NCBI GenBank assembly: GCA_964424305.1
Contig: CAYRHW010000006.1
Location: 1 to 58,612 of the forward strand
Length of the DNA stretch: 58,612 nucleotides
Origin: an uncultured Candidatus Saccharibacteria bacterium
GTDB lineage: Bacteria; Patescibacteriota; Minisyncoccia; Minisyncoccales; Staskawiczbacteraceae
Direction: 5' to 3'
The notes under the pieces were generated by a model. The model was not told the DNA's origin. It searched no databases and saw nothing but the letters and a program-made list of their open reading frames with translations. The translations under genes were made by a program, and so were the position numbers. This document shows positions 1 through 58,612 of this stretch, piece by piece. How positions within the stretch are numbered: the stretch's first letter is position 1; every line of letters begins with the position of its first letter.

Positions 1-53
1 GCTTGTGGGCGAAAGCCCCGTTCAGCTAAGGATTTCCTAAGCTGAAGGCAAGC
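1..53 (+). ncRNA. 3' end of a structured RNA or structured 3' UTR, cut by the window edge (class not recognised)
   Basis: Nested helices are readable by eye. 1-5 GCTTG pairs with 49-53 CAAGC. Hairpin 7-18 is GGGC-GAAA-GCCC. Hairpin 23-44 is CAGCTAAGG-ATTT-CCTAAGCTG with one A.A mismatch. An intrinsic terminator follows at 65-88. Confidence 0.2.
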
Positions 54-64
54 ACAACAAAAGT

Positions 65-88
65 GCCGTCTTTCGGACGGCTTTTTTG
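65..88. terminator. Rho-independent terminator, usable in both directions
   Basis: Stem GCCGTC 65-70 / GACGGC 76-81, with a T-run at 82-87. The A-rich stretch 55-63 gives a U-run for the minus-strand gene ending at 92. Confidence 0.7.
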
Positions 89-91
89 TTT

Positions 92-559
92 CTATTCGTC
101 TTCAATGCCCTTGGTATATAGTTTTTGCCCTCTTTTTAGGTTTGAGTCTGGCATTACGCTCCAATAAGTGATATTGCCATCGCCCACCCTTCTTAAAATT
201 ACACGAATTTTAATCGGAGAATTGCCAATTATTGCAATAAAAGCCCAATACTCAACATTTTTTGTTTTAGTGAAGCCATCTTTACCCTTTTTACCAATAG
301 TAATAAATTCTTTTCTATATTCTTGAAGCGTTCCCGAATTTCTAATAACTTTAACAGCTAATGGCAAAAGACTAAATTTAAGAAGCTGTTCTCTCTTGTT
401 CCTTTCGTTTCTCGCCGAAAATTGCAGATGATGAAATCCGTCTGAATTAAAAACAATCTGTTCCTTAAAATAAGGATTATAAATACTTTTTTGTGAATTA
501 TATATGTTTTTTGCTTCTTCCTTCTTTTGATTGAAATATTCTATGTTTTCTTCATCCAT
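92..559 (-). CDS. hypothetical protein (155-161 aa)
   Basis: Long ORF from the track (92..577, GTG start). I prefer ATG at 559 because the minus strand reads TGATAATAT + 8 nt + ATG, matching the leaderless promoter grammar seen elsewhere. No family recognised with confidence. Confidence 0.6.
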   Translation of the reverse strand: MDEENIEYFNQKKEEAKNIYNSQKSIYNPYFKEQIVFNSDGFHHLQFSARNERNKREQLLKFSLLPLAVKVIRNSGTLQEYRKEFITIGKKGKDGFTKTKNVEYWAFIAIIGNSPIKIRVILRRVGDGNITYWSVMPDSNLKRGQKLYTKGIEDE

Positions 560-646
560 ATAATCAAATATTATCACTTCTCACTTAAAAAACAACAAAA
601 AACACCCTAAAAAGGATGTCTTTGGTTTTATTCTTACAGTTTAATT

Positions 647-1159
647 TTAGATTTTAGGCTTATCTAATTCTTCAACCTTAAACCCCAATTCAGGAAAAGT
701 AAGGTTTCTCAAGTAAATCCCACCCACCAAAAGGACATCATTCATACTTGCACCAGAATTAAATGCCCCTGTTTTTAATTTTTCAATGACATCAGGACAA
801 TGATTAGGTAAGTCTGCCATTACAGATAGAATTATTGCCTCGGCGTCATAGGGATTGGTAGCACCTTTTTTTCTTATAATTCCCAAAAGAGTTTCTTTCT
901 TGCTATCAACTATTTCTTTTATCCCGCTTTTTTCAAGTATTGAATTACCTCGTTCATTAAGTTGGCGGGGCGAATGAGCAGGTGCGACTCTATCCTGCCA
1001 AAGGTCATTTACCCTTGATTCTATAACAGCGAATCTTTCTCTAATTGGTGCTAAATCATCCAAAATCTGCAATTTTTTCCCAATATAAATTGTGGCACCG
1101 ATAATTGTGGGTATCCCTATTCCTACTATAATGGCGTTTATTGTATTGAGAATATCCAT
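647..1159 (-). CDS. hypothetical membrane-anchored protein
   Basis: 170-aa ORF with a hydrophobic N-terminus (IIVGIGIPTIIGATIYI). No recognisable catalytic motif. Confidence 0.6.
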   Translation of the reverse strand: MDILNTINAIIVGIGIPTIIGATIYIGKKLQILDDLAPIRERFAVIESRVNDLWQDRVAPAHSPRQLNERGNSILEKSGIKEIVDSKKETLLGIIRKKGATNPYDAEAIILSVMADLPNHCPDVIEKLKTGAFNSGASMNDVLLVGGIYLRNLTFPELGFKVEELDKPKI

Positions 1160-1267
1160 ATTTTTATATTTAGCTATTATCTATTTTTATTATACGCCAC
1201 CTTACCAAAAAATAAAAACACTATCAAGCTACAAGGTTTAAGCTTTTCATTTCTACCATCATCAGCT

Positions 1268-1368
1268 CCCAGTTTATGGTTCTAAGCGTGTTGCACAGGG
1301 GGAGCCATCAATTCGTGTCAATTCTTATCAAGAGCCACCTTTTAATTGAGGTGGTTTTTTGATACGAT
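1268..1368 (+). repeat. junction module A (GGTTC box + GGAGCC box + terminator hairpin + T-run + extended -10)
   Basis: GGTTC 1278-1282; GGAGCC 1301-1306; hairpin CCACC 1335-1339 / GGTGG 1350-1354; T-run 1355-1360; TGaTACGAT with -10 at 1363-1368; ATG 1375. 1336-1364 is identical over 29 nt to 5911-5939. 1268-1290 matches 7097-7119 at 20 of 23 positions. Confidence 0.75.
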
Positions 1369-1374
1369 GATTTA

Positions 1375-2139
1375 ATGCAAAAAGAAGAATTAAAAAAACT
1401 TGTGATAGAAGAGTTCGCTGGAGAAAATGCACAAAGCAGGTATTCTGATTTAGCAAAAAATGGTCTTTGGGATAGCGAAGAATATTTTATCTCCGAATAC
1501 TTTAGGGGTGGCAGTAAGGTTTTAGATTTAGGTTGTGGCACGGGTAGAACTACTATCCCACTGGTTGAAAGAGGCTACCAAGTTATAGCCGTAGATATTG
1601 TCCCAGAGATGATTGAAAGTGCGAAGATAATAGCCAAAGAAAAAAATCTAAGTATAGATTATAGGGTGGGTGATGCCACGAAGCTTAATTTTAACGACGA
1701 TTATTTTGACTATTTGTTATTTTCTAATCAAGGGTGGACACAGATTCCCGATAAAGCAGAAAGATTAAAGGCGCTCAAAGAAATGCGTAGAGTTTTGAAG
1801 CCAGATGGAACTTGTATCTTTACTGCTCACCCAAGAGTTTGGTTTAGCGGGCATTTTCTTTTTTGGGTTTGGCAGTGGTTAAGATTTTATATTCTAAAAC
1901 CATTGGGATTTGAAATCGATGAAATAGATTTTGGCGATAGGTTTTTTATTAGAGAAACGGGCGATAGTAATAAAGCATATAAAACAAAACAGTATATCCA
2001 TATTTCATCGGTTGAAGAGGTTAAGAAACAAATAAAGCTATCCGGTTTCAAGGTTATTGAAACCAATGGTAGTTTACAGATGTCTAAAAAGGATATAAGA
2101 AAACATCCATCAGTATTCTATATTTGTAAAAAGCTGTAA
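1375..2139 (+). CDS. class I SAM-dependent methyltransferase
   Basis: Motif [13 protein letters not shown], an acidic residue after beta-2 (VDIV) and post-I/II motifs (LKPDGTCIF). Confidence 0.85.
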
Positions 2140-2268
2140 TAAAACAATGATGAATTGCAGGGTAGGGGGACTAAGCTAAAATAGTAACTGCTTTGTCTGG
2201 GAGGTAATAAGCTCAGGATTAGGGAATGTTTTTTCCCAATTAAATATTCTAAAATCGTCCCACCTAGC

Positions 2269-2312
2269 GAGCAAAATTTCCTGAGGTAATTCCTCGGGTT
2301 TTTTGATATAAT
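2269..2312 (+). repeat. junction module B (partial: GAGCAAAA box + terminator hairpin + T-run + extended -10)
   Basis: GAGCAAAA 2269-2276; hairpin CCTGAGG 2280-2286 / CCTCGGG 2292-2298; T-run 2299-2304; TGaTATAAT with -10 at 2307-2312; ATG 2319, 6 nt later. The GGTTC box is missing. Confidence 0.6.
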
Positions 2313-2318
2313 CTAATC

Positions 2319-3326
2319 ATGGTAATTATTAGTAATTCACTTAAATCAATCAAGGCGACACTAGAAGAGAAGAAACCCTCAAAAGTTGTTTTAATTAGCT
2401 CGGGTTATCTAATATCAAAATTAGATTGGGCAATCACGGAGGTAAAAGAATTAATATCGTCCGATATTAAAGTAATACAGGTTCCCAACGGGGAGGAGGC
2501 AAAAGAGTGGAGTGTTCTAAGGGATCTATTAAATAGTTTCACCGAGAGTGGGTTGGATAGGAAGGGCCTTGTGATTGCTCTGGGCGGTGGGTCAATAACT
2601 GATTTAGTTGGTTTTGCCTCTTCAATTTATTTAAGAGGAATTAATTATGTAAATATCCCGACAACCCTTTTGGGCCAGGTTGATAGTGGCATTGGTGGCA
2701 AGACCGCCATAAATTTTGGAGGTTATAAAAATCAGGTAGGGTCTTTTTATGAACCAATAAATATAATAATTGATGTCAGGTTTCTAAAAACTCTAGATAA
2801 GTCGCAGATAGTGGATGGTTTGGCAGAAATAATCAAAGCAGGTTTAATAAAAGACCCGACAATATTAGATATTCTAAAATCTCATAGCCTCATTGGATTA
2901 AAAGAGAAACCTACCATAGAGGAATTAATTTCTAAAGCCGTTAAGGTTAAGGAATATTTTACTTCTAGGGACCCAAGAGACAGCGGGATAAGACAAATCT
3001 TGAATTTTGGGCATACAGTTGCCCATGCACTTGAGCTTAAATATAAATTAAGTCATGGACAAGCTGTTTTGATAGGAATGATAGAGGAGCTTAAATTTGG
3101 TGAAAAACTGGGAAAAACTAAACCAGAAGTAATAAGCCATCTCAACGAAATTATTAGAGGGTTAGGTATATCTCCCGAGACTAAAGGATTTATAGTTGAT
3201 TGGGGATCTATTTTGCACGACAAGAAAGTTTTAAGAGACGAAATTACTATGCCCATAATTAAAAAGATAGGAGAAGCCGAATTGATTAATATCAAATTAG
3301 ATAAACTACTTTCTCTTGTTAAATAA
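2319..3326 (+). CDS. 3-dehydroquinate synthase family protein (sugar-phosphate cyclase superfamily)
   Basis: GGGSITDLVGFASSIYLRGINYVNIPTTLLGQVDSGIGGKTAINF glycine-rich NAD/phosphate loop. Metal ligands sit in KAGLI, HTVAHALE and SHGQAV. At 335 aa it is shorter than canonical AroB. Confidence 0.8.
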   Translation: MVIISNSLKSIKATLEEKKPSKVVLISSGYLISKLDWAITEVKELISSDIKVIQVPNGEEAKEWSVLRDLLNSFTESGLDRKGLVIALGGGSITDLVGFASSIYLRGINYVNIPTTLLGQVDSGIGGKTAINFGGYKNQVGSFYEPINIIIDVRFLKTLDKSQIVDGLAEIIKAGLIKDPTILDILKSHSLIGLKEKPTIEELISKAVKVKEYFTSRDPRDSGIRQILNFGHTVAHALELKYKLSHGQAVLIGMIEELKFGEKLGKTKPEVISHLNEIIRGLGISPETKGFIVDWGSILHDKKVLRDEITMPIIKKIGEAELINIKLDKLLSLVK

Positions 3327-3379
3327 AATAGCCTTCAACTTAGGTTCGGTAGGCGAATGCCATTATTCTCCCTCATCTT

Positions 3380-3448
3380 GGTTCCAACAACCTTCACGAT
3401 GCGGAGCAAAATTTCCACCTTTTCAAATGGGTGGTTTTTTGGTAAAAT
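3380..3448 (+). repeat. junction module C (33-nt core + terminator hairpin + T-run + extended -10)
   Basis: Core 3381-3413 GTTCCAACAACCTTCACGATGCGGAGCAAAATT is identical to 5008-5040. Hairpin CCACC 3415-3419 / GGTGG 3430-3434; T-run 3435-3440; TGgTAAAAT with -10 at 3443-3448; ATG 3457. An extra GGTTCGGTAG box lies near 3345. Confidence 0.8.
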
Positions 3449-3456
3449 AATTTAAT

Positions 3457-3834
3457 ATGGATAAAATAATCTTTCTAGGTTCTATAATTATTATATTCGA
3501 TTTTATTGGTCTTTACCTCGCCTATTTATACGGTAGGAAAACCAAAATATTTCGCTGGAGCGAGTATTTTGCAATTATTCTGTTTCCCATTATAGGAGTT
3601 CTAGCATTCGCCTATTTAATTGATAGTAAAATTTTAGCATTATTTTTAGTAAGTGCTTGTTTTGGATTTGTTCTCGAATATATATTGGGTTTTGTTTACC
3701 ATAAAACACTTAATAAAAAATTGTGGGAATATAAAAGGCTGAGTGTGGGCGGATATACAAGTTTGCTTTCTATACCAATGTGGGGAATAGGGGGTTGCCT
3801 CTTTTGGTTTTTAAGTAAAATGGTGGGACTGTAG
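3457..3834 (+). CDS. small 4-TM membrane protein
   Basis: 125-aa ORF with four hydrophobic segments. It may be a CmpB-like 'ABC-transporter type IV' family member, recalled from memory only. Confidence 0.6.
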   Translation: MDKIIFLGSIIIIFDFIGLYLAYLYGRKTKIFRWSEYFAIILFPIIGVLAFAYLIDSKILALFLVSACFGFVLEYILGFVYHKTLNKKLWEYKRLSVGGYTSLLSIPMWGIGGCLFWFLSKMVGL

Positions 3835-3871
3835 AACCAAACGAGCCCTAACGTCTTTTCTCTCTTGTCCT

Positions 3872-3952
3872 GGTTCCAACAACCCTCACGATGCGGAGCA
3901 AGGCTGGACACCCATTTGGGTGTCTTTTGCTTTTTAAAGTATGTGGTAATAT
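3872..3952 (+). repeat. junction module D (core + terminator hairpin + extended -10)
   Basis: Core 3873-3901 differs at one position from copies C and E. Hairpin GACACCC 3907-3913 / GGGTGTC 3918-3924 plus a T-run. TGgTAATAT with -10 at 3947-3952. Confidence 0.75.
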
Positions 3953-4008
3953 AAAAGGTGGACAGTATACAGTCGATTGTCCACCTTAATATATTAATTG
4001 AAAAATTT

Positions 4009-4974
4009 ATGAAAACAGTTGAAAAAATAGCTGAATATATACAGAAGAAAAGACAAGCAACGGTTAATGAGCTGGTCGATTACCTTGGGATAAATAGGAG
4101 TGCAGTATATAAGCATATTAACAAAATGCTTAAGCATAATGTCCTGGATAAGGTTGGTAGACCACCTAAGGTTTTTTATTTGCTGAAAGAAAAGCCGGAT
4201 AGGGAGAATGAGATTATCGATTCTGCAAAAAAAGACATAATCGAAAAAAACTATCTTATCATTACTCCCAGCGGAGAAAAAAAAGATGGATTTACGGGTT
4301 TTAATTATTGGTGTAATAAAAATAATCTAGATGTTCCTAAGACTGCGGATGAATATATAAAAACTCTTCTCAAATACAGTAAGTTTAAAAGGGGTGGTTT
4401 AATCGATGGGATGCAGAAATTTAGTAATACATTTAGTGAGGTATATCTAGATAAAATATTTTATCTAGATTTCTATAGCATAGAAAGGTTTGGGAAGACA
4501 AAGTTGGGTCAGCTTCTGCTTTATGGGAAGCAGAGTGGTAACAGGGTGATAATCAAACAAATAGTGGAAGAGATAAAACCTAAAATTAATGCATTGATCA
4601 AGAAATTTAATATTGATGCGGTCGGTTTTATACCATGGACAGTAAAAAGAGATGTCCAATTTATGCGGGAACTCGAAAAACAACTTAATCTCAGTATTAA
4701 AAGTATAAAGATCGAAAAAATCAAAACAGAGATTATCGTCCCGCAAAAAACCCTATCAAAGTTAGAAGATCGTATCGAAAACGCTAGAAAAACTCTTGTG
4801 CTTTCAGAGGGGGGTAAATATAATAACCTTCTTCTTATTGATGATGCCGTGGGTTCTGGAGCAACTTTGAATCAGGTAGCCAAACAGGTAAAAGATAAAA
4901 AAATTGCGAAGAAAGCAGTAGGCCTCTCAATCACGGGTAGCTTTAAGGGATTTGACGTAATTAGTGAGGTCTAA
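4009..4974 (+). CDS. winged-HTH + phosphoribosyltransferase-domain protein (PurR-like architecture)
   Basis: N-terminal wHTH (ATVNELVDYLGINRSAVYKHINKM). C-terminal PRTase PRPP loop (LLLIDDAVGSGATLNQ). The track ORF starts at GTG 3958, inside an 8-bp hairpin (GGTGGACA 3956-3963 / TGTCCACC 3977-3984), so ATG 4009 is preferred. Confidence 0.75.
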   Translation: MKTVEKIAEYIQKKRQATVNELVDYLGINRSAVYKHINKMLKHNVLDKVGRPPKVFYLLKEKPDRENEIIDSAKKDIIEKNYLIITPSGEKKDGFTGFNYWCNKNNLDVPKTADEYIKTLLKYSKFKRGGLIDGMQKFSNTFSEVYLDKIFYLDFYSIERFGKTKLGQLLLYGKQSGNRVIIKQIVEEIKPKINALIKKFNIDAVGFIPWTVKRDVQFMRELEKQLNLSIKSIKIEKIKTEIIVPQKTLSKLEDRIENARKTLVLSEGGKYNNLLLIDDAVGSGATLNQVAKQVKDKKIAKKAVGLSITGSFKGFDVISEV

Positions 4975-5007
4975 ATAGGATTATTTTTTATGAGTGGATT
5001 TATCTTA

Positions 5008-5097
5008 GTTCCAACAACCTTCACGATGCGGAGCAAAATTACCACCCTTTAATTGGGGTGGGTTTTTGATAGAATTAACAATATTAAATGGTAAATA
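5008..5097 (+). repeat. junction module E (33-nt core + terminator hairpin + two extended -10 elements)
   Basis: Core 5008-5040; hairpin CCACCC 5042-5047 / GGGTGG 5056-5061; T-run. TGaTAGAAT with -10 at 5070-5075 and TGgTAAATA with -10 at 5092-5097. ATG 5105 follows 7 nt later. Confidence 0.8.
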
Positions 5098-5104
5098 AAA
5101 AAAT

Positions 5105-5509
5105 ATGAACGCGTATAACTGGTACTCACAACTAATTAAACCAACATGGGCCCCGCCTAGTTGGCTTTTTGGGCCGGTGTGGACGGTTTTGTATGCGATT
5201 ATCGTGGTTTCTTTTGGTGCCGTGTTTTATAAAACATTCACAGGAAAATTTACACGTATTGTAGCGCTTCCTTTTATACTCAATCTCGTTTTTAATTTCG
5301 CCTTCACGCCATTGCAGTTTGGGCTGAGAAACAATCTTCTCGCCACGATTGATATTTTGCTTGTTCTGGGCACTCTCGTCTGGGCGCTCTACGCAATCTG
5401 GCACGTTTCGTCCGGTTTGCGCTGGGTCGTCTATGCTAACATCCCCTACTTACTCTGGGTTTCGTTTGCGACCGTTTTGCAACTGACAATCACGTATTTA
5501 AATAAGTAA
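5105..5509 (+). CDS. tspO: TspO/MBR family tryptophan-rich sensory protein
   Basis: WYSQLIKPTWAPPSWLFGPVWTVLY signature and a Trp-rich C-terminal half. At 134 aa it appears to lack the first TM helix of canonical 5-TM TspO. Confidence 0.85.
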   Translation: MNAYNWYSQLIKPTWAPPSWLFGPVWTVLYAIIVVSFGAVFYKTFTGKFTRIVALPFILNLVFNFAFTPLQFGLRNNLLATIDILLVLGTLVWALYAIWHVSSGLRWVVYANIPYLLWVSFATVLQLTITYLNK

Positions 5510-5510
5510 T

Positions 5511-5852
5511 ATGCGCGTATGGGATATACATCCAAAACATTTGTGTCGAAAGCATTTGCTCGCCGAGCATCGCGAACTTCACGGACTTTGGAATATTTTA
5601 ACTAAACATAATGGCAGGGGAGGGTATTCGCGCCACCCGGAGACCTTGCGCTGGGTTGGAAAACAAAAAGCTCTCTATCTGCGACATGAGGTGCTCGTAA
5701 AGGAATTCGCTCGCCGTGGATACCAGCATCGCACTCTGCTTGATAAAAAATTCGCCACAGGTTCCGGAAGTCAGCGCGTATTCGTCAATACTATTGGTGA
5801 ACAGAAGGTGATTTTGAAACAAAAGCCTTGCGAGTGTCTATTGCATGTCTAG
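5511..5852 (+). CDS. pyrimidine-dimer DNA glycosylase (DenV/Pyr_excise family)
   Basis: MRVWDIHPKHLCRKHLLAEHRELHGLWNIL...HPETLRW pattern typical of the family. It starts 2 nt after the tspO stop. Confidence 0.75.
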   Translation: MRVWDIHPKHLCRKHLLAEHRELHGLWNILTKHNGRGGYSRHPETLRWVGKQKALYLRHEVLVKEFARRGYQHRTLLDKKFATGSGSQRVFVNTIGEQKVILKQKPCECLLHV

Positions 5853-5856
5853 TCGG

Positions 5857-5951
5857 GGTTCGTAGCGGACAGTTGGCGGATCAAGATTCAGCGTTCGGAG
5901 CCATCAAAAGCACCTTTTAATTGAGGTGGTTTTTTGATAATATGGGATAAT
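5857..5951 (+). repeat. junction module F (GGTTC box + GGAGCC box + terminator hairpin + extended -10)
   Basis: GGTTC 5857-5861; GGAGCC 5897-5902; hairpin CACC 5911-5914 / GGTG 5925-5928; T-run 5930-5935; TGaTAATAT with -10 at 5938-5943 and TGgGATAAT with -10 at 5946-5951. There is a 29-nt identity with module A. Confidence 0.75.
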
Positions 5952-5962
5952 ATATAAAACTT

Positions 5963-6481
5963 ATGAAAAAAATATTAACATTTCTAATAATCGTTTTTCT
6001 GATAATAGTTTTATTATTCGTTGGTTGGTTTCTTTTCTTTCAAACAAAAAAGGGAACGAACGAAGAACAAGTAGCCGGTAATAAATATAGGAACGATTAT
6101 TATAAGTTTGAAATGATATATCCTCTTGATTGGAAAATGTCGACGATTGCAACAAAAACTCCACCATACTCTGTGTTGTTCACCATTAAATCAGAGAAAG
6201 ATGCGGATGAAGAAGTAAATATAGATTGTATCGATGGACAAGTCACTCTAACAGATTATTTTGGCGCAGGTGAAATTCAAAGAAGTTTGGTCGTTGATAT
6301 TACCTCAAATGGTTTTATATGGAAAAAGGTACGGAGACCCACTCATCCCAGGGATTTGTATGCCTTTATACAGAATAATGGGAAAACCTATGTTTTCTCC
6401 TATTCCTGTAACGAAAGTAATGGAAAAAATATTGATGCAAGATTCGAGCAAGTCATTTCTAATTTTAAGTTTTTACCATAA
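5963..6481 (+). CDS. membrane-anchored or secreted hypothetical protein
   Basis: 172-aa ORF with an N-terminal hydrophobic anchor (ILTFLIIVFLIIVLLFVGWFLFF). Confidence 0.65.
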   Translation: MKKILTFLIIVFLIIVLLFVGWFLFFQTKKGTNEEQVAGNKYRNDYYKFEMIYPLDWKMSTIATKTPPYSVLFTIKSEKDADEEVNIDCIDGQVTLTDYFGAGEIQRSLVVDITSNGFIWKKVRRPTHPRDLYAFIQNNGKTYVFSYSCNESNGKNIDARFEQVISNFKFLP

Positions 6482-6515
6482 ACCAGGTTTTAATATCATC
6501 TTTGACCCTTATTTT

Positions 6516-6577
6516 GGTTCCAACAACCCCCGATGCAGAGCTAATAAAATCGCTTTCTGGCGATTTTTTGGTAGAAT
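6516..6577 (+). repeat. junction module G (diverged core + terminator hairpin + extended -10)
   Basis: GGTTCCAACAACCCCCGATGCAGAGC 6516-6541; hairpin TCGC 6550-6553 / GCGA 6560-6563; T-run 6564-6569; TGgTAGAAT with -10 at 6572-6577. Confidence 0.7.
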
Positions 6578-6610
6578 GAAATAATATTATGAACCTAAAT
6601 TTAAATAATT

Positions 6611-6799
6611 ATGCACATCTTTAAAACGTGGACGTTCCGTTGGTGGGAGGTTAGTTTGATAAAATTATGCCTCATTTCTCTCGGCATTATTTTAACCGTC
6701 TATTTTTATGACTATCTCGTCGGTTTATTATGGTTTTGGTGGATACTTTTCATTGTGACCGCAATATATTTTATTACTGGGGCAATAAAAGAAAAGTAG
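6611..6799 (+). CDS. small 2-TM membrane protein
   Basis: 62-aa ORF with two hydrophobic helices. Confidence 0.5.
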   Translation: MHIFKTWTFRWWEVSLIKLCLISLGIILTVYFYDYLVGLLWFWWILFIVTAIYFITGAIKEK

Positions 6800-6904
6800 A
6801 AAAATAGTTTCCCAGATAGCCCAGAAGCTACCTTTTGTTGAAATGGATTTCGGTTGACTAAGATTTTTAGAATTAATAAACTAATATAATAATTATATAA
6901 GAAT

Positions 6905-7060
6905 ATGGTAAAAGGAAATTTCATCGGTGCGGCCATTGTCGCAATAATCTACACGGTTTACATTTTAATTAATCCCTTGCCAATAAAATTGCAAACAGCG
7001 GCAGCATTGGTGATTCTTAACGCCTTGACTATTGTGCTTTTGTCATTTGCATTCAAATAA
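6905..7060 (+). CDS. small membrane protein (51 aa, below the ORF-track cutoff)
   Basis: Hand-translated as MVKGNFIGAAIVAIIYTVYILINPLPIKLQTAAALVILNALTIVLLSFAFK*. It has two hydrophobic segments and fills an otherwise empty + strand gap. Confidence 0.4.
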   Translation: MVKGNFIGAAIVAIIYTVYILINPLPIKLQTAAALVILNALTIVLLSFAFK

Positions 7061-7096
7061 ATTTGCCACCAAAAGCATAATTTTATCATCATTATC

Positions 7097-7172
7097 CCCA
7101 ATCTATGGTTCTAAGCGCGCCTAGCCGGGACTCTCTATATAAGAAAAAAAGACCTTCATCGGGTCTTTTTTG
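7097..7172 (+). repeat. junction module H (GGTTCTAAGCG box + bidirectional terminator), with no + strand gene downstream
   Basis: TATGGTTCTAAGCG 7104-7117 is identical to 1275-1288. Hairpin AGACC 7150-7154 / GGTCT 7162-7166 is flanked by an A-run and a T-run, and also terminates the convergent gene 7156..7902. Confidence 0.6.
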
Positions 7173-7902
7173 CTACGTAAATAATTGTGTGCGGTGTGAG
7201 AGTAAATTTATCAAAATCGGGGGAGAGAATAAGCGGCTCATAGGGATATTTTGCTTTTTCTTCTATCGGCATTCGCGAGGGGTTGGTGGTAGTTTGCTCA
7301 ACGATTTTTGTAATGGCAAAGCCATTTACAGAAAGGGCATTAGTTACTTCTTCGATTGAGAGCTGGGCCTCGCTCCACTCTTTAGTGACATCTTTCGGTG
7401 TTGGAAAAAATTGACTGGGGTGAGTTAGGCAAAAGATAAAAGTTCCACCAGGAATTAAGATAATATTCACCCTCCCCAGGAAGCTTGAGAGAGAGAAATA
7501 GTCGTGGCAGATGAACCCTACGCCATAGCTCGAAAGCGCTACGTCAAATCTTCTGTCTCCGAGAATGGCGGTCAGCTCATTGGCATTGCCACAAAAAAGT
7601 TCAATGGAGACCCCCTCATTAGCAGAGAGAGTTTTTGCTGCCTGGATCATGTCTTCAGAAATATCAATGCCGACTGAGTTTCCACCCCACTTTGCTATGG
7701 TTATGGAGTTTTGAGCTGCTCCACAAGCAATTTCTACAACTCGTTTTCCATTAAGTCCCAGTGGCCCGCCCAGAAGAAGTAGGTCGCGCTCGCCGGGAGA
7801 GAGGTATCCGTAGTGGATATCATTTGTCGAAATTCTAACATTAGTTCTGTAGGTTCTGCAAAAATCGCCGCTCTTCCATACGCTCTCTTCTACCGTTGGC
7901 AT
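7156..7902 (-). CDS. class I SAM-dependent methyltransferase
   Basis: Motif I VVEIACGAAQNS, DISEDMI, and post-I FDVALSSYG. Confidence 0.8.
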   Translation of the reverse strand: MPTVEESVWKSGDFCRTYRTNVRISTNDIHYGYLSPGERDLLLLGGPLGLNGKRVVEIACGAAQNSITIAKWGGNSVGIDISEDMIQAAKTLSANEGVSIELFCGNANELTAILGDRRFDVALSSYGVGFICHDYFSLSSFLGRVNIILIPGGTFIFCLTHPSQFFPTPKDVTKEWSEAQLSIEEVTNALSVNGFAITKIVEQTTTNPSRMPIEEKAKYPYEPLILSPDFDKFTLTPHTIIYVAKKTR

Positions 7903-8038
7903 GTTATTTACTCCCTATAAAAGATCTAATATTAATTTACAACGGGGCGATGAATCTGTCCATATGGGGGTATTTCCCACGATTTTTTGTGGTTCCTTCT
8001 GGCTTGCGAGTTTTAGGTGGACAATATAGGATAAAGGT

Positions 8039-8983
8039 ATGAAATTATTTCGAGCTAAATTTTTTGTCAATGCATTTATCGTCTTATTGCTTCTAGGCGT
8101 CGGCTACTATTATAGGGAAGAAATTGGTAGTTTCCTTAGGGGGATCCAGTATAAGATACAGCCCTGCCAACGGGCAATAACGTATTCCATTGTAGGCCTT
8201 GACCCGCGCTTTGGGTTAACGGAAGAGGAATTATTAAATAAGATTGAGGAAGCCGAAAAAATATGGGAGCTACCAATTGGCAAGCAGTTGTTTGAATATT
8301 CGCCGTCGGGAGACTTAAAGATAAGCCTTGTCTATGATTATCGGCAGAAGGCTACGGATGCATTAAAAAAGATGGGAATTGTTATTGATGACACTCGGGC
8401 ATCCTACGATGCACTAAAAGCTAGGTATGATTCGTTCATTGCCTCCTATGATAGTGCAAAATCACGATTGGACATTTTAATCGCAACCTACACTACAGAG
8501 AAGAATGCTTTTGAAAAAGATGTGAATTACTGGAATAGTCACGGCGGAGCGCCGAGGGAAGAACGTAATGCGTTGGAGCAAAGAAGGATTGATTTAAATA
8601 ATCAAGTCGTAATTATCAACCAAGCCGAAGATTCTTTAAATGGACTGGTCGATAATATAAAATTGACGGAGGTGGTTCTTAACAAATTAGCCGGAGAACT
8701 TAATCTTCAGGTGGGGACCTATAACAAAGTTGGTTCGTCGACTGGGGAAGAGTTTAAAGAGGGGGAATATGTCAGTGATGGGAGCGGAGCGGAAATCAAT
8801 ATTTTCCAATTTAACGACACGAACCAACTTTTGAGGGTTCTTGCTCACGAGCTTGGGCATGCATTGGGATTGGAGCATCTTGATAATCCAAAAGCGATTA
8901 TGTATTACCTTAATGAAGGAAGAAATCAAAAATTGACAGCAGATGATTTTCTGGCCCTTAAAAATGTGTGTGGTATTAAGTAA
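8039..8983 (+). CDS. membrane-anchored matrixin-like zinc metalloprotease
   Basis: HELGHALGLEH (HExxHxxGxxH) followed by a Met-turn (IMYY). There is an N-terminal TM and a central coiled-coil-like region. Confidence 0.8.
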   Translation: MKLFRAKFFVNAFIVLLLLGVGYYYREEIGSFLRGIQYKIQPCQRAITYSIVGLDPRFGLTEEELLNKIEEAEKIWELPIGKQLFEYSPSGDLKISLVYDYRQKATDALKKMGIVIDDTRASYDALKARYDSFIASYDSAKSRLDILIATYTTEKNAFEKDVNYWNSHGGAPREERNALEQRRIDLNNQVVIINQAEDSLNGLVDNIKLTEVVLNKLAGELNLQVGTYNKVGSSTGEEFKEGEYVSDGSGAEINIFQFNDTNQLLRVLAHELGHALGLEHLDNPKAIMYYLNEGRNQKLTADDFLALKNVCGIK

Positions 8984-9086
8984 ATTATGATTTTTTGGTG
9001 GTGACAACCGTTGAGGGCATCGGATGTGTCCCCGCCATGTTTTCGATCTGCTAATTATGCCGTAAGCTCTAGGGTCATTGCCACAG

Positions 9087-9115
9087 TTGAAAAAAGCTTC
9101 ATTTTCTGCTACTAT
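9087..9115 (+). promoter_or_regulatory. sigma70-type promoter for otsA
   Basis: TTGAAA 9087-9092, 17-nt spacer, TACTAT 9110-9115. Confidence 0.5.
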
Positions 9116-9170
9116 AGACGCATTATCCGAGGGTCGCATTCGCCGTACTATTTTACGTAAATGTAAAAAT

Positions 9171-11399
9171 ATGAAGCAATTTTTAGCGATTCTAGGGGGA
9201 GTAGCCATAACGGCTAGTATTATAGTCCTTGGTTTTACGTTGGTTCAAGTGCAACAGGAAAGAAACTCGTTAATTAGTGATATTGAGCAACGTACAATGC
9301 TGCTCGCAGAAAGTTTAAAGGAATCCGTTGAGCCCTATTATCTGACGAATTCAACAGATAAGTTACAAAAGGTTGTTGATAAGTTCGCTAATAAGGAACG
9401 CATCATTGGTATAGTTATCTACAATAGCAAAGGGGAGATAATAACAGTTTCGGCCGGGTTGCCCGAAGGATTACCCAGTGATTCCGAGGTTCCTAGTTTA
9501 GCTATGGATTCCGATGAACCATCCGGTAGTTTTGATAAAATTGATAACAGCCAAATTTATTCCTTCGCCGAGCCACTTCATAGCGATGCTGGTGGGGTAG
9601 TAGGGGCGTTAGTAGTTATCCAGAGGGCCGACTATATCAACGCAGCCATAGTTCAGATTTGGAAAAATAGTTTAATTAAGTTATTAATTCAGGTTATCTT
9701 CTTTTCATTAATTGGCGCCCTGGCATTAAAGTGGATAATTGTGAAACCGTTGTCTTCTATCATTGGATCACTCAGATCTGCCCATGGGAATAACTCAGAA
9801 GATGGGTTGGATCAGGCAAAGAAACAATGGCTTTTTAAGCCATTGGCCAGTGAGATTGATAAGCTTTCGACAAATTTACGACGAGCCAGGTCAACCGCCA
9901 GCGAAGAAGCACGTTTAAGGCTAGAAAAAACGGATACGCCGTGGACAGAAGAACGTTTAAAAGAATTCACCAAGGCTTTTTTGAAAGATAGGATAATATT
10001 CACGGTTTCTAGTAGGGAACCATTTATCCATGAAAAAGATAAAAACGGAATAACCTATAAAATACCCGCTAGTGGTATGGTCACCGGGGTGGAGCCTTTA
10101 ATGGAGGCCTGTGGAGGGGTCTGGTTGGCCCATGGTAGTGGCAATGCGGATAAGTTGACCGTAGATAGCCAAGACAAGATAATGGTGCCACCAGATGATC
10201 CTAAATACACGCTAAAACGTGTTTGGTTAACAGAGAAAAATATACGTGGCTACTATCTGGGATTCTCCAACGAGGCGCTGTGGCCGTTATGTCTTATGGC
10301 CCACACACGCCCCATATTTAGGAAAGAAGATTGGCAAGAGTATCAACTTGTGAACAGTAAGTTCGCCCAGAGCTTGTTGGCAGAAATTAAAGATGTTCCT
10401 CAGCCATTAATACTTATTCAAGATTTTCACTTCGCGCTTCTGCCGAAGATGATAAAAAAGATCAGGCCAGATGCTCAGATTGGGTTGTTTTGGCATATTC
10501 CTTGGCCTAGTCCAGAATTGTTTAGTATTTGTCCTTGGCGCAAAGAGATATTACAGGGGCTGCTTGGGGCAGACGTGATCGGTTTTCATACCCAGTTATA
10601 TGGTAATAATTTTATCGAAACCGTTAGAAAAGAAGTGGAATCACTCATTGATTACGAACAATTTACGATAACTCGTAATAGTCACGCTACCTATGTTAAA
10701 ACGTTTCCAATAAGTGTTTCGTTCACAGATGGTAAGGACCAAGTAATTGATAAAGAGAAGGAACATAAAATTTTGGATAAATTTAACATCAAGACCAAGT
10801 ATGTAGGATTAGGTGTCGATCGTTTGGATTATGTAAAGGGTATTTTAGAGCGTTTTAAGGGTATAGAGTTCTTTCTTGATACATACCCTTCATTTAGGAA
10901 AGAATTTACTTTTCTACAGATAGCGCCGCCCACTCGTGAGGGTGTTGAAAAATACCGTCAATTTGCCGAAGATGTTACATCCGAAGCCGAGAGAATAAAT
11001 CAGAAATTTAAGAGTAACGGCTGGCACCCCATCGTCCTGTTAAAAGAACACTATCCCCATGAGCAGTTAAATCTATTATACAGAGTAGCTGATTTCTGTT
11101 TAATCACTTCCTTGCATGATGGTATGAATTTAGTTGCAAAGGAATTTGTGGCAGAGAGGAATGATGAACACGGAGTTTTAATATTAAGTCAGTTTACCGG
11201 TGCAGCCCGTGATTTGAAGGATGCGTTGATCATTAATCCCTATAGCGCAGAACAGACAGCAGAAGCAATCCATCGGGCTCTGTTGATGCCCAAGGCTGAG
11301 CAGAAGAGAAGAATGAAGAAGATGCGAGATGTAGTAAAGAATTATACGATCTATCGCTGGGCAGCGGAAATAATCAAGGCAGTGACAAGTTTGGGCTAA
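9171..11399 (+). CDS. otsA: trehalose-6-phosphate synthase (GT20) fused to an N-terminal TM-sensor-TM-HAMP-like module
   Basis: The C-terminal ~470 aa are collinear with OtsA (FSNEALWPLCLM, LIQDFHFALLP, WHIPWPS, GVDRLDYVKG, TSLHDGMNLVAKEF). The N-terminal ~290 aa have two TMs flanking a Cache-like domain, then a HAMP-like linker. ATG 9171 (MKQFLAILGG) is preferred over 9078 because the promoter lies at 9087-9115. Confidence 0.85.
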   Translation: MKQFLAILGGVAITASIIVLGFTLVQVQQERNSLISDIEQRTMLLAESLKESVEPYYLTNSTDKLQKVVDKFANKERIIGIVIYNSKGEIITVSAGLPEGLPSDSEVPSLAMDSDEPSGSFDKIDNSQIYSFAEPLHSDAGGVVGALVVIQRADYINAAIVQIWKNSLIKLLIQVIFFSLIGALALKWIIVKPLSSIIGSLRSAHGNNSEDGLDQAKKQWLFKPLASEIDKLSTNLRRARSTASEEARLRLEKTDTPWTEERLKEFTKAFLKDRIIFTVSSREPFIHEKDKNGITYKIPASGMVTGVEPLMEACGGVWLAHGSGNADKLTVDSQDKIMVPPDDPKYTLKRVWLTEKNIRGYYLGFSNEALWPLCLMAHTRPIFRKEDWQEYQLVNSKFAQSLLAEIKDVPQPLILIQDFHFALLPKMIKKIRPDAQIGLFWHIPWPSPELFSICPWRKEILQGLLGADVIGFHTQLYGNNFIETVRKEVESLIDYEQFTITRNSHATYVKTFPISVSFTDGKDQVIDKEKEHKILDKFNIKTKYVGLGVDRLDYVKGILERFKGIEFFLDTYPSFRKEFTFLQIAPPTREGVEKYRQFAEDVTSEAERINQKFKSNGWHPIVLLKEHYPHEQLNLLYRVADFCLITSLHDGMNLVAKEFVAERNDEHGVLILSQFTGAARDLKDALIINPYSAEQTAEAIHRALLMPKAEQKRRMKKMRDVVKNYTIYRWAAEIIKAVTSLG

Positions 11400-11402
11400 T
11401 TT

Positions 11403-12215
11403 ATGAAATATTTCAACCATTGCTTACCAGACGTTAAGAAGCAGCTACGGGTAGCTGGTGGCTATATACTGATTAGTGATTTTGACGGCACCCTTGCCCC
11501 AATCGCCAGGACCGCGGTTATGGCTAGTCTGCCCAAAGAGACGAAAGGGATTTTAGTGAATTGTCTCAAATTTTTTCCCGTTGTAATCGTTAGTGGTAGA
11601 TCGTTATCCAGCCTTAAGGAAAAAGTTGGTTTGGCTGGTCTAATTTATGCTGGAAATCATGGGTTAGAGTGGCAAATTGGGGGGAAAAGTTATCGTAGCA
11701 AGATATCAAAAGAAGTTAGGCAAGCCTTGGCAACAGTCAAGAGAAAACTTTTGGTAATTTTATCTAAATATCCAGGAGCGACACTAGAAGACAAGAGAAT
11801 GACTTATGCAATCCATTTTCGCATGCTAAGGGAGCAGAAGGTTAAAAAGTTCGAAAAAGAGGTAGAAGAAGTTATTAAACCTGTATTGCAAGATAATTTA
11901 GCGCTGACCGAAGATAATAAAACGTTCGAGTTGCGCCCGAAGGCCGGTTGGACAAAGGGAGATTTCGTTAATTTTATTCTGGAACATTTACGACTAAAGT
12001 CGGGGAGGCGTTTTCTGCCAATATATATTGGAGACGCGCTAACAGATGAAGATGTGTTTAAAAATGTTAAGAACATTGTAGGCATAAAGGTAGGTAAGGA
12101 TAATAAAAGCGCTGCTAGATATTACATCCGCAACCAGAAGCAGGTTAATGAAGTTCTTAGGTGGTTGGTGCAAGAGGGGAATAGCTTGGGTAACCCTAAG
12201 CAGGGGAAAACCTAG
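11403..12215 (+). CDS. otsB: trehalose-6-phosphate phosphatase (HAD family)
   Basis: HAD motif I LISDFDGTLAP and motif IV GDALTDEDVF. The gene lies directly after otsA. Confidence 0.85.
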   Translation: MKYFNHCLPDVKKQLRVAGGYILISDFDGTLAPIARTAVMASLPKETKGILVNCLKFFPVVIVSGRSLSSLKEKVGLAGLIYAGNHGLEWQIGGKSYRSKISKEVRQALATVKRKLLVILSKYPGATLEDKRMTYAIHFRMLREQKVKKFEKEVEEVIKPVLQDNLALTEDNKTFELRPKAGWTKGDFVNFILEHLRLKSGRRFLPIYIGDALTDEDVFKNVKNIVGIKVGKDNKSAARYYIRNQKQVNEVLRWLVQEGNSLGNPKQGKT

Positions 12216-12320
12216 CCTTCTGGGTAATATTGATTTGACAGGGGGAGTGGTGGATAGTAAGCTTAATACATAGGTTAGCTAATTCTTAATAACCCGCCAT
12301 TGGCGGAAATAAATAATAAT

Positions 12321-12578
12321 ATGCCAAAAAAAGCAAATTCGGCTTTCATGAAGCCTCTAAAGCTCACTGCTGAATTAGAGGCAGTAGTAGGAAAAGGTCC
12401 TATGCCAAGATCCGAAGTAGTAAAGAAGCTTTGGATTTACATCAAGAAGAATAATCTTCAGGATCCACAAAAGAAAAGAAATATCAAAGCCGATGCTAAT
12501 TTAAAAGTTGTTTTCGGTGGGAAAGCTGTTGTAGACATGTTTGAGATGACAAAGTTAGTTTCTAAACACTTATCCTAG
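12321..12578 (+). CDS. SWIB/MDM2 domain protein
   Basis: LKLTAELEAVVGKGPMPRSEVVKKLWIYIKKNNLQDP...MFEMTKLVSKHL matches the SWIB fold signature. ATG 12321 is preferred to TTG 12300. Confidence 0.8.
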   Translation: MPKKANSAFMKPLKLTAELEAVVGKGPMPRSEVVKKLWIYIKKNNLQDPQKKRNIKADANLKVVFGGKAVVDMFEMTKLVSKHLS

Positions 12579-12600
12579 TCTAGACAAAGTAATACAAAAA

Positions 12601-12634
12601 ATCGTTCTGCCCTGTTGGGGTGAGCGATTTTTTG
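12601..12634 (+). terminator. intrinsic terminator fused to the next gene's extended -10
   Basis: Stem ATCGTTC 12601-12607 / GAGCGAT 12622-12628 with an inner CCC/GGG helix. T-run 12628-12633, then TGtTAATAT with -10 at 12636-12641 and ATG 12650. Confidence 0.6.
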
Positions 12635-12649
12635 TTAATATATACATAT

Positions 12650-13636
12650 ATGAAAACAATCTATCCGGTTAAATTAAAAGTTGGAGACGAAGTCAGGGTT
12701 ATTGCGCCCTCAAGGTCTATGGCGATAATTTCCAAAGAGAACAGGGAGATCGCAAACAAGCGTTTTTTTGACCTGGGACTGAAATTAACCTTTGGAAAGC
12801 GCATAGAAGAGAAGGACGAATTTGTTTCTTCGAGTATCAATTCTCGCGTAGAAGATCTCCACGAAGCATTCCGAGATAAGAATGTGAAAGCCATTATCAC
12901 AGTGATAGGCGGTTTTAACTGTAACCAACTTCTGCGGTACATAGATTGGGACTTGATAAGGAAGAACCCAAAGATCTTTTGTGGTTATTCGGATATCACC
13001 GCCCTCAACAATGCAATATTTGCCAAGACCGGGCTGGTTAACTATTCCGGGCCACATTATTCAACCTTTGGGCAGGAATTGTATTTTGACTACACCCTAG
13101 AATATTTTAAGAAATGTTTGCTCACAGATGCGGAATTCAAGATTGAGCCAAGTGATAGCTGGAGTGATGATGCCTGGTATATGAATCAAAAAGACAGGAA
13201 TCTCGTAAAGAACGAAGGCTTTTGGATTATTAATAATGGAGAAGCCGCTGGCACTATACTCGGGGCCAATGTTGGGACATTTAATTTACTACAGGGGACA
13301 GAGTATCTTCCAAGCCTAAAGGATTCCGTATTGTTTATTGAAGATGATGAAGAATCGTTGCCTCATCATTTTGATAGAGACCTGCAATCAGTTATACATC
13401 TTCCCGATTTCAAATATGTAAGGGGCATCGTTATCGGTAGGTTCCAAAAGACCAGTAAAATTACAAAGGATATTCTAGTTAGGATTATTAAGACTAAGAA
13501 GGAATTAGATAATTTACCCATAGTCGCCAATGTTGACTTTGGGCATACTGCCCCTCAAATTACCTTTCCCATAGGCGGGAAGGCCTCCCTGGAGGTCAAG
13601 GATGGTGGTGCAAAGCTACTTATATCCGAACACTAG
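12650..13636 (+). CDS. LD-carboxypeptidase (peptidase S66, LdcA-like)
   Basis: GYSDITAL nucleophile-Ser motif and a C-terminal FGH(T) His motif. The start is moved to ATG 12650 because the track's GTG 12620 lies inside the terminator stem. Confidence 0.85.
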   Translation: MKTIYPVKLKVGDEVRVIAPSRSMAIISKENREIANKRFFDLGLKLTFGKRIEEKDEFVSSSINSRVEDLHEAFRDKNVKAIITVIGGFNCNQLLRYIDWDLIRKNPKIFCGYSDITALNNAIFAKTGLVNYSGPHYSTFGQELYFDYTLEYFKKCLLTDAEFKIEPSDSWSDDAWYMNQKDRNLVKNEGFWIINNGEAAGTILGANVGTFNLLQGTEYLPSLKDSVLFIEDDEESLPHHFDRDLQSVIHLPDFKYVRGIVIGRFQKTSKITKDILVRIIKTKKELDNLPIVANVDFGHTAPQITFPIGGKASLEVKDGGAKLLISEH

Positions 13637-13684
13637 TATCGAGAGGCGACTTGATTTTTGCGATAAATTGTTGTATTGTAAGGT

Positions 13685-13936
13685 ATGATCAGTAAAGAGG
13701 AATTTTTAACCGAACATAACAGGTTATCTCCTGTAAAATTGCAAACTACCATAAGTTTGCTTAATCGTTTTAAAGAAGAGAAAAGGCCTCTTTTAAAAGA
13801 TAATGGTTGGTCCATAGATAAACTTAGGATCCCACTAATCACCTGGCTTCTTTCGTTGCCGATAATAGAAAAAGTAAAAATTAAGACAAAGAGAGGAAAA
13901 CAGGTATTTAAAGATTATCCTCGAACTAAATTTTAA
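13685..13936 (+). CDS. hypothetical protein
   Basis: 83-aa ORF with no recognisable motif. Confidence 0.45.
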   Translation: MISKEEFLTEHNRLSPVKLQTTISLLNRFKEEKRPLLKDNGWSIDKLRIPLITWLLSLPIIEKVKIKTKRGKQVFKDYPRTKF

Positions 13937-13991
13937 ATTTCGTGATCTGAAAATCGCTATTCTAGCGGTTTTTTGGTAAAATCAAAACAAT

Positions 13992-14720
13992 ATGGCAACA
14001 GTAATTCTACTCTCCCTAGCAACATTTATCTCCACCTTCTTGGGTGGCTTGTTCGCAGTTAAGTTTAGGAATAAGTTGCATCTAATTATGGGGTTTACCG
14101 CCGGAGTTTTGTTAGGGGTTGTAAGTTTCGAGATCTTGCCAGAGATTATCTCTCAAGTTAATGAAAACAACTTCAACTCCATAGAACCAATGGTGGCCTT
14201 GGTTGTTGGTTTTTTGGTATTCCATATTCTAGAAAAGGTGATTGTTATCCATCATGCCCATGAAGGTGACTATGCTTCTCATAAACATCCTCAGGTGGGA
14301 ATCTTTTCGGCGCTAGCCCTAATCGGTCACAGTTTTATGGACGGAGTTGGTATTGGGTTAGGTTTTCAAATAAATCCAGCCGTTGGCTTACTTGTGGCAA
14401 TCGCAGTTATCTCCCATGATTTTACAGACGGAATGAACACCATAACCCTAATGCTTGCGAATAATAATAGTTTGAAGAAATCAAAGATATTTCTACTGTT
14501 AGATGCTGTTGCCCCAGTTTTAGGAGCTTTATCTACTTTGCTGTTTATCGTTCCTCCGCACTTTTTAGTTTGGTATTTAGGATTCTTTGCCGGATTTCTA
14601 TTATATATAGGGGTAAGTGATATTTTGCCAGAAGCGCATAGTAAACATAGCTCTTTTAGATTAATTGGTTTAACTGTGCTCGGCACGGTGTTTGTCTTTA
14701 TCATCAGCCGTTTTGCTTAG
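13992..14720 (+). CDS. zupT: ZIP family metal (zinc) transporter
   Basis: HSFMDGVGIG and HDFTDG metal-binding TM motifs, with 7-8 TM segments. Confidence 0.85.
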   Translation: MATVILLSLATFISTFLGGLFAVKFRNKLHLIMGFTAGVLLGVVSFEILPEIISQVNENNFNSIEPMVALVVGFLVFHILEKVIVIHHAHEGDYASHKHPQVGIFSALALIGHSFMDGVGIGLGFQINPAVGLLVAIAVISHDFTDGMNTITLMLANNNSLKKSKIFLLLDAVAPVLGALSTLLFIVPPHFLVWYLGFFAGFLLYIGVSDILPEAHSKHSSFRLIGLTVLGTVFVFIISRFA

Positions 14721-14803
14721 TATCTTTTAAGAGCAACGGGGGATAGCATCCTCTTTTTTAGTAATAGTAGTAATTTGGTGGGAAATAAGTTAAGATATCG
14801 AAC

Positions 14804-16261
14804 ATGCCAAGCGATGATGTAATTGTAAAATTTAGTAAGGTCTCTTTTGAGTGGGGACACAATAAACCAATTTTGAATGAGGTGGATTTTTCGGTGCGTC
14901 GAGGATCGAAAATTACATTAATGGGACAAAACGGTGCGGGCAAAAGTACCATTTTTCAATTAATAACAGGAGAGTCGAATCCCGAATCAGGAGCAATAAA
15001 TATTGAGAATGATTTAACCATAGCCACTGCCAAGCAAGTGTTGCCCCGCGAGGATAGCGACCTTACTGTAAAAGAATTTTTTGAGAAATGTTTCTCTAAA
15101 AAAGTTCATGACATCGACCCTAAGATAGACAACGCCCTAAAGATTACAAATTTTAGTGTTCCCCATGATAAGATTATTAAAAGTCTTTCGGGCGGACAAC
15201 AGGCAAGGCTTCTTTTGGCCTCTGCCCTAATCCAAGACCCGGATCTACTTTTATTGGATGAGCCAACAAATAACCTGGACAAGGCAGGCATTGCCCATTT
15301 AACGCAATTTCTTATTGATTATCCTAAAACCTGTATTGTCATTTCCCATGATGCAGATTTTTTAAATTCTTTTACTCAGGGTGTCTTATACCTTGACATA
15401 TTCTCCCACAAAGTAGATCAATACACTGGTAACTATTTTACGGTTGTCCAAGAGATAAAAACACGGTTAGAGCGTGAGCGTATGAAAAACTTTAGATTAG
15501 AAAAAGAGATCTCTAACAGAAAGGAACAAGCTAATTTTTTCGCTCAAAAAGGAGGGCACCTAAGAGATGTTGCTTCGAAAATGAGGAAGAAGATTGAGGA
15601 ACTAGAGGGTGACATAGTGTCGGTTGGCCAGGAAGACAAAACAATCAGAGATTTTGTAATTCCTTGCCAGGCTGATATTGGTGGAGTGATTTTGCAATTA
15701 AATTCTGTTGCAATCGCGAAGAATCATAAGTTCGTTAATAAAAAAGTGAATGTAACGATAAATAAAAAAGAAAGGTTGCTGTTGGTCGGGCCAAATGGAA
15801 TTGGGAAGACTACACTTCTGGAAAAATTAGCCAGTGGCCATGCAAAGGGGGAACAGATTAAAGAAGGTGTAAAAATTGGTTATTATAGGCAAGATTTTTC
15901 AACTTTGGACTTTAACGAAACCGTATATCAAACTCTTTCAAAAGCAATGGACGGCAAGGGAACTGACCAAGGGCTGAGGGCCCACGCTGCTGGGTTTTTA
16001 TTAAATTCGGAAATTCTAAAAGCGAAGATTGGTGAGCTTTCTGAGGGACAGAAGGGGTTGGTGGCTTTTGCGACAATAGCCCTTGAACAACCCGGACTTC
16101 TCATCTTAGATGAACCAACAAATCATATTAATTTTAGACATATCCCGGTGATCGCGAAGGCAATAAATAATTTTGAAGGAGCCTTAATCCTAGTAAGTCA
16201 CGTACCAGATTTCGTCGAGAAGATTAGGGTAGATCATGTTCTAGATTTAGGATCGTTGTAA
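14804..16261 (+). CDS. ABC-F family ATPase (two ABC domains, no TMD)
   Basis: Two Walker A motifs (GQNGAGKST, GPNGIGKTT), two signature motifs (LSGGQQARL, LSEGQKGLV), and a charged linker between the domains. Confidence 0.85.
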   Translation: MPSDDVIVKFSKVSFEWGHNKPILNEVDFSVRRGSKITLMGQNGAGKSTIFQLITGESNPESGAINIENDLTIATAKQVLPREDSDLTVKEFFEKCFSKKVHDIDPKIDNALKITNFSVPHDKIIKSLSGGQQARLLLASALIQDPDLLLLDEPTNNLDKAGIAHLTQFLIDYPKTCIVISHDADFLNSFTQGVLYLDIFSHKVDQYTGNYFTVVQEIKTRLERERMKNFRLEKEISNRKEQANFFAQKGGHLRDVASKMRKKIEELEGDIVSVGQEDKTIRDFVIPCQADIGGVILQLNSVAIAKNHKFVNKKVNVTINKKERLLLVGPNGIGKTTLLEKLASGHAKGEQIKEGVKIGYYRQDFSTLDFNETVYQTLSKAMDGKGTDQGLRAHAAGFLLNSEILKAKIGELSEGQKGLVAFATIALEQPGLLILDEPTNHINFRHIPVIAKAINNFEGALILVSHVPDFVEKIRVDHVLDLGSL

Positions 16262-16340
16262 TTAGATATTTTCATTGAACTTATTAGGTGATAAAATGGG
16301 GATATATAAATTATAATAATTAATAAAAGAATACACATAA

Positions 16341-17393
16341 ATGATAATTAATCAGAAGACATATACCGTAGAGAGTGTAACTGCTGGCCATCCAGATAAA
16401 GTTTGCGACCAGATATCAGACGCAATCTTAGATGCCTGCTTGGCACAAGATGTTAACTCGAGGGTAGCGGTTGAATCATTCGGTGGGCATGGATTAGTTG
16501 TTGTCGGCGGTGAAGTAACATCTTCAGCTAAGGTTGATTATCAGGAAGTAGCAAGAAGGGTATATAAAGAGATTGGGTACGATCAGGATCTTAAATTTTT
16601 GATTAATATTGTTCAGCAGTCTCCAGACATAGCCATGGGGGTAGATACTGGTGGGGCAGGAGATCAGGGAATTATGTATGGCTACGCCACCAACGAGACG
16701 CCGGAATTCTTGCCTTGGGCAGTCGTGAAGGTGCATGCTTTGGCAAAAGGGTTGGAAGATTTAAGGAAGCAGGGTGGTATTAAATGGTTAAGACCAGATG
16801 GCAAAACGCAACTTACAATGGAGAATAGAAAATTAAGGACAGTTTTAGTAAGCACCCAACATGATGATAAAGTATCGCAAGAAGAGATAAAAGAAACTTT
16901 AATTGAGAAGTTAATAAAACCGATTGTTGGTGATGTCTCCGAAGTAGAGATTTTAGTTAATCCAACCGGCCGATTTTTCCAGGGAGGATTTGAGGCAGAT
17001 ACAGGGCTCACGGGGCGCAAAATAATGGTGGATACTTATTGCGGACTGATTCCCCACGGTGGGGGATGTTTCTCGGGAAAGGATTCTAGCAAGGTTGATA
17101 GATCGGCTGCCTATATGGCGAGATTTGTCGCTAAAAATATTGTGGCCAATGGGCACGCGAAACAATGTATGGTTTCGGTGGCCTATGCAATTGGCAAGGT
17201 AGATCCTCTGATGGTGGAGGCTGTAGATGAAAATGGGGAAAGCATAAGTAAGGAGATAATTTCTAAATTTGATTTTCGTCCATTAGAAATTATTAAAAAG
17301 CTTAATTTGCGAAGACCAATTTATCAGCAAACAGCGGCCTATGGTCATTTCGGGAAAAATGGCCTACCCTGGGAGGAGATAATAAAAATTTAA
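16341..17393 (+). CDS. metK: S-adenosylmethionine synthetase
   Basis: ESVTAGHPDKVCDQISDAILDA, GAGDQGIMYGYA and GGGCFSGKD motifs. Confidence 0.92.
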   Translation: MIINQKTYTVESVTAGHPDKVCDQISDAILDACLAQDVNSRVAVESFGGHGLVVVGGEVTSSAKVDYQEVARRVYKEIGYDQDLKFLINIVQQSPDIAMGVDTGGAGDQGIMYGYATNETPEFLPWAVVKVHALAKGLEDLRKQGGIKWLRPDGKTQLTMENRKLRTVLVSTQHDDKVSQEEIKETLIEKLIKPIVGDVSEVEILVNPTGRFFQGGFEADTGLTGRKIMVDTYCGLIPHGGGCFSGKDSSKVDRSAAYMARFVAKNIVANGHAKQCMVSVAYAIGKVDPLMVEAVDENGESISKEIISKFDFRPLEIIKKLNLRRPIYQQTAAYGHFGKNGLPWEEIIKI

Positions 17394-17403
17394 TATAACA
17401 TAA

Positions 17404-17739
17404 ATGAGTACTATCATAACTGATCAAAATTTCGACGAAGAGATAAATAATCCAGACAAACTTGTCTTGGTAGATTTTTTTGCAACATGGTGTGGCCCCT
17501 GCTCTGTTTTGGGTCCAATTATCGAGAAAGTTGCAGAAGAATTTAAAGATCAGGTTGTTTTACTAAAGGTGGACCTTGATGGTATTCCATCAACAGCCCA
17601 GAAGTTTGGGATTGATAGAATTCCAACTGTGGTCATTTTTAAAGATAGCAAACCCGTTGATGGATTCGTTGGTTTGCTCGCGGAGGGGGAGATTGTTAAT
17701 TGGCTAAAAAAAGTAATAGAAAAAAACAATGGAAAATAA
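17404..17739 (+). CDS. trxA: thioredoxin
   Basis: WCGPC active site in a 111-aa thioredoxin fold. Confidence 0.92.
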   Translation: MSTIITDQNFDEEINNPDKLVLVDFFATWCGPCSVLGPIIEKVAEEFKDQVVLLKVDLDGIPSTAQKFGIDRIPTVVIFKDSKPVDGFVGLLAEGEIVNWLKKVIEKNNGK

Positions 17740-18031
17740 TAATCAGTCGCCCATAACAGAGGATATGCAGAAAAAAATGGATGAGCTAGCAGAATGGTCT
17801 GCTAATTATGCCAAGGAGAGTGGTTTTAATTTAAACCCAGATAAAACAGTCGTCCAAAGATTAATGAGGGGGTTATTGGAGAATGAGAAAAAGCAAGGTC
17901 AAAAAACTTGCCCCTGTAGAAGGTTCACCGGCAACAAAGAGATAGATGTGAAGAGTGTTTGCCCCTGCTATTACCACAAAGATGAAATTGGTAAAGGTGG
18001 GCATTGTCTATGTAATCTATTCGTGAAATAG
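17729..18031 (+). CDS. ferredoxin:thioredoxin reductase catalytic subunit-like protein
   Basis: Cys pattern CPCR...CPCYYH...HCLCNLF, typical of FTR beta (FeThRed_B). It overlaps trxA by 11 nt. Confidence 0.8.
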   Translation: MENNNQSPITEDMQKKMDELAEWSANYAKESGFNLNPDKTVVQRLMRGLLENEKKQGQKTCPCRRFTGNKEIDVKSVCPCYYHKDEIGKGGHCLCNLFVK

Positions 18032-18032
18032 A

Positions 18033-18884
18033 ATGGAGGAAAGAATAAATCTAATAAGAGATAACAAATCGGTTGCTTTATTGGCTCCAACCTTCGCCAT
18101 AGATTTTAAGTATCCCGCAATTATAGGGATGTTAAAGAAACTTGGCTTTGATGAAGTGACGGAGCTTACCTATGGGGCAAGGATGGTGAATTGGGCCTAT
18201 GCTAAATATATTAAGGATAATCCCGACCAAAAGTTTTTCATTGCCTCTCCTTGTCCTACGGTTGTGGCTTTTGTGCAATCACAGTATCCCGAACTAGTGA
18301 AATATTTAATGCCCGTTGTTTCTCCCCTGGTGGCAATGGCAAAAGTTTACAAGAAACATAACCCGGGCCATAGGGTTGTCTTTATCTCTCCATGTCTTGC
18401 CAAGAAAATCATTGAGGCTCCAAAATTCAAAGAATTTATTGACGACGTGATAACACTCCAAGAGTTAAAGCAAATGTTTGCTGAGCAGGGGATCAAAGAG
18501 GAGGATTTTACCGAAGATTACCAATTCGACTCTTTTATAAGGGAATATACAAAGATCTATCCTATTTCTGGTGGCTTGGCCTCAACCTCTCATATTAAAA
18601 GTCTTTTTAGAGAGGGAGAGATATTAATTACAGACGGGATTGAAAACATAAAAAAAGCCTTGGATGATATTAAACACTTTCGGTCACAATATAGGTTTTT
18701 TGATTTACTTAATTGTGATGGCGGATGTATCGGTGGCCCTTCAATAAATAATAGGGACCTTAGCATGGAAGAGAAGAAAAGAATTGTCTTGGGATATACA
18801 ACTAGATCATCTGAAGAAAATATGGGCAAGCACAAGGGGGAAATTAAAGATGCTGAGGAGGTGGATTTGAATACAAGTTTTTAG
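18033..18884 (+). CDS. [FeFe]-hydrogenase large-subunit C-terminal domain family protein (H-domain-like, no F-cluster domain)
   Basis: Collinear with the H-domain. L1-like IASPCP replaces TSCCP, L2-like ISPCLAKKIIE, L3-like LNCDGGCIGGP. It starts 1 nt after the FTR stop. Confidence 0.75.
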   Translation: MEERINLIRDNKSVALLAPTFAIDFKYPAIIGMLKKLGFDEVTELTYGARMVNWAYAKYIKDNPDQKFFIASPCPTVVAFVQSQYPELVKYLMPVVSPLVAMAKVYKKHNPGHRVVFISPCLAKKIIEAPKFKEFIDDVITLQELKQMFAEQGIKEEDFTEDYQFDSFIREYTKIYPISGGLASTSHIKSLFREGEILITDGIENIKKALDDIKHFRSQYRFFDLLNCDGGCIGGPSINNRDLSMEEKKRIVLGYTTRSSEENMGKHKGEIKDAEEVDLNTSF

Positions 18885-18890
18885 GCGGTG

Positions 18891-18916
18891 TCAGCCGTAA
18901 AGGGCTGATTTTTTTT
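18891..18916 (+). terminator. intrinsic terminator of the metK-trx-ftr-hyd operon
   Basis: TCAGCC 18891-18896 / GGCTGA 18903-18908, with an 8-nt T-run at 18909-18916. Confidence 0.8.
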
Positions 18917-19096
18917 GAAATAATCAAAGACAGATTGACGTATATATTTTGTAAGGTAAAGGTCGAGCTATTAATAAAAAAGCAAGGAGTCTCGAGAATT
19001 GCGAGGCTCCTTGCGATTGTTCAAAGATAGCTATTTTGAGCGACCTTCTTTTGTGTACCTATTGTGCTAAAATTAGAATAATAATTACCCTTTGCC

Positions 19097-19681
19097 ATGC
19101 CCATCGAAAATTCCAATATCAGCGATATGGACGACAAGGAATTAATTGCCATCTCTCTGAAGGAAAAAGAGAATTATGGATATCTAATACAGAGATATGA
19201 GGCAAGGTTGTTGAGATACATCATCAGGTTGTCTGGGGTTAGAAAAGAAGACGCCGAAGATATCCTCCAAGAAACTTTCATAAAAGTATACAAGAATCTG
19301 AATGAATATAATGCCAATCTCAGTTTTTCCGCCTGGATATATCGCATTACCCATAATGAAACAATTAGCCATCTGAGACGGCTCAAAGCAAGGCCAAAAA
19401 TTGCTGAAAGCGAAGACAGCAGCCTTCTAATGGATTTTGTAAAAAGTGATCCTGGATTTGGCGCGGATATTGAGAATAAATTCTTGGCGAAGGATCTGGC
19501 AGAGGTTATCGATAGCCTAGATGATAAATATCGGGATGTGATTATATTGATGTACCTTGAGGATAAAAGTTATAAAGAGATATCAGATATTATTAAAAAA
19601 CCAGTGGGGACCGTTGCCACTCTCATCTCTAGGGCGAAGAAACAACTTAAAGATAAAATTATGAAAAATAATCATTTCTAA
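19097..19681 (+). CDS. ECF-type RNA polymerase sigma-70 family factor
   Basis: Region 2 (EDAEDILQETFIKVYKNL...SAWIYRITHNE) and region 4 HTH (SYKEISDIIKKPVGTVATLISRAKKQL). Confidence 0.88.
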   Translation: MPIENSNISDMDDKELIAISLKEKENYGYLIQRYEARLLRYIIRLSGVRKEDAEDILQETFIKVYKNLNEYNANLSFSAWIYRITHNETISHLRRLKARPKIAESEDSSLLMDFVKSDPGFGADIENKFLAKDLAEVIDSLDDKYRDVIILMYLEDKSYKEISDIIKKPVGTVATLISRAKKQLKDKIMKNNHF

Positions 19682-19685
19682 TGTT

Positions 19686-20393
19686 ATGTCCCTAATCTCG
19701 GAAAAAATTACAAAGGATATCCAGGATCAAAAAATTGAACCTCGTCCAAGGTGGTATTTTCTGTTTAAAAATTATGGGATTCTAACTCTTTTTGTTCTTT
19801 CTATCGTTTGTGGGGCCGCTGCAGTCAGCACGATTTTGTTCATGATAGTGGATTACGATCGAGATATCGCCCGCTATCTTGATAGAAGTGAACTCAAAGA
19901 TATTATTCTGTCGGTTCCATACTTTTGGATTATTATTTTGATTATTTTTCTTTCGGCCGCTTATTATAATTTTAAAAAATCCTACACCGGATATCGCTAT
20001 GAGTTATACAAAGTTTTCCTTATAAGTTTCGCGCTTAGCGTTATCCTTGGCGTCGGGTTGTATTATGGTGGGCTAGACTCTCAGATTGATGAATTCCTAT
20101 CGCAGAGAATTCCACTCTATGAAAATTTTATTTACAACAAAGATGATGTCTGGGTCTCTCCGGAACAAGGACTTTTGAGTGGCCGGGTAGTTGAGGTTGG
20201 GGAGGTAGATAAGTTTGTTCTCGAGGACTTTAACGGAAAGGTTTGGCAAGTAGAAGAAATAAAAACTGATGAATCTAATTTTCCAAAAATTAGGAAAGAT
20301 CTTGAGTTAAAGCTAATTGGTAAAAAGACTGGCGACAATACATTTGATGCAGAAAATATCAGGCCGTGGAAGAACAATGGGCGACGAAATTAA
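19686..20393 (+). CDS. membrane protein, putative anti-sigma factor
   Basis: Lies 4 nt downstream of the ECF sigma gene. It has multiple TMs and a C-terminal soluble domain. The function is assigned from position only. Confidence 0.5.
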   Translation: MSLISEKITKDIQDQKIEPRPRWYFLFKNYGILTLFVLSIVCGAAAVSTILFMIVDYDRDIARYLDRSELKDIILSVPYFWIIILIIFLSAAYYNFKKSYTGYRYELYKVFLISFALSVILGVGLYYGGLDSQIDEFLSQRIPLYENFIYNKDDVWVSPEQGLLSGRVVEVGEVDKFVLEDFNGKVWQVEEIKTDESNFPKIRKDLELKLIGKKTGDNTFDAENIRPWKNNGRRN

Positions 20394-20679
20394 TATTCTT
20401 GGAGCCGCGTAGTAATTATGAAAGGTCGAGGGTATTCACTTATCGCAAAGGTAATTATTATGATATTTGGATACAAGGAGAAAAGAGCCCACGCTAGCCC
20501 AAGCCTAGCAATTGTGACTTAATATTCTCAAGCAGCCCCTAAGGTTTACGGGGAAAGCGGTTATCACCGCAAAAAGAATATAAATGGTTACAATCAATGG
20601 TCTTAAATCTCCCCAAAATTAAATATGGGCAGGAGCTAGGATAATAAACTAACCCGTAAAAAGGTTTGTTGACGTATAT

Positions 20680-20702
20680 ATCGCCAAAGGGGCGATTTTT
20701 GT
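20680..20702 (+). terminator. intrinsic terminator ~290 nt downstream of the nearest + strand stop codon
   Basis: ATCGCC 20680-20685 / GGCGAT 20691-20696, with a T-run at 20697-20701. Confidence 0.65.
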
Positions 20703-20737
20703 TTACGTTGTTTTTTCCATAATGGTAAGATAGATAT

Positions 20738-21211
20738 ATGATCAAAGGGACAACGATTGATAAATTTTTTAAAGTGAGCATATTGTTAAAGGGGCTTAAC
20801 GCGCTTTTGGAGATTATCGGGGGAATAATATTTTCAGTAATTAGTTTAGAAAAAATTAACTATTTTGTTTTTGTTTTGACGCAGGGGGAGCTTAGTGAGG
20901 ACCCAAAGGATTTCGTCGCAAATCACATTGTAAGTTTTTTTCAAAATTTTTCGATCAGCGCTCAATTATTTGGGAGTTTGTATCTAATTTCTCATGGGGT
21001 GATTAAAATTTTTCTAATCTACTCCCTTTTGAAACGCAGATTATGGGCCTATCCGTTGTCGATAGTTGTATTTATGCTTTTTGTTTTTTACCAAGCATAT
21101 CGTTTCATATTTAATGGTTCAATCGGGTTATTAGTTTTAACTATTTTAGATATTATTATAATCTTGTTTATTATATTAGAATATGCACGGCTGAAGAAGG
21201 CGAAACCATAG
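20738..21211 (+). CDS. DUF2127-like membrane protein
   Basis: 157 aa with 4 TMs. The LKGLNALLEIIGGI pattern is family recall only. It has a leaderless promoter: TGgTAAGAT with -10 at 20726-20731, then ATG 6 nt later. Confidence 0.6.
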   Translation: MIKGTTIDKFFKVSILLKGLNALLEIIGGIIFSVISLEKINYFVFVLTQGELSEDPKDFVANHIVSFFQNFSISAQLFGSLYLISHGVIKIFLIYSLLKRRLWAYPLSIVVFMLFVFYQAYRFIFNGSIGLLVLTILDIIIILFIILEYARLKKAKP

Positions 21212-21310
21212 TAGTTAGCATGTGTTATTTTGGTAGATTTTATGTCAGTTTGTTGGTATTATAAATCAATGCGAGGTAATAAATATATTATTAATTAAGA
21301 AGCATCAAAC

Positions 21311-21511
21311 ATGAACACGTTCTCTAAAATTGTTTTCTTTTTAATTTTTCTAGCATTTGCCGTAGCATTTTTCCTATATAAACAGTATATGTTTGCTTTT
21401 TTGACCCTTGTGATCTTTCTGGCTTTTTCAAAATGGGATAATGTAAAAAAACTGGTTGCTGGGCGGGGGAGGGTGGAGGTTCAAATACAAAAAGATAAAG
21501 AGGTAAAATAG
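21311..21511 (+). CDS. small 2-TM membrane protein
   Basis: 66-aa ORF just upstream of the P-type ATPase. Confidence 0.5.
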   Translation: MNTFSKIVFFLIFLAFAVAFFLYKQYMFAFLTLVIFLAFSKWDNVKKLVAGRGRVEVQIQKDKEVK

Positions 21512-21516
21512 AATAT

Positions 21517-23421
21517 ATGGACAGGAGTAAAATGGGGGGAGAAATATTTTGGCAGAAATTAAGTTTCCTTTTCTACATTTTTTTAATTGTCTTGCTTACG
21601 GGGGTATTAATAATACCCTTTTTCGTTAAGGGTTTTAATTTCAGTAAAATAATTATTGGGTTGGCAATCGTCGGATTTCTGCCGGTTTTTTGGTCCGTTA
21701 TCAAAGGTTTTCTTCAAAAAAAGTTAACCATTGATGCCTTGGCCGGTTTAGCCCTGGTAATTTCTTTTATCGAGGGCGAGTGGCATTCCGCGGTTTTTAT
21801 TTGCTTAATGCTTGCTTGGGCGAAAATTTTCTATCTATGGACGGCTGCCAAAGAAAAGAAGATCATTGATAGGCTTTTGAAATTTAGACCAGAGATAATA
21901 AAAATAAAGGTTGGGAATAAAATAAAAGAAATCTCCATCTCCGATATTAAAAAAGGCGATCAAGTCGTGATTGAGTCTGGCGGGTTTATTCCCGTTGATG
22001 GAGTGGTCATCTCTGGCCAGGCTGAAGTAAATGAGGCAATGCTTACTGGAGAAAGTGAGCTTAAAGCAAAAAAAATAGGAGATACTGTTTTAAGCTCCAC
22101 CGTTAATGAAAGTGGCTCTCTGCTTGTGCTGGCAGAGAAAGTAGGAAAAGAAAGTTTTTTTGAGAAAACATTAGAGCTGGTTGAGTCGGCGAGTAGGAAA
22201 AAAGGTAAAACCGAAAGAATAGCTGACAAATTTGCCTTTTGGTATGTAATTTTAGTGTTTGTCTCCGCTGGAATAATATTTTTCTTTTTTAGAAATTTTG
22301 GGCTGGTTTTATCTGTTTTGCTTGTAACCTGCGCAGATGATATAGCTGTGGCTGTACCATTAAGTTTTACGATAGCCTTAAGCATAGCTGCCAAAGGGGG
22401 CGTTTTAATTAAGGGTTCAGATGCCCTAGAAAAGATTCCTAAAATTAAGTTTTTTATTACAGACAAAACCGGGACCCTAACCTATGGCAGGCCCAAAGTA
22501 AGAGATATTATTATTTTTAACGGGATCACCGAAAAGGATTTCTTGGAGAAGGTTGGGTTCACGGTTTTAAATTCGCATCATCCAGTTAGTATGGCGATCA
22601 CAGAGTTTTTAAGGGGTGAAAAGATAGGAGAAGTTGCTGCTCCAGATAAGTTTCTAGAATTCATTGGTGCTGGGCTAGAGGCGGAGAAAGATGGCAATAA
22701 GGTTTTGGTTGGCAAGCTGTCGTTTTTACAAGAAAAAGGAATAAGTATATCTGGGTCACAAGCAACAGAAATAAATCAGGAAATTGAGAAAGGATTAAGC
22801 GTAATGATTGTCGCAGTAAATGGTGAGATAGCTGGAGTGATAGTCTACGAAGATGAGGTGCGACCGTTCTCTTTGAAGTTGATAGAAGAAACTAAAAAAA
22901 TGGGCGTGCGCTCATGGGTGCTATTAACTGGTGATAATGAAAGAGTAGCGAAGAAAATATCAGATCAGCTGGGAATATCTAATTACCATGCAAATTTGAA
23001 ACCAGAGGAAAAACTTCGATACATAGAAAATTTTAAAATTAATAATAGTGGCATATCTGCCATGATCGGGGACGGTGTAAATGATGTTGCATCTTTATCA
23101 ATGGTTGATGTCAGCTTTTCCATGGCAAAGATTGGTACAGACGCGGCGATAGAGGCTTCGGATGTGGCCCTGCTAAACGATAAGTTAGAGCGCATTCCAG
23201 AGACAATGTTTTTAGCCAATAAAACAATGCAAACAGTAAGGCAGCATTTTTTACTTTGGGCGATTTTGAATATAATAGGGCTTGTGTTAGTTTTTATCGG
23301 GGTGCTACATCCGATCCAAGCTGCTGCTTATAACTTTATTACTGATTTTATCCCAATACTTAACGCGTTACGGTTAACGAGAGTAGATATGCGCGTTGGG
23401 AATAATGAAAAAACTGCCTAG
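21517..23421 (+). CDS. P-type ATPase (P1B-like size and topology, atypical TM motif)
   Basis: TGES (MLTGESE), DKTGTLT and GDGVNDV motifs. There is no N-terminal HMA domain. The usual CPC/CPx position reads VTCADDIAVAVP. Confidence 0.85.
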   Translation: MDRSKMGGEIFWQKLSFLFYIFLIVLLTGVLIIPFFVKGFNFSKIIIGLAIVGFLPVFWSVIKGFLQKKLTIDALAGLALVISFIEGEWHSAVFICLMLAWAKIFYLWTAAKEKKIIDRLLKFRPEIIKIKVGNKIKEISISDIKKGDQVVIESGGFIPVDGVVISGQAEVNEAMLTGESELKAKKIGDTVLSSTVNESGSLLVLAEKVGKESFFEKTLELVESASRKKGKTERIADKFAFWYVILVFVSAGIIFFFFRNFGLVLSVLLVTCADDIAVAVPLSFTIALSIAAKGGVLIKGSDALEKIPKIKFFITDKTGTLTYGRPKVRDIIIFNGITEKDFLEKVGFTVLNSHHPVSMAITEFLRGEKIGEVAAPDKFLEFIGAGLEAEKDGNKVLVGKLSFLQEKGISISGSQATEINQEIEKGLSVMIVAVNGEIAGVIVYEDEVRPFSLKLIEETKKMGVRSWVLLTGDNERVAKKISDQLGISNYHANLKPEEKLRYIENFKINNSGISAMIGDGVNDVASLSMVDVSFSMAKIGTDAAIEASDVALLNDKLERIPETMFLANKTMQTVRQHFLLWAILNIIGLVLVFIGVLHPIQAAAYNFITDFIPILNALRLTRVDMRVGNNEKTA

Positions 23422-23792
23422 GGGGCAGTTTTCGATTTGGGCGGGATTTCGGATCCTCTTTTTATTTTCTTAAGTATGGCATCTCTGTGTTGCCTTGCAG
23501 TGAGAAGATTTTTTCTGTCTACAAATTTCCACTTGAGAATCGGTCCATCTTTGAAGCGTCTGAAAACCTGAAAGTTTAAGCCTAGGCTTACCCTGCTCTT
23601 CTCTAATACAGACAGAAATTCTTTAGAACATTCCCATAGGTTATGGGGCTGCCCGTCTCCGCAGCGAATATTAGAAGAGAAACTTACATCGGACGCGTTT
23701 CTTTCGGCAATTATTAATCCGATCCGGCCATTGGTATCATCGTCCCCTGGTTCAACGAACCAGCGGATACACCCACTTTTCTGTTTTGCCAT
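23418..23792 (-). CDS. hypothetical protein (124 aa)
   Basis: ATG 23792 is preceded by AAGGAG (complement of 23799-23804) with 6-nt spacing, and by a canonical promoter. The track start at 23849 coincides with the -35 box. Confidence 0.65.
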   Translation of the reverse strand: MAKQKSGCIRWFVEPGDDDTNGRIGLIIAERNASDVSFSSNIRCGDGQPHNLWECSKEFLSVLEKSRVSLGLNFQVFRRFKDGPILKWKFVDRKNLLTARQHRDAILKKIKRGSEIPPKSKTAP

Positions 23793-23820
23793 ATTCGACT
23801 CCTTGTTAACGTGCAACTGC

Positions 23821-23849
23821 AATATATACGCTTTGTATCCTTCTGTCAA
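23821..23849 (-). promoter_or_regulatory. canonical sigma70 promoter (TTGACA-17-TATATT)
   Basis: On the minus strand, TTGACA is the complement of 23844-23849, the spacer is 17 nt, and TATATT is the complement of 23821-23826. Confidence 0.65.
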
Positions 23850-23907
23850 TAATTCATAGTGGGCACGCTTAACTGTTGTAAGTTTTTTTTACTGGTATAA
23901 TAAAACC

Positions 23908-24207
23908 ATGACAGTCCTACAGGTAGTATTCATTTTAATATCAGCTTTTTTGGGCTATCTCATCGGGAGAGTGGGCGATCGTTATATTAATCCGTTGATG
24001 AAAGATCCTTCCTGGGCCCCACATCACTGGATCTATGGAGCAATAATAATGATAATCGGCCTAGTCCTTATGGAAAAACAGGCAATGGGTTTATGGTTAT
24101 TCTCATTCGGCCTCGGACATCTTATAAGTGACTTCAACGATTTTGTAGATTTGAAGTTTATTGGCTCAGATAATAAAGAGAATCCGAAATTTTGGGGAAT
24201 TGATTAG
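23908..24207 (+). CDS. small membrane protein
   Basis: 99 aa with 3 TMs. It has a leaderless promoter: TGgTATAAT with -10 at 23896-23901, then ATG 6 nt later. Confidence 0.6.
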   Translation: MTVLQVVFILISAFLGYLIGRVGDRYINPLMKDPSWAPHHWIYGAIIMIIGLVLMEKQAMGLWLFSFGLGHLISDFNDFVDLKFIGSDNKENPKFWGID

Positions 24208-24213
24208 GTAATT

Positions 24214-24245
24214 AAAAACCCCACTAATGCGGGGATTTTTAATTT
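24214..24245. terminator. bidirectional terminator between convergent genes
   Basis: CCCC 24219-24222 / GGGG 24231-24234, flanked by an A-run and a T-run. Confidence 0.6.
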
Positions 24246-24253
24246 AAATAAGA

Positions 24254-24655
24254 TTATTCTTTGTCCTTTTGCTTCGTTCTCTCTACTTCTGCCATTTTTA
24301 ATTCATTCTTGATTATTTTCTCGGCTATCCCTATGGTTGGGTGTCGGAGCCAGCTAACGATAATATACGCGTCACGGGAGATAAATGTATCGTGCCGATC
24401 TTGGTAATCTGGGTGCGTTCCTTCTTTAATAATCCGGAGTTCTTTGCCGTTGATGTAAATACTTCTTATATCTTTAAGAAGTATTTCTTTGTCGTCGTTT
24501 TTAAATGGGCCCCTATAGATAACTCTTTTGTTCGTTATTACAAGAGCAACTCTTTTTCTAAAAAGGGAAGAAAATCGGCTGGTTAGAGACTTGGGTCTAC
24601 ATATTTCTATAATCTCTTCTCCAGCTTCGATTGTATAGTCGGTGTTGTCCGTCAT
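24254..24655 (-). CDS. hypothetical protein (PH/GRAM-like fold suspected)
   Basis: ORF on the minus strand. ATG 24655 is preferred because the track's TTG 24691 is itself a TTGACA box. Confidence 0.55.
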   Translation of the reverse strand: MTDNTDYTIEAGEEIIEICRPKSLTSRFSSLFRKRVALVITNKRVIYRGPFKNDDKEILLKDIRSIYINGKELRIIKEGTHPDYQDRHDTFISRDAYIIVSWLRHPTIGIAEKIIKNELKMAEVERTKQKDKE

Positions 24656-24780
24656 TGGTTTTATAGTTGAATTTTTGAGGAAGTTTGTCAAGGGGTTGTT
24701 CTTTTGGGTAGTTTTTGTGATAAACTGATAGTAAATAAAAAATTAAATAATTTCGAATGGCACGATGGTGCCTCAATAAT

Positions 24781-25338
24781 ATGAACAAAACACAAGAAAA
24801 CTTGCTAAAAGCAATCGCCGGGGAGTCTATGGCAAGAAATAAGTATACCTATTATGCCGAAATTGCGATGAAGGAGGGATTGGTTTGGATAGCCAGAGTC
24901 TTTGAAGAAACGGCCGATAACGAAAGGGCTCATGCTCAAGAAGAATTAGAAAAGATAAAGGGAAAAGCCGAAATGACAAATACCTATGATATCCATGAGT
25001 TGGGGGATACCTTGGAAAATTTAAAGAATGCATCGGAGGGAGAAAAATATGAGTTTGGAACAATGTATCCTGGATTTGAAAAGATAGCCCGAGAGGAAGG
25101 AGAAGAAGAAATTGCCACACTATTTAAAGAAATTTCAGAAGTAGAGGAGAAACACGCTGAAAGATATGACCTATTGGCTAAAAAGCTAGAAGAAGGCACA
25201 TTATTCAAGAGCGAAGGCGAAATCGAATGGAAGTGTCTAAATTGTGGCTATATCCACAAAGGAAAATCGGCGCCAGATGAGTGCCCCCTTTGCAAGAAAG
25301 CCCAAGGATATTACATGGGTTTAAAAGTAGTAAGATAA
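24781..25338 (+). CDS. rbr: rubrerythrin
   Basis: Diiron ExxH motifs (ERAHAQEE, EEKHAERY) plus a C-terminal rubredoxin-like CLNCGY...CPLC. ATG 24781 (MNKTQENLL) is preferred. Confidence 0.9.
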   Translation: MNKTQENLLKAIAGESMARNKYTYYAEIAMKEGLVWIARVFEETADNERAHAQEELEKIKGKAEMTNTYDIHELGDTLENLKNASEGEKYEFGTMYPGFEKIAREEGEEEIATLFKEISEVEEKHAERYDLLAKKLEEGTLFKSEGEIEWKCLNCGYIHKGKSAPDECPLCKKAQGYYMGLKVVR

Positions 25339-25344
25339 ATAATT

Positions 25345-25983
25345 ATGAAAATAACTAATATCGTTGCCTTGATAGTTATCGTAGTATCTTTCGGTATCGG
25401 ATTTTACTTTTATCCACAAATGCCAGACACGGTTGCATCTCATTGGGGTAGTAGTGGACAGGTAAATGGATACATGTCCAAATTTTGGGGGTTATTTTTA
25501 ATGCCCATTATTTCTCTATTAATATTTCTATTGCTGGTGTTTATACCGAAAATCGATCCTTTTAAAGAAAACGTCGAAAAATTTAGGAAGTATTTCGATA
25601 CATTCATAGTTATAATAATCACATTTTTTCTCTATATCTATCTGCTGACTATTTTTTGGAATTTAGGAATAAGATTTGATATGTTTTTAGCAATATTGCC
25701 AGCAATTGCTGTAATGTTTTACTACGCGGGCGTACTTATTGGAAAATCAAAAAGGAATTGGTTTATCGGGATTAGGACGCCGTGGACATTAAGCAGTGAT
25801 AGGGTCTGGGATAAAACCCATAGGATCGGTGGTATATTATTTAAAATTTCTGGTTTGTTAACAATTCTGGGGGTCTTTTTCGAAAGTTACGCAATTTGGT
25901 TCATGCTGGTTCCCATTATGTTCACTGTGTTTTATACAACCATTTACTCATATATAGAATATAAAAAAGAAACTAGTGCTTAA
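25345..25983 (+). CDS. SdpI/DUF1648 family membrane protein
   Basis: HWGSSGQVNGY (DUF1648) and RNWFIGIRTPWTLSSDRVWDKTHR (SdpI) signatures. Confidence 0.75.
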   Translation: MKITNIVALIVIVVSFGIGFYFYPQMPDTVASHWGSSGQVNGYMSKFWGLFLMPIISLLIFLLLVFIPKIDPFKENVEKFRKYFDTFIVIIITFFLYIYLLTIFWNLGIRFDMFLAILPAIAVMFYYAGVLIGKSKRNWFIGIRTPWTLSSDRVWDKTHRIGGILFKISGLLTILGVFFESYAIWFMLVPIMFTVFYTTIYSYIEYKKETSA

Positions 25984-25984
25984 T

Positions 25985-26839
25985 ATGGCTAGTAGCGTTT
26001 TTATTAAAGACCCGGCGGGGCTAGAGAAAGCAAAGAAAGCCATCAAAAAGGATGGTATTGCAAATTTGCATGTTTTGGCAGATTTTGATCAAACTCTTAC
26101 TCAAGCCTTTGTTTCTGGCAAGATAGTGCCATCCTTACTTTCAATAATGTATAATGAGGGCTATTTAGGTCCAGATTATTCTGAAAAGGCTAAGGCGCTT
26201 CATAGTAAATACTATAAAACAGAAATGGACCCCGAGGTGCCCAGGGAGGTCAAGAAAAAGGCAATGGAAGAGTGGTGGAATCTACACTTCGAGTTGCTCA
26301 TAAAATCAAAGCTTAATAAAAAAGATATTGAGTCTATAATAAAATCAGGAAAAGTTAAACTCCGGGAAGGTTCGGATATATTTTTCAGTATTTTAAAAGA
26401 AAGCGATATCCCCCTGGTTATTATGTCCTCATCTGGGCTGGGTGGAGAAGCCATAGAGGATCTTTTAAAAGAAGAGGGAAAAAGATTTAGCAATACCCAT
26501 ATAATTTCGAATACTTTTAATTGGGACAGTAATGGGAGCGCTATCTCCATAGAAAGGCCGATTATTCACGCGATGAATAAGGGGGAGACGAGCTTGAAAA
26601 ACTTCCCGGAAATTTATAACAAAGTTAAAAACAGAAAAAATGTGCTACTTTTGGGAAACGGCCCTGATGACGTCGACATGGTAGAGGGTTTTGATTATTC
26701 TAGTTTAGTAAAAATAGGATTTCTAAATGAAAAAGTTGAGGAACATTTGGAGGACTATAAAAGACTTTATGACGTGGTTATTACGGGCGACGGGCCAATG
26801 GATTATGTTAATGAATTATTAAAAGAATGGTGTGAATAA
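25985..26839 (+). CDS. HAD-superfamily pyrimidine 5'-nucleotidase (UMPH-1 / cN-III type)
   Basis: Motif I LADFDQTLT, motif II MSSSG, motif IV GNGPDDVDM. The overall layout resembles eukaryotic cytosolic 5'-nucleotidase III, by family recall. Confidence 0.65.
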   Translation: MASSVFIKDPAGLEKAKKAIKKDGIANLHVLADFDQTLTQAFVSGKIVPSLLSIMYNEGYLGPDYSEKAKALHSKYYKTEMDPEVPREVKKKAMEEWWNLHFELLIKSKLNKKDIESIIKSGKVKLREGSDIFFSILKESDIPLVIMSSSGLGGEAIEDLLKEEGKRFSNTHIISNTFNWDSNGSAISIERPIIHAMNKGETSLKNFPEIYNKVKNRKNVLLLGNGPDDVDMVEGFDYSSLVKIGFLNEKVEEHLEDYKRLYDVVITGDGPMDYVNELLKEWCE

Positions 26840-26932
26840 GTCGGGTTGCATTGTTTTTTTCTTTTGGTAAAATTATTGAAATAGACTTTGGAATAGTTAG
26901 AAAAATCCTGGTGTTCCAGGCGTAGTAAAAAA

Positions 26933-26956
26933 GCGGGGGACTTTTCCCCCGTTTTT
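26933..26956 (+). terminator. intrinsic terminator fused to TGaTATAAT
   Basis: CGGGGGA 26933-26939 / TCCCCCG 26944-26950, with a T-run at 26951-26956 and -10 TATAAT at 26960-26965. Confidence 0.8.
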
Positions 26957-26992
26957 TGATATAATGAAAACATTAAAATAAACAACAAAAAT

Positions 26993-27085
26993 ATGTCGAT
27001 TGCTACAATTATTATATTAATTATTATCCTTGTGGCCGTAGTCGTTTACTTCATTTACGAAAACTATATTTCCACTGTGAAATAG
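26993..27085 (+). CDS. 30-aa hydrophobic mini-protein (speculative)
   Basis: Hand-translated as MSIATIIILIIILVAVVVYFIYENYISTVK*. It lies downstream of the promoter at 26960. Confidence 0.3.
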   Translation: MSIATIIILIIILVAVVVYFIYENYISTVK

Positions 27086-27103
27086 TGGTAATATAGAACC
27101 AAT

Positions 27104-27562
27104 ATGCCGTCTGAAAATCAAGCGCTTCGGAGAAAAGAAAAAATAATTACTTGGTTAATCGCCATAGCGGTCGCCTCGGCGGTGTTCGTTTCTTTTATTG
27201 TGGTTATAAAAAAGCAAGTCGGTGTTCCCACAAAAGCTACCCCGGATACTAAAATGTTGTTGTCTGTTAAGTATTGGTTGTTCTATGAAGGGCATACCAC
27301 TCCAGTAGTTGCTATAAAAAATCTCCAGAACATTACTAGGGAGGATTGTAAGATAACAATTAACGACAGCTACATTCGCGAGATGGACGAGATTCCATCC
27401 ACCGATAACAACCCCGACTTGATCGTAATGAATATTAGTGAATTTGTAAGGGACGATGGTAAAATACTTGATTTAACCCTTAGCCCAATGAAATCAGCCT
27501 GTGTAATTTGTAATGGGCCAGTATACAACAGTTACTGCGGAGATTTTTCTCGATTAAAATAA
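27104..27562 (+). CDS. membrane-anchored hypothetical protein
   Basis: 152-aa ORF with an N-terminal TM. Confidence 0.6.
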   Translation: MPSENQALRRKEKIITWLIAIAVASAVFVSFIVVIKKQVGVPTKATPDTKMLLSVKYWLFYEGHTTPVVAIKNLQNITREDCKITINDSYIREMDEIPSTDNNPDLIVMNISEFVRDDGKILDLTLSPMKSACVICNGPVYNSYCGDFSRLK

Positions 27563-27571
27563 TCTACATCA

Positions 27572-28246
27572 ATGGGAACGCTATATATTATTGCCACTCC
27601 AATCGGCAATTTAAAGGATGTAAGTTTTCGAGCAATAGAAGCCCTAAAAGAGGCTGATTTAATTTTATGCGAAGATACCAGAACAACAATAAAATTGTTG
27701 AACCATTACGAAATTAAAAAACCACTAATATCCTACCACCAACATAGTAAGGATTTAAAAGTTGAGCAGATAATAAATTTCTTAGCAGAGGGGAAAAAGT
27801 TGGCCTTAGTTTCTGATGCCGGGACACCCGGTATTTCAGATCCAGGAAACAAGTTAATCGAGCAAATACTTAGGCGCGATGGTTCGACAAAAATAATACC
27901 GATTCCGGGTGTTTCTGCCCTTGCTGCTTTAGCCAGTGTTTCGGGCTTTCCTACGGATAAGTTTTTGTTCCTGGGTTTTCCGCCGCAGAAAAATAAAAGA
28001 GAAAAGTTTTTTAAAGAAGCGACAGCTTCGCAATACTCTGTAATAATCTATGAATCTCCCTACAGGATAATTAAGGCCCTAGAATCTATAGAAGAAATGT
28101 CTCCATCGGCAAATATCGTTGTGGGCCGAGAATTAACAAAAAAGTTTGAAACGATTTATCGAGGAACCGTATCTGAGGTCAAAGAGGCCATAAAGAAGGA
28201 AGGACCAAGAGGGGAATTCGTTGTAATTATTAGAGGGGAAGAATAA
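27572..28246 (+). CDS. rsmI: 16S rRNA (cytidine1402-2'-O)-methyltransferase
   Basis: LYIIATPIGNLKDVSFRAIEALKEADLILCEDTR and SDAGTPGISDPG motifs of the RsmI/tetrapyrrole-methylase fold. Confidence 0.9.
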   Translation: MGTLYIIATPIGNLKDVSFRAIEALKEADLILCEDTRTTIKLLNHYEIKKPLISYHQHSKDLKVEQIINFLAEGKKLALVSDAGTPGISDPGNKLIEQILRRDGSTKIIPIPGVSALAALASVSGFPTDKFLFLGFPPQKNKREKFFKEATASQYSVIIYESPYRIIKALESIEEMSPSANIVVGRELTKKFETIYRGTVSEVKEAIKKEGPRGEFVVIIRGEE

Positions 28247-28256
28247 AACTTTTATA

Positions 28257-28292
28257 TAAAAAAACACTCGGCCGCAGGGCCGAGTGTTTTTG
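28257..28292. terminator. bidirectional terminator
   Basis: 10-bp stem ACACTCGGCC 28264-28273 / GGCCGAGTGT 28278-28287, flanked by an A-run and a T-run. Confidence 0.85.
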
Positions 28293-28300
28293 TTAGTCGA

Positions 28301-28489
28301 TTAACGGCTAAACTTTGGCGGTCTTTTCTTTGACCAGCATTCTCTACAATAAATAGGTCTGTCTGGGGCTGGTTCAAATGGGAGCTCTGTTATTGCTACT
28401 CCGCATTCTGAGCATTTCCAGTCACCTTTTATCATAGGTCTTGGGGCAAAGTTTCCGCGAGAACTATCGTCAAATTTTTTGAAAACCAT
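28301..28489 (-). CDS. CxxC-x17-CxxC zinc-ribbon protein
   Basis: CSECGVAITELPFEPAPDRPIYCRECW pattern in a 62-aa protein. Confidence 0.75.
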   Translation of the reverse strand: MVFKKFDDSSRGNFAPRPMIKGDWKCSECGVAITELPFEPAPDRPIYCRECWSKKRPPKFSR

Positions 28490-28618
28490 TTTTGCGTATA
28501 ACTTTTTACTGAATGAAACGACCTTTTGACTTCTAAGTGATGAAACTTATTGTCTGGTATTAATTATACTTTCAATTTGTAATATGTCAACGTTCACGTT
28601 ACAATGCAAAAATAGGTT

Positions 28619-29614
28619 ATGGATTTAACAAAATTAGATAAAATTCTAGAGAAAGAGCCGGCTTTTAGGAAAAATCAGGCCAGTGGGGCCATATTCCAGA
28701 AATTTGTTGAAAGTTGGCAAGACGTTAAAACGCTGCCCTTAGATTTAAGGGGTATTTTAGATAAAGAGTGCTCACTGAGGATAAATGTCCAGGCTACGGT
28801 TTCTCAAGACGAAAGAACAGTTAAAGCACTAATCACCCTCGGAGATGGTTTGAAGGTAGAAACCGTCCTAATGCGTCATAATGACGATAGGAACACTATT
28901 TGCGTTTCTTCCCAGGTTGGTTGCCCCCTGGGTTGTTCATTCTGTGCAACAGGTAAGTTGGGGTTCAAAAGAAATCTTACGAGTATGGAAATTGTCGAAC
29001 AGGTTTTGTTTTTTGCTAGATATTTGAAAACCAAGGAAGCCAAAATCACAAACGTTGTTTTTATGGGAATGGGGGAGCCATTTTTAAATTATGACAATGT
29101 CCTGGGCGCGATTAAAATATTAAATGATGAGGATAAATTTGGATTGGGCGCAAGGCACTTCTCCATATCCACCGTTGGCATTATAGAGGGGATCAAAAAA
29201 CTAGCTGGAGAAAAGTTGCAAGTTAACTTAGCAGTTTCTTTGCACGCGCCGAATGATGAGTTGCGTAGCAAAATAATGCCAGTTAATAAGAAGTATCCGT
29301 TAAGGGATATTTTAGCGGCAGTGGACTCATATATAAAGGAAACTAACAGAAAAGTAATGATTGAATATGTTATGATAGAGGGTGTAAATGATTCCGATAA
29401 GTGCGCCAAGGAATTGGCGGCCATAACAAGAAAACCACTGCATTTTGTTAACTTGATCTCGTATAATCCAACTGGGATATTTAAAGCATCTGATAGCGAA
29501 AGGATTAAATGTTTTAGGAAGATACTTGAAGATAGGGGCGTTGAGGTGACTCAAAGATATAAATTTGGTTCTGGTATTAAGGCCGCCTGCGGCCAATTAG
29601 CAGGGAAACAATAA
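28619..29614 (+). CDS. rlmN: 23S rRNA/tRNA (adenine-C2)-methyltransferase, radical SAM
   Basis: CPLGCSFCATG radical-SAM motif, with GMGEPFLNY and C-terminal CGQL. Confidence 0.9.
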   Translation: MDLTKLDKILEKEPAFRKNQASGAIFQKFVESWQDVKTLPLDLRGILDKECSLRINVQATVSQDERTVKALITLGDGLKVETVLMRHNDDRNTICVSSQVGCPLGCSFCATGKLGFKRNLTSMEIVEQVLFFARYLKTKEAKITNVVFMGMGEPFLNYDNVLGAIKILNDEDKFGLGARHFSISTVGIIEGIKKLAGEKLQVNLAVSLHAPNDELRSKIMPVNKKYPLRDILAAVDSYIKETNRKVMIEYVMIEGVNDSDKCAKELAAITRKPLHFVNLISYNPTGIFKASDSERIKCFRKILEDRGVEVTQRYKFGSGIKAACGQLAGKQ

Positions 29615-29630
29615 CTATCTAAATAAATGT

Positions 29631-30461
29631 ATGAATAAAAAAGCATTAGTGATCCTAACCCTAGTATTAGTGGTGTGCGTTGCTGGTTTGGTAATTCTTA
29701 CAAAATATATAAGTAAACCAGCTGATGTCCAAAAACCTAAGGCCGGGCTAGTGGTTATTTTTCCTATCGAGAACCAAGAGATTGTTTCGCCATTAAAAGT
29801 TACGGGATATGTTAATGGTGATGGCTGGGTTGGTTTTGAGGGGCAGGTTGGTACCGTACGGTTGGTTGTTGAAGCGGTTACCTTGGCGCAAGCTCCATTA
29901 ACCGCAAAAGGAGATTGGATGACTTCTTCGCCTATTAATTTTGAAGCAAGCTTAGAGTTTCAGGCAATTGGAGATAAGAATGGCTGGTTGGTTTTTGCTA
30001 ACGAAAATCCAAGTGGGTTACCTGAAAATGATAGAGAGTTTACTTTGCCAGTAAGAATAGTGGGTTTTAAAGGGGAAACATCTACTGTGAAACTTTATTT
30101 TGTAAAAAACATTGACTCGACCGTAGACTGTAAGCCAACTTTTTTTACCGAAAGAATAATTCCCAAAACTCAAGCAATCGCCATGGCAACCCTAGAAGAG
30201 CTTTTAAAGGGGCCGAACAATCTTGAAAGAAGCAACGGCTTTGATACTGTTATTAATTCTGGAGTCAAAATTCAGAGTCTAACCATTGATGATAAGGGAG
30301 TAGCTCATGTAGATTTTAGTCAGGAATTGGAATCAACTGGTGGGTCTTGCAGAGTCACTGCTATCCGTGCAGAGATCACACAAACCCTTAAACAATTTTC
30401 TACGGTTAAAAGTGTTATTATTTCGATTGATGGCCGGACAGAAGATATATTACAACCATAA
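29631..30461 (+). CDS. secreted Gmad2 Ig-like + GerMN domain protein
   Basis: N-terminal anchor and a C-terminal GerMN-like region (ATLEELLKGP...GVAHVDFS...SIDG). Confidence 0.65.
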   Translation: MNKKALVILTLVLVVCVAGLVILTKYISKPADVQKPKAGLVVIFPIENQEIVSPLKVTGYVNGDGWVGFEGQVGTVRLVVEAVTLAQAPLTAKGDWMTSSPINFEASLEFQAIGDKNGWLVFANENPSGLPENDREFTLPVRIVGFKGETSTVKLYFVKNIDSTVDCKPTFFTERIIPKTQAIAMATLEELLKGPNNLERSNGFDTVINSGVKIQSLTIDDKGVAHVDFSQELESTGGSCRVTAIRAEITQTLKQFSTVKSVIISIDGRTEDILQP

Positions 30462-30465
30462 AAAT

Positions 30466-30690
30466 ATGAAAGAAGTTCATATTCACGATCATCACGTTAA
30501 TTACGAGGATAATGCTTATGGGGGAGTAGATTATTTAATGCGCCATCTTGATCGTCAGGAGGCGGAGGTGTTTTTTAACGAAGCGAAACATAGGGGGCAT
30601 ATTAAATTTGAGGATGCAGCCGGGAAAGATTATACTCTCGCACATCATAACGGAGCCTATACTCTAGAGCATAAAGTTTCAGGATGGTAA
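30466..30690 (+). CDS. small His-rich hypothetical protein
   Basis: An in-frame ATG 5 nt after the upstream stop. The 5' part of track ORF 30340..30690 overlaps the preceding gene and is discarded. Confidence 0.5.
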   Translation: MKEVHIHDHHVNYEDNAYGGVDYLMRHLDRQEAEVFFNEAKHRGHIKFEDAAGKDYTLAHHNGAYTLEHKVSGW

Positions 30691-31826
30691 AATTTAGAAT
30701 AATCAAAAAATCAAAAAAGAGTAATGCTAGGTTGGGGCTGCTGGAAACTAAACACGGTGTTATCGAGACACCATGTTTAGTCCCAGTTGCTACTCAGGCT
30801 GTTGTTAAGACCCTAGAAAGTAAAGAAGTTCTGCAAACCAAGAGTCAGATTCTAATCTGTAATACGTTTCATTTACATCTGAAGCCCGGTGAGGGGATTA
30901 TAAAAGAAAATGGGGGCCTGCATAAATTCATGAATTGGTCAAAACCATTAATGACTGACTCGGGAGGTTTTCAGGTCTTTTCCCTAGGGTTTGGTAGGGA
31001 TCATAACGTTAGTAAAGTAATAAAATCTCCTTCAAAAAGTATTATTAAGATTAGTAGTCAACCAAAATTCTTAAAAATTACCCAGGATGGCGTTTATTTT
31101 AGATCTCCGGTGGATGGTAGGGAATTATTTATTGGCCCTAAAGAATCTATTAAAATTCAAGAAAAACTAGGAGCTGATATTATCTTTAATTTTGATGAAT
31201 GCACTTCGCCCCTAGCAAATTACGAGTACGTCAAAAAATCTCTGCTAAAAACACATAAATGGGCGGAGATGTGTTTAAAAGTTCATTCGACAGGCTCGGG
31301 GCAGGCACTTTACGGAATTGTTCAGGGGGGAAGGTACAAAGACTTGAGGGTGAAGAGTGCAAAATTTATTAGTAATCTGCCATTCGATGGTTTCGGTATC
31401 GGTGGAGAATTTGGAAGCGATAAGGGGGATATGGGGAAAATGTTAAAATACACGGTCAAAGAATTACCCGAAGGGAAACCAAGACATTTGCTGGGCATAG
31501 GATATTTAGAGGACATGAGGGTTATTATCAAAGAGGGGGTAGATACTTTTGATTGTACTGTGCCTACACATTACGCCCGGCGTGGAATGGCCTTTACTTC
31601 GACTGGGAAAATGGATTTAAATAAGACAGCGTTTTTAGCAGATAAAGGTCCCCTTGATGGAAAGTGTGGGTGTTATGTTTGTCGGGACTACAAAAGAAAC
31701 TACATCTCCCATCTTCTAAGGGCGAAGGAGATCACTGCTTTAAAACTACTTACATTTCATAATCTTTACTATTTCAATACTTTTGTAGAGGAAATTAGAG
31801 AAGAAATTAAAAATGGGAAAATTTAA
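30684..31826 (+). CDS. tgt: queuine/preQ1 tRNA-ribosyltransferase
   Basis: TDSGGFQVFS, GGEFGSDK and a zinc site CxCxxC...H (CGCYVCRDY...H). Confidence 0.92.
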   Translation: MVKFRIIKKSKKSNARLGLLETKHGVIETPCLVPVATQAVVKTLESKEVLQTKSQILICNTFHLHLKPGEGIIKENGGLHKFMNWSKPLMTDSGGFQVFSLGFGRDHNVSKVIKSPSKSIIKISSQPKFLKITQDGVYFRSPVDGRELFIGPKESIKIQEKLGADIIFNFDECTSPLANYEYVKKSLLKTHKWAEMCLKVHSTGSGQALYGIVQGGRYKDLRVKSAKFISNLPFDGFGIGGEFGSDKGDMGKMLKYTVKELPEGKPRHLLGIGYLEDMRVIIKEGVDTFDCTVPTHYARRGMAFTSTGKMDLNKTAFLADKGPLDGKCGCYVCRDYKRNYISHLLRAKEITALKLLTFHNLYYFNTFVEEIREEIKNGKI

Positions 31827-32395
31827 TGGAAGAAACTAAACCAAAAATAATTATTCATGTCTGCTGTGCTGTTTGCGGTTCGGCACTAGTTGAGCTGTTA
31901 AAAGAAAGGTTTGATCCGGTAATCTTCTTCTATAATCCAAACATCTACCCAAAAGAGGAGTACGGCAAACGGAAGGAATCCGTTGAAAGGCTAGCTGAGT
32001 TGAGTGACGTTGAGTTTGTGGGGGGAAGTTACGAAAATGATAATTGGCTCAAACAAGTCAAAGGACTAGAAAAAGAGCTAGAGGGAGGAAAAAGATGTGA
32101 CGTCTGCTTCAAGAGTAGGCTTTCGAAAGTTGCGGAATTCGCAAAAAAAAGTGAAGCTGTTTATTTCACCAGTACCCTATTCCTCAGTCCTCAAAAAAAT
32201 GAGGCATTAATCAGTAAAATAGGGGAGCAAATTGGTAACCAATTTGGTTTGACCTTTTTGAGATTCCAGGATCTGGGAATTAATAAAAAAGATTTCTGGC
32301 AAAAAACTAAGGAATTGTCTGAGAAGAAGAAATTTTATCATCAGAACTATTGTGGCTGTGTTTTTAGCGCTAAAAACACAGCGTGCAAAGTTTAA
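31826..32395 (+). CDS. queH: epoxyqueuosine reductase QueH (DUF208)
   Basis: HVCCAVCGS N-terminal Cys cluster and C-terminal YCGC. The start overlaps the tgt stop. Confidence 0.85.
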   Translation: MEETKPKIIIHVCCAVCGSALVELLKERFDPVIFFYNPNIYPKEEYGKRKESVERLAELSDVEFVGGSYENDNWLKQVKGLEKELEGGKRCDVCFKSRLSKVAEFAKKSEAVYFTSTLFLSPQKNEALISKIGEQIGNQFGLTFLRFQDLGINKKDFWQKTKELSEKKKFYHQNYCGCVFSAKNTACKV

Positions 32396-32411
32396 ATATT
32401 TTATCCACAGT

Positions 32412-32435
32412 CGCGTCCATTGACGCGCCTTTTTA
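32412..32435 (+). terminator. intrinsic terminator after queH
   Basis: CGCGTC 32412-32417 / GACGCG 32422-32427, then CC and a T-run at 32430-32434. Confidence 0.7.
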
Positions 32436-32451
32436 TTAGTAATAAAATCTA

Positions 32452-32472
32452 ATTAGGAATAATTATTAATAA
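32452..32472 (+). promoter_or_regulatory. candidate Fur/PerR box overlapping the promoter of the fur-family operon
   Basis: A perfect 10-nt palindrome AATAATTATT at 32458-32467, within TTAGGAATAATTATTAATAAC, 5-25 nt upstream of ATG 32477. Caveat: the background is AT-rich. Confidence 0.4.
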
Positions 32473-32476
32473 CAAC

Positions 32477-32842
32477 ATGGAAAGAAAAACACCACAGAAG
32501 CAAAAGGTATTAGATTATCTTAGGGGTGTATACACCCACCCATCGGCCGAAACAGTTTATGCTGCCGTTAAGAAGAAGGTGCCGAATATCAGCAAAGGGA
32601 CGGTTTATAGGATATTAAAGAATGCTGTGGGGAAAAAAGAAATTCAGGAAATTCCGGCCGAGGTCTCAAGATATGATGGCAATGTTTCCTCTCATGCTCA
32701 TTTCGTTTGCGAAAAGTGCAGTAGCATCTACGACCTTATGGATTTTTGCCAAGATTGTTCTATTTTAAAAAATAAAAAAACAAAGGTCGGAAAAATTAAT
32801 AAATACACAGTAAATTTTTATGGAATCTGTAACAAATGCTAA
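32477..32842 (+). CDS. Fur family transcriptional regulator (PerR-like by context)
   Basis: Short wHTH (HPSAETVYAAV...ISKGTVYRIL) plus two CxxC pairs (CEKC, CNKC). Confidence 0.8.
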   Translation: MERKTPQKQKVLDYLRGVYTHPSAETVYAAVKKKVPNISKGTVYRILKNAVGKKEIQEIPAEVSRYDGNVSSHAHFVCEKCSSIYDLMDFCQDCSILKNKKTKVGKINKYTVNFYGICNKC

Positions 32843-32849
32843 TAATATA

Positions 32850-33122
32850 ATGGAGGGAAAGTGTCACGACTGCGAAACAAAAATACAGTTTGCTGGGGAA
32901 GAAATAAAAAATGGGGTGCAATTGGTTTATGATAACAATGGGGAGAAGGTGAAGGTTTTTAAATGTAATGATTGCTACGCCAAAAGCAGGGTACTTAATA
33001 ATTTCCAGCAGTGTGAGGTGTATTCTAGGGTGGTGGGGTATATAAGGCCCGTTAGCCAATGGCACAAGGGGAAGAAGCAGGAATACGGGGAAAGGAAGGA
33101 GTACAATTGTGAAAGCTGTTAA
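32850..33122 (+). CDS. stand-alone NrdD C-terminal domain: zinc ribbon + glycyl-radical motif mini-protein (90 aa)
   Basis: CHDC...CNDC zinc ribbon, then YSRVVGYIRPVSQWHKGKKQEYGERKEY, matching the class III RNR glycyl-radical segment (R-V-x-G-Y...N/H-x-G-K-x-x-E). ATG 32850 removes the overlap with the fur-family gene. Confidence 0.7.
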   Translation: MEGKCHDCETKIQFAGEEIKNGVQLVYDNNGEKVKVFKCNDCYAKSRVLNNFQQCEVYSRVVGYIRPVSQWHKGKKQEYGERKEYNCESC

Positions 33123-33133
33123 TATATATAAAT

Positions 33134-33508
33134 ATGATAGCAATAAAACAAGTATATCGTTGTAGCGTCTGTGGGAATATTGTGGAGGTTCTCTTCGCAG
33201 GCGGGGGCGAGTTGGTCTGTTGCGGCAAGCCGATGATTTTACAGGAAGAGAAGAGCGAAGATGTGGGGTCAGAGAAACATGTCCCGATTGTTACGAGGGA
33301 GGGAGACAAGATAAAGATAAGAGTTGGGAGTGTTCTCCACCCAATGGATCCCGAGCACTATATCGAGTGGATAGAGTGCAGCAATGGAGAAAGCTATTCT
33401 AGAAAATTCTTAAAACCAGGTGACTCTCCGGAGGCAGAATTCGAAATGATGGGAGATAACATAGGCGCCCGAGCCTACTGTAATATTCATGGACTTTGGA
33501 GGTCATAA
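33134..33508 (+). CDS. dfx: desulfoferrodoxin (2Fe superoxide reductase)
   Basis: N-terminal desulforedoxin CSVCGN...CCGKPM. Centre II ligands sit in EKHVP, HPMDPEHYIEW and CNIHGLW. Confidence 0.9.
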   Translation: MIAIKQVYRCSVCGNIVEVLFAGGGELVCCGKPMILQEEKSEDVGSEKHVPIVTREGDKIKIRVGSVLHPMDPEHYIEWIECSNGESYSRKFLKPGDSPEAEFEMMGDNIGARAYCNIHGLWRS

Positions 33509-33521
33509 TGATTAAAACCTT

Positions 33522-33546
33522 AAAACCCCGTTGAAGCGGGGTTTTT
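33522..33546 (+). terminator. intrinsic terminator after dfx
   Basis: CCCCG 33526-33530 / CGGGG 33537-33541, with a T-run at 33542-33546. TGtTAGAAT follows. Confidence 0.75.
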
Positions 33547-33586
33547 AAGGTGTTAGAATGATAATATAAATAATTAATTTAAACCC

Positions 33587-34249
33587 ATGTTAACTTTAGT
33601 TCAGGTAAAAAAGAATCCACTGATTATAGAATATGTAAAACAAACAGAGAGATCATTAAAGGCTTTGTCCTATACCGACCACGGCATGAGGCATTGTGCT
33701 CTAGTTTCTGACCGCGCGAGGAATATCGCGAAGGATGTTGGTTTATCCCAAAAAGAGCAGGAGTTATCTGCAATTGCTGGGTTCTGCCATGACATGGCGA
33801 ATTTTTTAAGCAGAACTAATCACAATTATTTAGCCCCGCTATTGTTCCAGCAGGTTTTTCTAAATGACTTTAGCCCCGAAGAGCTGACAGGAATAATGCA
33901 GGCGATCGCTAATCATGATAAAGACGAAATGAACTTTACCACAGCAATATCAGCAATTCTTGTATTGGCTGATAAATCTGATGTTCATCGATCTCGAGTA
34001 ACCGTAACTAAGATGGAGGATATAACAACGGACATACACGATCGGGTAAATTATGCAACGCAAGAAAGTAAGCTGGCCGTTGATAAGAAGAAAAAAACCA
34101 TTACGTTAACTCTAAAAATAGACACCAGCTTCGTCCATATTATAGAATATTTTGAGATATTTACGGAAAGGATGGTATTCTGCCGTAAGGCCGCCGAATT
34201 TTTAGGCTATAAGTTTGGTCTCGTTATTAATAAATTCGATCTAATATAA
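33587..34249 (+). CDS. HD-domain phosphohydrolase
   Basis: H...HD metal motif (HGMRH, CHDMANF) and NHD later in the sequence. Confidence 0.7.
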   Translation: MLTLVQVKKNPLIIEYVKQTERSLKALSYTDHGMRHCALVSDRARNIAKDVGLSQKEQELSAIAGFCHDMANFLSRTNHNYLAPLLFQQVFLNDFSPEELTGIMQAIANHDKDEMNFTTAISAILVLADKSDVHRSRVTVTKMEDITTDIHDRVNYATQESKLAVDKKKKTITLTLKIDTSFVHIIEYFEIFTERMVFCRKAAEFLGYKFGLVINKFDLI

Positions 34250-34253
34250 AAAC

Positions 34254-34517
34254 ATGTTATACAATCTTACAACAGAGCAAATGATAGAGTTAATGAATAA
34301 CCCAAGGTTTGTTTTAATGATAACCGTGGTTGGAATTTGGTCATTGATTTGGAAGGGGATCGCCCTATGGAAGGCCGGCCAAAGGAAAGATAAACCCTGG
34401 TTTATCGCCCTTTTGGTTGTTAACACCATTGGGCTATTAGAGATAATTTACATCTATTTTATCGGAGAGAATTGCTGTTTGTGGAAAAAAAGAGAGTCCC
34501 AAAATAAATTACAGTAG
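34254..34517 (+). CDS. DUF5652-like small membrane protein
   Basis: IWKGIALWKAGQRKDKPWFIALLVVNTIGLLEIIY pattern. Confidence 0.65.
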   Translation: MLYNLTTEQMIELMNNPRFVLMITVVGIWSLIWKGIALWKAGQRKDKPWFIALLVVNTIGLLEIIYIYFIGENCCLWKKRESQNKLQ

Positions 34518-34521
34518 CATT

Positions 34522-34983
34522 ATGAAGGATGCAACCCTATGCCTCTTGCTAAAGGAGGACAATATTCTTTTAGCCATGAAAAAGCGTGGTTTTGGAGTTG
34601 GGAAATGGAATGGAGTCGGGGGTAAGGTTGATCCGGCAATAGATAAAGATATTGTGGCGGCCACAATAAGGGAGACTAGGGAAGAAATCGGAGTAGTGGC
34701 GGATGGCCTGGAAAAAGTAGCATTGCTAAGGTTTCGTTTTCCATATAAAGAAGAATGGAACCAAGATGTTCACGTTTTCTTAGCAAGCAAATGGGAGGGG
34801 GAACCAACGGAGTCGGAGGAAATGTTTCCGAAATGGTTTGATAGGCAAGAAATCCCTTATCAAGAAATGTGGGATGATGACAAGATCTGGCTGCCCCACG
34901 TTTTAACGGGGAAGAAACTAGAAGCAGATTTCGTCTTCAGGGAGGGGGAGAAGATAGATAGGCATGAAATAAAGTTCATATAA
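34522..34983 (+). CDS. NUDIX hydrolase (MutT/MTH1-like)
   Basis: Nudix box GKWNGVGGKVDPAIDKDIVAATIRETREEIGV. Confidence 0.85.
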   Translation: MKDATLCLLLKEDNILLAMKKRGFGVGKWNGVGGKVDPAIDKDIVAATIRETREEIGVVADGLEKVALLRFRFPYKEEWNQDVHVFLASKWEGEPTESEEMFPKWFDRQEIPYQEMWDDDKIWLPHVLTGKKLEADFVFREGEKIDRHEIKFI

Positions 34984-35118
34984 TTATAACTAAAAAGAGC
35001 GTTAATACGTTCTTTTTAGTTGCAAAAAGTGGCCCTAGGTATATCCTTAATTAATTAACCTCCTCGTGGGAGGTTTCGCTCTTTGAGATTTTTATCCCAA
35101 GAAAGCGAGGGTTTCACT

Positions 35119-35604
35119 ATGGCATGGGTAAGAGACGCGGTTGTTATCACAAAATTACCATTGGCCAACCCCGGCGACAGCAGAGGTCCCATCCGGGAGA
35201 TTAAAGAAAGTTTGGGATATATGCAGGTTACTGATTGTCAAAGAAAGATGAAATTCCTCCCTTATTACCTCGAGAGGTTGGGTATTTCTTTTATTTTCCA
35301 TTTCATCTTCGGCCCTTTGGCAAATCGTTTCAAGAAACAGAGCTTTGGGCATGTTCACCATGAAGACACTTCAAAAAGTCCTGAGCAACTTTATCTTCTC
35401 CGCGGAAAAGTTGAGATCGTTTGGTGGGAAGAGGGTTCTACGGAGAAGTTCTCGCAAATTGTTAGTGCAGGATCAAAAATTGTTATTCCCTTGGGGATAG
35501 CACACGTGCTCAAGCACCGTAGCCGTGAATTTATTATTCTTGAACTCCGAGCTACTTGGTTCCGCAAGGACCATTCGGACACAATAAAAGTCCAGGAGCC
35601 TTGA
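35119..35604 (+). CDS. cupin-fold protein
   Basis: HVHHED...LYLLRGKVEIVWW...IPLGIAHVL beta-barrel motifs. ATG 35119 is preferred over TTG 35083. Confidence 0.6.
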   Translation: MAWVRDAVVITKLPLANPGDSRGPIREIKESLGYMQVTDCQRKMKFLPYYLERLGISFIFHFIFGPLANRFKKQSFGHVHHEDTSKSPEQLYLLRGKVEIVWWEEGSTEKFSQIVSAGSKIVIPLGIAHVLKHRSREFIILELRATWFRKDHSDTIKVQEP

Positions 35605-35618
35605 TTATTTGTTTTTAT

Positions 35619-35641
35619 AGCCGATGTACTTCGGCTTTTTC
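35619..35641 (+). terminator. intrinsic terminator
   Basis: AGCCGA 35619-35624 / TCGGCT 35631-35636, with the T-run continuing to 35640. Confidence 0.75.
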
Positions 35642-35655
35642 GTTGTTTAAAGTAA

Positions 35656-35684
35656 TTGACAAACAGCTATTATTATGCTATAAA
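35656..35684 (+). promoter_or_regulatory. canonical sigma70 promoter of the GC-rich gene
   Basis: TTGACA 35656-35661, 17-nt spacer, TATAAA 35679-35684. Confidence 0.6.
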
Positions 35685-35733
35685 AAAATATCGTGAAGTA
35701 GGAATTCAATCGCCCCCTTGAAAGGAATGAGAG

Positions 35734-36189
35734 ATGAGAAAGGTAACGATTATCGTGGCGTTTTTTCTCCTAGTGGCCGGTGTTGCTTCGGTAGCAACTA
35801 TCCACTACATGGAGGACGAGCGGGAGGCGATGAACGCGGTGAGTCAGCCGAAGACGGCGGCGGTCATACCTTCCGGCGCCATCGACGCCGGAGAGGGAAG
35901 GTACATCAAGTACCTCGAAAAAGACGGGAAAACGTACGCGGGTGTTGTCATCCCTCGCACACCCAGCAACAATGTCTGCGAGGAGAGAAGGCCAGGCCAC
36001 TATCGTCAGATGGCCCGCGGTCTCCTGGAGATCCACGACGAGCATCGACTGTGGACTGACGAGAAACAGGAGAAGAAAGGGGACCAAATGGTCGTTGTTT
36101 TCCGGTTGATAACACCGGACGAACAACGCCAGGCCAAGGAAGCCGGGGAGGAAATGTCGAAACCCCTCGACCTAGAGGGGATGAAGTAG
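35734..36189 (+). CDS. GC-rich membrane-anchored hypothetical protein (likely horizontally acquired)
   Basis: 151-aa ORF with an N-terminal TM (VTIIVAFFLLVAGVASVA). My hand count of 35761-36180 gives 242 G+C of 420 nt, versus 19/60 and 25/60 in two flanking lines. Overlapping ORFs in several frames are a GC artefact. Confidence 0.65.
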   Translation: MRKVTIIVAFFLLVAGVASVATIHYMEDEREAMNAVSQPKTAAVIPSGAIDAGEGRYIKYLEKDGKTYAGVVIPRTPSNNVCEERRPGHYRQMARGLLEIHDEHRLWTDEKQEKKGDQMVVVFRLITPDEQRQAKEAGEEMSKPLDLEGMK

Positions 36190-36227
36190 GGAGGGAGCTT
36201 CCACGAGGAGGATGCTTCACAGTGTAT

Positions 36228-36260
36228 GGGGTTCTTGAGCAATCAGGAACCCCTTTTCGT
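36228..36260 (+). terminator. intrinsic terminator of the GC-rich gene
   Basis: GGGGTTC 36228-36234 / GAACCCC 36247-36253, then TTTTCGTT. Confidence 0.7.
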
Positions 36261-36331
36261 TATATATTGACACCAGATTAATCTCTTGCTAAGATAAAGC
36301 CGACTAAATTAGTCCGATATTAAAATAGATA

Positions 36332-36721
36332 ATGCAAATATCAAAAAGAGCACAATATGGTTTACGGGCAATGGTATATATTGCTAAAAACCAGAAAAAA
36401 GGAAAAGTCATCCCATTAAAAGAAACCTCAAAAGCTGAGGCCATTCCTTTTAATTTTTTAGAAAAGATTATTGGTCAACTAGAAAAAGCAAAACTAGTTA
36501 CTTCTAAAAAAGGAGTCCAGGGAGGATATTTTTTAGCAGAACCGGCCGATAAGATAACGGTAGGGCAGATAGTCTCGGTTCTAGAAAAGACTACCACCCC
36601 CGTTAACTGCAGTTTGTGTAATAGGGCAGGGAAGTGTTTGAGCAAGAATGTTTGGTCTAAGGTTCAGAAAAGTCTTGAAAAAACCTTGTACTCAATAAAA
36701 CTATCTCATCTTATAAAATGA
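36332..36721 (+). CDS. Rrf2 family transcriptional regulator (IscR-like)
   Basis: MQISKRAQYGLRAMVYIA N-terminal wHTH, and a Cys pair CSLCNRAGKC in the C-terminal half. Confidence 0.85.
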   Translation: MQISKRAQYGLRAMVYIAKNQKKGKVIPLKETSKAEAIPFNFLEKIIGQLEKAKLVTSKKGVQGGYFLAEPADKITVGQIVSVLEKTTTPVNCSLCNRAGKCLSKNVWSKVQKSLEKTLYSIKLSHLIK

Positions 36722-37869
36722 AGAGAATATATTTAGATTATGCAGCAACCACTCCCGTCGACCCTCGTGTTCTTAGGGCGATGGTTCCTTTTTTTACAAA
36801 AAGGTTTGGGAACACAATGTCTCTCCATTCTTTCGGTCAGGATGCAAAATTAGTTTTAGAAGAAAGCCGAGAAAAAGTGGCCAGTTTAATCGGAGCTAAA
36901 TCAGAAGAGATAATATTTACGAGTTCTGCCACCGAAAGTAATAATTTTGCATTAAAGGGATTGGCTTTTGCTAATAAAGATAAAAAACATATCATTGTCT
37001 CTGCAATCGAGCATCCCTGTGTTATAGAAAGTGCTAATTGGCTAAAAAAACAAGGGTATCAAATAACAAGGGTCCCTGTTAATAAATTTGGGCAAGTTAA
37101 TCCGGAAGATGTTAAGAGGGCCATAACCAAAGATACGCTTTTGGTTTCTATTATCCATGCTTCAAACGAGATAGGAACTATTCAGCCAATAGAGAAAATT
37201 GGAAAGATCTGCAGAGAGGCAGGTGTATATTTTCATACAGATGCATCTCAGAGCTTCGGAAAGATTTCCATTGATGTTAATAAGATGAATATCGACTTAC
37301 TTACAGCCAGTGGCCATAAAATATATGGGCCAAAGGGTGTAGGACTTTTGTTTATACGTCATGGTGTAAAAATTGAGCCCTTACTGCACGGAGGAGGACA
37401 GGAAAATGGTTTGAGATCTTCAACTGTGAACATTCCTGCTATTGTTGGTTTTGCCAGAGCAGTTGAAATCTGTAATGAAGAAATGAAAACAGAGGGCGGG
37501 AGATTAATAAAATTAAGGGATAAATTAATAAAAGGGGTTTTAAAGATAAAAAATAGTTATTTAAACGGACACCCAGAAGACAGGCTCCCAAATAATGCTA
37601 ATTTCCGCTTTGATTTTATAGAAGGAGAATCTTTGATCATCCAGTTGGATATGGCAGGAGTAGCCTGTTCTACTGGTTCTGCCTGCTCTTCAATTAAATT
37701 AGAGCCAAGCCATGTTCTATTGGCAATTGGATTAAAGGCGGAACAGGCCCATGGATCATTGCGTGTTTCTCTGGGGCGTCAAACAACAGAAAGTGATGTC
37801 GATTATTTAGTTAAGATTTTACCCGGGATAATTAAACAATTAAGGAGTATTTCTCCATTTGGAAAATAA
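36718..37869 (+). CDS. nifS: cysteine desulfurase (NifS/IscS class)
   Basis: PLP Lys in SGHKIYGPKG and catalytic Cys loop STGSACSS. It overlaps the Rrf2 stop (ATGA). Confidence 0.92.
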   Translation: MKRIYLDYAATTPVDPRVLRAMVPFFTKRFGNTMSLHSFGQDAKLVLEESREKVASLIGAKSEEIIFTSSATESNNFALKGLAFANKDKKHIIVSAIEHPCVIESANWLKKQGYQITRVPVNKFGQVNPEDVKRAITKDTLLVSIIHASNEIGTIQPIEKIGKICREAGVYFHTDASQSFGKISIDVNKMNIDLLTASGHKIYGPKGVGLLFIRHGVKIEPLLHGGGQENGLRSSTVNIPAIVGFARAVEICNEEMKTEGGRLIKLRDKLIKGVLKIKNSYLNGHPEDRLPNNANFRFDFIEGESLIIQLDMAGVACSTGSACSSIKLEPSHVLLAIGLKAEQAHGSLRVSLGRQTTESDVDYLVKILPGIIKQLRSISPFGK

Positions 37870-37870
37870 C

Positions 37871-39457
37871 ATGAAACCAACGAGTGTTTATACAAAAAAG
37901 GTTTTAAGTCTATTTAAAAAACCTCATAACTACGGAAGAATGAAAAATGCAGACGGTATCGGCAGGGTGGGGAATCCAGTTTGTTTACTCCCAGGGCAGA
38001 ATGTTCACATGAATAATGATATGAATGAGATAAACGCAATTTCCAGAGAAGATAGAGTTTTATCTCACGATGGATTATATAACTTTGTTGATAAAATTGC
38101 AGAAAGAAATTACGTCGGAGAAATTTTGGAAGTAAAAAATGGTCTAGGAAAGATCAAATTAACATCAGAGCACCTTGTGTTGGCGATAAAAATTCCCGAA
38201 GGAGATAAATTCTTAAGGACAAAAAATAGGAAAAAATTATCCGTTGGTTGGTATCATATAAATCAACTGGAAAAAGGAGATATGGTTTTATACCCCATAT
38301 TGAAAGAGAAAAAGGATTTAGCGTATTTAAAAATAGATGTCCCCATGGCCAAATGGGATTTTAGAAGTAAGGAGATCCCGAGTAAGGTTCCCGTTAATTC
38401 GGAATTTTTGAGGCTAGTTGGTTACTTTTTGGCAGAGGGGAATATCCAAGATAAGCCATGCAAGACTTACATCTCGTTTTCTTTAAATATACAAGAAAAA
38501 TACATCGTTGAGGATATAAAGAAAATATCAAAAGACTTATTTGGTCTAGATGCGACCTCGAAAGAGAAGAAAAAAACTAAAACGGTCGTCGTGTATCTAT
38601 ACAGCGCGAGATTAGCAAGGTTTTTTAAGCAATTATTCGGTAACGGAGCCGAGCATAAAAAACTCCCTGAGGTTTTTATGAATTTACCTATTAAAAAACA
38701 GGAACATTTAATATGTGGATTGTGGCGGGGTGACGGTTGCGTCAATTTGAATAGGGACGGCGCAAGGGCAGGGTATTCAACGGTTTCTTATAATTTAGCT
38801 CAACAGCTAAAAACACTACTCATTAGGCAAAAGATAGTGCCATCTATTTATAAAGAAAAAGCGAGAGAAATAAATGGAGTTAGACATAAGGAGTCATATA
38901 GGATCCATGTTGGCCAACGGGAATCTTTAACGAGGTTATGCTTAATATTAGGCATAAAATATAAGGCAAAGTCTTATGCTTCAGAGAAATTATGGGTTGA
39001 TGATGATTATGTTTACACCCCAATAACGAAAATTACGAAAAATAAATATAAAGGTAATGTTTATAATCTGGAGGTCAAGGGGTCCCATTCTTTTGTAACA
39101 GAGGCTTTTTGTCTTCATAATTGTGGCGATGTAATGTGGCTATATATCAAAGTCGGCCAAAATAAGAAGAAGCAGGAGATAATAAAAGACATTAAGTTTG
39201 AAACTTTCGGCTGCGTAGCCGCAATATCCACTAGTAGCATAATCACGGACCTAGCCAAGGGGAAAACAATAACAGAAGCCCTAGAAATTACCAAAGATAA
39301 TGTTGTTGATTCTTTGGGGGGATTGCCCAAGATAAAATTCCATTGTTCGGTTTTGGCAGTAGATGCTTTAGCCGAGGCAATTTTTGATTATCTGAAGAAG
39401 AATAAAAAAGAAATACCCGCAAGTTTAAAAAAGTTTCATGAAAGAAACGAAGTCTAA
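37871..39457 (+). CDS. iscU: Fe-S cluster scaffold IscU/NifU, interrupted by a 380-aa intein
   Basis: Exteins GRVGNPV | CGDVMWLYIKV...FGCVAAISTSS...KFHCSVLA carry the three conserved IscU Cys. The spliced size would be 148 aa. Confidence 0.88.
   Translation: MKPTSVYTKKVLSLFKKPHNYGRMKNADGIGRVGNPVCLLPGQNVHMNNDMNEINAISREDRVLSHDGLYNFVDKIAERNYVGEILEVKNGLGKIKLTSEHLVLAIKIPEGDKFLRTKNRKKLSVGWYHINQLEKGDMVLYPILKEKKDLAYLKIDVPMAKWDFRSKEIPSKVPVNSEFLRLVGYFLAEGNIQDKPCKTYISFSLNIQEKYIVEDIKKISKDLFGLDATSKEKKKTKTVVVYLYSARLARFFKQLFGNGAEHKKLPEVFMNLPIKKQEHLICGLWRGDGCVNLNRDGARAGYSTVSYNLAQQLKTLLIRQKIVPSIYKEKAREINGVRHKESYRIHVGQRESLTRLCLILGIKYKAKSYASEKLWVDDDYVYTPITKITKNKYKGNVYNLEVKGSHSFVTEAFCLHNCGDVMWLYIKVGQNKKKQEIIKDIKFETFGCVAAISTSSIITDLAKGKTITEALEITKDNVVDSLGGLPKIKFHCSVLAVDALAEAIFDYLKKNKKEIPASLKKFHERNEV
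37982..39121 (+). mobile_element. intein with LAGLIDADG homing endonuclease, inserted at the first cluster-ligand Cys of IscU
   Basis: Block A CLLPG (Cys1 = 37982-37984), block B LTSEH, LAGLIDADG motifs LVGYFLAEGN and ICGLWRGDGC, and terminal VYNLEVKGSHSFVTEAFCLHN followed by +1 Cys (39122). Confidence 0.85.
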
Positions 39458-40478
39458 AAAAGTAATAGTTGCAATGTCTGGTGGCGTAGACAGTTCTGTC
39501 GCCGCCGCTTTATTAAAAAAGGCTAGTTTTGATGTGATCGGTATCCATATGAAATTCTGGGCAGAATCAGACGGGAAAGCAAATAGATGTTGCACAGTGG
39601 AATCAGAGAAAATGGCAAGATTAGTGGCGAAGAAAATTGGCATACCTTTCTACGTTTTAAATTTAAAAAAAGAATTCAAGAAATTCGTCGTAGATTACTT
39701 CATCTCTGCTAGTAAGCAGGGCTTAACACCCAATCCTTGTGTGGCTTGCAATAAAGAGATTAAGTTCGGCTTACTATTAAAGAAAGCAAGGGCCTTGGGG
39801 GCTGATTTCATTGCCACTGGCCACTATGCAATAGTAGAAGACGGAAAGTTATTTAAAGGGAGCGATGAGCATAAAGATCAATCATATTTCTTATGGAGAT
39901 TGAATAAAGACATTTTAAAACATGTCATTTTTCCCATAGGGGGATATATGAAAGAAGAGGTAAGGGTACTAGCAAAAGAATTTAAGTTGCCCACAGCCAA
40001 CACCCCAGAATCTCAAGAGGTTTGTTTTGTTAGTGGTACGGTTGGAGATTTCTTAAATAAATATATTAAAATAGAGCCCGGGAAAATTGTAGATACAAAG
40101 AGGGATAAAATCGGAGAGCATGATGGTTTGTCTTCCTATACCATGGGACAGAGAAAGGGCATAGGGCTTCCGGGCGGGCCATATTTTGTTTTAAGGAAGG
40201 ATTTGAAGAAGAATGAACTTATTGTCACAAAAAATGAGAAGGACCTATTCAGCAGAGAATTAAGTATAAAAAATGTTAATTGGTTGGATAATGTGAAGCT
40301 TCCAACCAGAGTTACGGCAAAAGTAAGGTACGGAAGCAAGGGATCCTTAGCCACTGTTAAAAAAGAAAGCGGGAAGATAATGGTCATATTTTCAAAACCC
40401 CAGAGAGCAATCACCCCAGGCCAGTCAGTGGTTTTCTATAAAGGGAAACAATTAATCGGAGGGGGAATAATCGTTTAG
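39438..40478 (+). CDS. mnmA: tRNA 2-thiouridine(34) synthase
   Basis: PP-loop VAMSGGVDSSV and catalytic Cys motifs (NPCVACN, QEVCF). Confidence 0.92.
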   Translation: MKETKSKKVIVAMSGGVDSSVAAALLKKASFDVIGIHMKFWAESDGKANRCCTVESEKMARLVAKKIGIPFYVLNLKKEFKKFVVDYFISASKQGLTPNPCVACNKEIKFGLLLKKARALGADFIATGHYAIVEDGKLFKGSDEHKDQSYFLWRLNKDILKHVIFPIGGYMKEEVRVLAKEFKLPTANTPESQEVCFVSGTVGDFLNKYIKIEPGKIVDTKRDKIGEHDGLSSYTMGQRKGIGLPGGPYFVLRKDLKKNELIVTKNEKDLFSRELSIKNVNWLDNVKLPTRVTAKVRYGSKGSLATVKKESGKIMVIFSKPQRAITPGQSVVFYKGKQLIGGGIIV

Positions 40479-40490
40479 CATTGAATAATT

Positions 40491-41651
40491 ATGGATAAGA
40501 ATATAAAAAAAGGAATTTTAATTGCTTTCGGGGAACTGTTTTTGAAGTCCGATAGCGTGAAGAGGTTTTTTAAGCAGAAAATGGTTGATAGCCTTATTTT
40601 CTTTTTAAAAAAAGAAAATATTAGTTTTAAACTTCACCAATCAAGAGAAAGGCTATTTATACAAACAGATCAAATCGATGGGGCAATGAAGGTAATTAGG
40701 AAAACCTCCGGCATCTCCTGGTTTTCAGAATGTTTTTGTTTTCCCAAATCAAATTTAAAAGAGTTTGCCGCTTTTGTTGATAAAAATTATCAGGAATATA
40801 TTAAAAAGGGGCAGAGTTTTGCCATAAGGCTAAGTATGCAAAAGGGGCTGATTAAGGAAGATACCCAGAAAGTAATTAGTAGAATTGCTCGAGATATAGA
40901 GAGGAAGGTGAATCTTGATAATCCAAAGGTAGAGGTTTGCATTGAAATTAGAAGGGAAGGTTGGTTTTTGTACTTTAATAAGCAGAGGGGGATTGGCGGT
41001 TTCCCGGCGGGATCATCCGGCAGGGTTCTGGCACTAACTTCCGGGGGGATTGATTCCCCAGTTGCTGGATATTTAATGACTAAGAAGGGGGCAGAGAATG
41101 TTTGGTTGCATTTTCACAGCTTTCCTTTGGTGTCTAATAAAAGCATAGAAAAGGTAAGGGAGTTGGCTAGGGTTTTTCTAAACCATCAAGCCAAACTTAA
41201 AATATATTTTGTTCCCTTTTCTAAAGCTCAAATTGAGATTAAGTCAAAAGTACCCCCAGCCTGCAGAATTCTGTTATACAGAAGGTTAATGTTAAAGATC
41301 GCTGAGATTATAGCGGTAAAGGATAATTGCAAAGCATTGGTTACCGGAGAGAGCTTGGGGCAGGTTAGCTCTCAAACATTGACGAACCTACAGATCATTG
41401 AGGATGCGGTTAAGATGCCCATTCTAAGGCCCCTAATAGCCCTGGACAAGCAAGATATTACGGATTTGGCAGTTGGACTAGGTACCTTCAATATTTCAAT
41501 TAAGCCCCAGGAAGATTGTTGCACGCTATTTACGCCAAAGCATGCCAATGCTCAAGGCAAGCTTGAGGAAATTTTAGCCCTGGAGAAGAAGATAAACACA
41601 AAGAAAATAATTAAAGAGGCATTAAGTAGCCTCAAAGTAGAGTCGTATTAA
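40491..41651 (+). CDS. thiI: tRNA 4-thiouridine(8) synthase (THUMP + PP-loop)
   Basis: ALTSGGIDSPVA PP-loop, GESLGQVSSQT, and an N-terminal THUMP-like region. Confidence 0.88.
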   Translation: MDKNIKKGILIAFGELFLKSDSVKRFFKQKMVDSLIFFLKKENISFKLHQSRERLFIQTDQIDGAMKVIRKTSGISWFSECFCFPKSNLKEFAAFVDKNYQEYIKKGQSFAIRLSMQKGLIKEDTQKVISRIARDIERKVNLDNPKVEVCIEIRREGWFLYFNKQRGIGGFPAGSSGRVLALTSGGIDSPVAGYLMTKKGAENVWLHFHSFPLVSNKSIEKVRELARVFLNHQAKLKIYFVPFSKAQIEIKSKVPPACRILLYRRLMLKIAEIIAVKDNCKALVTGESLGQVSSQTLTNLQIIEDAVKMPILRPLIALDKQDITDLAVGLGTFNISIKPQEDCCTLFTPKHANAQGKLEEILALEKKINTKKIIKEALSSLKVESY

Positions 41652-41696
41652 TATTTGAATCAGTTTCATTTAACTGATACAATAACAGATAAAGAC

Positions 41697-42089
41697 ATGA
41701 ATAAAAATACAATCATAGTTTTAATTATCATTGGCATCGTTATCTTGGGAGCAGGATTCCTTGTTTTTTATAAAAAAGGAGATACTGTCCCAGAGGCAAG
41801 TGGAATAGTTCTATTTTACGGTGATGGCTGTTCGCATTGCAAAAATGTCGAGGATTTTATTGTGAACAATAGCGTAGAAGAAAAGGTTAAATTTGAGAGA
41901 AAAGAAGTTTTTAATAATACAGATAATGCAAGCTTACTGCTTAAGACTGGAGAATTATGCAAAATTTCCAAAGAGTATATCGGCGGAGTGCCACTTCTCT
42001 GGGATGGTCCAAACAAGACGTGCGTTTTTGGTGACGTGGACATAATTAAATTTTTCCAGGATAAAATTAATTTAATAAACAACACATAA
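41697..42089 (+). CDS. membrane-anchored thioredoxin-fold protein (CxxC)
   Basis: TM anchor, then FYGDGCSHCKNVEDF. ATG 41697 is preferred over TTG 41655. Confidence 0.65.
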   Translation: MNKNTIIVLIIIGIVILGAGFLVFYKKGDTVPEASGIVLFYGDGCSHCKNVEDFIVNNSVEEKVKFERKEVFNNTDNASLLLKTGELCKISKEYIGGVPLLWDGPNKTCVFGDVDIIKFFQDKINLINNT

Positions 42090-42607
42090 TGAAAAAAAAG
42101 ATTCTTCTGCTATCACTTCTTACCATTCCGGGCCTTTTCATCGGTCAGATCGCTCAGGCAGTTTGCCCAGTATGTACGGTGGCAATTGTCGCCTGTGTCG
42201 GACTGTCGCGTTGGTTCGGCGTAGACGATTCTATCTCCGGTATTTGGATAGGGGGATTGATTGTTTCTATGATTGCCTGGACGTTAACTTGGCTCAATAA
42301 GAAAAATATTAAGTTCCTATTTAAAAAGATCCTTGTTACCATCGCTTTCTACCTTCTAACAATTGTTCCCCTTTACTATACAAATATAATGGGCCATCCA
42401 TTAAACAAGATTTGGGGAGTAGATAAGATATTAGTGGGAATAATAGTTGGCACGATTGTAATTTTATTGGCCATTGGTACGCACAATTTATTAAAAAAGA
42501 ATAATCAGGGCAAATCATATTTCCCTTATCAAAAAGTCGCTTTGCCTCTATTATTCTTGATTATTATTAGTTTAATTTTTCACTTCACAATAGGATGTCC
42601 GAAATAG
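42089..42607 (+). CDS. multi-TM membrane protein with an N-terminal CPVC motif
   Basis: 172 aa with 5 hydrophobic segments and AVCPVCTVAIVAC in the first. Confidence 0.6.
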   Translation: MKKKILLLSLLTIPGLFIGQIAQAVCPVCTVAIVACVGLSRWFGVDDSISGIWIGGLIVSMIAWTLTWLNKKNIKFLFKKILVTIAFYLLTIVPLYYTNIMGHPLNKIWGVDKILVGIIVGTIVILLAIGTHNLLKKNNQGKSYFPYQKVALPLLFLIIISLIFHFTIGCPK

Positions 42608-43125
42608 ATAAAACAAAAATAGAAAATTTAATAAGGAAAGCAGAAGAAAGCAAAAAAAGTGGCTTAGATCTATCTTCCGATGAAGATTTGTCTATCGCCA
42701 TAATGAATTTAATCTCAATTGAGGAGCATTTCTTTTTCACCGGAGCAAAAACTGGAAAATCAGAGTATTTTGATTTGTTGAGCGAGGTTAGAGAGATGAG
42801 GAAAGTCCTTTTAAAAAGGATTATTAAGGATTACGAAGGTGAAGTCTGGTGTATCTCAAAACATTTGTTGTCTGCCTCAATGCGATTAATGGAGGTTGGG
42901 ACAAAAGCACTGGGTCAGGGGAAGAAAGCAGATGCAGAAGATATGTTTAAAAAAGCCTATGAGCTCTACTCTCTATTCTGGGGAATTAATCTAAAGATGG
43001 TGGAGATTGGCCAAGTAAAAAAGATCGGAGATGACCAGCTTGATAAAAGGGACACAGATAAAAAGGGAATTATGAGCAAGCTCGGAGACGTTGTTAAGAG
43101 ATTAGTAGATTGTTGTAAAGAGTAA
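42595..43125 (+). CDS. hypothetical protein
   Basis: 176-aa ORF, helical and charged, with no recognisable motif. Confidence 0.55.
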   Translation: MSEIDKTKIENLIRKAEESKKSGLDLSSDEDLSIAIMNLISIEEHFFFTGAKTGKSEYFDLLSEVREMRKVLLKRIIKDYEGEVWCISKHLLSASMRLMEVGTKALGQGKKADAEDMFKKAYELYSLFWGINLKMVEIGQVKKIGDDQLDKRDTDKKGIMSKLGDVVKRLVDCCKE

Positions 43126-43151
43126 TATTAGTAATTAATTTTTTTAAACCT

Positions 43152-43937
43152 ATGTTTTGGAACAAACCAAAAGGATTCTGCGACTTAACCGGCCAAGTGG
43201 CTATTATAACCGGGGCTAAGCAGGGGATGGGTAGGACCCATGCTATCCGACTTGCAAAGTCGGGGGCTAAAGTAGTTCTTGCCGACATATCGCAAGAAGA
43301 ATGTCAGAAAGTTGCTGATGAAATTAAAAAGTTTGGGAAGCAAGCGATTGCTGTTAAATGTGATATAAGCAAGAAGGTGGAAGTGGACCAATTGATTAAA
43401 AAAACTATTGAGACTTTTGGGAAATTAGATATTTTAGTAAATAATGCAGGGATTTGTCCTTTTCAACCATTTTTAGAGATGACAGAAGAGAACTTTAATA
43501 AAGTGATAGACATAAACCTTAAGGGATACTTCCTATGTGCTCAGGCCGCAGCAAAGGAAATGGTAAAACAAAAGAAAGGAGCCATCGTTAATATCGCCTC
43601 AATCGCGATGGGACAAGTGGGTTGTGGTTTTGCAGGATTGGCGCACTATTGTGCTTCAAAGGGTGGCATTGTTGCAATGGCAGAAGCAATGGCCCTAGAG
43701 TTGGCGCCACTTGGCATAAGGGTAAATACCATCGCTCCAGGAGCGATAGATACCCCGATGGCAGCTTCTGTAAAACAGGATTCCAAAACCCTAGAGGGAA
43801 CGTTAGCTGGGATTCCTTTGCATAGAATGGGAAATCCAGAAGATATTTCCAATGCAGTATTATTCCTAGTATCAGACGAATCCTCGTATATGACTGGTTC
43901 GGTCGTGGTCGTAGATGGAGGTTGGACGGCAAAATAG
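43152..43937 (+). CDS. SDR family oxidoreductase (FabG-like)
   Basis: TGAKQGMG cofactor loop, NNAG, and YCASK catalytic motif. Confidence 0.88.
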   Translation: MFWNKPKGFCDLTGQVAIITGAKQGMGRTHAIRLAKSGAKVVLADISQEECQKVADEIKKFGKQAIAVKCDISKKVEVDQLIKKTIETFGKLDILVNNAGICPFQPFLEMTEENFNKVIDINLKGYFLCAQAAAKEMVKQKKGAIVNIASIAMGQVGCGFAGLAHYCASKGGIVAMAEAMALELAPLGIRVNTIAPGAIDTPMAASVKQDSKTLEGTLAGIPLHRMGNPEDISNAVLFLVSDESSYMTGSVVVVDGGWTAK

Positions 43938-43949
43938 GTTTAAATCTTG

Positions 43950-43978
43950 TTGACGGCAGAAAATAGCTAGGGTAGAAT
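43950..43978 (+). promoter_or_regulatory. sigma70-type promoter with a ~110-nt leader
   Basis: TTGACG 43950-43955, 17-nt spacer, TAGAAT 43973-43978. Confidence 0.55.
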
Positions 43979-44093
43979 GAGCGCAGTTAGTAATTATTAG
44001 TAATTAGTATATAAATCAAGGTCGAGTTAATAAAACATAATTAACTTCTGATCGTAGGTTAAATAGAACAAAATCTACGATAGGAAGAAATTA

Positions 44094-44255
44094 AATGACC
44101 GAAGCTTACTGCGTAAAATGCAAAGCTAAGAGAGAAATGAAGAGTGAGAAAGAAGTTTCTTTCAAGGCAAAGGGAGGAAAGAATAGAGCCGCTATGTCAG
44201 GCGTCTGCCCAACTTGCGGAACTAAGATGTTTAGAATCTTGGGAGCAAAGAAATA
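44094..44255 (+). CDS. DUF5679-like zinc-ribbon protein (53 aa, not in the ORF track)
   Basis: Hand-translated as MTEAYCVKCKAKREMKSEKEVSFKAKGGKNRAAMSGVCPTCGTKMFRILGAKK*, with two CxxC pairs. It replaces the overlapping track ORF 44144..44341. Confidence 0.7.
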
Positions 44256-44304
44256 ATACTAAATGTATTTTCATAAATACCCCCGCTCGGGGGTATTTGC
44301 TTAA

Positions 44305-45168
44305 ATGGAAAATATTAAAAACAAGATTATCGTGGGATTAATAGGGCTGTTGGTTTTACTTAATATTATCTCTTGGGATGAAGTATCTAGGCTGTCTTCC
44401 GGAAACGATTTAATGGTAGATTTTTTAAACGTTGGCCAAGGTGACTCTATTTTCATTACCACGCCCGGTAATCAGCAAATATTAATTGATGGGGGGCCCG
44501 ATTCAACGGTTTTAGAGAAATTGAGCAAAGAGATGCCCGTCTATGACAAAACCATTGAATTGATCGTCTTAACCCACCCAGAGAAAGACCACCTTGCCGG
44601 ATTGCTCGATGTGCTCAGAAGGTATAGGGTAAAGAATATCCTGTGGACGGGGATTGTAAAAAATACGGCCGAATGGCAGGAATGGGACAGACTAATTAAG
44701 GAAGAGGGGGCAAATATTAAAATAGCGGAAGCAGGGGATCGGGTGGTTTTGCAAAAAGATAATCCCACAATATTCTTTGATATTTTAAACCCAGGGGAGG
44801 ATTTATCGGGTAGGGAATTCGAGGACAGCAATGATACCGCAACGGTTCTTTGTTTGACCGTGGGTGAGAAGAAGTTTTTATTCACTGGAGATATTGGGTT
44901 TGGAGTAGAAAACCAATTAATAAAAGAAAACATTGTAGCAGATGTGCTTAAAGTTGCTCACCATGGGAGCAAGTATTCAACTTCGGAAGAATTTCTTAAA
45001 CAACTTTCTCCCAACGTAGCCGTCATATCAGTTGGGCAAAATACTTACGGACACCCAACAGACGAACTCTTGGCAAGACTGAATAATTTTGGTATAGATA
45101 TTAAAAGAACCGATCGGGATGGAGACATTAAAATTTTCTCTAATGGAGAAATTATCACATACAAATAA
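44305..45168 (+). CDS. ComEC/Rec2-related metallo-beta-lactamase domain protein
   Basis: TM anchor plus MBL motifs VGQGDSIFI, THPEKDHLAG and LKVAHHGSK. There is no competence channel domain. Confidence 0.8.
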   Translation: MENIKNKIIVGLIGLLVLLNIISWDEVSRLSSGNDLMVDFLNVGQGDSIFITTPGNQQILIDGGPDSTVLEKLSKEMPVYDKTIELIVLTHPEKDHLAGLLDVLRRYRVKNILWTGIVKNTAEWQEWDRLIKEEGANIKIAEAGDRVVLQKDNPTIFFDILNPGEDLSGREFEDSNDTATVLCLTVGEKKFLFTGDIGFGVENQLIKENIVADVLKVAHHGSKYSTSEEFLKQLSPNVAVISVGQNTYGHPTDELLARLNNFGIDIKRTDRDGDIKIFSNGEIITYK

Positions 45169-45189
45169 TTATTAAATAATAAAATAAAA

Positions 45190-46263
45190 ATGAAAGGAGT
45201 AGATTTCCCAATATACAAGACCAAGGATAGTGGTTTGCCAAAGAAGTTTGATTTAACTAATTTTAGTGATAGGCAGGCGTATTTTGAATACAAAGCTGGT
45301 CCAGAAATTAAAAAACTGCGTGAGTTTTTAAAAGACAATACATTTATAGCCTATCTAATGGGGAAGAAATCTTCTGGCAAAGGAACTTACTCCAAAATGC
45401 TGAAAGAGGTTGTCGCCCCAGACAGAATAGAGCATTTTTCAGTAGGGGACATGATTAGGTCATTTGATAAAGTTATTGGAGACCCAGTACAAAAGAAAGA
45501 GCTTGTCGAATGGTTGGGGAAAAACTATCGAGGGTTTATTCCGTTAGAAGATATAATGAAATCTTTAGAGAATAGGAGTACAAAAACTCTTTTACCAACC
45601 GAGCTAATACTGGCTCTAGCAAAGAGAGAGATTGAGAAGCTAGGGAGGAAGGCTATCTTTATCGATGGGTTCCCGCGGGACCTAGACCAAATTTCCTATT
45701 CCCTATTCTTTAGAGAATTGATCAATTATAGACAAGATCCAGACGTGTTTGTTTTAATTGATGTCCCCACTACCATAATTGATGAAAGAGTTAAATTTAG
45801 AATGATCTGCCCACTTTGCCAGACTTCAAGAAATTTAAAACTTTTAGCAACAAAGAACGTTGAATATGATGAGGCAGATAACAAATTTCATCTGATCTGC
45901 GATAATCCAGAATGTAAGGGTTCACGAATGGTCACGAAAGAGGGGGACGAATTGGGGATCGAACCCATTAGGGAAAGATTAAATAAAGACGAAACCTTGA
46001 TTAGACAAGCAATGCAATTACAGGGAATACCAAAGATTTATCTGAGGAATTCTATTCCTATTGATAAGGTGGACGAATACGCCGATGATTATGAGATCAC
46101 TCCGGGATATACATACAAGTTTAACGAAGAAGAGAATAAAGTTGAAGTAACAGAAAGCCCATGGCAAGTATTAGATGACGAAGGTGTTAATTCTAATAGC
46201 CTGATGCCACCTCCGGTTGTTGTTTCTTTAATCAAACAATTAGTAATAGCACTTGGTTTATAG
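45190..46263 (+). CDS. adenylate-kinase family protein with N-terminal extension and Zn lid (357 aa)
   Basis: P-loop GKKSSGKGT, IDGFPRDLDQ, and a lid with CPLC...CDNPEC. Confidence 0.65.
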   Translation: MKGVDFPIYKTKDSGLPKKFDLTNFSDRQAYFEYKAGPEIKKLREFLKDNTFIAYLMGKKSSGKGTYSKMLKEVVAPDRIEHFSVGDMIRSFDKVIGDPVQKKELVEWLGKNYRGFIPLEDIMKSLENRSTKTLLPTELILALAKREIEKLGRKAIFIDGFPRDLDQISYSLFFRELINYRQDPDVFVLIDVPTTIIDERVKFRMICPLCQTSRNLKLLATKNVEYDEADNKFHLICDNPECKGSRMVTKEGDELGIEPIRERLNKDETLIRQAMQLQGIPKIYLRNSIPIDKVDEYADDYEITPGYTYKFNEEENKVEVTESPWQVLDDEGVNSNSLMPPPVVVSLIKQLVIALGL

Positions 46264-46439
46264 GGGCTGGACAGCGCCGTGCTAAGGAGTAAAATGAAGA
46301 TAGCCCTATAAAAATTCTAAACAATTATATATTAGGGAATCCCAATCTGCCCTGACCGTGGTCAGGGCGCAAGGATACCCACCTAGATTTAGTCTAGAAT
46401 TAATAGGGCAGCAAAGCACCCCGTCAAACGGGGTTTTTT
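46264..46439 (+). ncRNA. candidate structured ncRNA or long structured 3' UTR ending in a terminator (class unknown)
   Basis: GC-rich helices in an AT-rich spacer. GCCCTGACC 46349-46357 / GGTCAGGGC 46360-46368, or alternatively CTGCCCT 46347-46353 / AGGGCAG 46405-46411. CTAGA 46383-46387 / TCTAG 46393-46397. Terminator ACCCCG 46418-46423 / CGGGGT 46429-46434 plus a T-run. Confidence 0.3.
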
Positions 46440-46516
46440 GTTAAGGAATAATTACATGAGGAATAATTTGTGGTAGAATGCGGTAAGGGTTAATAAATAA
46501 AAGGTATATTAAAATT

Positions 46517-46876
46517 ATGTTTTTTAATAAGCGTATTGTCTTTTCCGTTATCATCATTGTCCTTTTTTCTGGCAATGTTCTTCTCGCTAGCCAGTGTTAT
46601 ATTCTGTCAAAGAGTCTACAGGCTAATAATGTCCTGCTTTTAGCCTCTGCGCGCAATGAAAAGATACTTAACTTTACTAAATTGTTTATTAAAAAAGTTT
46701 TAAAAGCAGAGACAGAGATTACTTTCGAGGATCGTCTCCAGCTTGAGAATGCCGTTAGGGATATTGGGAATAAAGATATTTCTGGCCAATGGCAAAAATT
46801 TGTCGATTCTAAGGGTGAGGCTCAGGCCCAAACGGAAGTGAAGAATTTGCTAGAAACATTAGTGAATAATATTTAG
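46517..46876 (+). CDS. membrane-anchored hypothetical protein
   Basis: 119-aa ORF with an N-terminal TM. Confidence 0.6.
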   Translation: MFFNKRIVFSVIIIVLFSGNVLLASQCYILSKSLQANNVLLLASARNEKILNFTKLFIKKVLKAETEITFEDRLQLENAVRDIGNKDISGQWQKFVDSKGEAQAQTEVKNLLETLVNNI

Positions 46877-46890
46877 CCGTTACTAACAAC

Positions 46891-46924
46891 AAAAACAGCC
46901 CACAAGATAGGGCTGTTTTTGTTG
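46891..46924. terminator. bidirectional terminator
   Basis: ACAGCCC 46895-46901 / GGGCTGT 46910-46916, flanked by an A-run and a T-run. Confidence 0.75.
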
Positions 46925-46933
46925 TTTATATTG

Positions 46934-47004
46934 TCGGGGCACCGAGATTCGAACTCGGAATAAATCCACCCCATGGACTCGTGCTACCATTACACTATGC
47001 CCCG
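46934..47004 (-). tRNA. tRNA-Pro (anticodon GGG), CCA not encoded
   Basis: Hand-folded from the reverse complement. Acceptor CGGGGCA/UGCCCCG with C1-G72 and A73. D-stem GUGU/GCAC. Anticodon stem AGUCC/GGAUU with loop AU-GGG-GU (U33, G37). T-arm CCGAG-UUCGAAU-CUCGG. Total length 71 nt. Confidence 0.88.
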
Positions 47005-47012
47005 CCGAAAGT

Positions 47013-47237
47013 CTATACTTTTTTAGCTAGAGCCTTGATGCATTTAGTGCACGCTAAAATTCTTTTTCCTTGAAAAGGTTTTACTGCTTTTGGAGATTTA
47101 GCTCCCATGGGGACTAGAGTCCATTGTAAATTAGGATACTTCCTATATTTCCTTGTAGGATTGTATTTTCCCCTTAACTTAACTAGCTTCCAGTTTACGG
47201 TAGAGGTTTTATCGCAGATTGTACAAGTTTTTGCCAT
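47013..47237 (-). CDS. rpmB: 50S ribosomal protein L28
   Basis: MAKTCTICDK...RKYRKYPNLQ pattern of bL28. Confidence 0.8.
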   Translation of the reverse strand: MAKTCTICDKTSTVNWKLVKLRGKYNPTRKYRKYPNLQWTLVPMGAKSPKAVKPFQGKRILACTKCIKALAKKV

Positions 47238-47315
47238 AGATTGATAAGTTTAAATTAACAATTATCCATAATACATCAAGTTCCATTTTCTTTCAAGGTG
47301 TGATATAAGGGAAAT

Positions 47316-47927
47316 ATGTTTATTGAATCAATTTTCGTATTATTAATCTTGTTTTTTTCTATCGTTATCCACGAGATTGCTCACGGCAGTATGGCTTTGG
47401 TGCTGGGTGACACTACGGCGAAGAGAGAAGGAAGGCTTACATTAAACCCGCTTAAGCACATAGACTTATTCGGTACAATTATCCTCCCCTTATTATTATT
47501 ACTTGCTCAGGGTCCTGTTTTTGGATGGGCAAAGCCAGTCCCAGTTAATCCATACAACTTTAAAGACCAGAAGTGGGGGATGCTCAAAGTTTCCTTGGCT
47601 GGTCCAGCTGCAAATTTTTTAGTAGCAGTATTCTTCGGACTACTTTTAAGGTTTGTAAACTTGCCAGATTCTTTGGTAATACCATTTAGTCTAATTGCAA
47701 TTTACAATTTTCTATGGGCCTTGTTCAATCTATTGCCTATCCCACCCCTTGATGGATCTCATATCATTTTTTCTTTCTTCCCAAAGAGTTGGCAGAATGT
47801 TAAAAATTTCCTACAACAGTATGGGATTGTTATTCTTTTATTTTTTATCTTTTTCGGAGTGGGAATACTTTTCAAATTAGCCGCTTTCCTATATACCTTC
47901 GTCGTGGGTGGCCAGCCGATCATATAA
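47316..47927 (+). CDS. site-2 protease family (M50) membrane metalloprotease
   Basis: HEIAHG zinc motif in TM1 and NLLPIPPLDGSH motif. Confidence 0.85.
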   Translation: MFIESIFVLLILFFSIVIHEIAHGSMALVLGDTTAKREGRLTLNPLKHIDLFGTIILPLLLLLAQGPVFGWAKPVPVNPYNFKDQKWGMLKVSLAGPAANFLVAVFFGLLLRFVNLPDSLVIPFSLIAIYNFLWALFNLLPIPPLDGSHIIFSFFPKSWQNVKNFLQQYGIVILLFFIFFGVGILFKLAAFLYTFVVGGQPII

Positions 47928-48009
47928 CAGAACATGCCATTAATCATCTCGCGGGGTTTACATTATTCGACATTACTGCTAAAATCTAATTACTTTGTTT
48001 GTAAAAACA

Positions 48010-48038
48010 TTGACACTCGGTAGAATATTTGTTAAATT
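48010..48038 (+). promoter_or_regulatory. sigma70-type promoter of the str operon
   Basis: TTGACA 48010-48015, 17-nt spacer, TAAATT 48033-48038. Confidence 0.55.
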
Positions 48039-48066
48039 AGCTTTTATCGTACAAAAAATTTAAATT

Positions 48067-48486
48067 ATGTGTCCAACCATTCATCAATTAATTAAAAAGG
48101 GGAGAGTGAAACAAAAAAACCGCAAGAAAATGCCTGCGTTGGAATTTGGTTTCAACGTTTTAAAAAACAGACCAACCATATATCCATCACCATTTAAAAA
48201 GGGCGTTTGTCTAAAAGTTTTTACAACTACTCCAAAGAAACCAAACTCTGCCTTAAGAAAAGTAGCTAGGGTTAAGCTTTCTAATGGAATGGAAGTAACC
48301 GCTTATATTCCAGGCGAAGGACACAATTTACAAGAGCACTCCGTGGTAATGCTTAGGGGTGGAAGGGTTAAGGATTTACCAGGTGTAAGATACCACATAG
48401 TTAGAGGTGTTTTAGATACAGCCGGAGTTGAAGGAAGAAAACAAGAAAGAAGTAAGTACGGTGCTAAAAGACCTAAGGGGAAATAG
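48067..48486 (+). CDS. rpsL: 30S ribosomal protein S12
   Basis: [11 protein letters not shown]...[17 protein letters not shown]...[13 protein letters not shown], with an N-proximal insertion ([18 protein letters not shown]). Confidence 0.95.
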
Positions 48487-48511
48487 GCTGGCTTAAATAA
48501 ATATAAAATTC

Positions 48512-48973
48512 ATGCATAAATTTAAAAAACATATAGTGGCTCCCGATAGAATGTACGATGATACCGCTGTCGCCCATTTTACGAACAAGGTAATGGAAAA
48601 GGGGAAGAAGACAGTAGCCCAAAGCATTGTCTATGGTGCTTTTGATATAATTAAAGAAAAGACTAAGAAAAACCCATTGGATGTCTTCAGAGAAGCCATT
48701 GAAAACGCTGCCCCGATTTTAGAGATAAAACCAAAGAGAATCGGTGGTGCTACCTATCAAGTGCCGGTAGAGGTTAAGGGTGATCGAAGATTAACACTGG
48801 CCACAAGATGGATAATTGCCGGTGCCAGATCTAAAAAAGGAAAACCAATGGCCGAAAAGCTATCTCAAGAATTAATTGACGCAGCCAATAACACGGGTAC
48901 AGCAGTAAAAAAGAAAATTGAAGTTCACAGAATGGCAGAGGCCAACAAAGCCTTCGCCCATTTTGCTAGATAA
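48512..48973 (+). CDS. rpsG: 30S ribosomal protein S7
   Basis: Family-typical [11 protein letters not shown] and [12 protein letters not shown] motifs, in str-operon order. Confidence 0.95.
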
Positions 48974-48978
48974 TACTC

Positions 48979-51054
48979 ATGAGCAGAACTAGTCCGGTTG
49001 ACAAAACCAGAAATATTGGAGTTATCGCGCACATTGATGCGGGGAAAACAACTGTTTCAGAACGGTTGATTTATTATACAGGTTCATCTCACAAAATTGG
49101 GGAAGTTCATGAGGGTGAAACGGTAATGGATTGGATGCCTCAAGAAAGGGAGAGGGGAATCACTATCACTGCGGCTGCCATTACTTTAAATTGGAAGGAT
49201 CATCAGATAAACCTAATTGATACTCCGGGCCACATTGATTTTACAGCAGAGGTTCAGCGATCTTTGAGAGTTTTGGATGGAGCAGTTGTAGTATTCGATG
49301 GAGTAGCTGGAGTAGAGCCTCAATCAGAAACAGTTTGGAGACAGGCTGATAAATACGGCACTCCAAGAGTTTGTTTCATTAATAAGATGGATAGAATGGG
49401 AGCTAACTTTGAAAATGATGTTCAATCAATTTACGATAAGCTCACCTTAAACGCAGTTCCTGTCCAAATCCCAATGGGGGAAGAGGAAAGACTCCAAGGC
49501 GTTGTTGATTTGTTTAATATGAAAGCCTTGTTTTTCGAGGGGGAGATGGGTCAAAGTGTCGTTGAGAAAGAAATTCCCGCAGAATTTAAGGAAATGGCCG
49601 AGATATATCGCCATAAAATGGTAGAAAAGATTGCCGCCGAAGACGAAGCATTGTTAGAAAAGTTTTTAGCTGGTAAAGAAATCACAGTCCCAGAATTAAA
49701 GGCCTCACTAAGAAAGTCGTGTTTGGCGTATAAGCTAGTCCCAATTTTTTGTGGGTCTGCTTTAAAGAATAAGGGTATTCAGCCAGTCCTAGATGCGATT
49801 GTTGAATATTTGCCATCTCCAATGGATTTGCCCCCAGTTCAGGGAATTGATGTAAACGACGGCAAAGCTATAACAAGGAAACCAGAGGACTCTGAGCCGT
49901 TTTCCGCTTTAGTTTTCAAAATTGCTACCGATCCATTCGTTGGAACATTAACTTACTTCAGGGTTTATTCCGGATCTCTAATAAAAGGTTCCTATGTTTT
50001 AAATGCAAACAATAGTGGTCAGGAAAGAATTAGTAGAATTATTAGGATGCATTCAAATACTAGGACAGAATTGGATGCTTTGTACTCCGGGGAGATCGGA
50101 GCCACTGTTGGGTTGAAGGCAACTAGTACAGGACACACCCTTTGCGACAAAGATAATCCAATCATATTAGAGAAGATTGTATTCCCAGAACCTGTTATTG
50201 ATATGCGTGTTGAGCCTAAGACTCAGGCTGATCAAGAGAAACTAATTGCTTCTTTAAGAAAATTGGCTGACGAGGATCCAACCTTTAGGATAAAAGAAGA
50301 TCAAGAGACTAGCGAAACAATTATTTCTGGTATGGGAGAGTTGCACCTAGATATTCTAGCCGACAGATTAAGAAGAGAATTCCACGTTGATGCTAACTAC
50401 GGAAAACCACAGGTGGCATATAAGGAAACTGTTGTCGGAGAGGCCGAAGCAGAAGGGAAGTATATAAGACAATCTGGTGGTAAGGGTCAATATGGACACG
50501 TTTGGTTAAAGATAAAACCAAAAGAGAGAGGAGCTGGCTACGAATTCATAGATGAAATTAAAGGAGGAGCTATACCAAAAGAATTTATCAATCCGATCCA
50601 GAAAGGTATTAAAGAGGCAATGGATAAAGGGGTTATAGCCGGATATCCAGTTGTTGATGTCGAGGTTACTCTATTTGATGGTAGCTTCCATGAAGTTGAT
50701 TCCTCAGAGTTCGCCTTTAAGATCGCCGGTTCCATGGCCTTCCAGGAAGCTGCCAAGAGAGCAAAGACTGTTATCCTTGAGCCGGTGATGAAGATAGAGG
50801 TTATTACACCAGAAAACTTCTTTGGCCAAGTCATTTCTGACTTAAACTCAAGGCGTGGCAAGGTTGAAGAAACCAAGGAGAGAGTAGGGATGAGAGTAAT
50901 TGAAGCATCGGTTCCTCTATCTGAAATGTTTGGCTATTCTACTGCAGTCCGTTCCCTAACCGAAGGTAGAGCAAACTTCACAATGCAATTTGGCCGATAC
51001 GAAAAGGTCCCAGAAAACATAGCCAAAGAGATTATCGAGGGGAAAAGGAAATAG
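48979..51054 (+). CDS. fusA: elongation factor G
   Basis: G-domain motifs [14 protein letters not shown] and NKMD. 691 aa. Confidence 0.97.
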
Positions 51055-51173
51055 AAGCTATTGACCTTGACGAAAATCCATTGTAATATATCTGTAGTTT
51101 TAAAAAATCAATAAAGTAAAAAATAATTAAAAGGTAAACAATATTCGCCTTCTGGCGAAAATTAAAAAATTCT

Positions 51174-52370
51174 ATGGCAACAGAAAAATTCGAAAGAACA
51201 AAACCGCACTTAAACGTTGGTACCATTGGTCACGTTGATCATGGTAAAACCACGTTATCAGCCGCAATTTTACACATTTCAAAATTGCGCGGTTTTAAAT
51301 GTTCAGAAAAAGGAGTAGATCAAATTGATTCAGCTCCAGAAGAGAAAGCAAGAGGAGTGACAATTTCTATTTCTCACTTAGAGTTTGAAACAGCAAAACG
51401 TCACTATGCCCATATTGATTGTCCTGGTCACGCAGATTACATCAAGAACATGATTACAGGTGCCGCTCAAATGGACGGAGCCATATTGTTAGTATCTGCT
51501 CCAGACGGCCCAATGCCTCAAACAAAAGAGCACGTTTTGTTAGCTTACCAAGTAGGTTTGCCAACATTGGTTGTATTTTTGAACAAAGTTGACCAAGTTG
51601 ATGATCCAGAAATTTTGGATTTAGTTGAATCAGAAGTAAGAGAGCTATTGAAGAAATACAAATATCCTGGAGACGAAACTCCTATTATCCGAGGTTCTGC
51701 TCTAAAGGCCTTGGAAGCCAAATCAGCTGATGACGAAAGTGCAAAATGTATTGTTGAATTGTTAGATGCCATTGATAACTATTTCCCAGAACCAACAAGA
51801 GAGTTGGATAAACCATTCATCATGGCCGTTGAAGATGTTTTCTCAATTGAAGGTAGGGGAACTGTGGCCACCGGAAGAATTGAAAGAGGAGTTGTCCACC
51901 CAAATGATGAAGCAGAGATAATTGGTATTAAAGATACTACAAAAACAGTTGTGGTCTCTGTTGAAATGTTTAACAAATCCTTGGATGAAGGAAGAGCTGG
52001 TGATAACGTTGGCTTGTTATTGAGGGGTACAAAGAAAGAAGATATCGAGAGAGGTCAAGTTTTGGCTAAACCAGGATCAGTTCATCCTCACACAGAATTT
52101 GAGGGAGATGTCTATGTTTTAACAAAAGAAGAAGGTGGACGTCATACCCCATTTTTCACAGGGTACAAGCCCCAACTATATATCAGAACAACTGATGTTA
52201 CGGGAGATGTAACTTTGCCAGCCGGAACCGAAATGGTAATGCCAGGAGATACTGCAAAATTAATTGTTAAATTAATTGCACCAGTTGCCTTGGAAGAGAA
52301 ACAGAGATTTGCTATCAGAGAAGGAGGTAAAACAGTTGGCGCAGGAGTAGTAACAAAAATAATTAAATAG
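51174..52370 (+). CDS. tuf: elongation factor Tu
   Basis: [17 protein letters not shown] and NKVD. 398 aa. Confidence 0.97.
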
Positions 52371-52372
52371 GT

Positions 52373-52413
52373 TGGTAGAATAAACTAATGGCGTGTAACA
52401 AAAAGTTACACGC
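52373..52413 (+). promoter_or_regulatory. extended -10 promoter plus 9-bp leader hairpin upstream of rpsJ
   Basis: TGgTAGAAT with -10 at 52376-52381. Hairpin GCGTGTAAC 52391-52399 / GTTACACGC 52405-52413. Confidence 0.5.
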
Positions 52414-52437
52414 TGTAAGTTATAAAAATTTAATTTA

Positions 52438-52803
52438 ATGCCGGTAAAGAAAGCAGTAAAGAAAATTGAAAAGGAAGGAGAGCAGGCTGTCGATACAGCT
52501 AAGCCCAGGCTTAGAATAAAGCTGAAAGCCTATGATCACAAAATAATCGACAATAGTGCTCGACAGATTATTGATATTGCTACCAGATACGGAGCCGAAG
52601 TTATCGGGCCGATTCCTTTACCAACAGAGATATTAAAGTTTACTGTCAACCGATCCAGTTTTGTCCATAAAGACGCAAGGGAGCAATTCGAGATGAGGGT
52701 ACATAAGAGGATAATTGATATTTTGAATCCAAACGCAGACATATTGGAAGCATTGAAAGATGTTAATCTCCCATCAGGAGTTGACATCAGCGTTAAAATT
52801 TAG
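52438..52803 (+). CDS. rpsJ: 30S ribosomal protein S10
   Basis: RIKLKAYDHKIIDNSARQI...FEMRVHKRIIDI, with an N-terminal ~20-aa extension. Confidence 0.93.
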   Translation: MPVKKAVKKIEKEGEQAVDTAKPRLRIKLKAYDHKIIDNSARQIIDIATRYGAEVIGPIPLPTEILKFTVNRSSFVHKDAREQFEMRVHKRIIDILNPNADILEALKDVNLPSGVDISVKI

Positions 52804-52935
52804 TATACATAGACTATTCCAAAACCTAGTTTTGAGGATACTATTATGGTAAAAATTATTCATAATTTTTAGCCGTCTTAAGTCCCATATTTTGTAAAAA
52901 ATGCCGGGCTTAGTGTCCGGTATTTAGTTAAAAAA

Positions 52936-53532
52936 ATGAAATTTATAATCGGTCAAAAAATAGGAATGTCACAGATGTTTTCAGAAGATGGAAAAGTGAC
53001 ACCAATAACCCTCATTGAATGTGGGCCTTGTTATGTTTTACAACACAAAACAGAATACAAAGATGGATACGACGCTTTACAGATAGGGTTTAAAAAAATA
53101 GAGAAAGCGAATAAGATGCTTAAAACCCAGAAGGGCAAAGAATACACTTTTATTAAAGAAAATAGATCAAAAGATCCAATTGAAGCTAAGGTTGGAGATA
53201 AAATAGATTTAGCAATATTTAAAGAAGGAGACAAAGTTAAAATTTCCGGAGTATCTAAGGGAAAAGGATTCCAGGGAGCAGTTAAAATGTGGGGGTTTAA
53301 GGGGAAACCATCTTCTCATGGTGTAAAACACGAACACAGAACGATCGGTTCGGTCGGTTCTAGGTGGCCGCAGAGAGTTGTTCCCGGAAAGAAAATGCCT
53401 GGACGTATGGGCGGAGAAAGAATAGCTGTTAAAAATGTGAGGATTATGAAGATTGATTCAGAAAATAATCTATTAGCAGTAAAGGGTGCGGTTCCAGGAA
53501 GGAAAGGAACTTTATTAGAAATTAAAGGTTAA
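52936..53532 (+). CDS. rplC: 50S ribosomal protein L3
   Basis: GKGFQGAVKMWGF and family-typical order after rpsJ. Confidence 0.95.
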   Translation: MKFIIGQKIGMSQMFSEDGKVTPITLIECGPCYVLQHKTEYKDGYDALQIGFKKIEKANKMLKTQKGKEYTFIKENRSKDPIEAKVGDKIDLAIFKEGDKVKISGVSKGKGFQGAVKMWGFKGKPSSHGVKHEHRTIGSVGSRWPQRVVPGKKMPGRMGGERIAVKNVRIMKIDSENNLLAVKGAVPGRKGTLLEIKG

Positions 53533-53537
53533 ATAAT

Positions 53538-54176
53538 ATGAAAGTTGCCGTTTATAGCACAGAAGGAAAAGAAGTTGGGTCAACTTTGTTACCAAAGGAA
53601 ATTTTTGATGTAAAAATGAGTTCGGATTTAGTCCATCAGGTTGCTGTTTCCCAATCGGCCAATCTTAGACAAGGTTCAGCCCACTCTAAGGATAGGTCAG
53701 AGGTAAGTGGTGGTGGAAAGAAGCCATGGCGCCAGAAGGGAACCGGCCGAGCAAGAGCTGGCTCAAGCCGATCTCCCATTTGGAAGGGTGGCGGAGTAAC
53801 ATTTGGTCCAAGAAATACCAAGGACTATAAGAAGGAAATTCCCAAGAAGATGAGGAGAAAAGCCTTGTTCATGGTTTTATCTCAAAAGCTTAGGGAAAAT
53901 TTAGTGGTTGTTTTGGACGAATTAAAATTTGAAAAGGCAAAAACAAAAGCAATGGCCGTTATCTTAAAGAATTTACCTGTGAAAGGAGCCTTGTTGCTTG
54001 CGATGCCAAGTTACGATAAGAATTTGATTTTATCAATGAGAAATATCCCAAAGGCTTTAACAATAGAAGCAAGAAACCTTAATGTTTTAGATTTATTGAA
54101 TTCTAAATATTTGGTAATGTCTAAAGATACAATCAAAACCCTTAGAGAAACATTCCTAGGAAAATCAGAAGAATAA
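53538..54176 (+). CDS. rplD: 50S ribosomal protein L4
   Basis: GGGKKPWRQKGTGRARAGS motif. Confidence 0.95.
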   Translation: MKVAVYSTEGKEVGSTLLPKEIFDVKMSSDLVHQVAVSQSANLRQGSAHSKDRSEVSGGGKKPWRQKGTGRARAGSSRSPIWKGGGVTFGPRNTKDYKKEIPKKMRRKALFMVLSQKLRENLVVVLDELKFEKAKTKAMAVILKNLPVKGALLLAMPSYDKNLILSMRNIPKALTIEARNLNVLDLLNSKYLVMSKDTIKTLRETFLGKSEE

Positions 54177-54180
54177 AAAT

Positions 54181-54633
54181 ATGGCAATTTTAGATATATT
54201 TAAACATAAAGAAGAGTTAGCAAAGGGAAAAAAGAAAGTTGTTGCGAAGAAAGTAAAGACTGCAAAGCCAGTTAGCGTTGTTAGCGATGGTTCAGCAAAT
54301 ACAGGAAAAGAGGTAGTTGCTCCTAAAAAGGATGTCGCCGGACAGAAAAGAAGTGTAGCTTCGGTATATAATGTTATCTCTGAGCCACACATATCTGAAA
54401 AAGGGACAAACTCAGGATCAATTAATCAGTATGTCTTTGATGTCTCCAGCGATGCGAATAAGCCAATGATCAAGGAGGCAATAGAAATAATTTACAATGT
54501 TGATGTTTTGTCAGTAAATATAATAAATATTCCACCGAAGAAAAGAAGGATGGGAAGGATAGAGGGAGTTAGGAAATCATATAAAAAAGTAGTTGTCAAA
54601 ATAAAAGCAGATCAAAAGATTGAAATTATATAA
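54181..54633 (+). CDS. rplW: 50S ribosomal protein L23 with a ~55-aa Lys-rich N-terminal extension
   Basis: The C-terminal ~90 aa (VISEPHISEKG...FDVSSDANKPMIKEAIE...KKVVVKI) match uL23, in S10-operon order. Confidence 0.9.
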   Translation: MAILDIFKHKEELAKGKKKVVAKKVKTAKPVSVVSDGSANTGKEVVAPKKDVAGQKRSVASVYNVISEPHISEKGTNSGSINQYVFDVSSDANKPMIKEAIEIIYNVDVLSVNIINIPPKKRRMGRIEGVRKSYKKVVVKIKADQKIEII

Positions 54634-54635
54634 TC

Positions 54636-55469
54636 ATGAAACACTATAGACCACTAACGCCAGGGCAAAGGGGGATGACCGGAATTGATTATTCGGTTTT
54701 GACAAAAAAAGAGCCAGAAAAGACTCTCACGGTTAGTTTACAAAGAAGAGTGGGAAGAGCAAGTAATGGCAGGGTTACCGTCCGCCACAGAGGGGGTGGA
54801 GTAAAGAGAATGTTTAGGATAGTAGAATTTGGGCAAGCAAGATTAGATGTTGTGGGAAAGGTTATCGCCTTGGAATATGATCCAAATAGAACATCTTTTA
54901 TTGCTTTAATACGGTATCCCGATAACACAAAATCATATATTTTGGCACCGCAAGATTTAAAGGTTGGAGATGAAGTAATCTGTTCAGAAAAGACAGTATT
55001 AGCTCCAGGCAATAGAACAAAGATAAAACACTTACCAGTAGGAACAATGATCCATAATATTGAATTTGTATCGGGCAGGGGCGGAATAGCAGTAAAGGGT
55101 GCAGGAACAGCTGCTCAGATTTTATCTCAAGATGGAGATTATGCGCAATTGAAAATGCCATCAACCGAAATTAGGAAGATAAAGAATGATTGTTTTGCTT
55201 CGATCGGGGTTATCTCTAATCCAGAACATCGTTTCGTTAATTTAGGGAAAGCTGGTAGAGCAAGATTAATGGGCAGGCGTCCGGGAGTGAGAGGTACAGC
55301 TATGAATCCTTGCGATCATCCTCACGGTGGTGGTGAAGGTAGACAGCCGATTGGTTTGAAACATCCGAAGACTCCTTGGGGTAAGGCTGCTCTAGGGTTA
55401 AAGACAAGACATAGGAAAAATCAGTCAAACAAGTTCATTATTCAAAGAAGACAAAAGAAAACCAAATAA
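54636..55469 (+). CDS. rplB: 50S ribosomal protein L2
   Basis: GRRPGVRGTAMNPCDHPHGGGEG motif. Confidence 0.97.
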   Translation: MKHYRPLTPGQRGMTGIDYSVLTKKEPEKTLTVSLQRRVGRASNGRVTVRHRGGGVKRMFRIVEFGQARLDVVGKVIALEYDPNRTSFIALIRYPDNTKSYILAPQDLKVGDEVICSEKTVLAPGNRTKIKHLPVGTMIHNIEFVSGRGGIAVKGAGTAAQILSQDGDYAQLKMPSTEIRKIKNDCFASIGVISNPEHRFVNLGKAGRARLMGRRPGVRGTAMNPCDHPHGGGEGRQPIGLKHPKTPWGKAALGLKTRHRKNQSNKFIIQRRQKKTK

Positions 55470-55470
55470 C

Positions 55471-55818
55471 ATGTCACGATCATCAAAGAATGGTCCATGG
55501 ATTGACCCAAGATTATTAGAAAAAATGGGAAAGGTTAAGAAGGGAGATAGAGTAATTATTAAGACTTGGTCTCGAGATTGTTCTATTACTCCAGAAATGG
55601 TTGGTTTTACTTTTGGTGTCCACAATGGGAAAGAACACATTGCAGTTTTCATCGCGGAAGATATGGTTGGCCATAAATTAGGGGAATTTGCTCCAAGCAC
55701 AATATTCAAACGACATGGAGGAAGGATGCAAAAAGACATAGAATTAAAGGCTGAGGGTGCCGAAGCTGCAAAAACAGAAGCCGTCGCTAAGCCGGCTGCT
55801 AATAAACCTGGTAAATAA
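55471..55818 (+). CDS. rpsS: 30S ribosomal protein S19 with an Ala/Lys-rich C-terminal tail
   Basis: GFTFGVHNGKEHIAVFI...GHKLGEFAPS motif. Confidence 0.95.
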   Translation: MSRSSKNGPWIDPRLLEKMGKVKKGDRVIIKTWSRDCSITPEMVGFTFGVHNGKEHIAVFIAEDMVGHKLGEFAPSTIFKRHGGRMQKDIELKAEGAEAAKTEAVAKPAANKPGK

Positions 55819-55820
55819 AC

Positions 55821-56345
55821 ATGCAAATTCAAGTTAAATTAAATTATTTAAGGATAGCACCAAGGAAGACAAAACAAATTGTGGATTTGGTGCGAGGAAA
55901 AACAGCTGTTCAAGCAGCTAGTATTCTTGAGTTTGTGGTTAGGAAGCCAGCAGAACCCATTTTGAAACTTTTAAAAAGTGCAATGGCCACAGCAAAGAAT
56001 GATTCTAAATTAGATGTTAATAATCTATACATTTCCAAAATTACATCAAACGAAGGGCCAAAATTAAAAAGATTTAGACCAGTATCCCGTGGTTCTGCTC
56101 ATCCTCTATGGAAAAGAACTTCCCATATCTTATTAGTTTTAGATGAAATTAAACCTACCGCAGGGAAAAAATCTGAAAAAGGAGAGAACAAAACCGCAAC
56201 AACCAGCCAGGCGGAAGGAAATATTGAGGTAAATGAAGGCGATTCAACAAAAAAGAAAGAGAAACAAAAATTCGAGAACAGGAATCAGAAAATGCAAAAA
56301 GGTCCAGGATCTTTAAATAGAATGTTTAGAAGAAAATCAATTTAA
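55821..56345 (+). CDS. rplV: 50S ribosomal protein L22 with a ~60-aa C-terminal extension
   Basis: LRIAPRKTKQIVDLVRG...RFRPVSRGSAHPLWKRTSH motif. Confidence 0.93.
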   Translation: MQIQVKLNYLRIAPRKTKQIVDLVRGKTAVQAASILEFVVRKPAEPILKLLKSAMATAKNDSKLDVNNLYISKITSNEGPKLKRFRPVSRGSAHPLWKRTSHILLVLDEIKPTAGKKSEKGENKTATTSQAEGNIEVNEGDSTKKKEKQKFENRNQKMQKGPGSLNRMFRRKSI

Positions 56346-56349
56346 TTAT

Positions 56350-57003
56350 ATGGCACATAAAGTCCACCCAAAATCATTTAGAATAAAAGGAATGGAGGAT
56401 TGGAGCATCCGTGGTTATTATGGTACAAAGCCTGCCAAGAGCTTTGAGGAAGATTACGTTATAAGAGAATATATAATCAAGCAATTAGCTGAAGCTTCTG
56501 TCGCCAATGTTGAAATTGAGCGTTCTGTTAATAAGATGAATATTATTATCCATTCTGCTAGACCCGGTCTAATCATCGGACGTGGTGGAGAAGGAATAGA
56601 TAAACTAAAGGCATCTTTAATAAAGAAGGCTTTGAAAATGAAAAACGGGGGCATTAAGAAGGATGTGAAGATTGAGATTAGAGAGATAAAGAATCCTATG
56701 TTGTCAGCACCCCTAATCGCCCAGCAAATGGCTCAACAGATTGAGAAGAGAATGCCCTTCAGACAAGTTTTAAAACGAACCATCGAGAAGGTCATGGCCA
56801 ATAAGGAAATCCAAGGGATAAGAGTCGAAGTTTCCGGAAGATTAAATGGTGTCGAGATCGCTAGGAAGGAGTGGTTAAAACAAGGAAGATTGCCAAGGAA
56901 TACAATAAGAGCTGATATCGAGTATGCCGAAGCCAGGGCCCTTTGTACCTATGGAACAATAGGAATAAAGGTCTGGATATATAAAGGAGATAAATTCGAA
57001 TAA
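56350..57003 (+). CDS. rpsC: 30S ribosomal protein S3
   Basis: KH domain (GLIIGRGGEGIDKL) and a C-terminal S3 domain (GRLNGVEIAR). Confidence 0.96.
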   Translation: MAHKVHPKSFRIKGMEDWSIRGYYGTKPAKSFEEDYVIREYIIKQLAEASVANVEIERSVNKMNIIIHSARPGLIIGRGGEGIDKLKASLIKKALKMKNGGIKKDVKIEIREIKNPMLSAPLIAQQMAQQIEKRMPFRQVLKRTIEKVMANKEIQGIRVEVSGRLNGVEIARKEWLKQGRLPRNTIRADIEYAEARALCTYGTIGIKVWIYKGDKFE

Positions 57004-57022
57004 ATCATCATTTTCAACAAAT

Positions 57023-57433
57023 ATGTCATTATTAATGCCCAAAAAAGTTAAACACAGAAAGTGGCACAAGGGACACTCAAAGGGTATCGAGAATAGAGCA
57101 ACCGAATTAAACTTTGGATCTTTTGGGTTGAAATCTTTGGACACAAAATGGATCACCTCAAGGCAATTAGAATCTGCTAGAAGAGTTGTTATCCGTTATT
57201 TAAAAAAAGGAGGGAAACTCTGGTTAAGGATATTCCCAGATAAGCCAGTAACCTTTAAGGGAAGCGAAGTTCCTATGGGTGGCGGGAAAGGCGGAGTAGA
57301 TCATTACGTTTTTGCAATTAGACCAGGTAGAATGATTTTTGAATTAGACGGTGTGAAAGAGGAAGTTGCCAAGGCTGCTTTTAAGATAGCATCTGGCAAA
57401 TTACCGATTAAAACTAAATTTGTAAAAAGATAA
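57023..57433 (+). CDS. rplP: 50S ribosomal protein L16
   Basis: MPKKVKHRK...RIFPDKPVT..MGGGKG motif. Confidence 0.96.
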   Translation: MSLLMPKKVKHRKWHKGHSKGIENRATELNFGSFGLKSLDTKWITSRQLESARRVVIRYLKKGGKLWLRIFPDKPVTFKGSEVPMGGGKGGVDHYVFAIRPGRMIFELDGVKEEVAKAAFKIASGKLPIKTKFVKR

Positions 57434-57436
57434 AAC

Positions 57437-57625
57437 ATGAAAGCTGCTGAAATAAGAAAAAAAGATAAAAAGGAATTGGCGATTGACCTACAAAACTTGA
57501 AAGAAAGATTGAGCGGTGTTCGTTTTAAGCTTGCGGCCAATAAGATCAAGAATGTTAGAGAGATAAGAGCTATAAAGAAAGACATTGCCAGAATTCTTAC
57601 TATAAATAAGGAAACAACAAAATAA
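57437..57625 (+). CDS. rpmC: 50S ribosomal protein L29
   Basis: 62 aa, helical and Lys-rich, at the expected position between rplP and rpsQ. Confidence 0.9.
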   Translation: MKAAEIRKKDKKELAIDLQNLKERLSGVRFKLAANKIKNVREIRAIKKDIARILTINKETTK

Positions 57626-57629
57626 TAAC

Positions 57630-57863
57630 ATGGCAAAAAGAAAATTAATTGGAAAAGTCATTTCAACTAAGATGCAGAAAACTGTGGTGGTTCAGATAGA
57701 AAGTATTAAAGAACATCCATTATATAAAAGAAGATATAAGATGCATAAGAATTTTAAAGCCCATGACGAGAAGGGAGAGTATAAAGAAGGGGATGTTGTT
57801 GTAATTGAAGAAGGTAGGCCATTATCAGGAGATAAAAATTGGACAGTAATAAGCAAAGTTTAA
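57630..57863 (+). CDS. rpsQ: 30S ribosomal protein S17
   Basis: GKVISTKMQKTVVV...HPLYKR...HDE...GDVVVIEE..PLS motif. Confidence 0.95.
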   Translation: MAKRKLIGKVISTKMQKTVVVQIESIKEHPLYKRRYKMHKNFKAHDEKGEYKEGDVVVIEEGRPLSGDKNWTVISKV

Positions 57864-57874
57864 TATAAACATAT

Positions 57875-58243
57875 ATGATTCAGCCAAGATCAATGCTAAA
57901 AATCGCAGACAACACTGGAGCTAAAATTATCCAATGTATTAATGTCTTAGGAGGAACCCGCAAGCGCTATGCTCAGCTGGGTGATATTATTGTAGCTGCG
58001 GTGAAGAAGGCTGAACCAAGAAAACTTGTGAAAAAGCACGATGTTGTCAAGGCAGTAATTATCCGCCAGAGAAGAGAATTCCGAAGAGCCGATGGTTCAT
58101 ATATACGATTTGATGACAACGCCGCCGTTATAATTGGAGATGAAAATAAGCCAAAGGGAGGAAGAGTTTTCGGACCAATGGCTAAAGAAATTAAAGAGAA
58201 AGGATTTATCGATGTGGCTATGTTAGCCCCAGAATTAGTATAG
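57875..58243 (+). CDS. rplN: 50S ribosomal protein L14
   Basis: MIQPRSMLKIADNTGAK...IRFDDNA motif. Confidence 0.97.
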   Translation: MIQPRSMLKIADNTGAKIIQCINVLGGTRKRYAQLGDIIVAAVKKAEPRKLVKKHDVVKAVIIRQRREFRRADGSYIRFDDNAAVIIGDENKPKGGRVFGPMAKEIKEKGFIDVAMLAPELV

Positions 58244-58270
58244 AGACTATTGAACAATAATATTACAACC

Positions 58271-58576
58271 ATGAAGATTAAAAAGAACGATACAGTATTA
58301 ATAATTTCAGGGAAAGATCGCGGGAGAACCGGGAAAGTTTTGAACGTCTCGAAAGAAAACAACAATATTATTGTTGAAGGAATTAATATTAAGAAAAAAC
58401 ACGCAAAACCTAAGAAATCAGGGGAGAAAGGACAGATAGTACAAATTCCTGCTTTTATGGATGCTTCAAACACAAAATTGCTTTGTCCTAAATGCAATAA
58501 AGCGGTAAGGATTGGCTACAGGACCGAAGGAGATAAAAAGTTTAGATTTTGTAAAAAGTGCAATCAGGAAATATAA
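58271..58576 (+). CDS. rplX: 50S ribosomal protein L24 with a C-terminal zinc ribbon
   Basis: KIKKNDTVLIISGKDRGRTGKVL KOW motif, and C-terminal CPKC...CKKC. ATG 58271 is preferred over TTG 58250. Confidence 0.92.
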   Translation: MKIKKNDTVLIISGKDRGRTGKVLNVSKENNNIIVEGINIKKKHAKPKKSGEKGQIVQIPAFMDASNTKLLCPKCNKAVRIGYRTEGDKKFRFCKKCNQEI

Positions 58577-58580
58577 AAAT

Positions 58581-58612
58581 ATGATAAGACTTAAAGAAAA
58601 ATATCAAAAAGA
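58581..58612 (+). CDS. rplE: 50S ribosomal protein L5 (5' end only, truncated by the window)
   Basis: MIRLKEKYQK... is a typical uL5 N-terminus at the expected operon position. Confidence 0.7.
   Translation, partial: MIRLKEKYQK

Follow-up and report, generated by a model that had tools for sequence, protein, structure and literature searches.

Islands that grow by recurrent integration at tRNA genes, among them the tycheposon islands of Prochlorococcus (bioRxiv 10.1101/2020.12.28.424599) and Islander-type islands, consist of hypervariable DNA that extends from a tRNA 3' end and is pushed outward, with partial tRNA-like marks at old junctions and with integrases, including large serine recombinases, and integrase remnants. 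For large serine integrases, the chromosomal site and its partner have two motifs in common, and in attP sites the zinc-ribbon-domain motif stands 5 bp farther from the crossover than in attB sites (Rutherford et al. 2013, PMC3783163). Like the locus described here, sedentary chromosomal integrons are same-orientation chains of unrelated small accessory genes in which every unit carries a conserved recombination-site-like element at its 3' end, with hybrid junctions that have a fixed switch point, content that differs strongly between close strains, and one primary insertion site at the array end. Cis-mobilizable and integrative mobilizable elements that accrete beside ICEs provide a further parallel, as integrase-less DNA between att-like sites, arranged in tandem at one site and presumably mobilized by a recombinase from another locus, as would hold for the units here. 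REP/BIMEs and other mosaic intergenic repeats similarly have short conserved blocks in mosaic combinations at gene 3' ends and beside terminators.

The array spans positions 1257-7171, about 6 kb of the window (the whole 58.6-kb stretch that was analyzed, part of a chromosome from the Patescibacteria, or candidate phyla radiation), and contains eight plus-strand transcription units of unrelated accessory genes (Table 1). A cassette-like array had been proposed in an earlier sequence-only reading, and our analysis supports that interpretation; its gene assignments agree with the Pfam and NCBIfam matches. The unit 4 open reading frame has an alternative GTG start at 3958. Most units have GC3 values of 0.27-0.33, from which the TspO and glycosylase genes of unit 5 depart (0.52 and 0.47, respectively); core genes are at ~0.35-0.44.

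Table 1. Units and junctions of the array, in order along the window
Feature	Position	Strand	Description
Junction A left half	1257-1305	+	Upstream arm CATCATCAGCTCCCAGTTTAT and 28-nt type-2 core GGTTCTAAGCGTGTTGCACAGGGGGAGC
Junction A right half	1306-1374	+	Linker CATCAA..., terminator hairpin 1334-1354, T-run, extended -10 box TGATACGAT 1360-1368
Unit 1, SAM-dependent methyltransferase	1375-2139	+	Pfam Methyltransf_25/11; GC3 0.30
Junction B	2246-2318	+	Degenerate core ATTCTAAAATCGTCCCACCTAGCGAGC 2246-2272, linker AAAATTT, terminator 2280-2298, -10 box TGATATAAT 2304-2312
Unit 2, 3-dehydroquinate synthase (AroB/DHQS)	2319-3326	+	Pfam DHQ_synthase; NCBIfam TIGR01357 (score 308, cut-off 305)
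Junction C	3343-3456	+	Partial upstream box 3343-3361, CU-rich tract 3366-3379, canonical 28-nt core 3380-3407, terminator 3415-3434, -10 box 3440-3448
Unit 3, CmpB-like 4-TM membrane protein	3457-3834	+	Pfam PF06541
Junction D	3846-4008	+	CU-rich tract, core 3872-3899 (one mismatch to core C), terminator 3906-3924, promoter region
Unit 4, winged-HTH and PRTase-fold protein	4009-4974	+	Pfam HTH_5, weak PRTase-CE; PADLOC PsyrT and retron III-A PRTase models
Junction E	5007-5104	+	Core 5007-5034, linker AAAATTA, terminator 5042-5061, -10 box 5067-5075
Unit 5, TspO (5105-5509) and pyrimidine-dimer DNA glycosylase (5511-5852)	5105-5852	+	Pfam
Junction F	5857-5962	+	Long 45-nt core variant GGTTCG...CGGAGC 5857-5901, linker CATCAAAAG, terminator 5911-5928, -10 box 5935-5943
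Unit 6, secreted PsbP-like protein	5963-6481	+	Weak Pfam PsbP match, N-terminal hydrophobic segment
Junction G	6486-6610	+	Partial box 6486-6500, core 6516-6541, linker TAATAAAA, terminator 6550-6563, -10 box 6569-6577
Units 7 and 8, two mini membrane ORFs (6611-6799, 6905-7060)	6611-7060	+	ORFs
Relic core AGTTTCCCAGATAGCCCAGAAGC	6806-6828		Between the two mini membrane ORFs
Junction H, array end	7087-7171	+	Type-2 arm and degenerate core 7087-7133, bidirectional terminator 7144-7171

The junctions are made of two halves, of which the left, or core, consists of GGTTCNAA, 15 bases, and GGAGC, a total of 28 nt that is kept in 15 of the 17 distinct copies; the junction G core, at 26 nt, is 2 nt short. 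The core resembles the tRNA-Asn segment that begins with the T-loop (GGTTCGA) and finishes with the 3'-terminal GGAGC, but the distance from the GGTTC motif to the GGAGC edge is 28 nt in cores and 23 nt in tRNAs, an expansion of 5 bp. The right half comprises a linker, a terminator hairpin, a T-run, and an extended -10 box. The GGTTC and GGAGC boxes of the sequence-only reading are thus the two ends of one fixed-length element, whereas the hairpin, T-run, and TGnTAnnAT blocks that it placed in the same module are not array specific: they recur without a core at 12628, 13969, 23883, and 26952 and are the ordinary gene-boundary syntax of this genome. Its claim of a module before nearly every unit also holds, and two junctions that look bare have degenerate cores (2246-2272 and the relic at 6806-6828). 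Some copies have an extra hairpin at a fixed position.

Cores are restricted to the array, as had been proposed for the boxes. A profile search of the whole window matches only at 1278, 3380, 3872, 5008, and 6516, with no copies in the remaining 52 kb, and none are present in ~130 kb of chromosomal context of relatives outside such arrays; they are not spread evenly over ordinary operon boundaries. A further degenerate GGTTCC...GCGAG copy suggested at 7991-8010 is doubtful, as its spacing is wrong. The 32-mer GGTTCCAACAACCTTCACGATGCGGAGCAAAA occurs three times at ≤3 mismatches, compared with none in 100 shuffles. The repeats reported previously were all recovered, with 1336-1364 identical to 5911-5939 (29/29, the junction A hairpin), 3381-3413 identical to 5008-5040 (33/33), 3873-3901 differing from that block by one mismatch, and 1268-1290 matching 7097-7119 at 20 of 23 positions, including a 14-nt exact run TATGGTTCTAAGCG. 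Junction A opens the array and has no plus-strand gene upstream; its type-2 left half recurs in L004, a contig from another genome, and at 7087-7133. At the other end, the terminator is common to the array and a convergent, minus-strand methyltransferase gene (7156-7902).

The two halves of the junctions assort independently, with the switch at the 3' edge of GGAGC. In 14 junction pairs the right half is common (≥72% over 32 nt) and the left halves are unrelated, and in 74 the core is common and the right halves are unrelated; both halves are common in only five. Within the window, the right half of junction B matches that of junction C, from which the right half of junction D differs. This assortment around a fixed switch point accounts for what had been described as shuffled blocks. 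The same right-half families also lie behind a real tRNA-Asn in one genome and behind a core in another (L033 and L006b; L034 and window junction G, where the identity to sequence directly 3' of the genuine tRNA-Asn is 91%), a pattern predicted by insertion at the tRNA.

The window contains no tRNA-Asn, rpoD, recombinase, or recombinase remnant, and the tRNA anchoring is therefore seen only in relatives. There, among related Patescibacteria, the arrays of L001, L006, L027, and L031 begin directly 3' of rpoD and tRNA-Asn, which recalls the tRNA-site islands, as do the tRNA-like sequences that mark the junctions. The canonical core is 96-100% identical in contigs that are otherwise without similarity to the window or whose RpoD proteins are mutually 73-81% identical, and it always lies between same-strand genes and is usually clustered. 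Gene turnover bounded by modules, anticipated in the sequence-only reading, is evident between close strains. L006 and L031 have flanks that are 98.3% and 98.0% identical and wholly different genes between them, where only the junction modules are common (78-96% identity). Contigs L032-L035, from four assemblies, are 100% identical upstream over 2.7-5.8 kb, including rpoD and tRNA-Asn, and diverge directly after ...CCTACCTCCGGAGC, which is right after GGAGC. There are also breakpoints off GGAGC: the right L006/L031 breakpoint is at the terminator hairpin, 20-113 nt past GGAGC, and that between L001 and L005 falls between promoter and ATG. Cargo genes are almost never common to two sampled arrays, so no unit was caught in two contexts. 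Another TspO gene lies behind a core in the L001 array.

As at tRNA-site islands, integrases and their remnants are found at the insertion site. A large serine recombinase (LSR) family integrates at tRNA-Asn in relatives and is present there as a remnant in L026 and as full-length homologues in L036 and L038, which are convergent with rpoD and whose last codons overlap tRNA-Asn. The 11.3-kb LSR element of L036, the one element for which both ends were seen (n = 1), has a 28-nt core at its end, and behind this core stands a right half belonging to the family found directly 3' of the tRNA in L033. This core is not simply a displaced tRNA fragment, as it is without the acceptor sequence of the resident tRNA. 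No close relatives of the LSR were found in free viral contigs, and so attP was never seen directly. This family is the most likely enzyme of the arrays and may act on the cores.

We think it somewhat probable that these are accretion arrays of site-specifically inserted units, with the tRNA as an attB-type left half-site and the cores as attP-type left half-sites. Each unit has its own linker, terminator, and promoter head and a CU-rich tract and core tail, so that every junction is a hybrid site joined at GGAGC, whose left half closes one unit and whose right half opens the following one. The eight units would have been acquired independently and chained on one strand by site-specific recombination, and in relatives new DNA would enter immediately 3' of tRNA-Asn, pushing older units outward; integrase-less units would be mobilized in trans by the LSR, and arrays of this kind may still be mobile today. 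As in serine integrase sites, the chromosomal and putative partner sites have two motifs in common, and in the putative partner (the core) an additional 5 bp separates the distal motif from the presumed crossover region; the right halves, unlike those sites, show no matching inverted motif, and no inverted symmetry was found in them. Classical serine integrases, unlike the proposed enzyme, do not reuse the product site and are carried on phages with their own attP. Recombination of attP-like with attL-like sites is not known for serine integrases, so repeated insertion would need a regenerated site that still works as attB.

The arrays also differ from the other systems. Unlike tRNA-site islands, their units are single genes or pairs of 0.3-1.1 kb without an integrase or replication gene, each with a standard terminator-promoter head; the repeated mark, expanded by a constant 5 nt, is a 28-nt mimic and not a true tRNA fragment, and the window array is detached from any tRNA. 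In contrast to integrons, the arrays have no IntI tyrosine recombinase and no attC-type imperfect palindrome (our search of the window confirms the earlier statement that it contains no integrase or attC-type site), each unit brings its own promoter and terminator, a tRNA gene serves as the primary site, and the candidate enzyme is a serine recombinase. Cis-mobilizable and integrative mobilizable elements are several kilobases long, few, and bounded by true att repeats, whereas the arrays have at least eight minimal units each and mimic sites. REP/BIMEs, unlike the modules, are genome-wide, palindromic, present in both orientations, and unlinked to gene turnover.

RecA-type homologous exchange could produce similar arrays without a dedicated recombinase, the 70- to 130-nt modules acting as portable homology for imports from relatives or from an excised circle, and the direct 29- to 33-nt repeats causing deletions. 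The perfect 29- and 33-nt repeats in the window, the 78-100% identity of modules between genomes, and the breakpoints off GGAGC are all consistent with this, and the conserved flanks could have mediated a block replacement that produced the L006/L031 difference, because its left breakpoint is inside the tRNA. Such exchange should nonetheless break anywhere in shared sequence, whereas in dozens of pairs a single 5-nt box marks the switch between the halves and four contigs split at the same base after the tRNA; the fixed 28-nt length, the imitation of tRNA-Asn, and the LSR family at the site are also left unexplained, and we consider this route fairly unlikely. It is very doubtful that the module is a small nonautonomous mobile element, MITE- or REP/BIME-like, that inserts between genes with its terminator and promoter. 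Near-identical modules of ~75 nt do lie between unrelated gene pairs in different genomes (~70 nt of window junction C and a junction in L004), and a Y1 (RAYT-like) transposase gene is near the L026 tRNA-Asn, but the repeats flanking that gene are a different sequence, the modules lack bounding terminal inverted repeats and target duplications, and they are not dispersed genome-wide. Independent assortment of the halves, moreover, means that the module does not travel as a single piece.

A role in expression rather than in recombination is quite improbable: the core and CU-rich tract would be a 3' untranslated region element (a stabilizer, processing site, or tRNA-like mimic), the terminator and promoter would insulate acquired genes, and the modules would be similar because selection maintains them. 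Cores lie without exception on the coding strand, downstream of a gene and upstream of an intrinsic terminator, including a minus-strand core in L005 (2304-2279) behind a minus-strand gene. GGTTCY-GGAGCC pairing is possible in 84% of cells, compared with 39-66% in slid registers, and the longer stem that composite copies can form (CGTCGT with ACGATG), together with the fixed-position hairpin, also favors an RNA role. Against this, core covariation does not exceed that of column shuffles and is absent from the composite fold, folding energies outside the terminators are unremarkable (z-scores, -0.8 to -2.3), and no Rfam family matches. At junction A, no gene lies upstream from which the core could be transcribed, and neither the restriction to hypervariable arrays nor the GGAGC switch point is explained.

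With accretion of site-specifically inserted units as the preferred reading, the window array is best read as a sedentary, partly decayed copy, since it has neither tRNA-Asn nor a recombinase. No strain-level variation of the array was found, the window being 100% identical in five contigs of the same strain. The units of the window array supply accessory functions, including UV repair, TspO, methyltransferases, a PRTase-type putative defense protein, and secreted and membrane proteins.

The window is a chromosomal piece from a member of the Patescibacteria (candidate phyla radiation) with housekeeping genes throughout. No sequence on record exceeds 74% identity to its OtsA, and the stretch from Lactamase_B through adenylate kinase to tRNA-Pro is syntenic with the Pacebacteria MAG L029. 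The two closest otsA relatives (73 to 74% identity) have unrelated neighborhoods, so synteny around this gene is uninformative. Composition supports separate origins of the array units, with GC3 at 0.27 to 0.33 in most of them, 0.47 to 0.52 in TspO/PyrExc, and about 0.35 to 0.44 in core genes. Several array genes are probably leaderless, since only 6 to 9 nt separate an extended -10 box from the ATG and these genes show no visible Shine-Dalgarno sequence. The wHTH-PRTase, with matches to the PADLOC models of the PsyrT toxin and of type III-A retron PRTase effectors, may be a defense or toxin-type gene; an exact look-up of the window's TspO found no record. We also note that an intein bearing a LAGLIDADG homing-endonuclease domain splits a NifU/IscU-like gene (Pfam NifU_N, LAGLIDADG_3, and Intein_splicing), and that a same-strain contig, L009, reaches about 500 nt further left than the window start.

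Coordinates of features in the window and at related loci (L numbers)
Locus	Position	Strand	Feature
Window	1-90		Long imperfect hairpin and terminator (65-81), 3' of a + strand gene ending before position 1
Window	1257-7171	+	Array, nine genes in eight transcription units: methyltransferase, AroB, CmpB-like membrane protein, wHTH-PRTase, TspO + pyrimidine-dimer glycosylase, PsbP-like secreted protein, two mini membrane ORFs
Window	1257-1374		Junction A, opening the array
Window	1257-1305; 7087-7133		Type-2 cores at the array ends
Window	1263; 1382		Ends of same-strain contigs L009 and L010
Window	1360-1377; 2304-2321; 3440-3459		Extended -10 boxes
Window	2246-2272		Degenerate core
Window	4009-4974		wHTH-PRTase
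Window	5105-5852		TspO and glycosylase ORFs, a single base between them
Window	5175-5633		Part of the TspO/glycosylase unit in which same-strain contigs L011-L013 end
Window	6486-6610		Junction G
Window	6806-6828		Core relic
Window	7087-7171		Junction H, closing the array
Window	12628; 13969; 23883; 26952		Right-half syntax without core
Window	37859-39457		NifU/IscU-like gene with intein
Window	46933-47004		tRNA-Pro
Window	47-58 kb		Ribosomal-protein/EF-Tu operon
L006	1100-1700		tRNA-Asn with group I intron in the anticodon loop
L006	1174-1491		HNH endonuclease ORF accompanying the intron
L006	1439-1643		Group I intron (Rfam RF00028)
L006; L031; L008	1727-1823; 7144-7246; 400-505		First conserved noncoding piece, about 110 nt
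L006; L005	5430-5538; 2140-2250		Second conserved noncoding piece
L026	12540-13490		Y1 (IS200/RAYT-like) transposase gene, 245 aa

All sequence identities quoted in the sequence-only reading are exact on re-check; the GGTTC and GGAGC boxes are the two ends of one fixed-length element, the core. An alignment of all copies resolves this as GGTTCNAA, 15 nt, and GGAGC. The canonical 32-mer has three copies at three or fewer mismatches in the window and none in 100 shuffles, and a core profile gives zero matches in the other 52 kb, in keeping with the proposed restriction of the boxes to the array. Several window cores are degenerate, including those at both seemingly bare junctions, and a core is thus present at every array junction; type-2 cores at the array ends also have a counterpart in L004. 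A pyrimidine-rich tract usually precedes the core, and sometimes an additional partial box does too. Behind GGAGC lies the right half, in which a short linker rich in A leads to a G+C-rich hairpin, a T-run, and TGnTAnnAT. Such a right half is what normally marks gene boundaries in this genome, and it recurs elsewhere in the window without a core.

The two halves assort independently about GGAGC, which is the substance of the mosaic of shuffled blocks first described. Among 39 junctions aligned on GGAGC, with cores and genuine tRNA-Asn ends pooled and right halves counted as common at 72% or more over 32 nt, 74 pairs have the core in common and unrelated right halves, 14 have the right half in common and unrelated left halves, and only 5 have both in common. 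The same right-half families stand behind a real tRNA in one genome and behind a core in another: tgaattcccgag... follows the genuine tRNA-Asn in L033 and taaattcccgag... a core in L006, and taataaagtcgcc... follows the genuine tRNA-Asn in L034 and taataaaatcgc... the core of junction G in the window. This mosaic fits insertion at the tRNA, as what formerly followed the tRNA comes to follow the newcomer's core. The likeness of right halves stops at about the -10 box; a unit therefore opens with a conserved head (linker-terminator-promoter) and closes with a conserved tail (CU-rich tract plus core), the cargo between them being variable.

The canonical core is not confined to this genome. An exact-pattern scan finds it in at least one of 185,579 species-representative genomes and in at least seven metagenome contigs, where it again lies between same-strand small genes and is mostly clustered (four copies in L006, at least three in L001, and two in L003). 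Similarity of these contigs to the window is otherwise nil, bar one TspO at 33% amino acid identity. Their cores are 96 to 100% identical, up to about 70 to 90 nt of junction is 83 to 88% identical, and RpoD proteins of core-carrying genomes are 73 to 81% identical among themselves; conservation is thus far stronger in the junctions than in coding sequence. Across about 290 kb of related loci, the core profile finds cores in arrays only, and no unit was caught in two contexts among the approximately 350 kb of related DNA examined, which consists of contigs rather than complete genomes. Same-strain contigs are all 100% identical to the window, with zero variant junctions. Three of them, from other samples (L011-L013), all end within the high-GC TspO/glycosylase unit, and L009 and L010 end at junction A; these ends may reflect population heterogeneity or sequence common to another genome. 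The L001 RpoD is 73 to 75% identical to those of L006, L027, L029, and L031, and named relatives of the L006 RpoD are Nealsonbacteria, Pacebacteria, or Paceibacterota, so the Candidatus Saccharibacteria label of L001 may be wrong.

In relatives, the arrays are anchored at a tRNA. The rpoD-tRNA-Asn pair is kept in every relative sampled, the array starts right behind rpoD and tRNA-Asn(GUU) in L001, L006, L027, and L031, and an array or island abuts the tRNA-Asn 3' end in these four and in L033-L035. The tRNA end, ...GGTTCGA(N13)..., reads as GGTTC, 13 nt, and GGAGC, and both boxes are therefore common to tRNA and core. The likeness of window cores to tRNA-Asn is limited to the GGTTCNA and GGAGC motifs; one L027 core has a 3' part (TCCCGGAGCA) that follows the resident tRNA (CCCCGGAGCA), and in L006, L031, and L008 the tRNA 3' end recurs downstream as a true copy of 16 nt, ATCCTACCTCCGGAGC. 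Turnover behind the tRNA is extensive. L006 and L031, with RpoD proteins 98% identical, agree at 98.3% over a left flank of 1.1 kb and at 98.0% over a right flank of 0.45 kb; between these flanks the genes are wholly different and only junction modules align, at 78 to 96% and in changed order. L032-L035, four contigs each from a different assembly, match at 100% over 2.7 to 5.8 kb through rpoD and the entire tRNA-Asn, and split into four unrelated continuations at the base after ...CCTACCTCCGGAGC; this divergence would account for the many short rpoD contigs in the database.

The window itself has no tRNA-Asn, no trace of a tRNA-Asn 5' half, and no rpoD, and its sole tRNA is tRNA-Pro, also the only Rfam match in the window at gathering score. 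ARAGORN and Rfam find no true tRNA or tmRNA fragments in the array, and Rfam at E values up to 10 gives nothing credible in window positions 1-8200. Being 5 nt too long and without the G53-C61 closing pair, the core does not look like a displaced tRNA end. In related loci, Rfam finds only tRNAs and the group I intron of the L006 tRNA-Asn; the L031 allele is intron-less, with a different anticodon stem. The conserved piece of about 110 nt in L006, L031, and L008 (GGGAGGCGTGGCGAGAACCTAACCTCCC ... GGCAATGTCCTTCGGGCAACTCTTTCGATCCTACCTCCGGAGC) terminates in a true tRNA-Asn 3'-end copy, has zero Rfam matches, and looks like a miniature integrated element or a nested scar. The second piece, in L006 and L005, lies between a core and the next terminator and has long-range complementarity (AAGTTCGA...TCGAACTT, CCCCG...CGGGG), also with zero Rfam matches.

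Large serine recombinases (LSRs) are encoded at the same site. In L026, an opposite-strand ORF that covers the C-terminal two-thirds of an LSR runs into the tRNA-Asn 3' end, and Patescibacteria have many full-length homologues (530 to 560 aa, with Resolvase, Recombinase, and Zn-ribbon domains). In L036 and L038, the two homologues looked up, the LSR gene is convergent with rpoD with tRNA-Asn between them, and its last codons overlap the tRNA; the L032 continuation (agtatag) is also LSR-type. The element inserted in L036 is about 11.3 kb and ends in the 28-nt core aaacaGGTTCGGATGGCGTTTAGTTGGGGGAGC, behind which lies tgctatcccgag...ctcgggttttt; this right half is of the same family as the one directly behind the tRNA in L033. 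Integrase-bearing elements and single-gene units thus have the same end structure. The acceptor-like bases of the L036 core mismatch the resident tRNA, which sets aside a simple attR scar made of an element arm and a displaced tRNA end. The L026 LSR remnant adjoins the Y1 transposase gene, which is flanked by 38-nt tandem repeats; these repeats are a different sequence, and the Y1 transposase was set aside as the agent. Downstream of it are RhuM and PIF1-helicase genes, and the L026 DnaG has a Hint/intein match.

The spacing within core and tRNA also bears on the enzyme. LSR att sites are those that the cognate integrase binds and recombines, with exchange at a central dinucleotide. The zinc-ribbon-domain motif of serine integrases occupies bp 16 to 24 of the attP half-site and 11 to 19 of attB, and is thus 5 bp nearer the crossover in attB (Rutherford et al., PMC3783163). 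From the start of GGTTC to the edge of GGAGC there are 28 nt in 15 of 17 distinct cores and 23 nt in all tRNA-Asn genes seen; both share a distal motif, (ACA)GGTTC(G/T)A, and a proximal one, SGGAGC, the distal motif being 5 nt further out in cores. This offset is consistent with the attP/attB spacing rule but is no proof that the cores and the tRNA are such sites; the tRNA would have attB and the cores attP geometry if crossover occurs a few bases upstream of the GGAGC 3' edge, at a predicted distance of about 6 to 7 nt. We regard a serine recombinase as a credible candidate for the enzyme, at slightly short of an even chance. The window encodes no integrase or recombinase remnant, and the absence of an integrase reported earlier is borne out by Pfam, with zero recombinase domains in the sizeable window ORFs scanned. 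No recombinase was found in the related arrays of L006, L031, L001, or L027. Among the matches listed, viral contigs yield only LSR relatives at 32 to 40% identity and no free element with an intact attP, and a relaxed core pattern in IMG/VR gives only chance matches inside genes; a viral origin was set aside on these grounds.

We consider it probable that this is a cassette array built by recombination, and other explanations can be weighed against the junction structure. Exchange of units by homologous recombination alone agrees with the perfect direct repeats of 29 to 33 nt and with some off-site breakpoints, but it leaves the single switch point, the fixed core length, and the tRNA mimicry unexplained, and we think it unlikely. 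That the modules act as RNA is more doubtful still. In its favor, the core always lies on the coding strand ahead of a terminator, and 84% of cells allow GGTTCY to pair with GGAGCC. Against it, RNAalifold on four composite copies and pair counts over 17 cores show pairing potential with no covariation beyond that of shuffles, folding energy is not notable, Rfam matches are lacking, and junction A has no upstream gene. Single-sequence folds are unremarkable outside terminators.

REP/BIME elements occur in many copies genome-wide at gene 3' ends, and MITEs have terminal inverted repeats and target-site duplications. Neither MITE hallmark was found at the modules, which are not bounded by inverted repeats, are not dispersed (nine junction copies share 6 kb and the other 52 kb is free of them), and have halves that assort independently; a MITE- or REP-like element is highly improbable. 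On inspection of the sequence, a coding remnant was discarded because the three core frames hold no conserved peptide and copy indels are not multiples of 3, and dif/Xer, uptake-sequence, operator, and ECF-promoter readings because symmetry and genome-wide spread are absent or the spacing is wrong.

In integrons, an intI-type tyrosine recombinase gene adjoins the array, the cassettes are mostly promoterless and served by a common promoter, and attC sites are imperfect inverted repeats (R''/L''-L'/R') of 57 to 141 nt that fold as bottom-strand hairpins. The window array has no IntI, and each unit has its own terminator hairpin and extended -10 box instead of a common promoter. It also has no attC, as originally stated, the sole complementarity being 5 to 6 bp of GGTTCY/GGAGCC on the top strand, without covariation. 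Islands formed by serial integration at a tRNA abut its 3' end, have a tRNA-proximal integrase, and retain displaced tRNA fragments at old junctions; tRNA contact and an integrase are absent in the window but present in relatives: L036 and L038 carry the integrase at the homologous tRNA-proximal site, and L026 a remnant of it. The array appears to work functionally like both an integron array and tRNA-linked island accretion, and its closest known kind is tRNA-anchored islands such as those built by tycheposons. It differs from these in its minimal units without an integrase, in junctions marked by what looks like a mimic with a constant 5-nt expansion rather than a tRNA fragment, in standardized unit heads and tails, and in a candidate enzyme that is a serine recombinase. 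A full-text literature search, with titles on Patescibacteria integrons left aside, found no description of such arrays in Patescibacteria.

In a recombination-built array, units would enter singly by site-specific recombination at a tRNA-Asn-type site; the incoming head would stop upstream transcription and drive the unit's own, often leaderless, gene, and the attP-type arm of each unit would remain as its tail core. The window array adjoins neither tRNA-Asn nor rpoD, and we read it as sedentary, partly decayed, and detached from its anchor; L008 similarly opens with a tRNA-end scar instead of a tRNA. A detached copy of the tRNA-Asn site could itself serve as a capture site. We suggest, tentatively and from sequence patterns, that Patescibacteria might possess an integron-like capture system made of different parts, in which a trans-acting LSR adds minimal, integrase-less, self-promoted cassettes, each with an attP-type mimic of the tRNA-Asn 3' end, serially at tRNA-Asn or a detached site. 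Serial capture of this kind would yield hypervariable accessory-gene arrays in very small genomes.

Candidate-phyla-radiation bacteria have tiny genomes with few recognized mobile elements, and their accessory gene pool is largely unexplored. The 28-nt core, the fixed switch point, and, in relatives, the tRNA-Asn beside rpoD make a compact hotspot recognizable from sequence, at which unrelated genes are exchanged between strains otherwise 98 to 100% identical. It would account for assemblies that break just behind rpoD, and provides a handle for mining the flexible genes of these organisms. If the serine-recombinase link is true, these arrays would be a second, mechanistically independent answer to the problem that integrons address, and would supply an integrase family that is little studied with a natural set of attB/attP-like sites.

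Follow-up and report, generated by a model that had tools for sequence, protein, structure and literature searches.

Why should an ultrasmall bacterium encode a thioredoxin, a homologue of the FTR catalytic subunit (FTRc) and a minimal [FeFe]-hydrogenase homologue (Hyd) in one tightly packed row of genes, and do the three proteins act as a single electron pathway? Patescibacteria have very little recognisable redox metabolism. The row lies in a Patescibacteria genome (Parcubacteria, Staskawiczbacteria-like) from lake water, in a 58.6-kb stretch that begins at the end of a 141.5-kb contig, that is termed the window in the following, and to which the local searches refer; the 10 kb past its other end encode ribosomal proteins, SecY and ProRS. 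A preliminary description of this DNA had seen in the three genes a possible new thioredoxin-reducing module with the hydrogenase-like protein as electron input. The pair of thioredoxin and FTRc withstands a closer analysis, but the novelty of the parts does not, since both FDR-type reductases and group E-like hydrogenases have already been described.

Gene arrangement

All genes of the predicted unit are on the plus strand. The S-adenosylmethionine synthetase gene metK (16341–17393, an open reading frame with the N, M and C domains of S-AdoMet_synt) ends 10 nt before trxA, and as there is no terminator in this gap, the unit probably begins with metK; a promoter-like site near metK (16288–16317) has 10 of 12 matches, which is not above chance. 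The thioredoxin gene trxA (17404–17739; 111 aa with WCGPC, PF00085 4e-30) overlaps the FTRc gene (17729–18031; 100 aa, PF02943 1.2e-20) by 11 nt, and a single nucleotide separates the FTRc stop from the start of hyd (18033–18884; 283 aa, PF02906 2e-43), which encodes the H-domain-only [FeFe]-hydrogenase homologue. Coordinates and domain matches therefore bear out what had first been described for the overlap, the spacer and the hydrogenase homologue. A terminator-like hairpin on the plus strand at 18890–18917 (GTCAGCC-GTAAAG-GGCTGAT, then TTTTTTT) is a putative terminator at which the metK-trx-ftr-hyd unit likely ends, and it lies between hyd and an ECF-type sigma factor gene farther 3' (19097–19681). 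The arrangement (metK)-trxA-ftrC-hyd is a predicted operon that combines two systems of known kinds; a search of RNA sequencing runs turned up none that covers it.

Neither a ferredoxin gene nor a gene for the FTR variable subunit (FTRv) adjoins the row, as had been noted before: the ferredoxin motif CxxCxxCxxxCP does not occur in any frame of the window, and the family of the variable subunit is absent from the Pfam matches of the called genes up to 10 kb on either side of hyd. Motif searches of the window detected no rubredoxin and no TrxB. One TrxB-like ORF occurs in a related locus (L071).

The thioredoxin and its reductase

TrxA is a thioredoxin by profile and by motif, with PF00085 covering residues 4–103, WCGPC at residues 29–33 and a TIGR01068 score of 110.3 bits that exceeds the cut-off of 96.8. 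In 79 of 80 metagenome loci, a thioredoxin homologue is encoded immediately 5' of the FTRc homologue, and at 31 of 91 loci the motifs of both proteins lie within one stop-free reading frame; at locus L001, they are fused into one gene of 202 aa. More than 535 related stretches were confirmed in a metagenome scan. From this near-constant adjacency and the shared frame in about one third of the loci, we infer that TrxA is the substrate of the FTRc homologue.

The reductase had drawn attention by its motif CPC...CPC...HCLC, in which the usual CHC seemed to be changed to CLC. The motif is indeed there, but it is no oddity. The six Cys of the protein are arranged as CPC-x14-CPC-x12-CLC with a His directly before CLC, and this x14/x12 spacing recurs in 91 of 91 Patescibacteria relatives, among which HC(L/F)C is the usual third motif and a His three residues past the second CPC is found in all but one (90/91). 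The alignment to residues 15–88 of 4tpu_A runs without gaps through all six Cys (E 1.7e-18), and that to 7pwe_A is gap-free as well (5e-15), whereas the plant and cyanobacterial FTRc structures align more weakly (4e-7 to 9e-5), with gaps being needed for 7bzk and 1dj7 (4e-7 to 4e-5). An FTRc domain with the Cys spacing of 4TPU is what characterises an FDR. A plant-type FTR with a mutated CHC was rejected as an explanation, as both the Cys spacing and the closest solved structures indicate the FDR type. On these grounds, the FTRc homologue is most plausibly an FDR-type ferredoxin:disulfide reductase of the archaeal kind that has no rubredoxin domain; the protein ends with its FTRc domain and has six Cys in total. 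Its homologues comprise 68–171 aa with PF02943 as the sole domain or together with PF00085, and no small conserved partner gene was seen next to FTRc in the related loci.

According to the accounts given in PMC6262447 and PMC5704485, FDRs are Fe-S enzymes akin to FTRc that reduce thioredoxin-like proteins, and one of them reportedly passes electrons to the class III ribonucleotide reductase (RNR) of M. barkeri. The Methanosarcina FDR (4TPU; Kumar et al. 2015 and Wei et al. 2015, cited in these two papers) has the FTRc fold family and CPC-x14-CPC-x12-CxC in common with the homologue analysed here, and the M. acetivorans enzyme (4TPU) has no variable subunit and a thioredoxin-like substrate, which likewise appears to hold for the FTRc homologue. 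The same sources report a route from ferredoxin via FDR and a redoxin to NrdD in Methanosarcina, and other Patescibacteria loci place Trx-FTRc beside ferredoxin and NrdD. There are also clear differences: the C-terminal rubredoxin domain of the M. acetivorans FDR is absent from the 100-aa protein, the third motif is CYC in Methanosarcina but HC(L/F)C in Patescibacteria, and here the likely substrate is a canonical WCGPC thioredoxin that is often fused to the reductase, in a bacterial host. With the plant and cyanobacterial FTR (1DJ7, 7BZK), the homologue shares PF02943, six Cys, the expected [4Fe-4S]-plus-disulfide chemistry and thioredoxin as product, but those enzymes have CPC-x16-CPC-x8-CHC and are heterodimers with FTRv, whereas here the spacing is x14/x12, CHC is absent, and no FTRv was found within the genes up to 10 kb from hyd or in the related loci. 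The earlier suggestion of a flavin- and NADPH-independent reduction of thioredoxin is thus supported for the Trx-FTRc pair by its gene linkage, by the frequent common frame, and by an FDR as closest solved relative.

As to the electron donor, a gene for a [4Fe-4S] ferredoxin (Fer4) of 58–64 aa lies directly upstream of Trx-FTRc in 16 of 80 loci, often with a gene for a Glu_synthase-like FMN protein before it and with NrdD, or else ArsR-NifS-NifU-MnmA, after it. This position suggests that FDR-type FTRc proteins usually receive their electrons from ferredoxin. Loci with linked ferredoxin and loci with linked Hyd do not overlap at all (0 of 80, with about 2.6 expected and the loci being phylogenetically dependent), and Hyd could therefore in principle replace ferredoxin as donor.

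The hydrogenase homologue and its relatives

Hyd is confined to an H-domain. PF02906, which covers residues 15–236, is the only domain detected, and the protein contains exactly four Cys (74, 121, 228 and 232) in the motifs SPCP, SPCL and CDGGC. In the alignment to CpI, they coincide with C300, C355, C499 and C503, in agreement with their first description as the retained [4Fe-4S] ligands. As there is no Cys beyond these four, Hyd has no ferredoxin-like F-cluster domain, which had also been recognised correctly. The AlphaFold2 model (pLDDT 85, pTM 0.84) matches in Foldseek exclusively [FeFe]-hydrogenase H-domains (CpI, CbA5H, HydABC) with query-normalised TM values of 0.7–0.79, and both the predicted fold and the four H-cluster Cys are those of an H-domain. 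The replacement of the relay Cys in TSCCP by Pro was rightly observed, as Pro73 aligns with the proton-relay C299, although it is common in the clade and also present in the three Nanoarchaeia homologues examined (SPCP/TPCP), whose archaeal family has been described as group E (PMC11216029); within the clade, P, A, T, V, N or S can occupy this position. The CpI pathway residues C299, E279, E282, R286 and S319 correspond to P73, Y56, a gap, Y59 and M93, which means that all five residues of the canonical proton pathway are replaced or deleted. In 24 diverse short homologues, the invariant columns include the four Cys, K124 (CpI K358), S97 (S323), P120 (P354) and the N-terminal A18-P19, and the pocket of the diiron subcluster appears to be under selection. 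Hyd does not show the marks of two other groups: Nar1/NARFL proteins have an N-terminal Cys cluster, which does not exist in a protein whose first Cys is residue 74, and group C sensory [FeFe] hydrogenases have an N-terminal Fe-S domain and C-terminal PAS or signalling domains, none of which accompanies PF02906 in Hyd.

The homologues of Hyd form 556 clusters, and the best 120 of these 556 are 64–82% identical, while the identity to proteins of Nanoarchaeia, Iainarchaeota and Diapherotrites amounts to 42–45%. In an NJ tree, which is without bootstrap values and does not include the published group E reference sequences, the short Hyd proteins form one clade, and long multidomain proteins of 550–800 aa, with the H-domain beginning at about residue 70, are placed next to it. 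We take these long sister proteins to be group C-like. Group E hydrogenases, as described for DPANN archaea, are monomeric, ultraminimal [FeFe] enzymes with a mean length of 286 aa that are sister to the sensory group C; the Fm enzyme bound an H-cluster and made H2 following artificial maturation, and maturase genes are missing from the archaeal host genomes (Greening et al. 2024, PMC11216029). Patescibacteria Hyd resembles these enzymes in several ways. The length of about 285 aa (283 aa for Hyd), the limitation to an H-domain with one [4Fe-4S] site and without accessory clusters, the (S/T)PCP in place of TSCCP, and the solitary gene without maturase genes nearby are found in both, and the position together with DPANN enzymes and as sister to group C is reproduced in the NJ tree without bootstrap values or published references. 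They differ in their hosts: the definition of group E drew on no genomes other than archaeal ones (PMC11216029), whereas the hosts of Hyd are Patescibacteria, in which it forms its own very highly conserved subclade. As judged from sequence and predicted fold, Hyd represents Patescibacteria in the ultraminimal (‘group E’-like) clade. In the literature searched, we found no paper that places Patescibacteria proteins in group E, and none that links FTR or FDR to a hydrogenase in Patescibacteria.

Gene neighbourhoods in related loci

A closer set of homologues served to find the related loci, whose flanks each sample little of the genome they come from. Hyd is encoded in the vicinity of FTRc at 13 of the 80 loci, and at 5 of 29 when just those with 3 kb or more of downstream sequence are counted; about 80% of the Trx-FTRc loci have no Hyd. 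All Hyd-linked FTRc loci belong to one lineage and lie inside a housekeeping block, typA-uppP-trx-ftr-obg-Hyd-rpoD-dnaG, in which obg and a membrane-protein gene usually separate Trx-FTRc from Hyd. Trx-FTRc directly adjoins Hyd at five loci, with gaps of 8–56 nt (L001, L084, L100) or about 400 nt (L051, L072). Each of the two systems can be missing from the block: L055, L101, L064 and L068 have Trx-FTRc without Hyd, and L025 has Hyd without Trx-FTRc. Hyd is solitary in genomes of the Moran-, Buchanan- and Berkelbacteria types, and likewise in all three archaeal (DPANN) loci; in most of the Patescibacteria lineages examined, Hyd has no Trx-FTRc nearby, and most Hyd genes are solitary. No conserved redox partner was found beside Hyd in these other lineages; its neighbours are unrelated housekeeping genes, except for a rubrerythrin gene at L022, L023 and L027. 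A fusion of FTRc with Hyd was not found among 95 FTRc matches or among the best 120 of 556 Hyd matches; the only fusions are those of Trx with FTRc.

The linkage of Hyd and FTR in one module is hence not supported in the form that had been proposed: it is restricted to one lineage and 13 of 80 loci, Hyd is mostly solitary, and the two proteins are never fused in the matches examined. As Hyd stands alone in most lineages, as block loci can contain just one of the two systems, and as fusions are absent, Trx-FTRc and Hyd are, from the comparison of loci, probably independent systems and not obligate partners. The 11-nt overlap and the 1-nt spacer, which make the row translationally tight in the window, are counter-evidence to this independence. 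Moreover, three gene orders (trx-ftr-obg-tm102-Hyd, obg-trx/ftr-Hyd and metK-trx-ftr-Hyd) keep Trx-FTRc and Hyd at most two genes apart, and such a proximity through at least three orders counts against pure drift, which would be expected to break the linkage.

Proposed mechanism and alternatives

We regard it as somewhat probable, a little beyond an even chance, that a ferredoxin-dependent thioredoxin system is co-expressed here with a minimal hydrogenase on a shared low-potential electron pool. The [4Fe-4S] cluster of FTRc, held by four of the six Cys, would accept electrons one at a time; the low-potential carrier that supplies them is most likely a small [4Fe-4S] ferredoxin that is encoded elsewhere in the genome. 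FTRc would then reduce its own active-site disulfide and thereby the WCGPC thioredoxin, and the reduced thioredoxin may serve class III ribonucleotide reductase or the repair of peroxide or disulfide damage. Hyd, presumably a monomer with one [4Fe-4S] site, a conserved diiron-subcluster pocket and no canonical proton-relay residues, most likely shuttles electrons, at moderate speed, between H2/H+ and this pool of ferredoxin, and any flux from H2 to thioredoxin would pass via ferredoxin. The predicted co-transcription of trx-ftr and hyd would reflect both the use of one low-potential pool by the two systems and the compaction of a neighbourhood that was inherited. This reading is weakened by the absence of a ferredoxin gene from the window, by the lack of overlap between ferredoxin-linked and Hyd-linked loci, and by the fact that HydE, HydF and HydG were not seen in the window or in the related loci.

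Which other roles could Hyd have? It could carry just a [4Fe-4S] cluster and not be a hydrogenase in the cell at all, acting instead as redox carrier, as sensor or in Fe-S handling by a Nar1/NARFL-like logic, possibly in thiol and Fe-S homeostasis together with Trx-FTRc. We consider this unlikely. No HydE, HydF or HydG was recognised in the 58.6-kb window or in the adjoining 10 kb, nor in the flanks of about 130 related loci, which amount to about 1.15 Mb, and the loss of the five proton-pathway residues with a variable relay position fits a non-hydrogenase. The identity of 64–82% across distant Patescibacteria (best 120 of 556) suggests a constrained housekeeping role, and the rubrerythrin neighbours at the three loci would also suit such a function. 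On the other hand, the residues of the CpI diiron site (K358, S323-P324 and the bridging Cys) are invariant, a conservation that would be difficult to account for if no diiron subcluster were present, and Hyd lacks the N-terminal Cys cluster of Nar1. The flanks searched for maturases span a small part of each genome, and the archaeal Fm enzyme takes up the H-cluster and produces H2 after maturation, although its host has no maturases either (PMC11216029).

Alternatively, Hyd might dock at the ferredoxin side of FTRc and pass electrons into the FTRc cluster, with either H2 or the [4Fe-4S] cluster of Hyd as their source, which would make the trio an H2:thioredoxin oxidoreductase. This direct transfer is decidedly unlikely in our view, despite several observations in its favour: the tight coupling of the genes in the window, the five further loci with adjoining Trx-FTRc and Hyd, the persistence of the association through three gene orders, and the mutual exclusion of ferredoxin-adjacent and Hyd-bearing loci. 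As Hyd exposes its one cluster and has none of the accessory kind, it must also dock to some redox partner (PMC11216029), and the computed pI values, mildly acidic for Hyd (6.0) and mildly basic for FTRc (8.2), would be compatible with such a contact. Against it speaks that Hyd accompanies FTRc at just 13 of 80 loci, which all belong to the housekeeping block of a single lineage and usually have obg and the membrane-protein gene in between. A Trx-FTRc neighbour of Hyd is also missing from each of the three archaeal loci and from most of the Patescibacteria lineages that were examined. Fusions of Hyd with FTRc are absent although Trx-FTRc fusions are common, and the missing canonical proton pathway argues against a fast turnover of H2. 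Slightly more doubtful still is the specific version that, in the Staskawiczbacteria-like lineage, the ultraminimal hydrogenase replaced ferredoxin as direct donor of the FDR, so that three proteins of together about 500 aa would form a flavin-free and nucleotide-free H2:thioredoxin oxidoreductase. The Mvh-Hdr system of methanogens would resemble the direct transfer in its logic only, as there, too, a hydrogenase hands electrons to an Fe-S disulfide reductase. Mvh is an [NiFe] enzyme, Hdr uses non-cubane clusters and flavin-based bifurcation, and neither is homologous to Hyd or FTRc.

Sensory hydrogenases can likewise have a degenerate proton pathway. It is nevertheless highly improbable that Hyd senses H2, as the members of its sister group C do, and thereby regulates the ECF sigma factor and a membrane protein encoded downstream, since the sister position to long group C-like proteins in the NJ tree (a sisterhood of groups E and C is also reported in PMC11216029), the degenerate proton pathway and the sigma gene at 19097–19681 are opposed by an H-domain without PAS or any other signalling domain, by the putative terminator between hyd and the sigma gene, and by the fact that this gene neighbours Hyd in no other locus.

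Implications

As the evidence stands, trx-ftr-hyd is best read as an ordinary co-expressed redox operon, and its Trx-FTRc and Hyd parts each belong to an already described kind. Should Hyd feed FTRc directly, no simpler path for electrons from H2 to protein thiols would be known than this trio, and if Hyd has replaced ferredoxin, an ultrasmall symbiont could draw on environmental H2 to maintain its thiols in the reduced state. The Hyd clade sharpens the question of how an H-cluster can mature without HydE, HydF and HydG. For Patescibacteria, the locus indicates a widespread Fe-S, FDR-type thioredoxin system in which reductase and thioredoxin often form one fused protein. The family of ultraminimal [FeFe] hydrogenases from DPANN archaea would include bacterial proteins as well, as a sizeable and highly conserved branch within the second ultrasmall radiation, and the reach of minimal [FeFe] hydrogenases would thereby extend to Patescibacteria.

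Gene organization

[quoted passage not shown] The three ORFs agree exactly with the preliminary description. The window is part of a 141.5-kb contig from a lake-water metagenome, and the best protein matches place its organism among the Patescibacteria (Parcubacteria), near Staskawiczbacteria. The FTRc homologue contains six cysteines and no more, and Hyd exactly four. As metK ends 10 nt before the start of trx, and as a hairpin with a T-run follows hyd at 18890-18917 (+), the transcription unit is probably metK-trx-ftr-hyd. Past this terminator, at 19097-20393 (+), lie genes for an ECF-type sigma factor (Sigma70_r2/r4_2) and a 235-aa membrane protein that has no Pfam match and may be an anti-sigma factor; the pair is not conserved beside Hyd in the related loci compared.

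A thioredoxin system with an FDR-type reductase

The solved structures most closely related to the FTRc homologue are 4tpu_A (1.7e-18), which is the ferredoxin:thioredoxin-reductase-like ferredoxin:disulfide reductase (FDR) of Methanosarcina acetivorans, entered in the PDB as “Rubredoxin”, and 7pwe_A (5e-15). Each can be aligned across all six cysteines without a gap, whereas plant and cyanobacterial FTRc reach only 4e-7 to 9e-5 and require gaps. All 91 relatives collected share the cysteine spacing CPC-x14-CPC-x12-CxC; between the last two cysteines most of them have L or F, and the archaeal structures Y, and a His is found just before the last CxC motif in 75/91 and three residues past the second CPC in 90/91. 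The CLC motif with its “shifted” His, initially taken for a changed CHC, is therefore a family trait that is common to FDR-type relatives, and a plant-type enzyme with a lesioned CHC can be rejected. FDRs are described as FTRc-related Fe-S reductases of Trx-like proteins, and one is reported to pass ferredoxin electrons to a class III ribonucleotide reductase (PMC6262447 with its references 29-32; PMC5704485, reference 9). While the M. acetivorans FDR has a rubredoxin domain, the homologue in the window has none, and the FTRc homologues of 68-171 aa contain PF02943 only, sometimes with PF00085 in front. Judged by its sequence, the thioredoxin-reducing part is thus an FDR of the known kind in a new, rubredoxin-less and often Trx-fused Patescibacteria form.

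That thioredoxin is the partner of this enzyme has strong genomic evidence. A Trx homologue lies directly upstream of FTRc in 79 of the 80 metagenome loci found via FTRc alignment, and in 31/91 loci the motifs of both proteins share one stop-free frame, which argues for a two-component thioredoxin system. In locus L001, the gene caller annotated a 202-aa Trx-FTRc protein. Such natural fusions of about 170-200 aa occur at L001 5384-5992 and in 30 more loci (e.g. L057, L059, L063, L068, L128), and no description of them was found in the literature searched. The FDR type of FTRc together with this linkage bears out the earlier suggestion of a nucleotide- and flavin-independent thioredoxin-reducing system.

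Which donor would supply the electrons? A gene for a 58-64-aa single-cluster [4Fe-4S] ferredoxin (Pfam Fer4, Fer4_15) lies directly upstream of Trx-FTRc in 16/80 loci, often preceded by genes for a Glu_synthase-domain FMN protein and Nitro_FeMo-Co-domain proteins and often followed by NrdD, the anaerobic ribonucleotide reductase (RNR), or by ArsR-NifS-NifU-MnmA. As these loci mirror the published Fd-FDR-redoxin-NrdD route, the donor of the FTRc family is, by gene context, most likely ferredoxin. This ferredoxin-linked setting, seen in other Patescibacteria (L066, L073, L080, L096, L102, L105, L107, L111, L114-L116, L127, L128) in the order Nitro_FeMo-Co-domain proteins, 397-aa Glu_synthase-domain FMN protein, 58-64-aa [4Fe-4S] ferredoxin, Trx-FTRc, then NrdD or ArsR-NifS-NifU-MnmA, is a second conserved neighbourhood of the Trx-FTRc pair and has the appearance of an entire supply line from ferredoxin via thioredoxin to RNR. 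In the window itself no ferredoxin gene was found, in agreement with the first reading that none is adjacent. None of the ferredoxin-linked loci has Hyd, and none of the Hyd loci has a Fer4 gene; as an overlap of only about 2.6 loci is expected by chance and the loci are not independent, this exclusivity is a lead and no result.

A bacterial homologue of ultraminimal hydrogenases

Hyd has 556 homologous clusters in a set of 5.8 billion proteins, the best 120 of which are 64-82% identical and nearly all 283-287 aa long; named sources among the listed homologues are Staskawicz-, Moran-, Buchanan- and Parcubacteria. When 50%-identity representatives were searched exhaustively, some twenty more H-domain-only clusters of 256-316 aa came up, followed by 550-800-aa proteins with an H-domain start near residue 70. 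Across Patescibacteria lineages, Hyd (64-82%, P0002-P0120) is far more conserved than the neighbouring FTRc (about 46-64%) and Trx (about 45-65%), which could reflect either strong constraint or recent lateral spread. Genome scans detected a short Hyd-like protein in Nanoarchaeia (42-44% identity), and a search from this homologue retrieved proteins of Nanoarchaeia, Iainarchaeota, Diapherotrites and Pacearchaeota and one Parcubacteria protein at 45%. In those archaeal taxa, Greening et al. defined the group E ultraminimal [FeFe] hydrogenases, which have a mean length of 286 residues, are monomeric with one [4Fe-4S] cluster and a diiron site, depart from the canonical proton-transfer residues and are sister to the sensory group C; their host genomes lack HydE, HydF and HydG, and the member Fm binds the H-cluster and evolves H2 once artificially matured (PMC11216029). 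In a neighbor-joining tree without bootstrap, calculated from the sequences collected here and matched to group E by its published description and topology, the archaeal and Patescibacteria short proteins form one clade adjoining the long proteins, as in PMC11216029, with the Patescibacteria proteins as a tight subclade. On these sequence grounds, Hyd is a bacterial member of an ultraminimal, group-E-like clade. The only matches of its AlphaFold2 model (pLDDT 85) are H-domains of [FeFe] hydrogenases.

In the alignment to the reference hydrogenase CpI, the H-cluster ligands C300, C355, C499 and C503 correspond to C74, C121, C228 and C232 of Hyd, and the proton-relay C299 to P73, exactly the retention and the exchange initially noted. 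Of the proton pathway, E279 is replaced by Y56, R286 by Y59 and S319 by M93, and E282 is deleted; among residues lining the diiron site, Q325, M353 and M497 are L99, S119 and L226. The relay position is P, A, T, V, N or S across the wider clade, and Pro in the examined Patescibacteria and Nanoarchaeia proteins. In an alignment of 24 diverse short homologues, the invariant columns comprise, among others, the four cysteines, K124 (CpI K358), S97 (S323), P120 (P354) and A18-P19, for which we infer equivalence to CpI A230-P231 from the Pfam register, and this invariance argues for continued selection on a diiron pocket. For all the proteins discussed here, the chemistry, from cluster content and donor to H2 activity and maturation in vivo, is inferred from homology.

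More distant relatives in Bacillota/Clostridia MAGs are long H-domain proteins encoded by two or three genes in tandem (L033, L036, L039, L041, L044, L047-L049). The gene family c31, by eye like a SpoIIE/PP2C-type phosphatase, adjoins these arrays, an arrangement typical of sensory group C hydrogenases.

Maturases and further redox genes

No HydE-, HydF- or HydG-like ORF and no TrxB was found in the window, where the sole radical-SAM motif is that of a PF04055 gene (331 aa) resembling RlmN by eye. Related loci totalling about 1.15 Mb likewise showed no HydE/HydF/HydG-like ORF. Their only TrxB-like ORF (307 aa, CATCDA) lies in L071 at about 3900 (+), downstream of a Trx-FTRc pair by some 3.3 kb; NADPH-type and Fe-S-type thioredoxin reductases may thus coexist in at least one lineage of Patescibacteria. 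Further Fe-S and redox genes of the window, at most 15 kb downstream of the trio, encode rubrerythrin (24757-25338), a Fur/PerR-family regulator (32477-32842) and a desulfoferrodoxin-type superoxide reductase (33134-33508). In L022, L023 and L027, a convergent rubrerythrin gene directly adjoins the Hyd homologue; the minimal hydrogenase may be tied to peroxide/oxygen defence. The window also contains an Rrf2-NifS-NifU-MnmA-ThiI cluster. A 532-aa NifU/IscU-type scaffold gene product (37859-39457, +) carries, after the conserved GNPVC, an intein with a LAGLIDADG homing-endonuclease domain (Intein_splicing, LAGLIDADG_3), and NifU_N is recognized only at residues 420-517.

Is Hyd the electron-input subunit of FTRc?

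Among 24 Patescibacteria loci from GTDB species representatives with Hyd identity of at least 50%, Trx-FTRc lies within 5 kb upstream of Hyd in ten, all of them Staskawiczbacteria-like and with the order typA-(c14)-uppP-tm100-TRX-FTR-obg-tm102-HYD-tm126-rpoD<-dnaG<-HIT<, so that FTRc and Hyd are separated by obg, a GTPase gene, and by the gene of a small membrane protein. Elsewhere, in Moran-, Buchanan- and Berkelbacteria-type and other Patescibacteria genomes and in three archaeal loci, Hyd stands alone amid unrelated genes. Of the 80 FTRc loci, 13 have Hyd within reach, as do 5 of the 29 that extend at least 3 kb downstream. Trios are directly adjacent in the window, L001, L084 and L100 and nearly so in L051 and L072; four loci of the housekeeping block have Trx-FTRc without Hyd (L055, L101, L064, L068), and one has Hyd without Trx-FTRc (L025). 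Because remnants of the block remain in the window (c14 at 13685, tm100 at 23908), its trio is, by gene content, the same ancestral neighbourhood in rearranged form and no independent association.

The preliminary description had suggested that Hyd could be the electron-input partner of FTRc. That the trio persists in three gene orders and is tightly coupled in the window is mildly suggestive of such a partnership, but an obligate one is made less likely by the restriction of the linkage to one lineage, by its position in a housekeeping block and by the lack of fusions. The distribution does not support Hyd as a dedicated input subunit, which we consider improbable. Somewhat better than even, in our judgement, is the prospect that two ferredoxin-linked systems, Trx-FTRc and Hyd, are co-expressed and would share one low-potential pool.

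Follow-up and report, generated by a model that had tools for sequence, protein, structure and literature searches.

The 58,612-nt stretch of DNA analysed here (contig CAYRHW010000006.1, hereafter the window) carries a three-gene operon encoding a PerR-like Fur-family repressor, a 100-aa protein that we refer to as mini-NrdD, and desulfoferrodoxin (Table 1). The mini-NrdD gene is translationally coupled to the Fur gene, the stop codon of which it overlaps by 23 nt, and is followed by the desulfoferrodoxin gene after 11 nt. An earlier note, made from the sequence alone, had placed the start of the mini-gene at 32850 (90 aa); however, all homologues start with 'ME...' approximately 12 residues before the first Cys, and the start was therefore reassigned to the ATG 30 nt upstream. 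The same note had counted four Cys residues and had placed the palindrome AATAATTATT directly before the mini-gene, whereas the protein has seven Cys residues, namely the knuckles C15/C18 and C49/C52, C65 next to the radical motif, and a variable C-terminal C97/C100, and the palindrome (32457–32466) lies upstream of the Fur gene, that is, upstream of the whole operon. The identity of the neighbouring genes was as the note had stated.

Table 1. Features of the mini-NrdD operon in the window.
Position	Strand	Feature	Supporting observations
32401..32409	+	TTATCCACA, identical to the DnaA-box consensus, about 9 nt upstream of the -35 element	2 copies in the window against 0.59 expected; same motif at the same spacing in 8 of 14 related loci
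32420..32448	+	Sigma-70-type promoter of the operon (TTGACG, 17-nt spacer, TAAAAT)	10 of 12 consensus positions matched; TTGACGCG and the -10 element conserved upstream of the Fur gene in related loci
32450..32466	+	Fur/PerR-type operator candidate TAATTAGGAATAATTAT, containing the AATAATTATT palindrome, just downstream of the -10 element	Consensus TAATTAG(G/T)AATnATTAT(T/C) recurs at the same position in related loci; 3 matches in the window with up to 2 mismatches, against 0.38 expected
32477..32842	+	Fur-family repressor, PerR-like (121 aa)	Pfam FUR, E 3.9e-19; best NCBIfam models PerR (87.4 and 84 bits, below their cut-offs of 180 and 200), ahead of Fur (48) and Zur (21)
32820..33122	+	Mini-NrdD, stand-alone glycyl-radical domain (100 aa): zinc ribbon C15-x2-C18...C49-x2-C52, C65, radical motif R70-V-V-G73-Y74, tail RPVSQWHKGKKQEYGERKEY	Recorded as P0001; called as a 100-aa gene on contig k141_50589
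33036..33038	+	Codon of Gly73, the predicted radical site	Invariant in 120 of 120 family members; aligns with the invariant G683 of CPR NrdD
33134..33508	+	Desulfoferrodoxin (2Fe superoxide reductase, 124 aa)	TIGR00320, 181.3 bits against a cut-off of 146.9; Pfam Desulfoferrod_N and Desulfoferrodox
33513..33555	+	Intrinsic-terminator-like hairpin with a U-run, closing the three-gene operon	RNA fold -21.1 kcal/mol, z = -5.07 against shuffles

Domain identity of mini-NrdD

The protein matched Pfam NRDD (PF13597) only at model positions 521–562 of 562 (E 3.5e-10) and TIGR02487 only at positions 536–580 of 581 (33.7 bits against a cut-off of 326), indicating that it holds the C-terminal glycyl-radical segment of NrdD, the catalytic subunit of anaerobic (class III) ribonucleotide reductase (RNR), and no barrel. 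A profile-profile comparison of the family with CPR NrdD using hhalign aligned mini residues 46–96 to NrdD residues 663–711 of 724 (probability 99.7%, E 3.2e-26, 63% identity), covering the second zinc knuckle, the Gly loop, and the tail. This is the published anatomy of the NrdD glycyl-radical domain (GRD), in which a zinc site is followed by a buried Gly loop and a surface tail (PMC11226230), as in Prevotella copri (residues 676–739) and T. maritima (4COI). The zinc ribbon nevertheless differs from that of NrdD, as the first knuckle is CHDC instead of CPxH, a beta-hairpin insert places 30 residues instead of about 9 between the knuckles, and the linker before the Gly loop has 12 residues instead of 5. 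A profile search of PDB sequences gave the T. maritima NrdD C-terminus as its best hit, which was consistent but weak (E 0.22). AlphaFold2 prediction from a 120-sequence alignment was of low confidence (pLDDT 64), and a Foldseek search of this model against the PDB returned no match with E ≤ 0.001; no structural conclusion was drawn.

A tblastn search with full-length CPR NrdD hit the window only at 32958–33119, and queries with NrdG, FtsA, FtsZ, and class I/II RNR found nothing; therefore, there is no decayed nrdD nearby. The nrdD and nrdG of this particular genome were not located, as both are absent from the window and no NrdD among the top 120 hits lies on a 141,527-bp contig, although the same approach did work for two related genomes (737,971 and 844,674 bp).

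Conservation and genomic context of the family

Homologues were abundant, with 564 clusters of 92–111 aa at 64–83% identity and a further 592 clusters of the Desulfobacterota type, and at least 81 complete minis were found among the top 150 representatives of 50%-identity clusters. The family is under purifying selection, with a median dN/dS of 0.13 overall and 0.08 in the Gly loop and tail. Relatives occur in Desulfobacterota, ANME-1, DPANN, and tailed phages, in addition to CPR bacteria. In a search for a cultured host of the Desulfobacterota-type member, only MAG or metagenome sources were seen.

Two contexts recurred in CPR bacteria. In 18 Fur-type loci, Fur was immediately upstream of the mini-gene in 14, usually overlapping its start by 23–32 nt, and SOD, SOR, rubrerythrin, or peroxiredoxin followed in 14, so that the oxidative-stress context was conserved even when the detoxifying enzyme was swapped. 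In eight other loci, the order was nrdD (708–711 aa), mini (92–95 aa), and nrdG. Five further genomes carried the mini-gene in the Fur operon and an NrdD of 723–761 aa with its own motif, plus NrdG, elsewhere, although in one of the five the nrdD reading frame is interrupted in the assembly; two pairs lay on the same contig of about 0.74–0.84 Mb. In contrast, the Desulfobacterota-type members showed no conserved stress or RNR context.

The NrdDs of the related genomes retained their own CEVYSRVVGY motif, ending ...CPxC...CEVYSRVVGY...RKEF, and all 120 closest NrdDs kept EVYSR[IV]VGY. Together with the purifying selection, the absence of nrdD sequence elsewhere in the window, and the distinct zinc ribbon of the family, this makes it very unlikely that the gene is a pseudogene remnant or the detached half of a split nrdD, a reading that is contradicted in the related genomes, if not directly in this one. 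Some phage contigs do carry ORFs of 45–67 aa holding only the Gly loop next to ORFs of about 440–470 aa, but these are probably split nrdD genes or nrdD exons and were set aside.

The Gly loop and tail of the mini-proteins are almost identical to those of the NrdD in the same genome. The 32-residue core is 84–97% identical to the NrdD of the same genome, and same-genome pairs share 28.3 of 31 residues, compared with 23.8 ± 2.2 for other genomes. Unlinked pairs differ at 13–16 synonymous but only 3–5 non-synonymous codons, whereas adjacent pairs are homogenised at the DNA level (94 and 78% identity within and between loci, respectively). Notably, the tail, which lies on the NrdD surface, is conserved as strongly as the loop, pointing to docking on NrdD and not merely binding to the activase.

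Complete minis were also found among structural genes of tailed phages and in the archaeal virus ANMV-1. The ANMV-1 'nrdD' (AJP62049.1, 144 aa), which carries CHDC...KCxxC...CEMYSRIVGY and is a member of the same mini family, is annotated as anaerobic ribonucleoside triphosphate reductase and was taken as an oxygen-sensitive RNR in the original paper (PMC4372165); at 144 aa, it cannot be a reductase.

A possible spare part for class III RNR

The closest known counterpart is GrcA/YfiD of E. coli, the autonomous glycyl radical cofactor that serves as a spare part for pyruvate formate-lyase (PFL). GrcA is likewise a small stand-alone protein whose C-terminal part copies the GRD of a full-length enzyme in the same cell with high identity and an invariant radical Gly, and whose N-terminal part is unrelated to the enzyme. 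However, the parent enzyme of mini-NrdD is NrdD, PF13597 was the only Pfam family found, with no Gly_radical (PF01228) hit at E ≤ 0.1, a zinc ribbon replaces the disordered N-terminus of GrcA, and regulation is inferred to be by a PerR-like repressor. The phage-borne minis parallel Y06I of bacteriophage T4, a phage homologue of GrcA (PMC8683613), although Y06I serves PFL and the phage minis copy the NrdD GRD. The earlier note had proposed the analogy with GrcA and knew of no described NrdD equivalent; its interpretation was supported in every part that could be checked, and our literature searches found no described NrdD spare part, in agreement with a 2021 paper and a 2026 review.

In the absence of biochemical evidence, the explanation that we consider somewhat more likely than not is that the gene encodes a trans-acting GRD of class III RNR, the functional counterpart of GrcA. 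In this inferred mechanism, the PerR-like repressor would hold the operon off through the candidate operator overlapping the promoter, and oxidative stress would derepress it, so that mini-NrdD accumulates together with superoxide reductase. After oxygen has cleaved activated NrdD at its radical glycine and anoxia has returned, NrdG would install a radical on Gly73, and the Gly loop and tail would dock into the damaged or radical-less NrdD barrel in place of its own GRD, allowing dNTP synthesis to resume without resynthesis of a protein of about 720 aa. Docking geometry cannot be assumed because of the different zinc ribbon, and the zinc ribbon of NrdD, which oxygen cleavage leaves in place, would have to be displaced. 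Induction while oxygen is present would also be futile unless the protein persists until anoxia returns.

Other functions appear less likely. Since the Gly loop is identical to the NrdG substrate and the protein would be made exactly when activating NrdD is dangerous, it could act as a sacrificial decoy that occupies NrdG, so that radicals form and are destroyed on a cheap 100-aa protein and the enzyme is protected, not repaired. This seems unlikely, as binding the activase needs only the Gly loop, by analogy with the PFL activase, yet the surface tail and its lineage-specific variants (WHKGK versus WNEGK, EY versus EF) track the cognate NrdD, and a constitutive decoy inside nrdD-mini-nrdG operons or on phages that need dNTPs makes little sense. 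Those operons imply co-expression with the enzyme, and gene conversion keeps the two Gly loops identical, which would also fit a routinely exchanged radical subunit in a two-component class III RNR; GrcA can likewise serve full-length inactive PFL in vivo (Kammel and Sawers 2022). This reading is doubtful, because every NrdD examined keeps its own invariant Gly motif and zinc site and is thus self-sufficient, and because in most CPR loci the mini-gene is under a stress-type promoter and not with nrdD. Finally, the seven Cys residues, the tight coupling to Fur, and the lack of RNR context in the Desulfobacterota-type members could suggest a zinc-ribbon protein that has lost radical chemistry and acts as a redox or metal sensor or as a partner of the PerR-like regulator or superoxide reductase. 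We regard this as improbable, given that the most conserved part is the radical fingerprint and not the cysteines: EVYSRVVGY, RP, QW, and GK are invariant or nearly so across bacteria, archaea, and phages, whereas C65 is replaced by Thr in the operon-type members and the C-terminal Cys residues are often absent.

Glycyl radical enzymes are irreversibly cleaved by oxygen, and the only known remedy is GrcA/YfiD for PFL. The large, previously unrecognised family reported here supplies a concrete and abundant candidate for the enzyme that makes DNA precursors in anaerobes. It is about as likely as not that these proteins are portable glycyl-radical cartridges for class III RNR, found across domains and carried by phages to keep host NrdD running, which would make them the first spare-part system for a glycyl radical enzyme other than PFL; in CPR bacteria, control by a PerR-type peroxide sensor would coordinate repair of DNA-precursor synthesis with superoxide and peroxide detoxification. 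Such a system would explain how genome-reduced CPR bacteria, DPANN archaea, sulfate reducers, and ANME archaea survive transient oxygen, would add an auxiliary gene to anaerobe phages, and would correct database and literature annotations that call these proteins of about 100 aa "ribonucleotide reductase".

Gene organisation of the operon and the mini-protein

Three closely packed genes, encoding a Fur-family protein, the mini-protein, and desulfoferrodoxin, were found between a promoter and a terminator, with tgt and queH located upstream. The best NCBIfam matches of the Fur-family protein were two PerR models (87 and 84 bits, below their cut-offs), well ahead of Fur (48) and Zur (21). The sigma-70-like promoter is followed directly by a sequence that contains the palindrome pointed out in the earlier note, and a strong hairpin with a U-run (-21.1 kcal/mol, z -5.1) follows the desulfoferrodoxin gene. 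The motif identical to the DnaA-box consensus recurred at the same spacing in 8 of 14 related loci, although only 2 copies were present in the window against 0.59 expected; it might link the operon to replication control, as seems to be the case for nrd promoters in E. coli. A second Fur/PerR-like palindromic box, with 2 mismatches to the box of the operon, was observed in the intergenic region before a metallo-beta-lactamase-fold gene, which may be another target of the same regulator.

Coordinates of the features in the window and in other loci (L001, L007, and L168)
Sequence	Coordinates	Strand	Feature
Window	32401-32409		TTATCCACA, identical to the DnaA-box consensus, about 9 nt upstream of the -35 element of the operon
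Window	32420-32448		Sigma-70-like promoter (TTGACG, 17 nt, TAAAAT; 10 of 12 positions)
Window	32450-32466		TAATTAGGAATAATTAT, containing the palindrome
Window	32477-32842	+	Fur-family protein, 121 aa (Pfam FUR, E 3.9e-19)
Window	32820-33122	+	Mini-protein, 100 aa
Window	33134-33508	+	Desulfoferrodoxin (TIGR00320, 181 bits, cut-off 147)
Window	35800-36199		GC island (58% against about 38% background) covering a 151-aa ORF (35734-36189) with no Pfam match
Window	37859-39457		NifU/IscU scaffold gene interrupted by an intein with a LAGLIDADG homing endonuclease (532 aa; Pfam NifU_N, Intein_splicing and LAGLIDADG_3)
Window	43990-44010		Second Fur/PerR-like palindromic box
Window	44305-45168		Metallo-beta-lactamase-fold gene with a weak ODP (diiron) hit
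L001	4419-7988		Class I RNR (nrdA with an ATP-cone, plus nrdB)
L001	10328-10504		Small CxxC...CxxC protein ('sm63')
L007	10286-10477		Small CxxC...CxxC protein ('sm63')
L168 (KP703175.1, ANMV-1 virus)	3866-4300		144-aa mini-NrdD annotated 'anaerobic ribonucleoside triphosphate reductase'

The observation in the earlier note, that this ORF consists only of a zinc ribbon and the C-terminal glycyl-radical segment of anaerobic ribonucleotide reductase, was confirmed with minor corrections. The note placed the start at 32850 (90 aa); however, the homologues all begin 'ME..' about 12 residues before the first Cys, and the start is therefore ATG 32820, overlapping the Fur stop codon by 23 nt, in agreement with gene callers. 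The protein matched Pfam NRDD only at model positions 521-562 of 562 (E 3.5e-10) and TIGR02487 only at its last 45 positions, far below the family cut-off. When a profile of 120 family members was aligned to a profile of 21 CPR NrdDs, a probability of 99.7% and an E value of 3.2e-26 were obtained, with mini residues 46-96 corresponding to NrdD 663-711 of 724. That stretch covers the second zinc knuckle, the CEVYSRVVGY radical loop, and the RPVxQWHKGKxQEYxERKEF tail, which is the published anatomy of the NrdD glycyl-radical domain (GRD), namely a zinc site, a buried Gly loop, and a surface tail (PMC11226230). In contrast, the N-terminal half is family-specific, with a CHDC knuckle, a beta-hairpin of about 30 residues, and then KCxxC and a 12-residue linker.

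Elsewhere in the window, the intein-containing NifU/IscU gene sits within a cluster of Rrf2, cysteine desulfurase, IscU, MnmA, and ThiI, and the GC island may be foreign DNA.

A large family distinct from split or decayed nrdD

One search retrieved 564 clusters at 90% identity, of which the best 120 were all 92-111 aa in length and 64-83% identical, and a second search with a Desulfobacterota-type member retrieved 592 more clusters of about 111-135 aa. Among the best 150 representatives of 50%-identity clusters, at least 81 were complete minis of 79-159 aa. The invariant residues were C15, D17, C18, K48, C49, C52, C65, EVYSR, V72, G73, Y74, RP, QW, GK, E88, and R92. Synonymous sites were saturated between CPR members, while pN was 0.24 overall and 0.15 in the loop and tail; the median dN/dS in unsaturated pairs was 0.13. 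Source annotations were inconsistent ('ribonucleoside-triphosphate reductase', 'hypothetical protein', and even 'ribosomal protein L40E'), and neither Pfam nor NCBIfam has a dedicated model.

The ORF was not a remnant, and a split gene was rejected for the related genomes. A tblastn search with full-length CPR NrdD hit the window only at the mini-gene, and NrdG, FtsA, FtsZ, and class I/II RNR queries hit nothing; the nrdD of the window's own genome was not located. A scan of one genome per GTDB species returned both minis and the C-termini of full-length NrdDs, whose reading frames were then inspected. Three MAGs had a mini on one contig and nrdD-nrdG on another: JAKLDQ01 (loci L010 and L051; NrdD 761 aa), CAZIJR01 (loci L005 and L063; NrdD 724 aa), and CAVWMZ01 (loci L008 and L070), although in the last the NrdD frame was interrupted, in an assembly that also splits the Fur gene. 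Two near-complete genomes carried both genes on one contig, with NrdD P0305 and the mini of locus L007 on the 737,971-bp contig, and NrdD P0358 and the P0105 mini on the 844,674-bp contig. All these NrdDs ended with their own zinc site and CEVYSRVVGY, as did all 120 closest NrdD homologues. Some CPR NrdD genes (loci L057, L061, L078, L079, and L082) encoded 1051-1486 aa, and inteins with LAGLIDADG endonucleases were found in the two scanned (L057 and L078).

Genomic contexts and distribution

Two conserved contexts were observed in CPR and DPANN. The first, a Fur-type context, comprised 18 loci including the window. Fur was immediately upstream in 14 loci, mostly overlapping the mini start by 23-32 nt, and a superoxide- or peroxide-detoxifying enzyme (Fe/Mn SOD, desulfoferrodoxin, rubrerythrin, or 1-Cys peroxiredoxin) was located downstream on the same strand in 14 loci; all 18 loci had at least one of these two features, and 10 had both. 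The enzyme changes while the mini stays, which is the signature of a functional stress module. The promoter and a Fur-type box, TAATTAG(G/T)AATnATTAT(T/C), were also conserved at the DNA level. In seven related loci (L001, L004, L005, L007, L008, L010, and L011), a small protein of 56-85 aa with CxxC...CxxC ('sm63') was present between the mini-gene and SOD; it had no significant Pfam match and was absent from the window. In L001, the class I RNR genes lie 2 kb upstream of the Fur-mini-SOD operon in a CPR genome that also has nrdD and nrdG, and that organism therefore carries both aerobic and anaerobic RNRs as well as the mini.

The second, an operon-type context, comprised 8 loci (Minisyncoccales and Paceibacterota) with the order ftsA-ftsZ-nrdD(708-711 aa)-mini(92-95 aa)-nrdG. 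These minis had the same family-specific zinc ribbon, but Thr replaced C65, where all others have Cys. Genomes with the Fur-type context had nrdD-nrdG without an intervening mini.

Members with an extra N-terminal helix were found in many Desulfobacterales, in Syntrophales, in a Bacteriovoracaceae MAG, and in a Methanophagales (ANME-1) MAG, and showed no conserved neighbourhood. Complete minis were also located among the terminase, portal, head, tail-sheath, and tape-measure genes of tailed-phage contigs. The GenBank archaeal virus ANMV-1 has one that is annotated 'nrdD', and the 2015 paper used it to argue that the virus encodes an oxygen-sensitive RNR. In ten other viral contigs, ORFs of 45-67 aa held only the NrdD Gly loop and tail, without a zinc ribbon, and some of these (L127, L141, and L150) were downstream of ORFs of about 440-470 aa and small ORFs; they are probably phage nrdD genes split by introns or homing endonucleases, and are distinct from the mini family.

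Constraints shared with NrdD and a possible role as a trans-acting GRD

Over the 32-residue core, mini and NrdD pairs from the same genome shared 28.3 of 31 residues, against 23.8 +/- 2.2 for pairs from different genomes. Lineage-specific variants travelled together, with WHKGK..EY in Staskawiczbacteria-like genomes and WNEGK..EF in Minisyncoccales. Unlinked pairs differed at 13-16 synonymous but only 3-5 non-synonymous codons, so selection and not recent copying keeps them alike. Adjacent pairs, in contrast, were 94% identical in DNA over the Gly loop within a locus, against 78% between loci, which indicates concerted evolution by gene conversion. The surface tail was conserved as strongly as the loop, which argues that the mini docks on NrdD and does not merely bind the activase. 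The rival readings, namely a sacrificial decoy, a routine exchangeable radical subunit, and a non-radical zinc-ribbon role, are less consistent with the conserved tail, the intact GRD of every NrdD, and the invariance of the radical fingerprint.

Previous literature states that only the two PFL spare parts have been validated and that it is undetermined whether others exist (PMC8683613, PMC13450708), and our literature searches found no description of an NrdD equivalent. The proposal in the earlier note that the mini-protein is a spare part for oxygen-damaged class III RNR is supported as a hypothesis, in which activation of the mini by NrdG, docking of the mini into NrdD, and PerR-like derepression by oxidants are inferences. 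What differs from the known cases is that the spare-part principle would be realised by a different, zinc-ribbon-bearing family for a different enzyme, which makes an explicitly open question directly testable. Overall, the simplest model that fits all three settings (stress operon, nrdDG operon, and phage) is a trans-acting GRD, which NrdG would activate and which would supply the radical loop to an NrdD whose own loop has been cleaved by oxygen or carries no radical, that is, the GrcA/YfiD-Y06I logic transferred to class III RNR.
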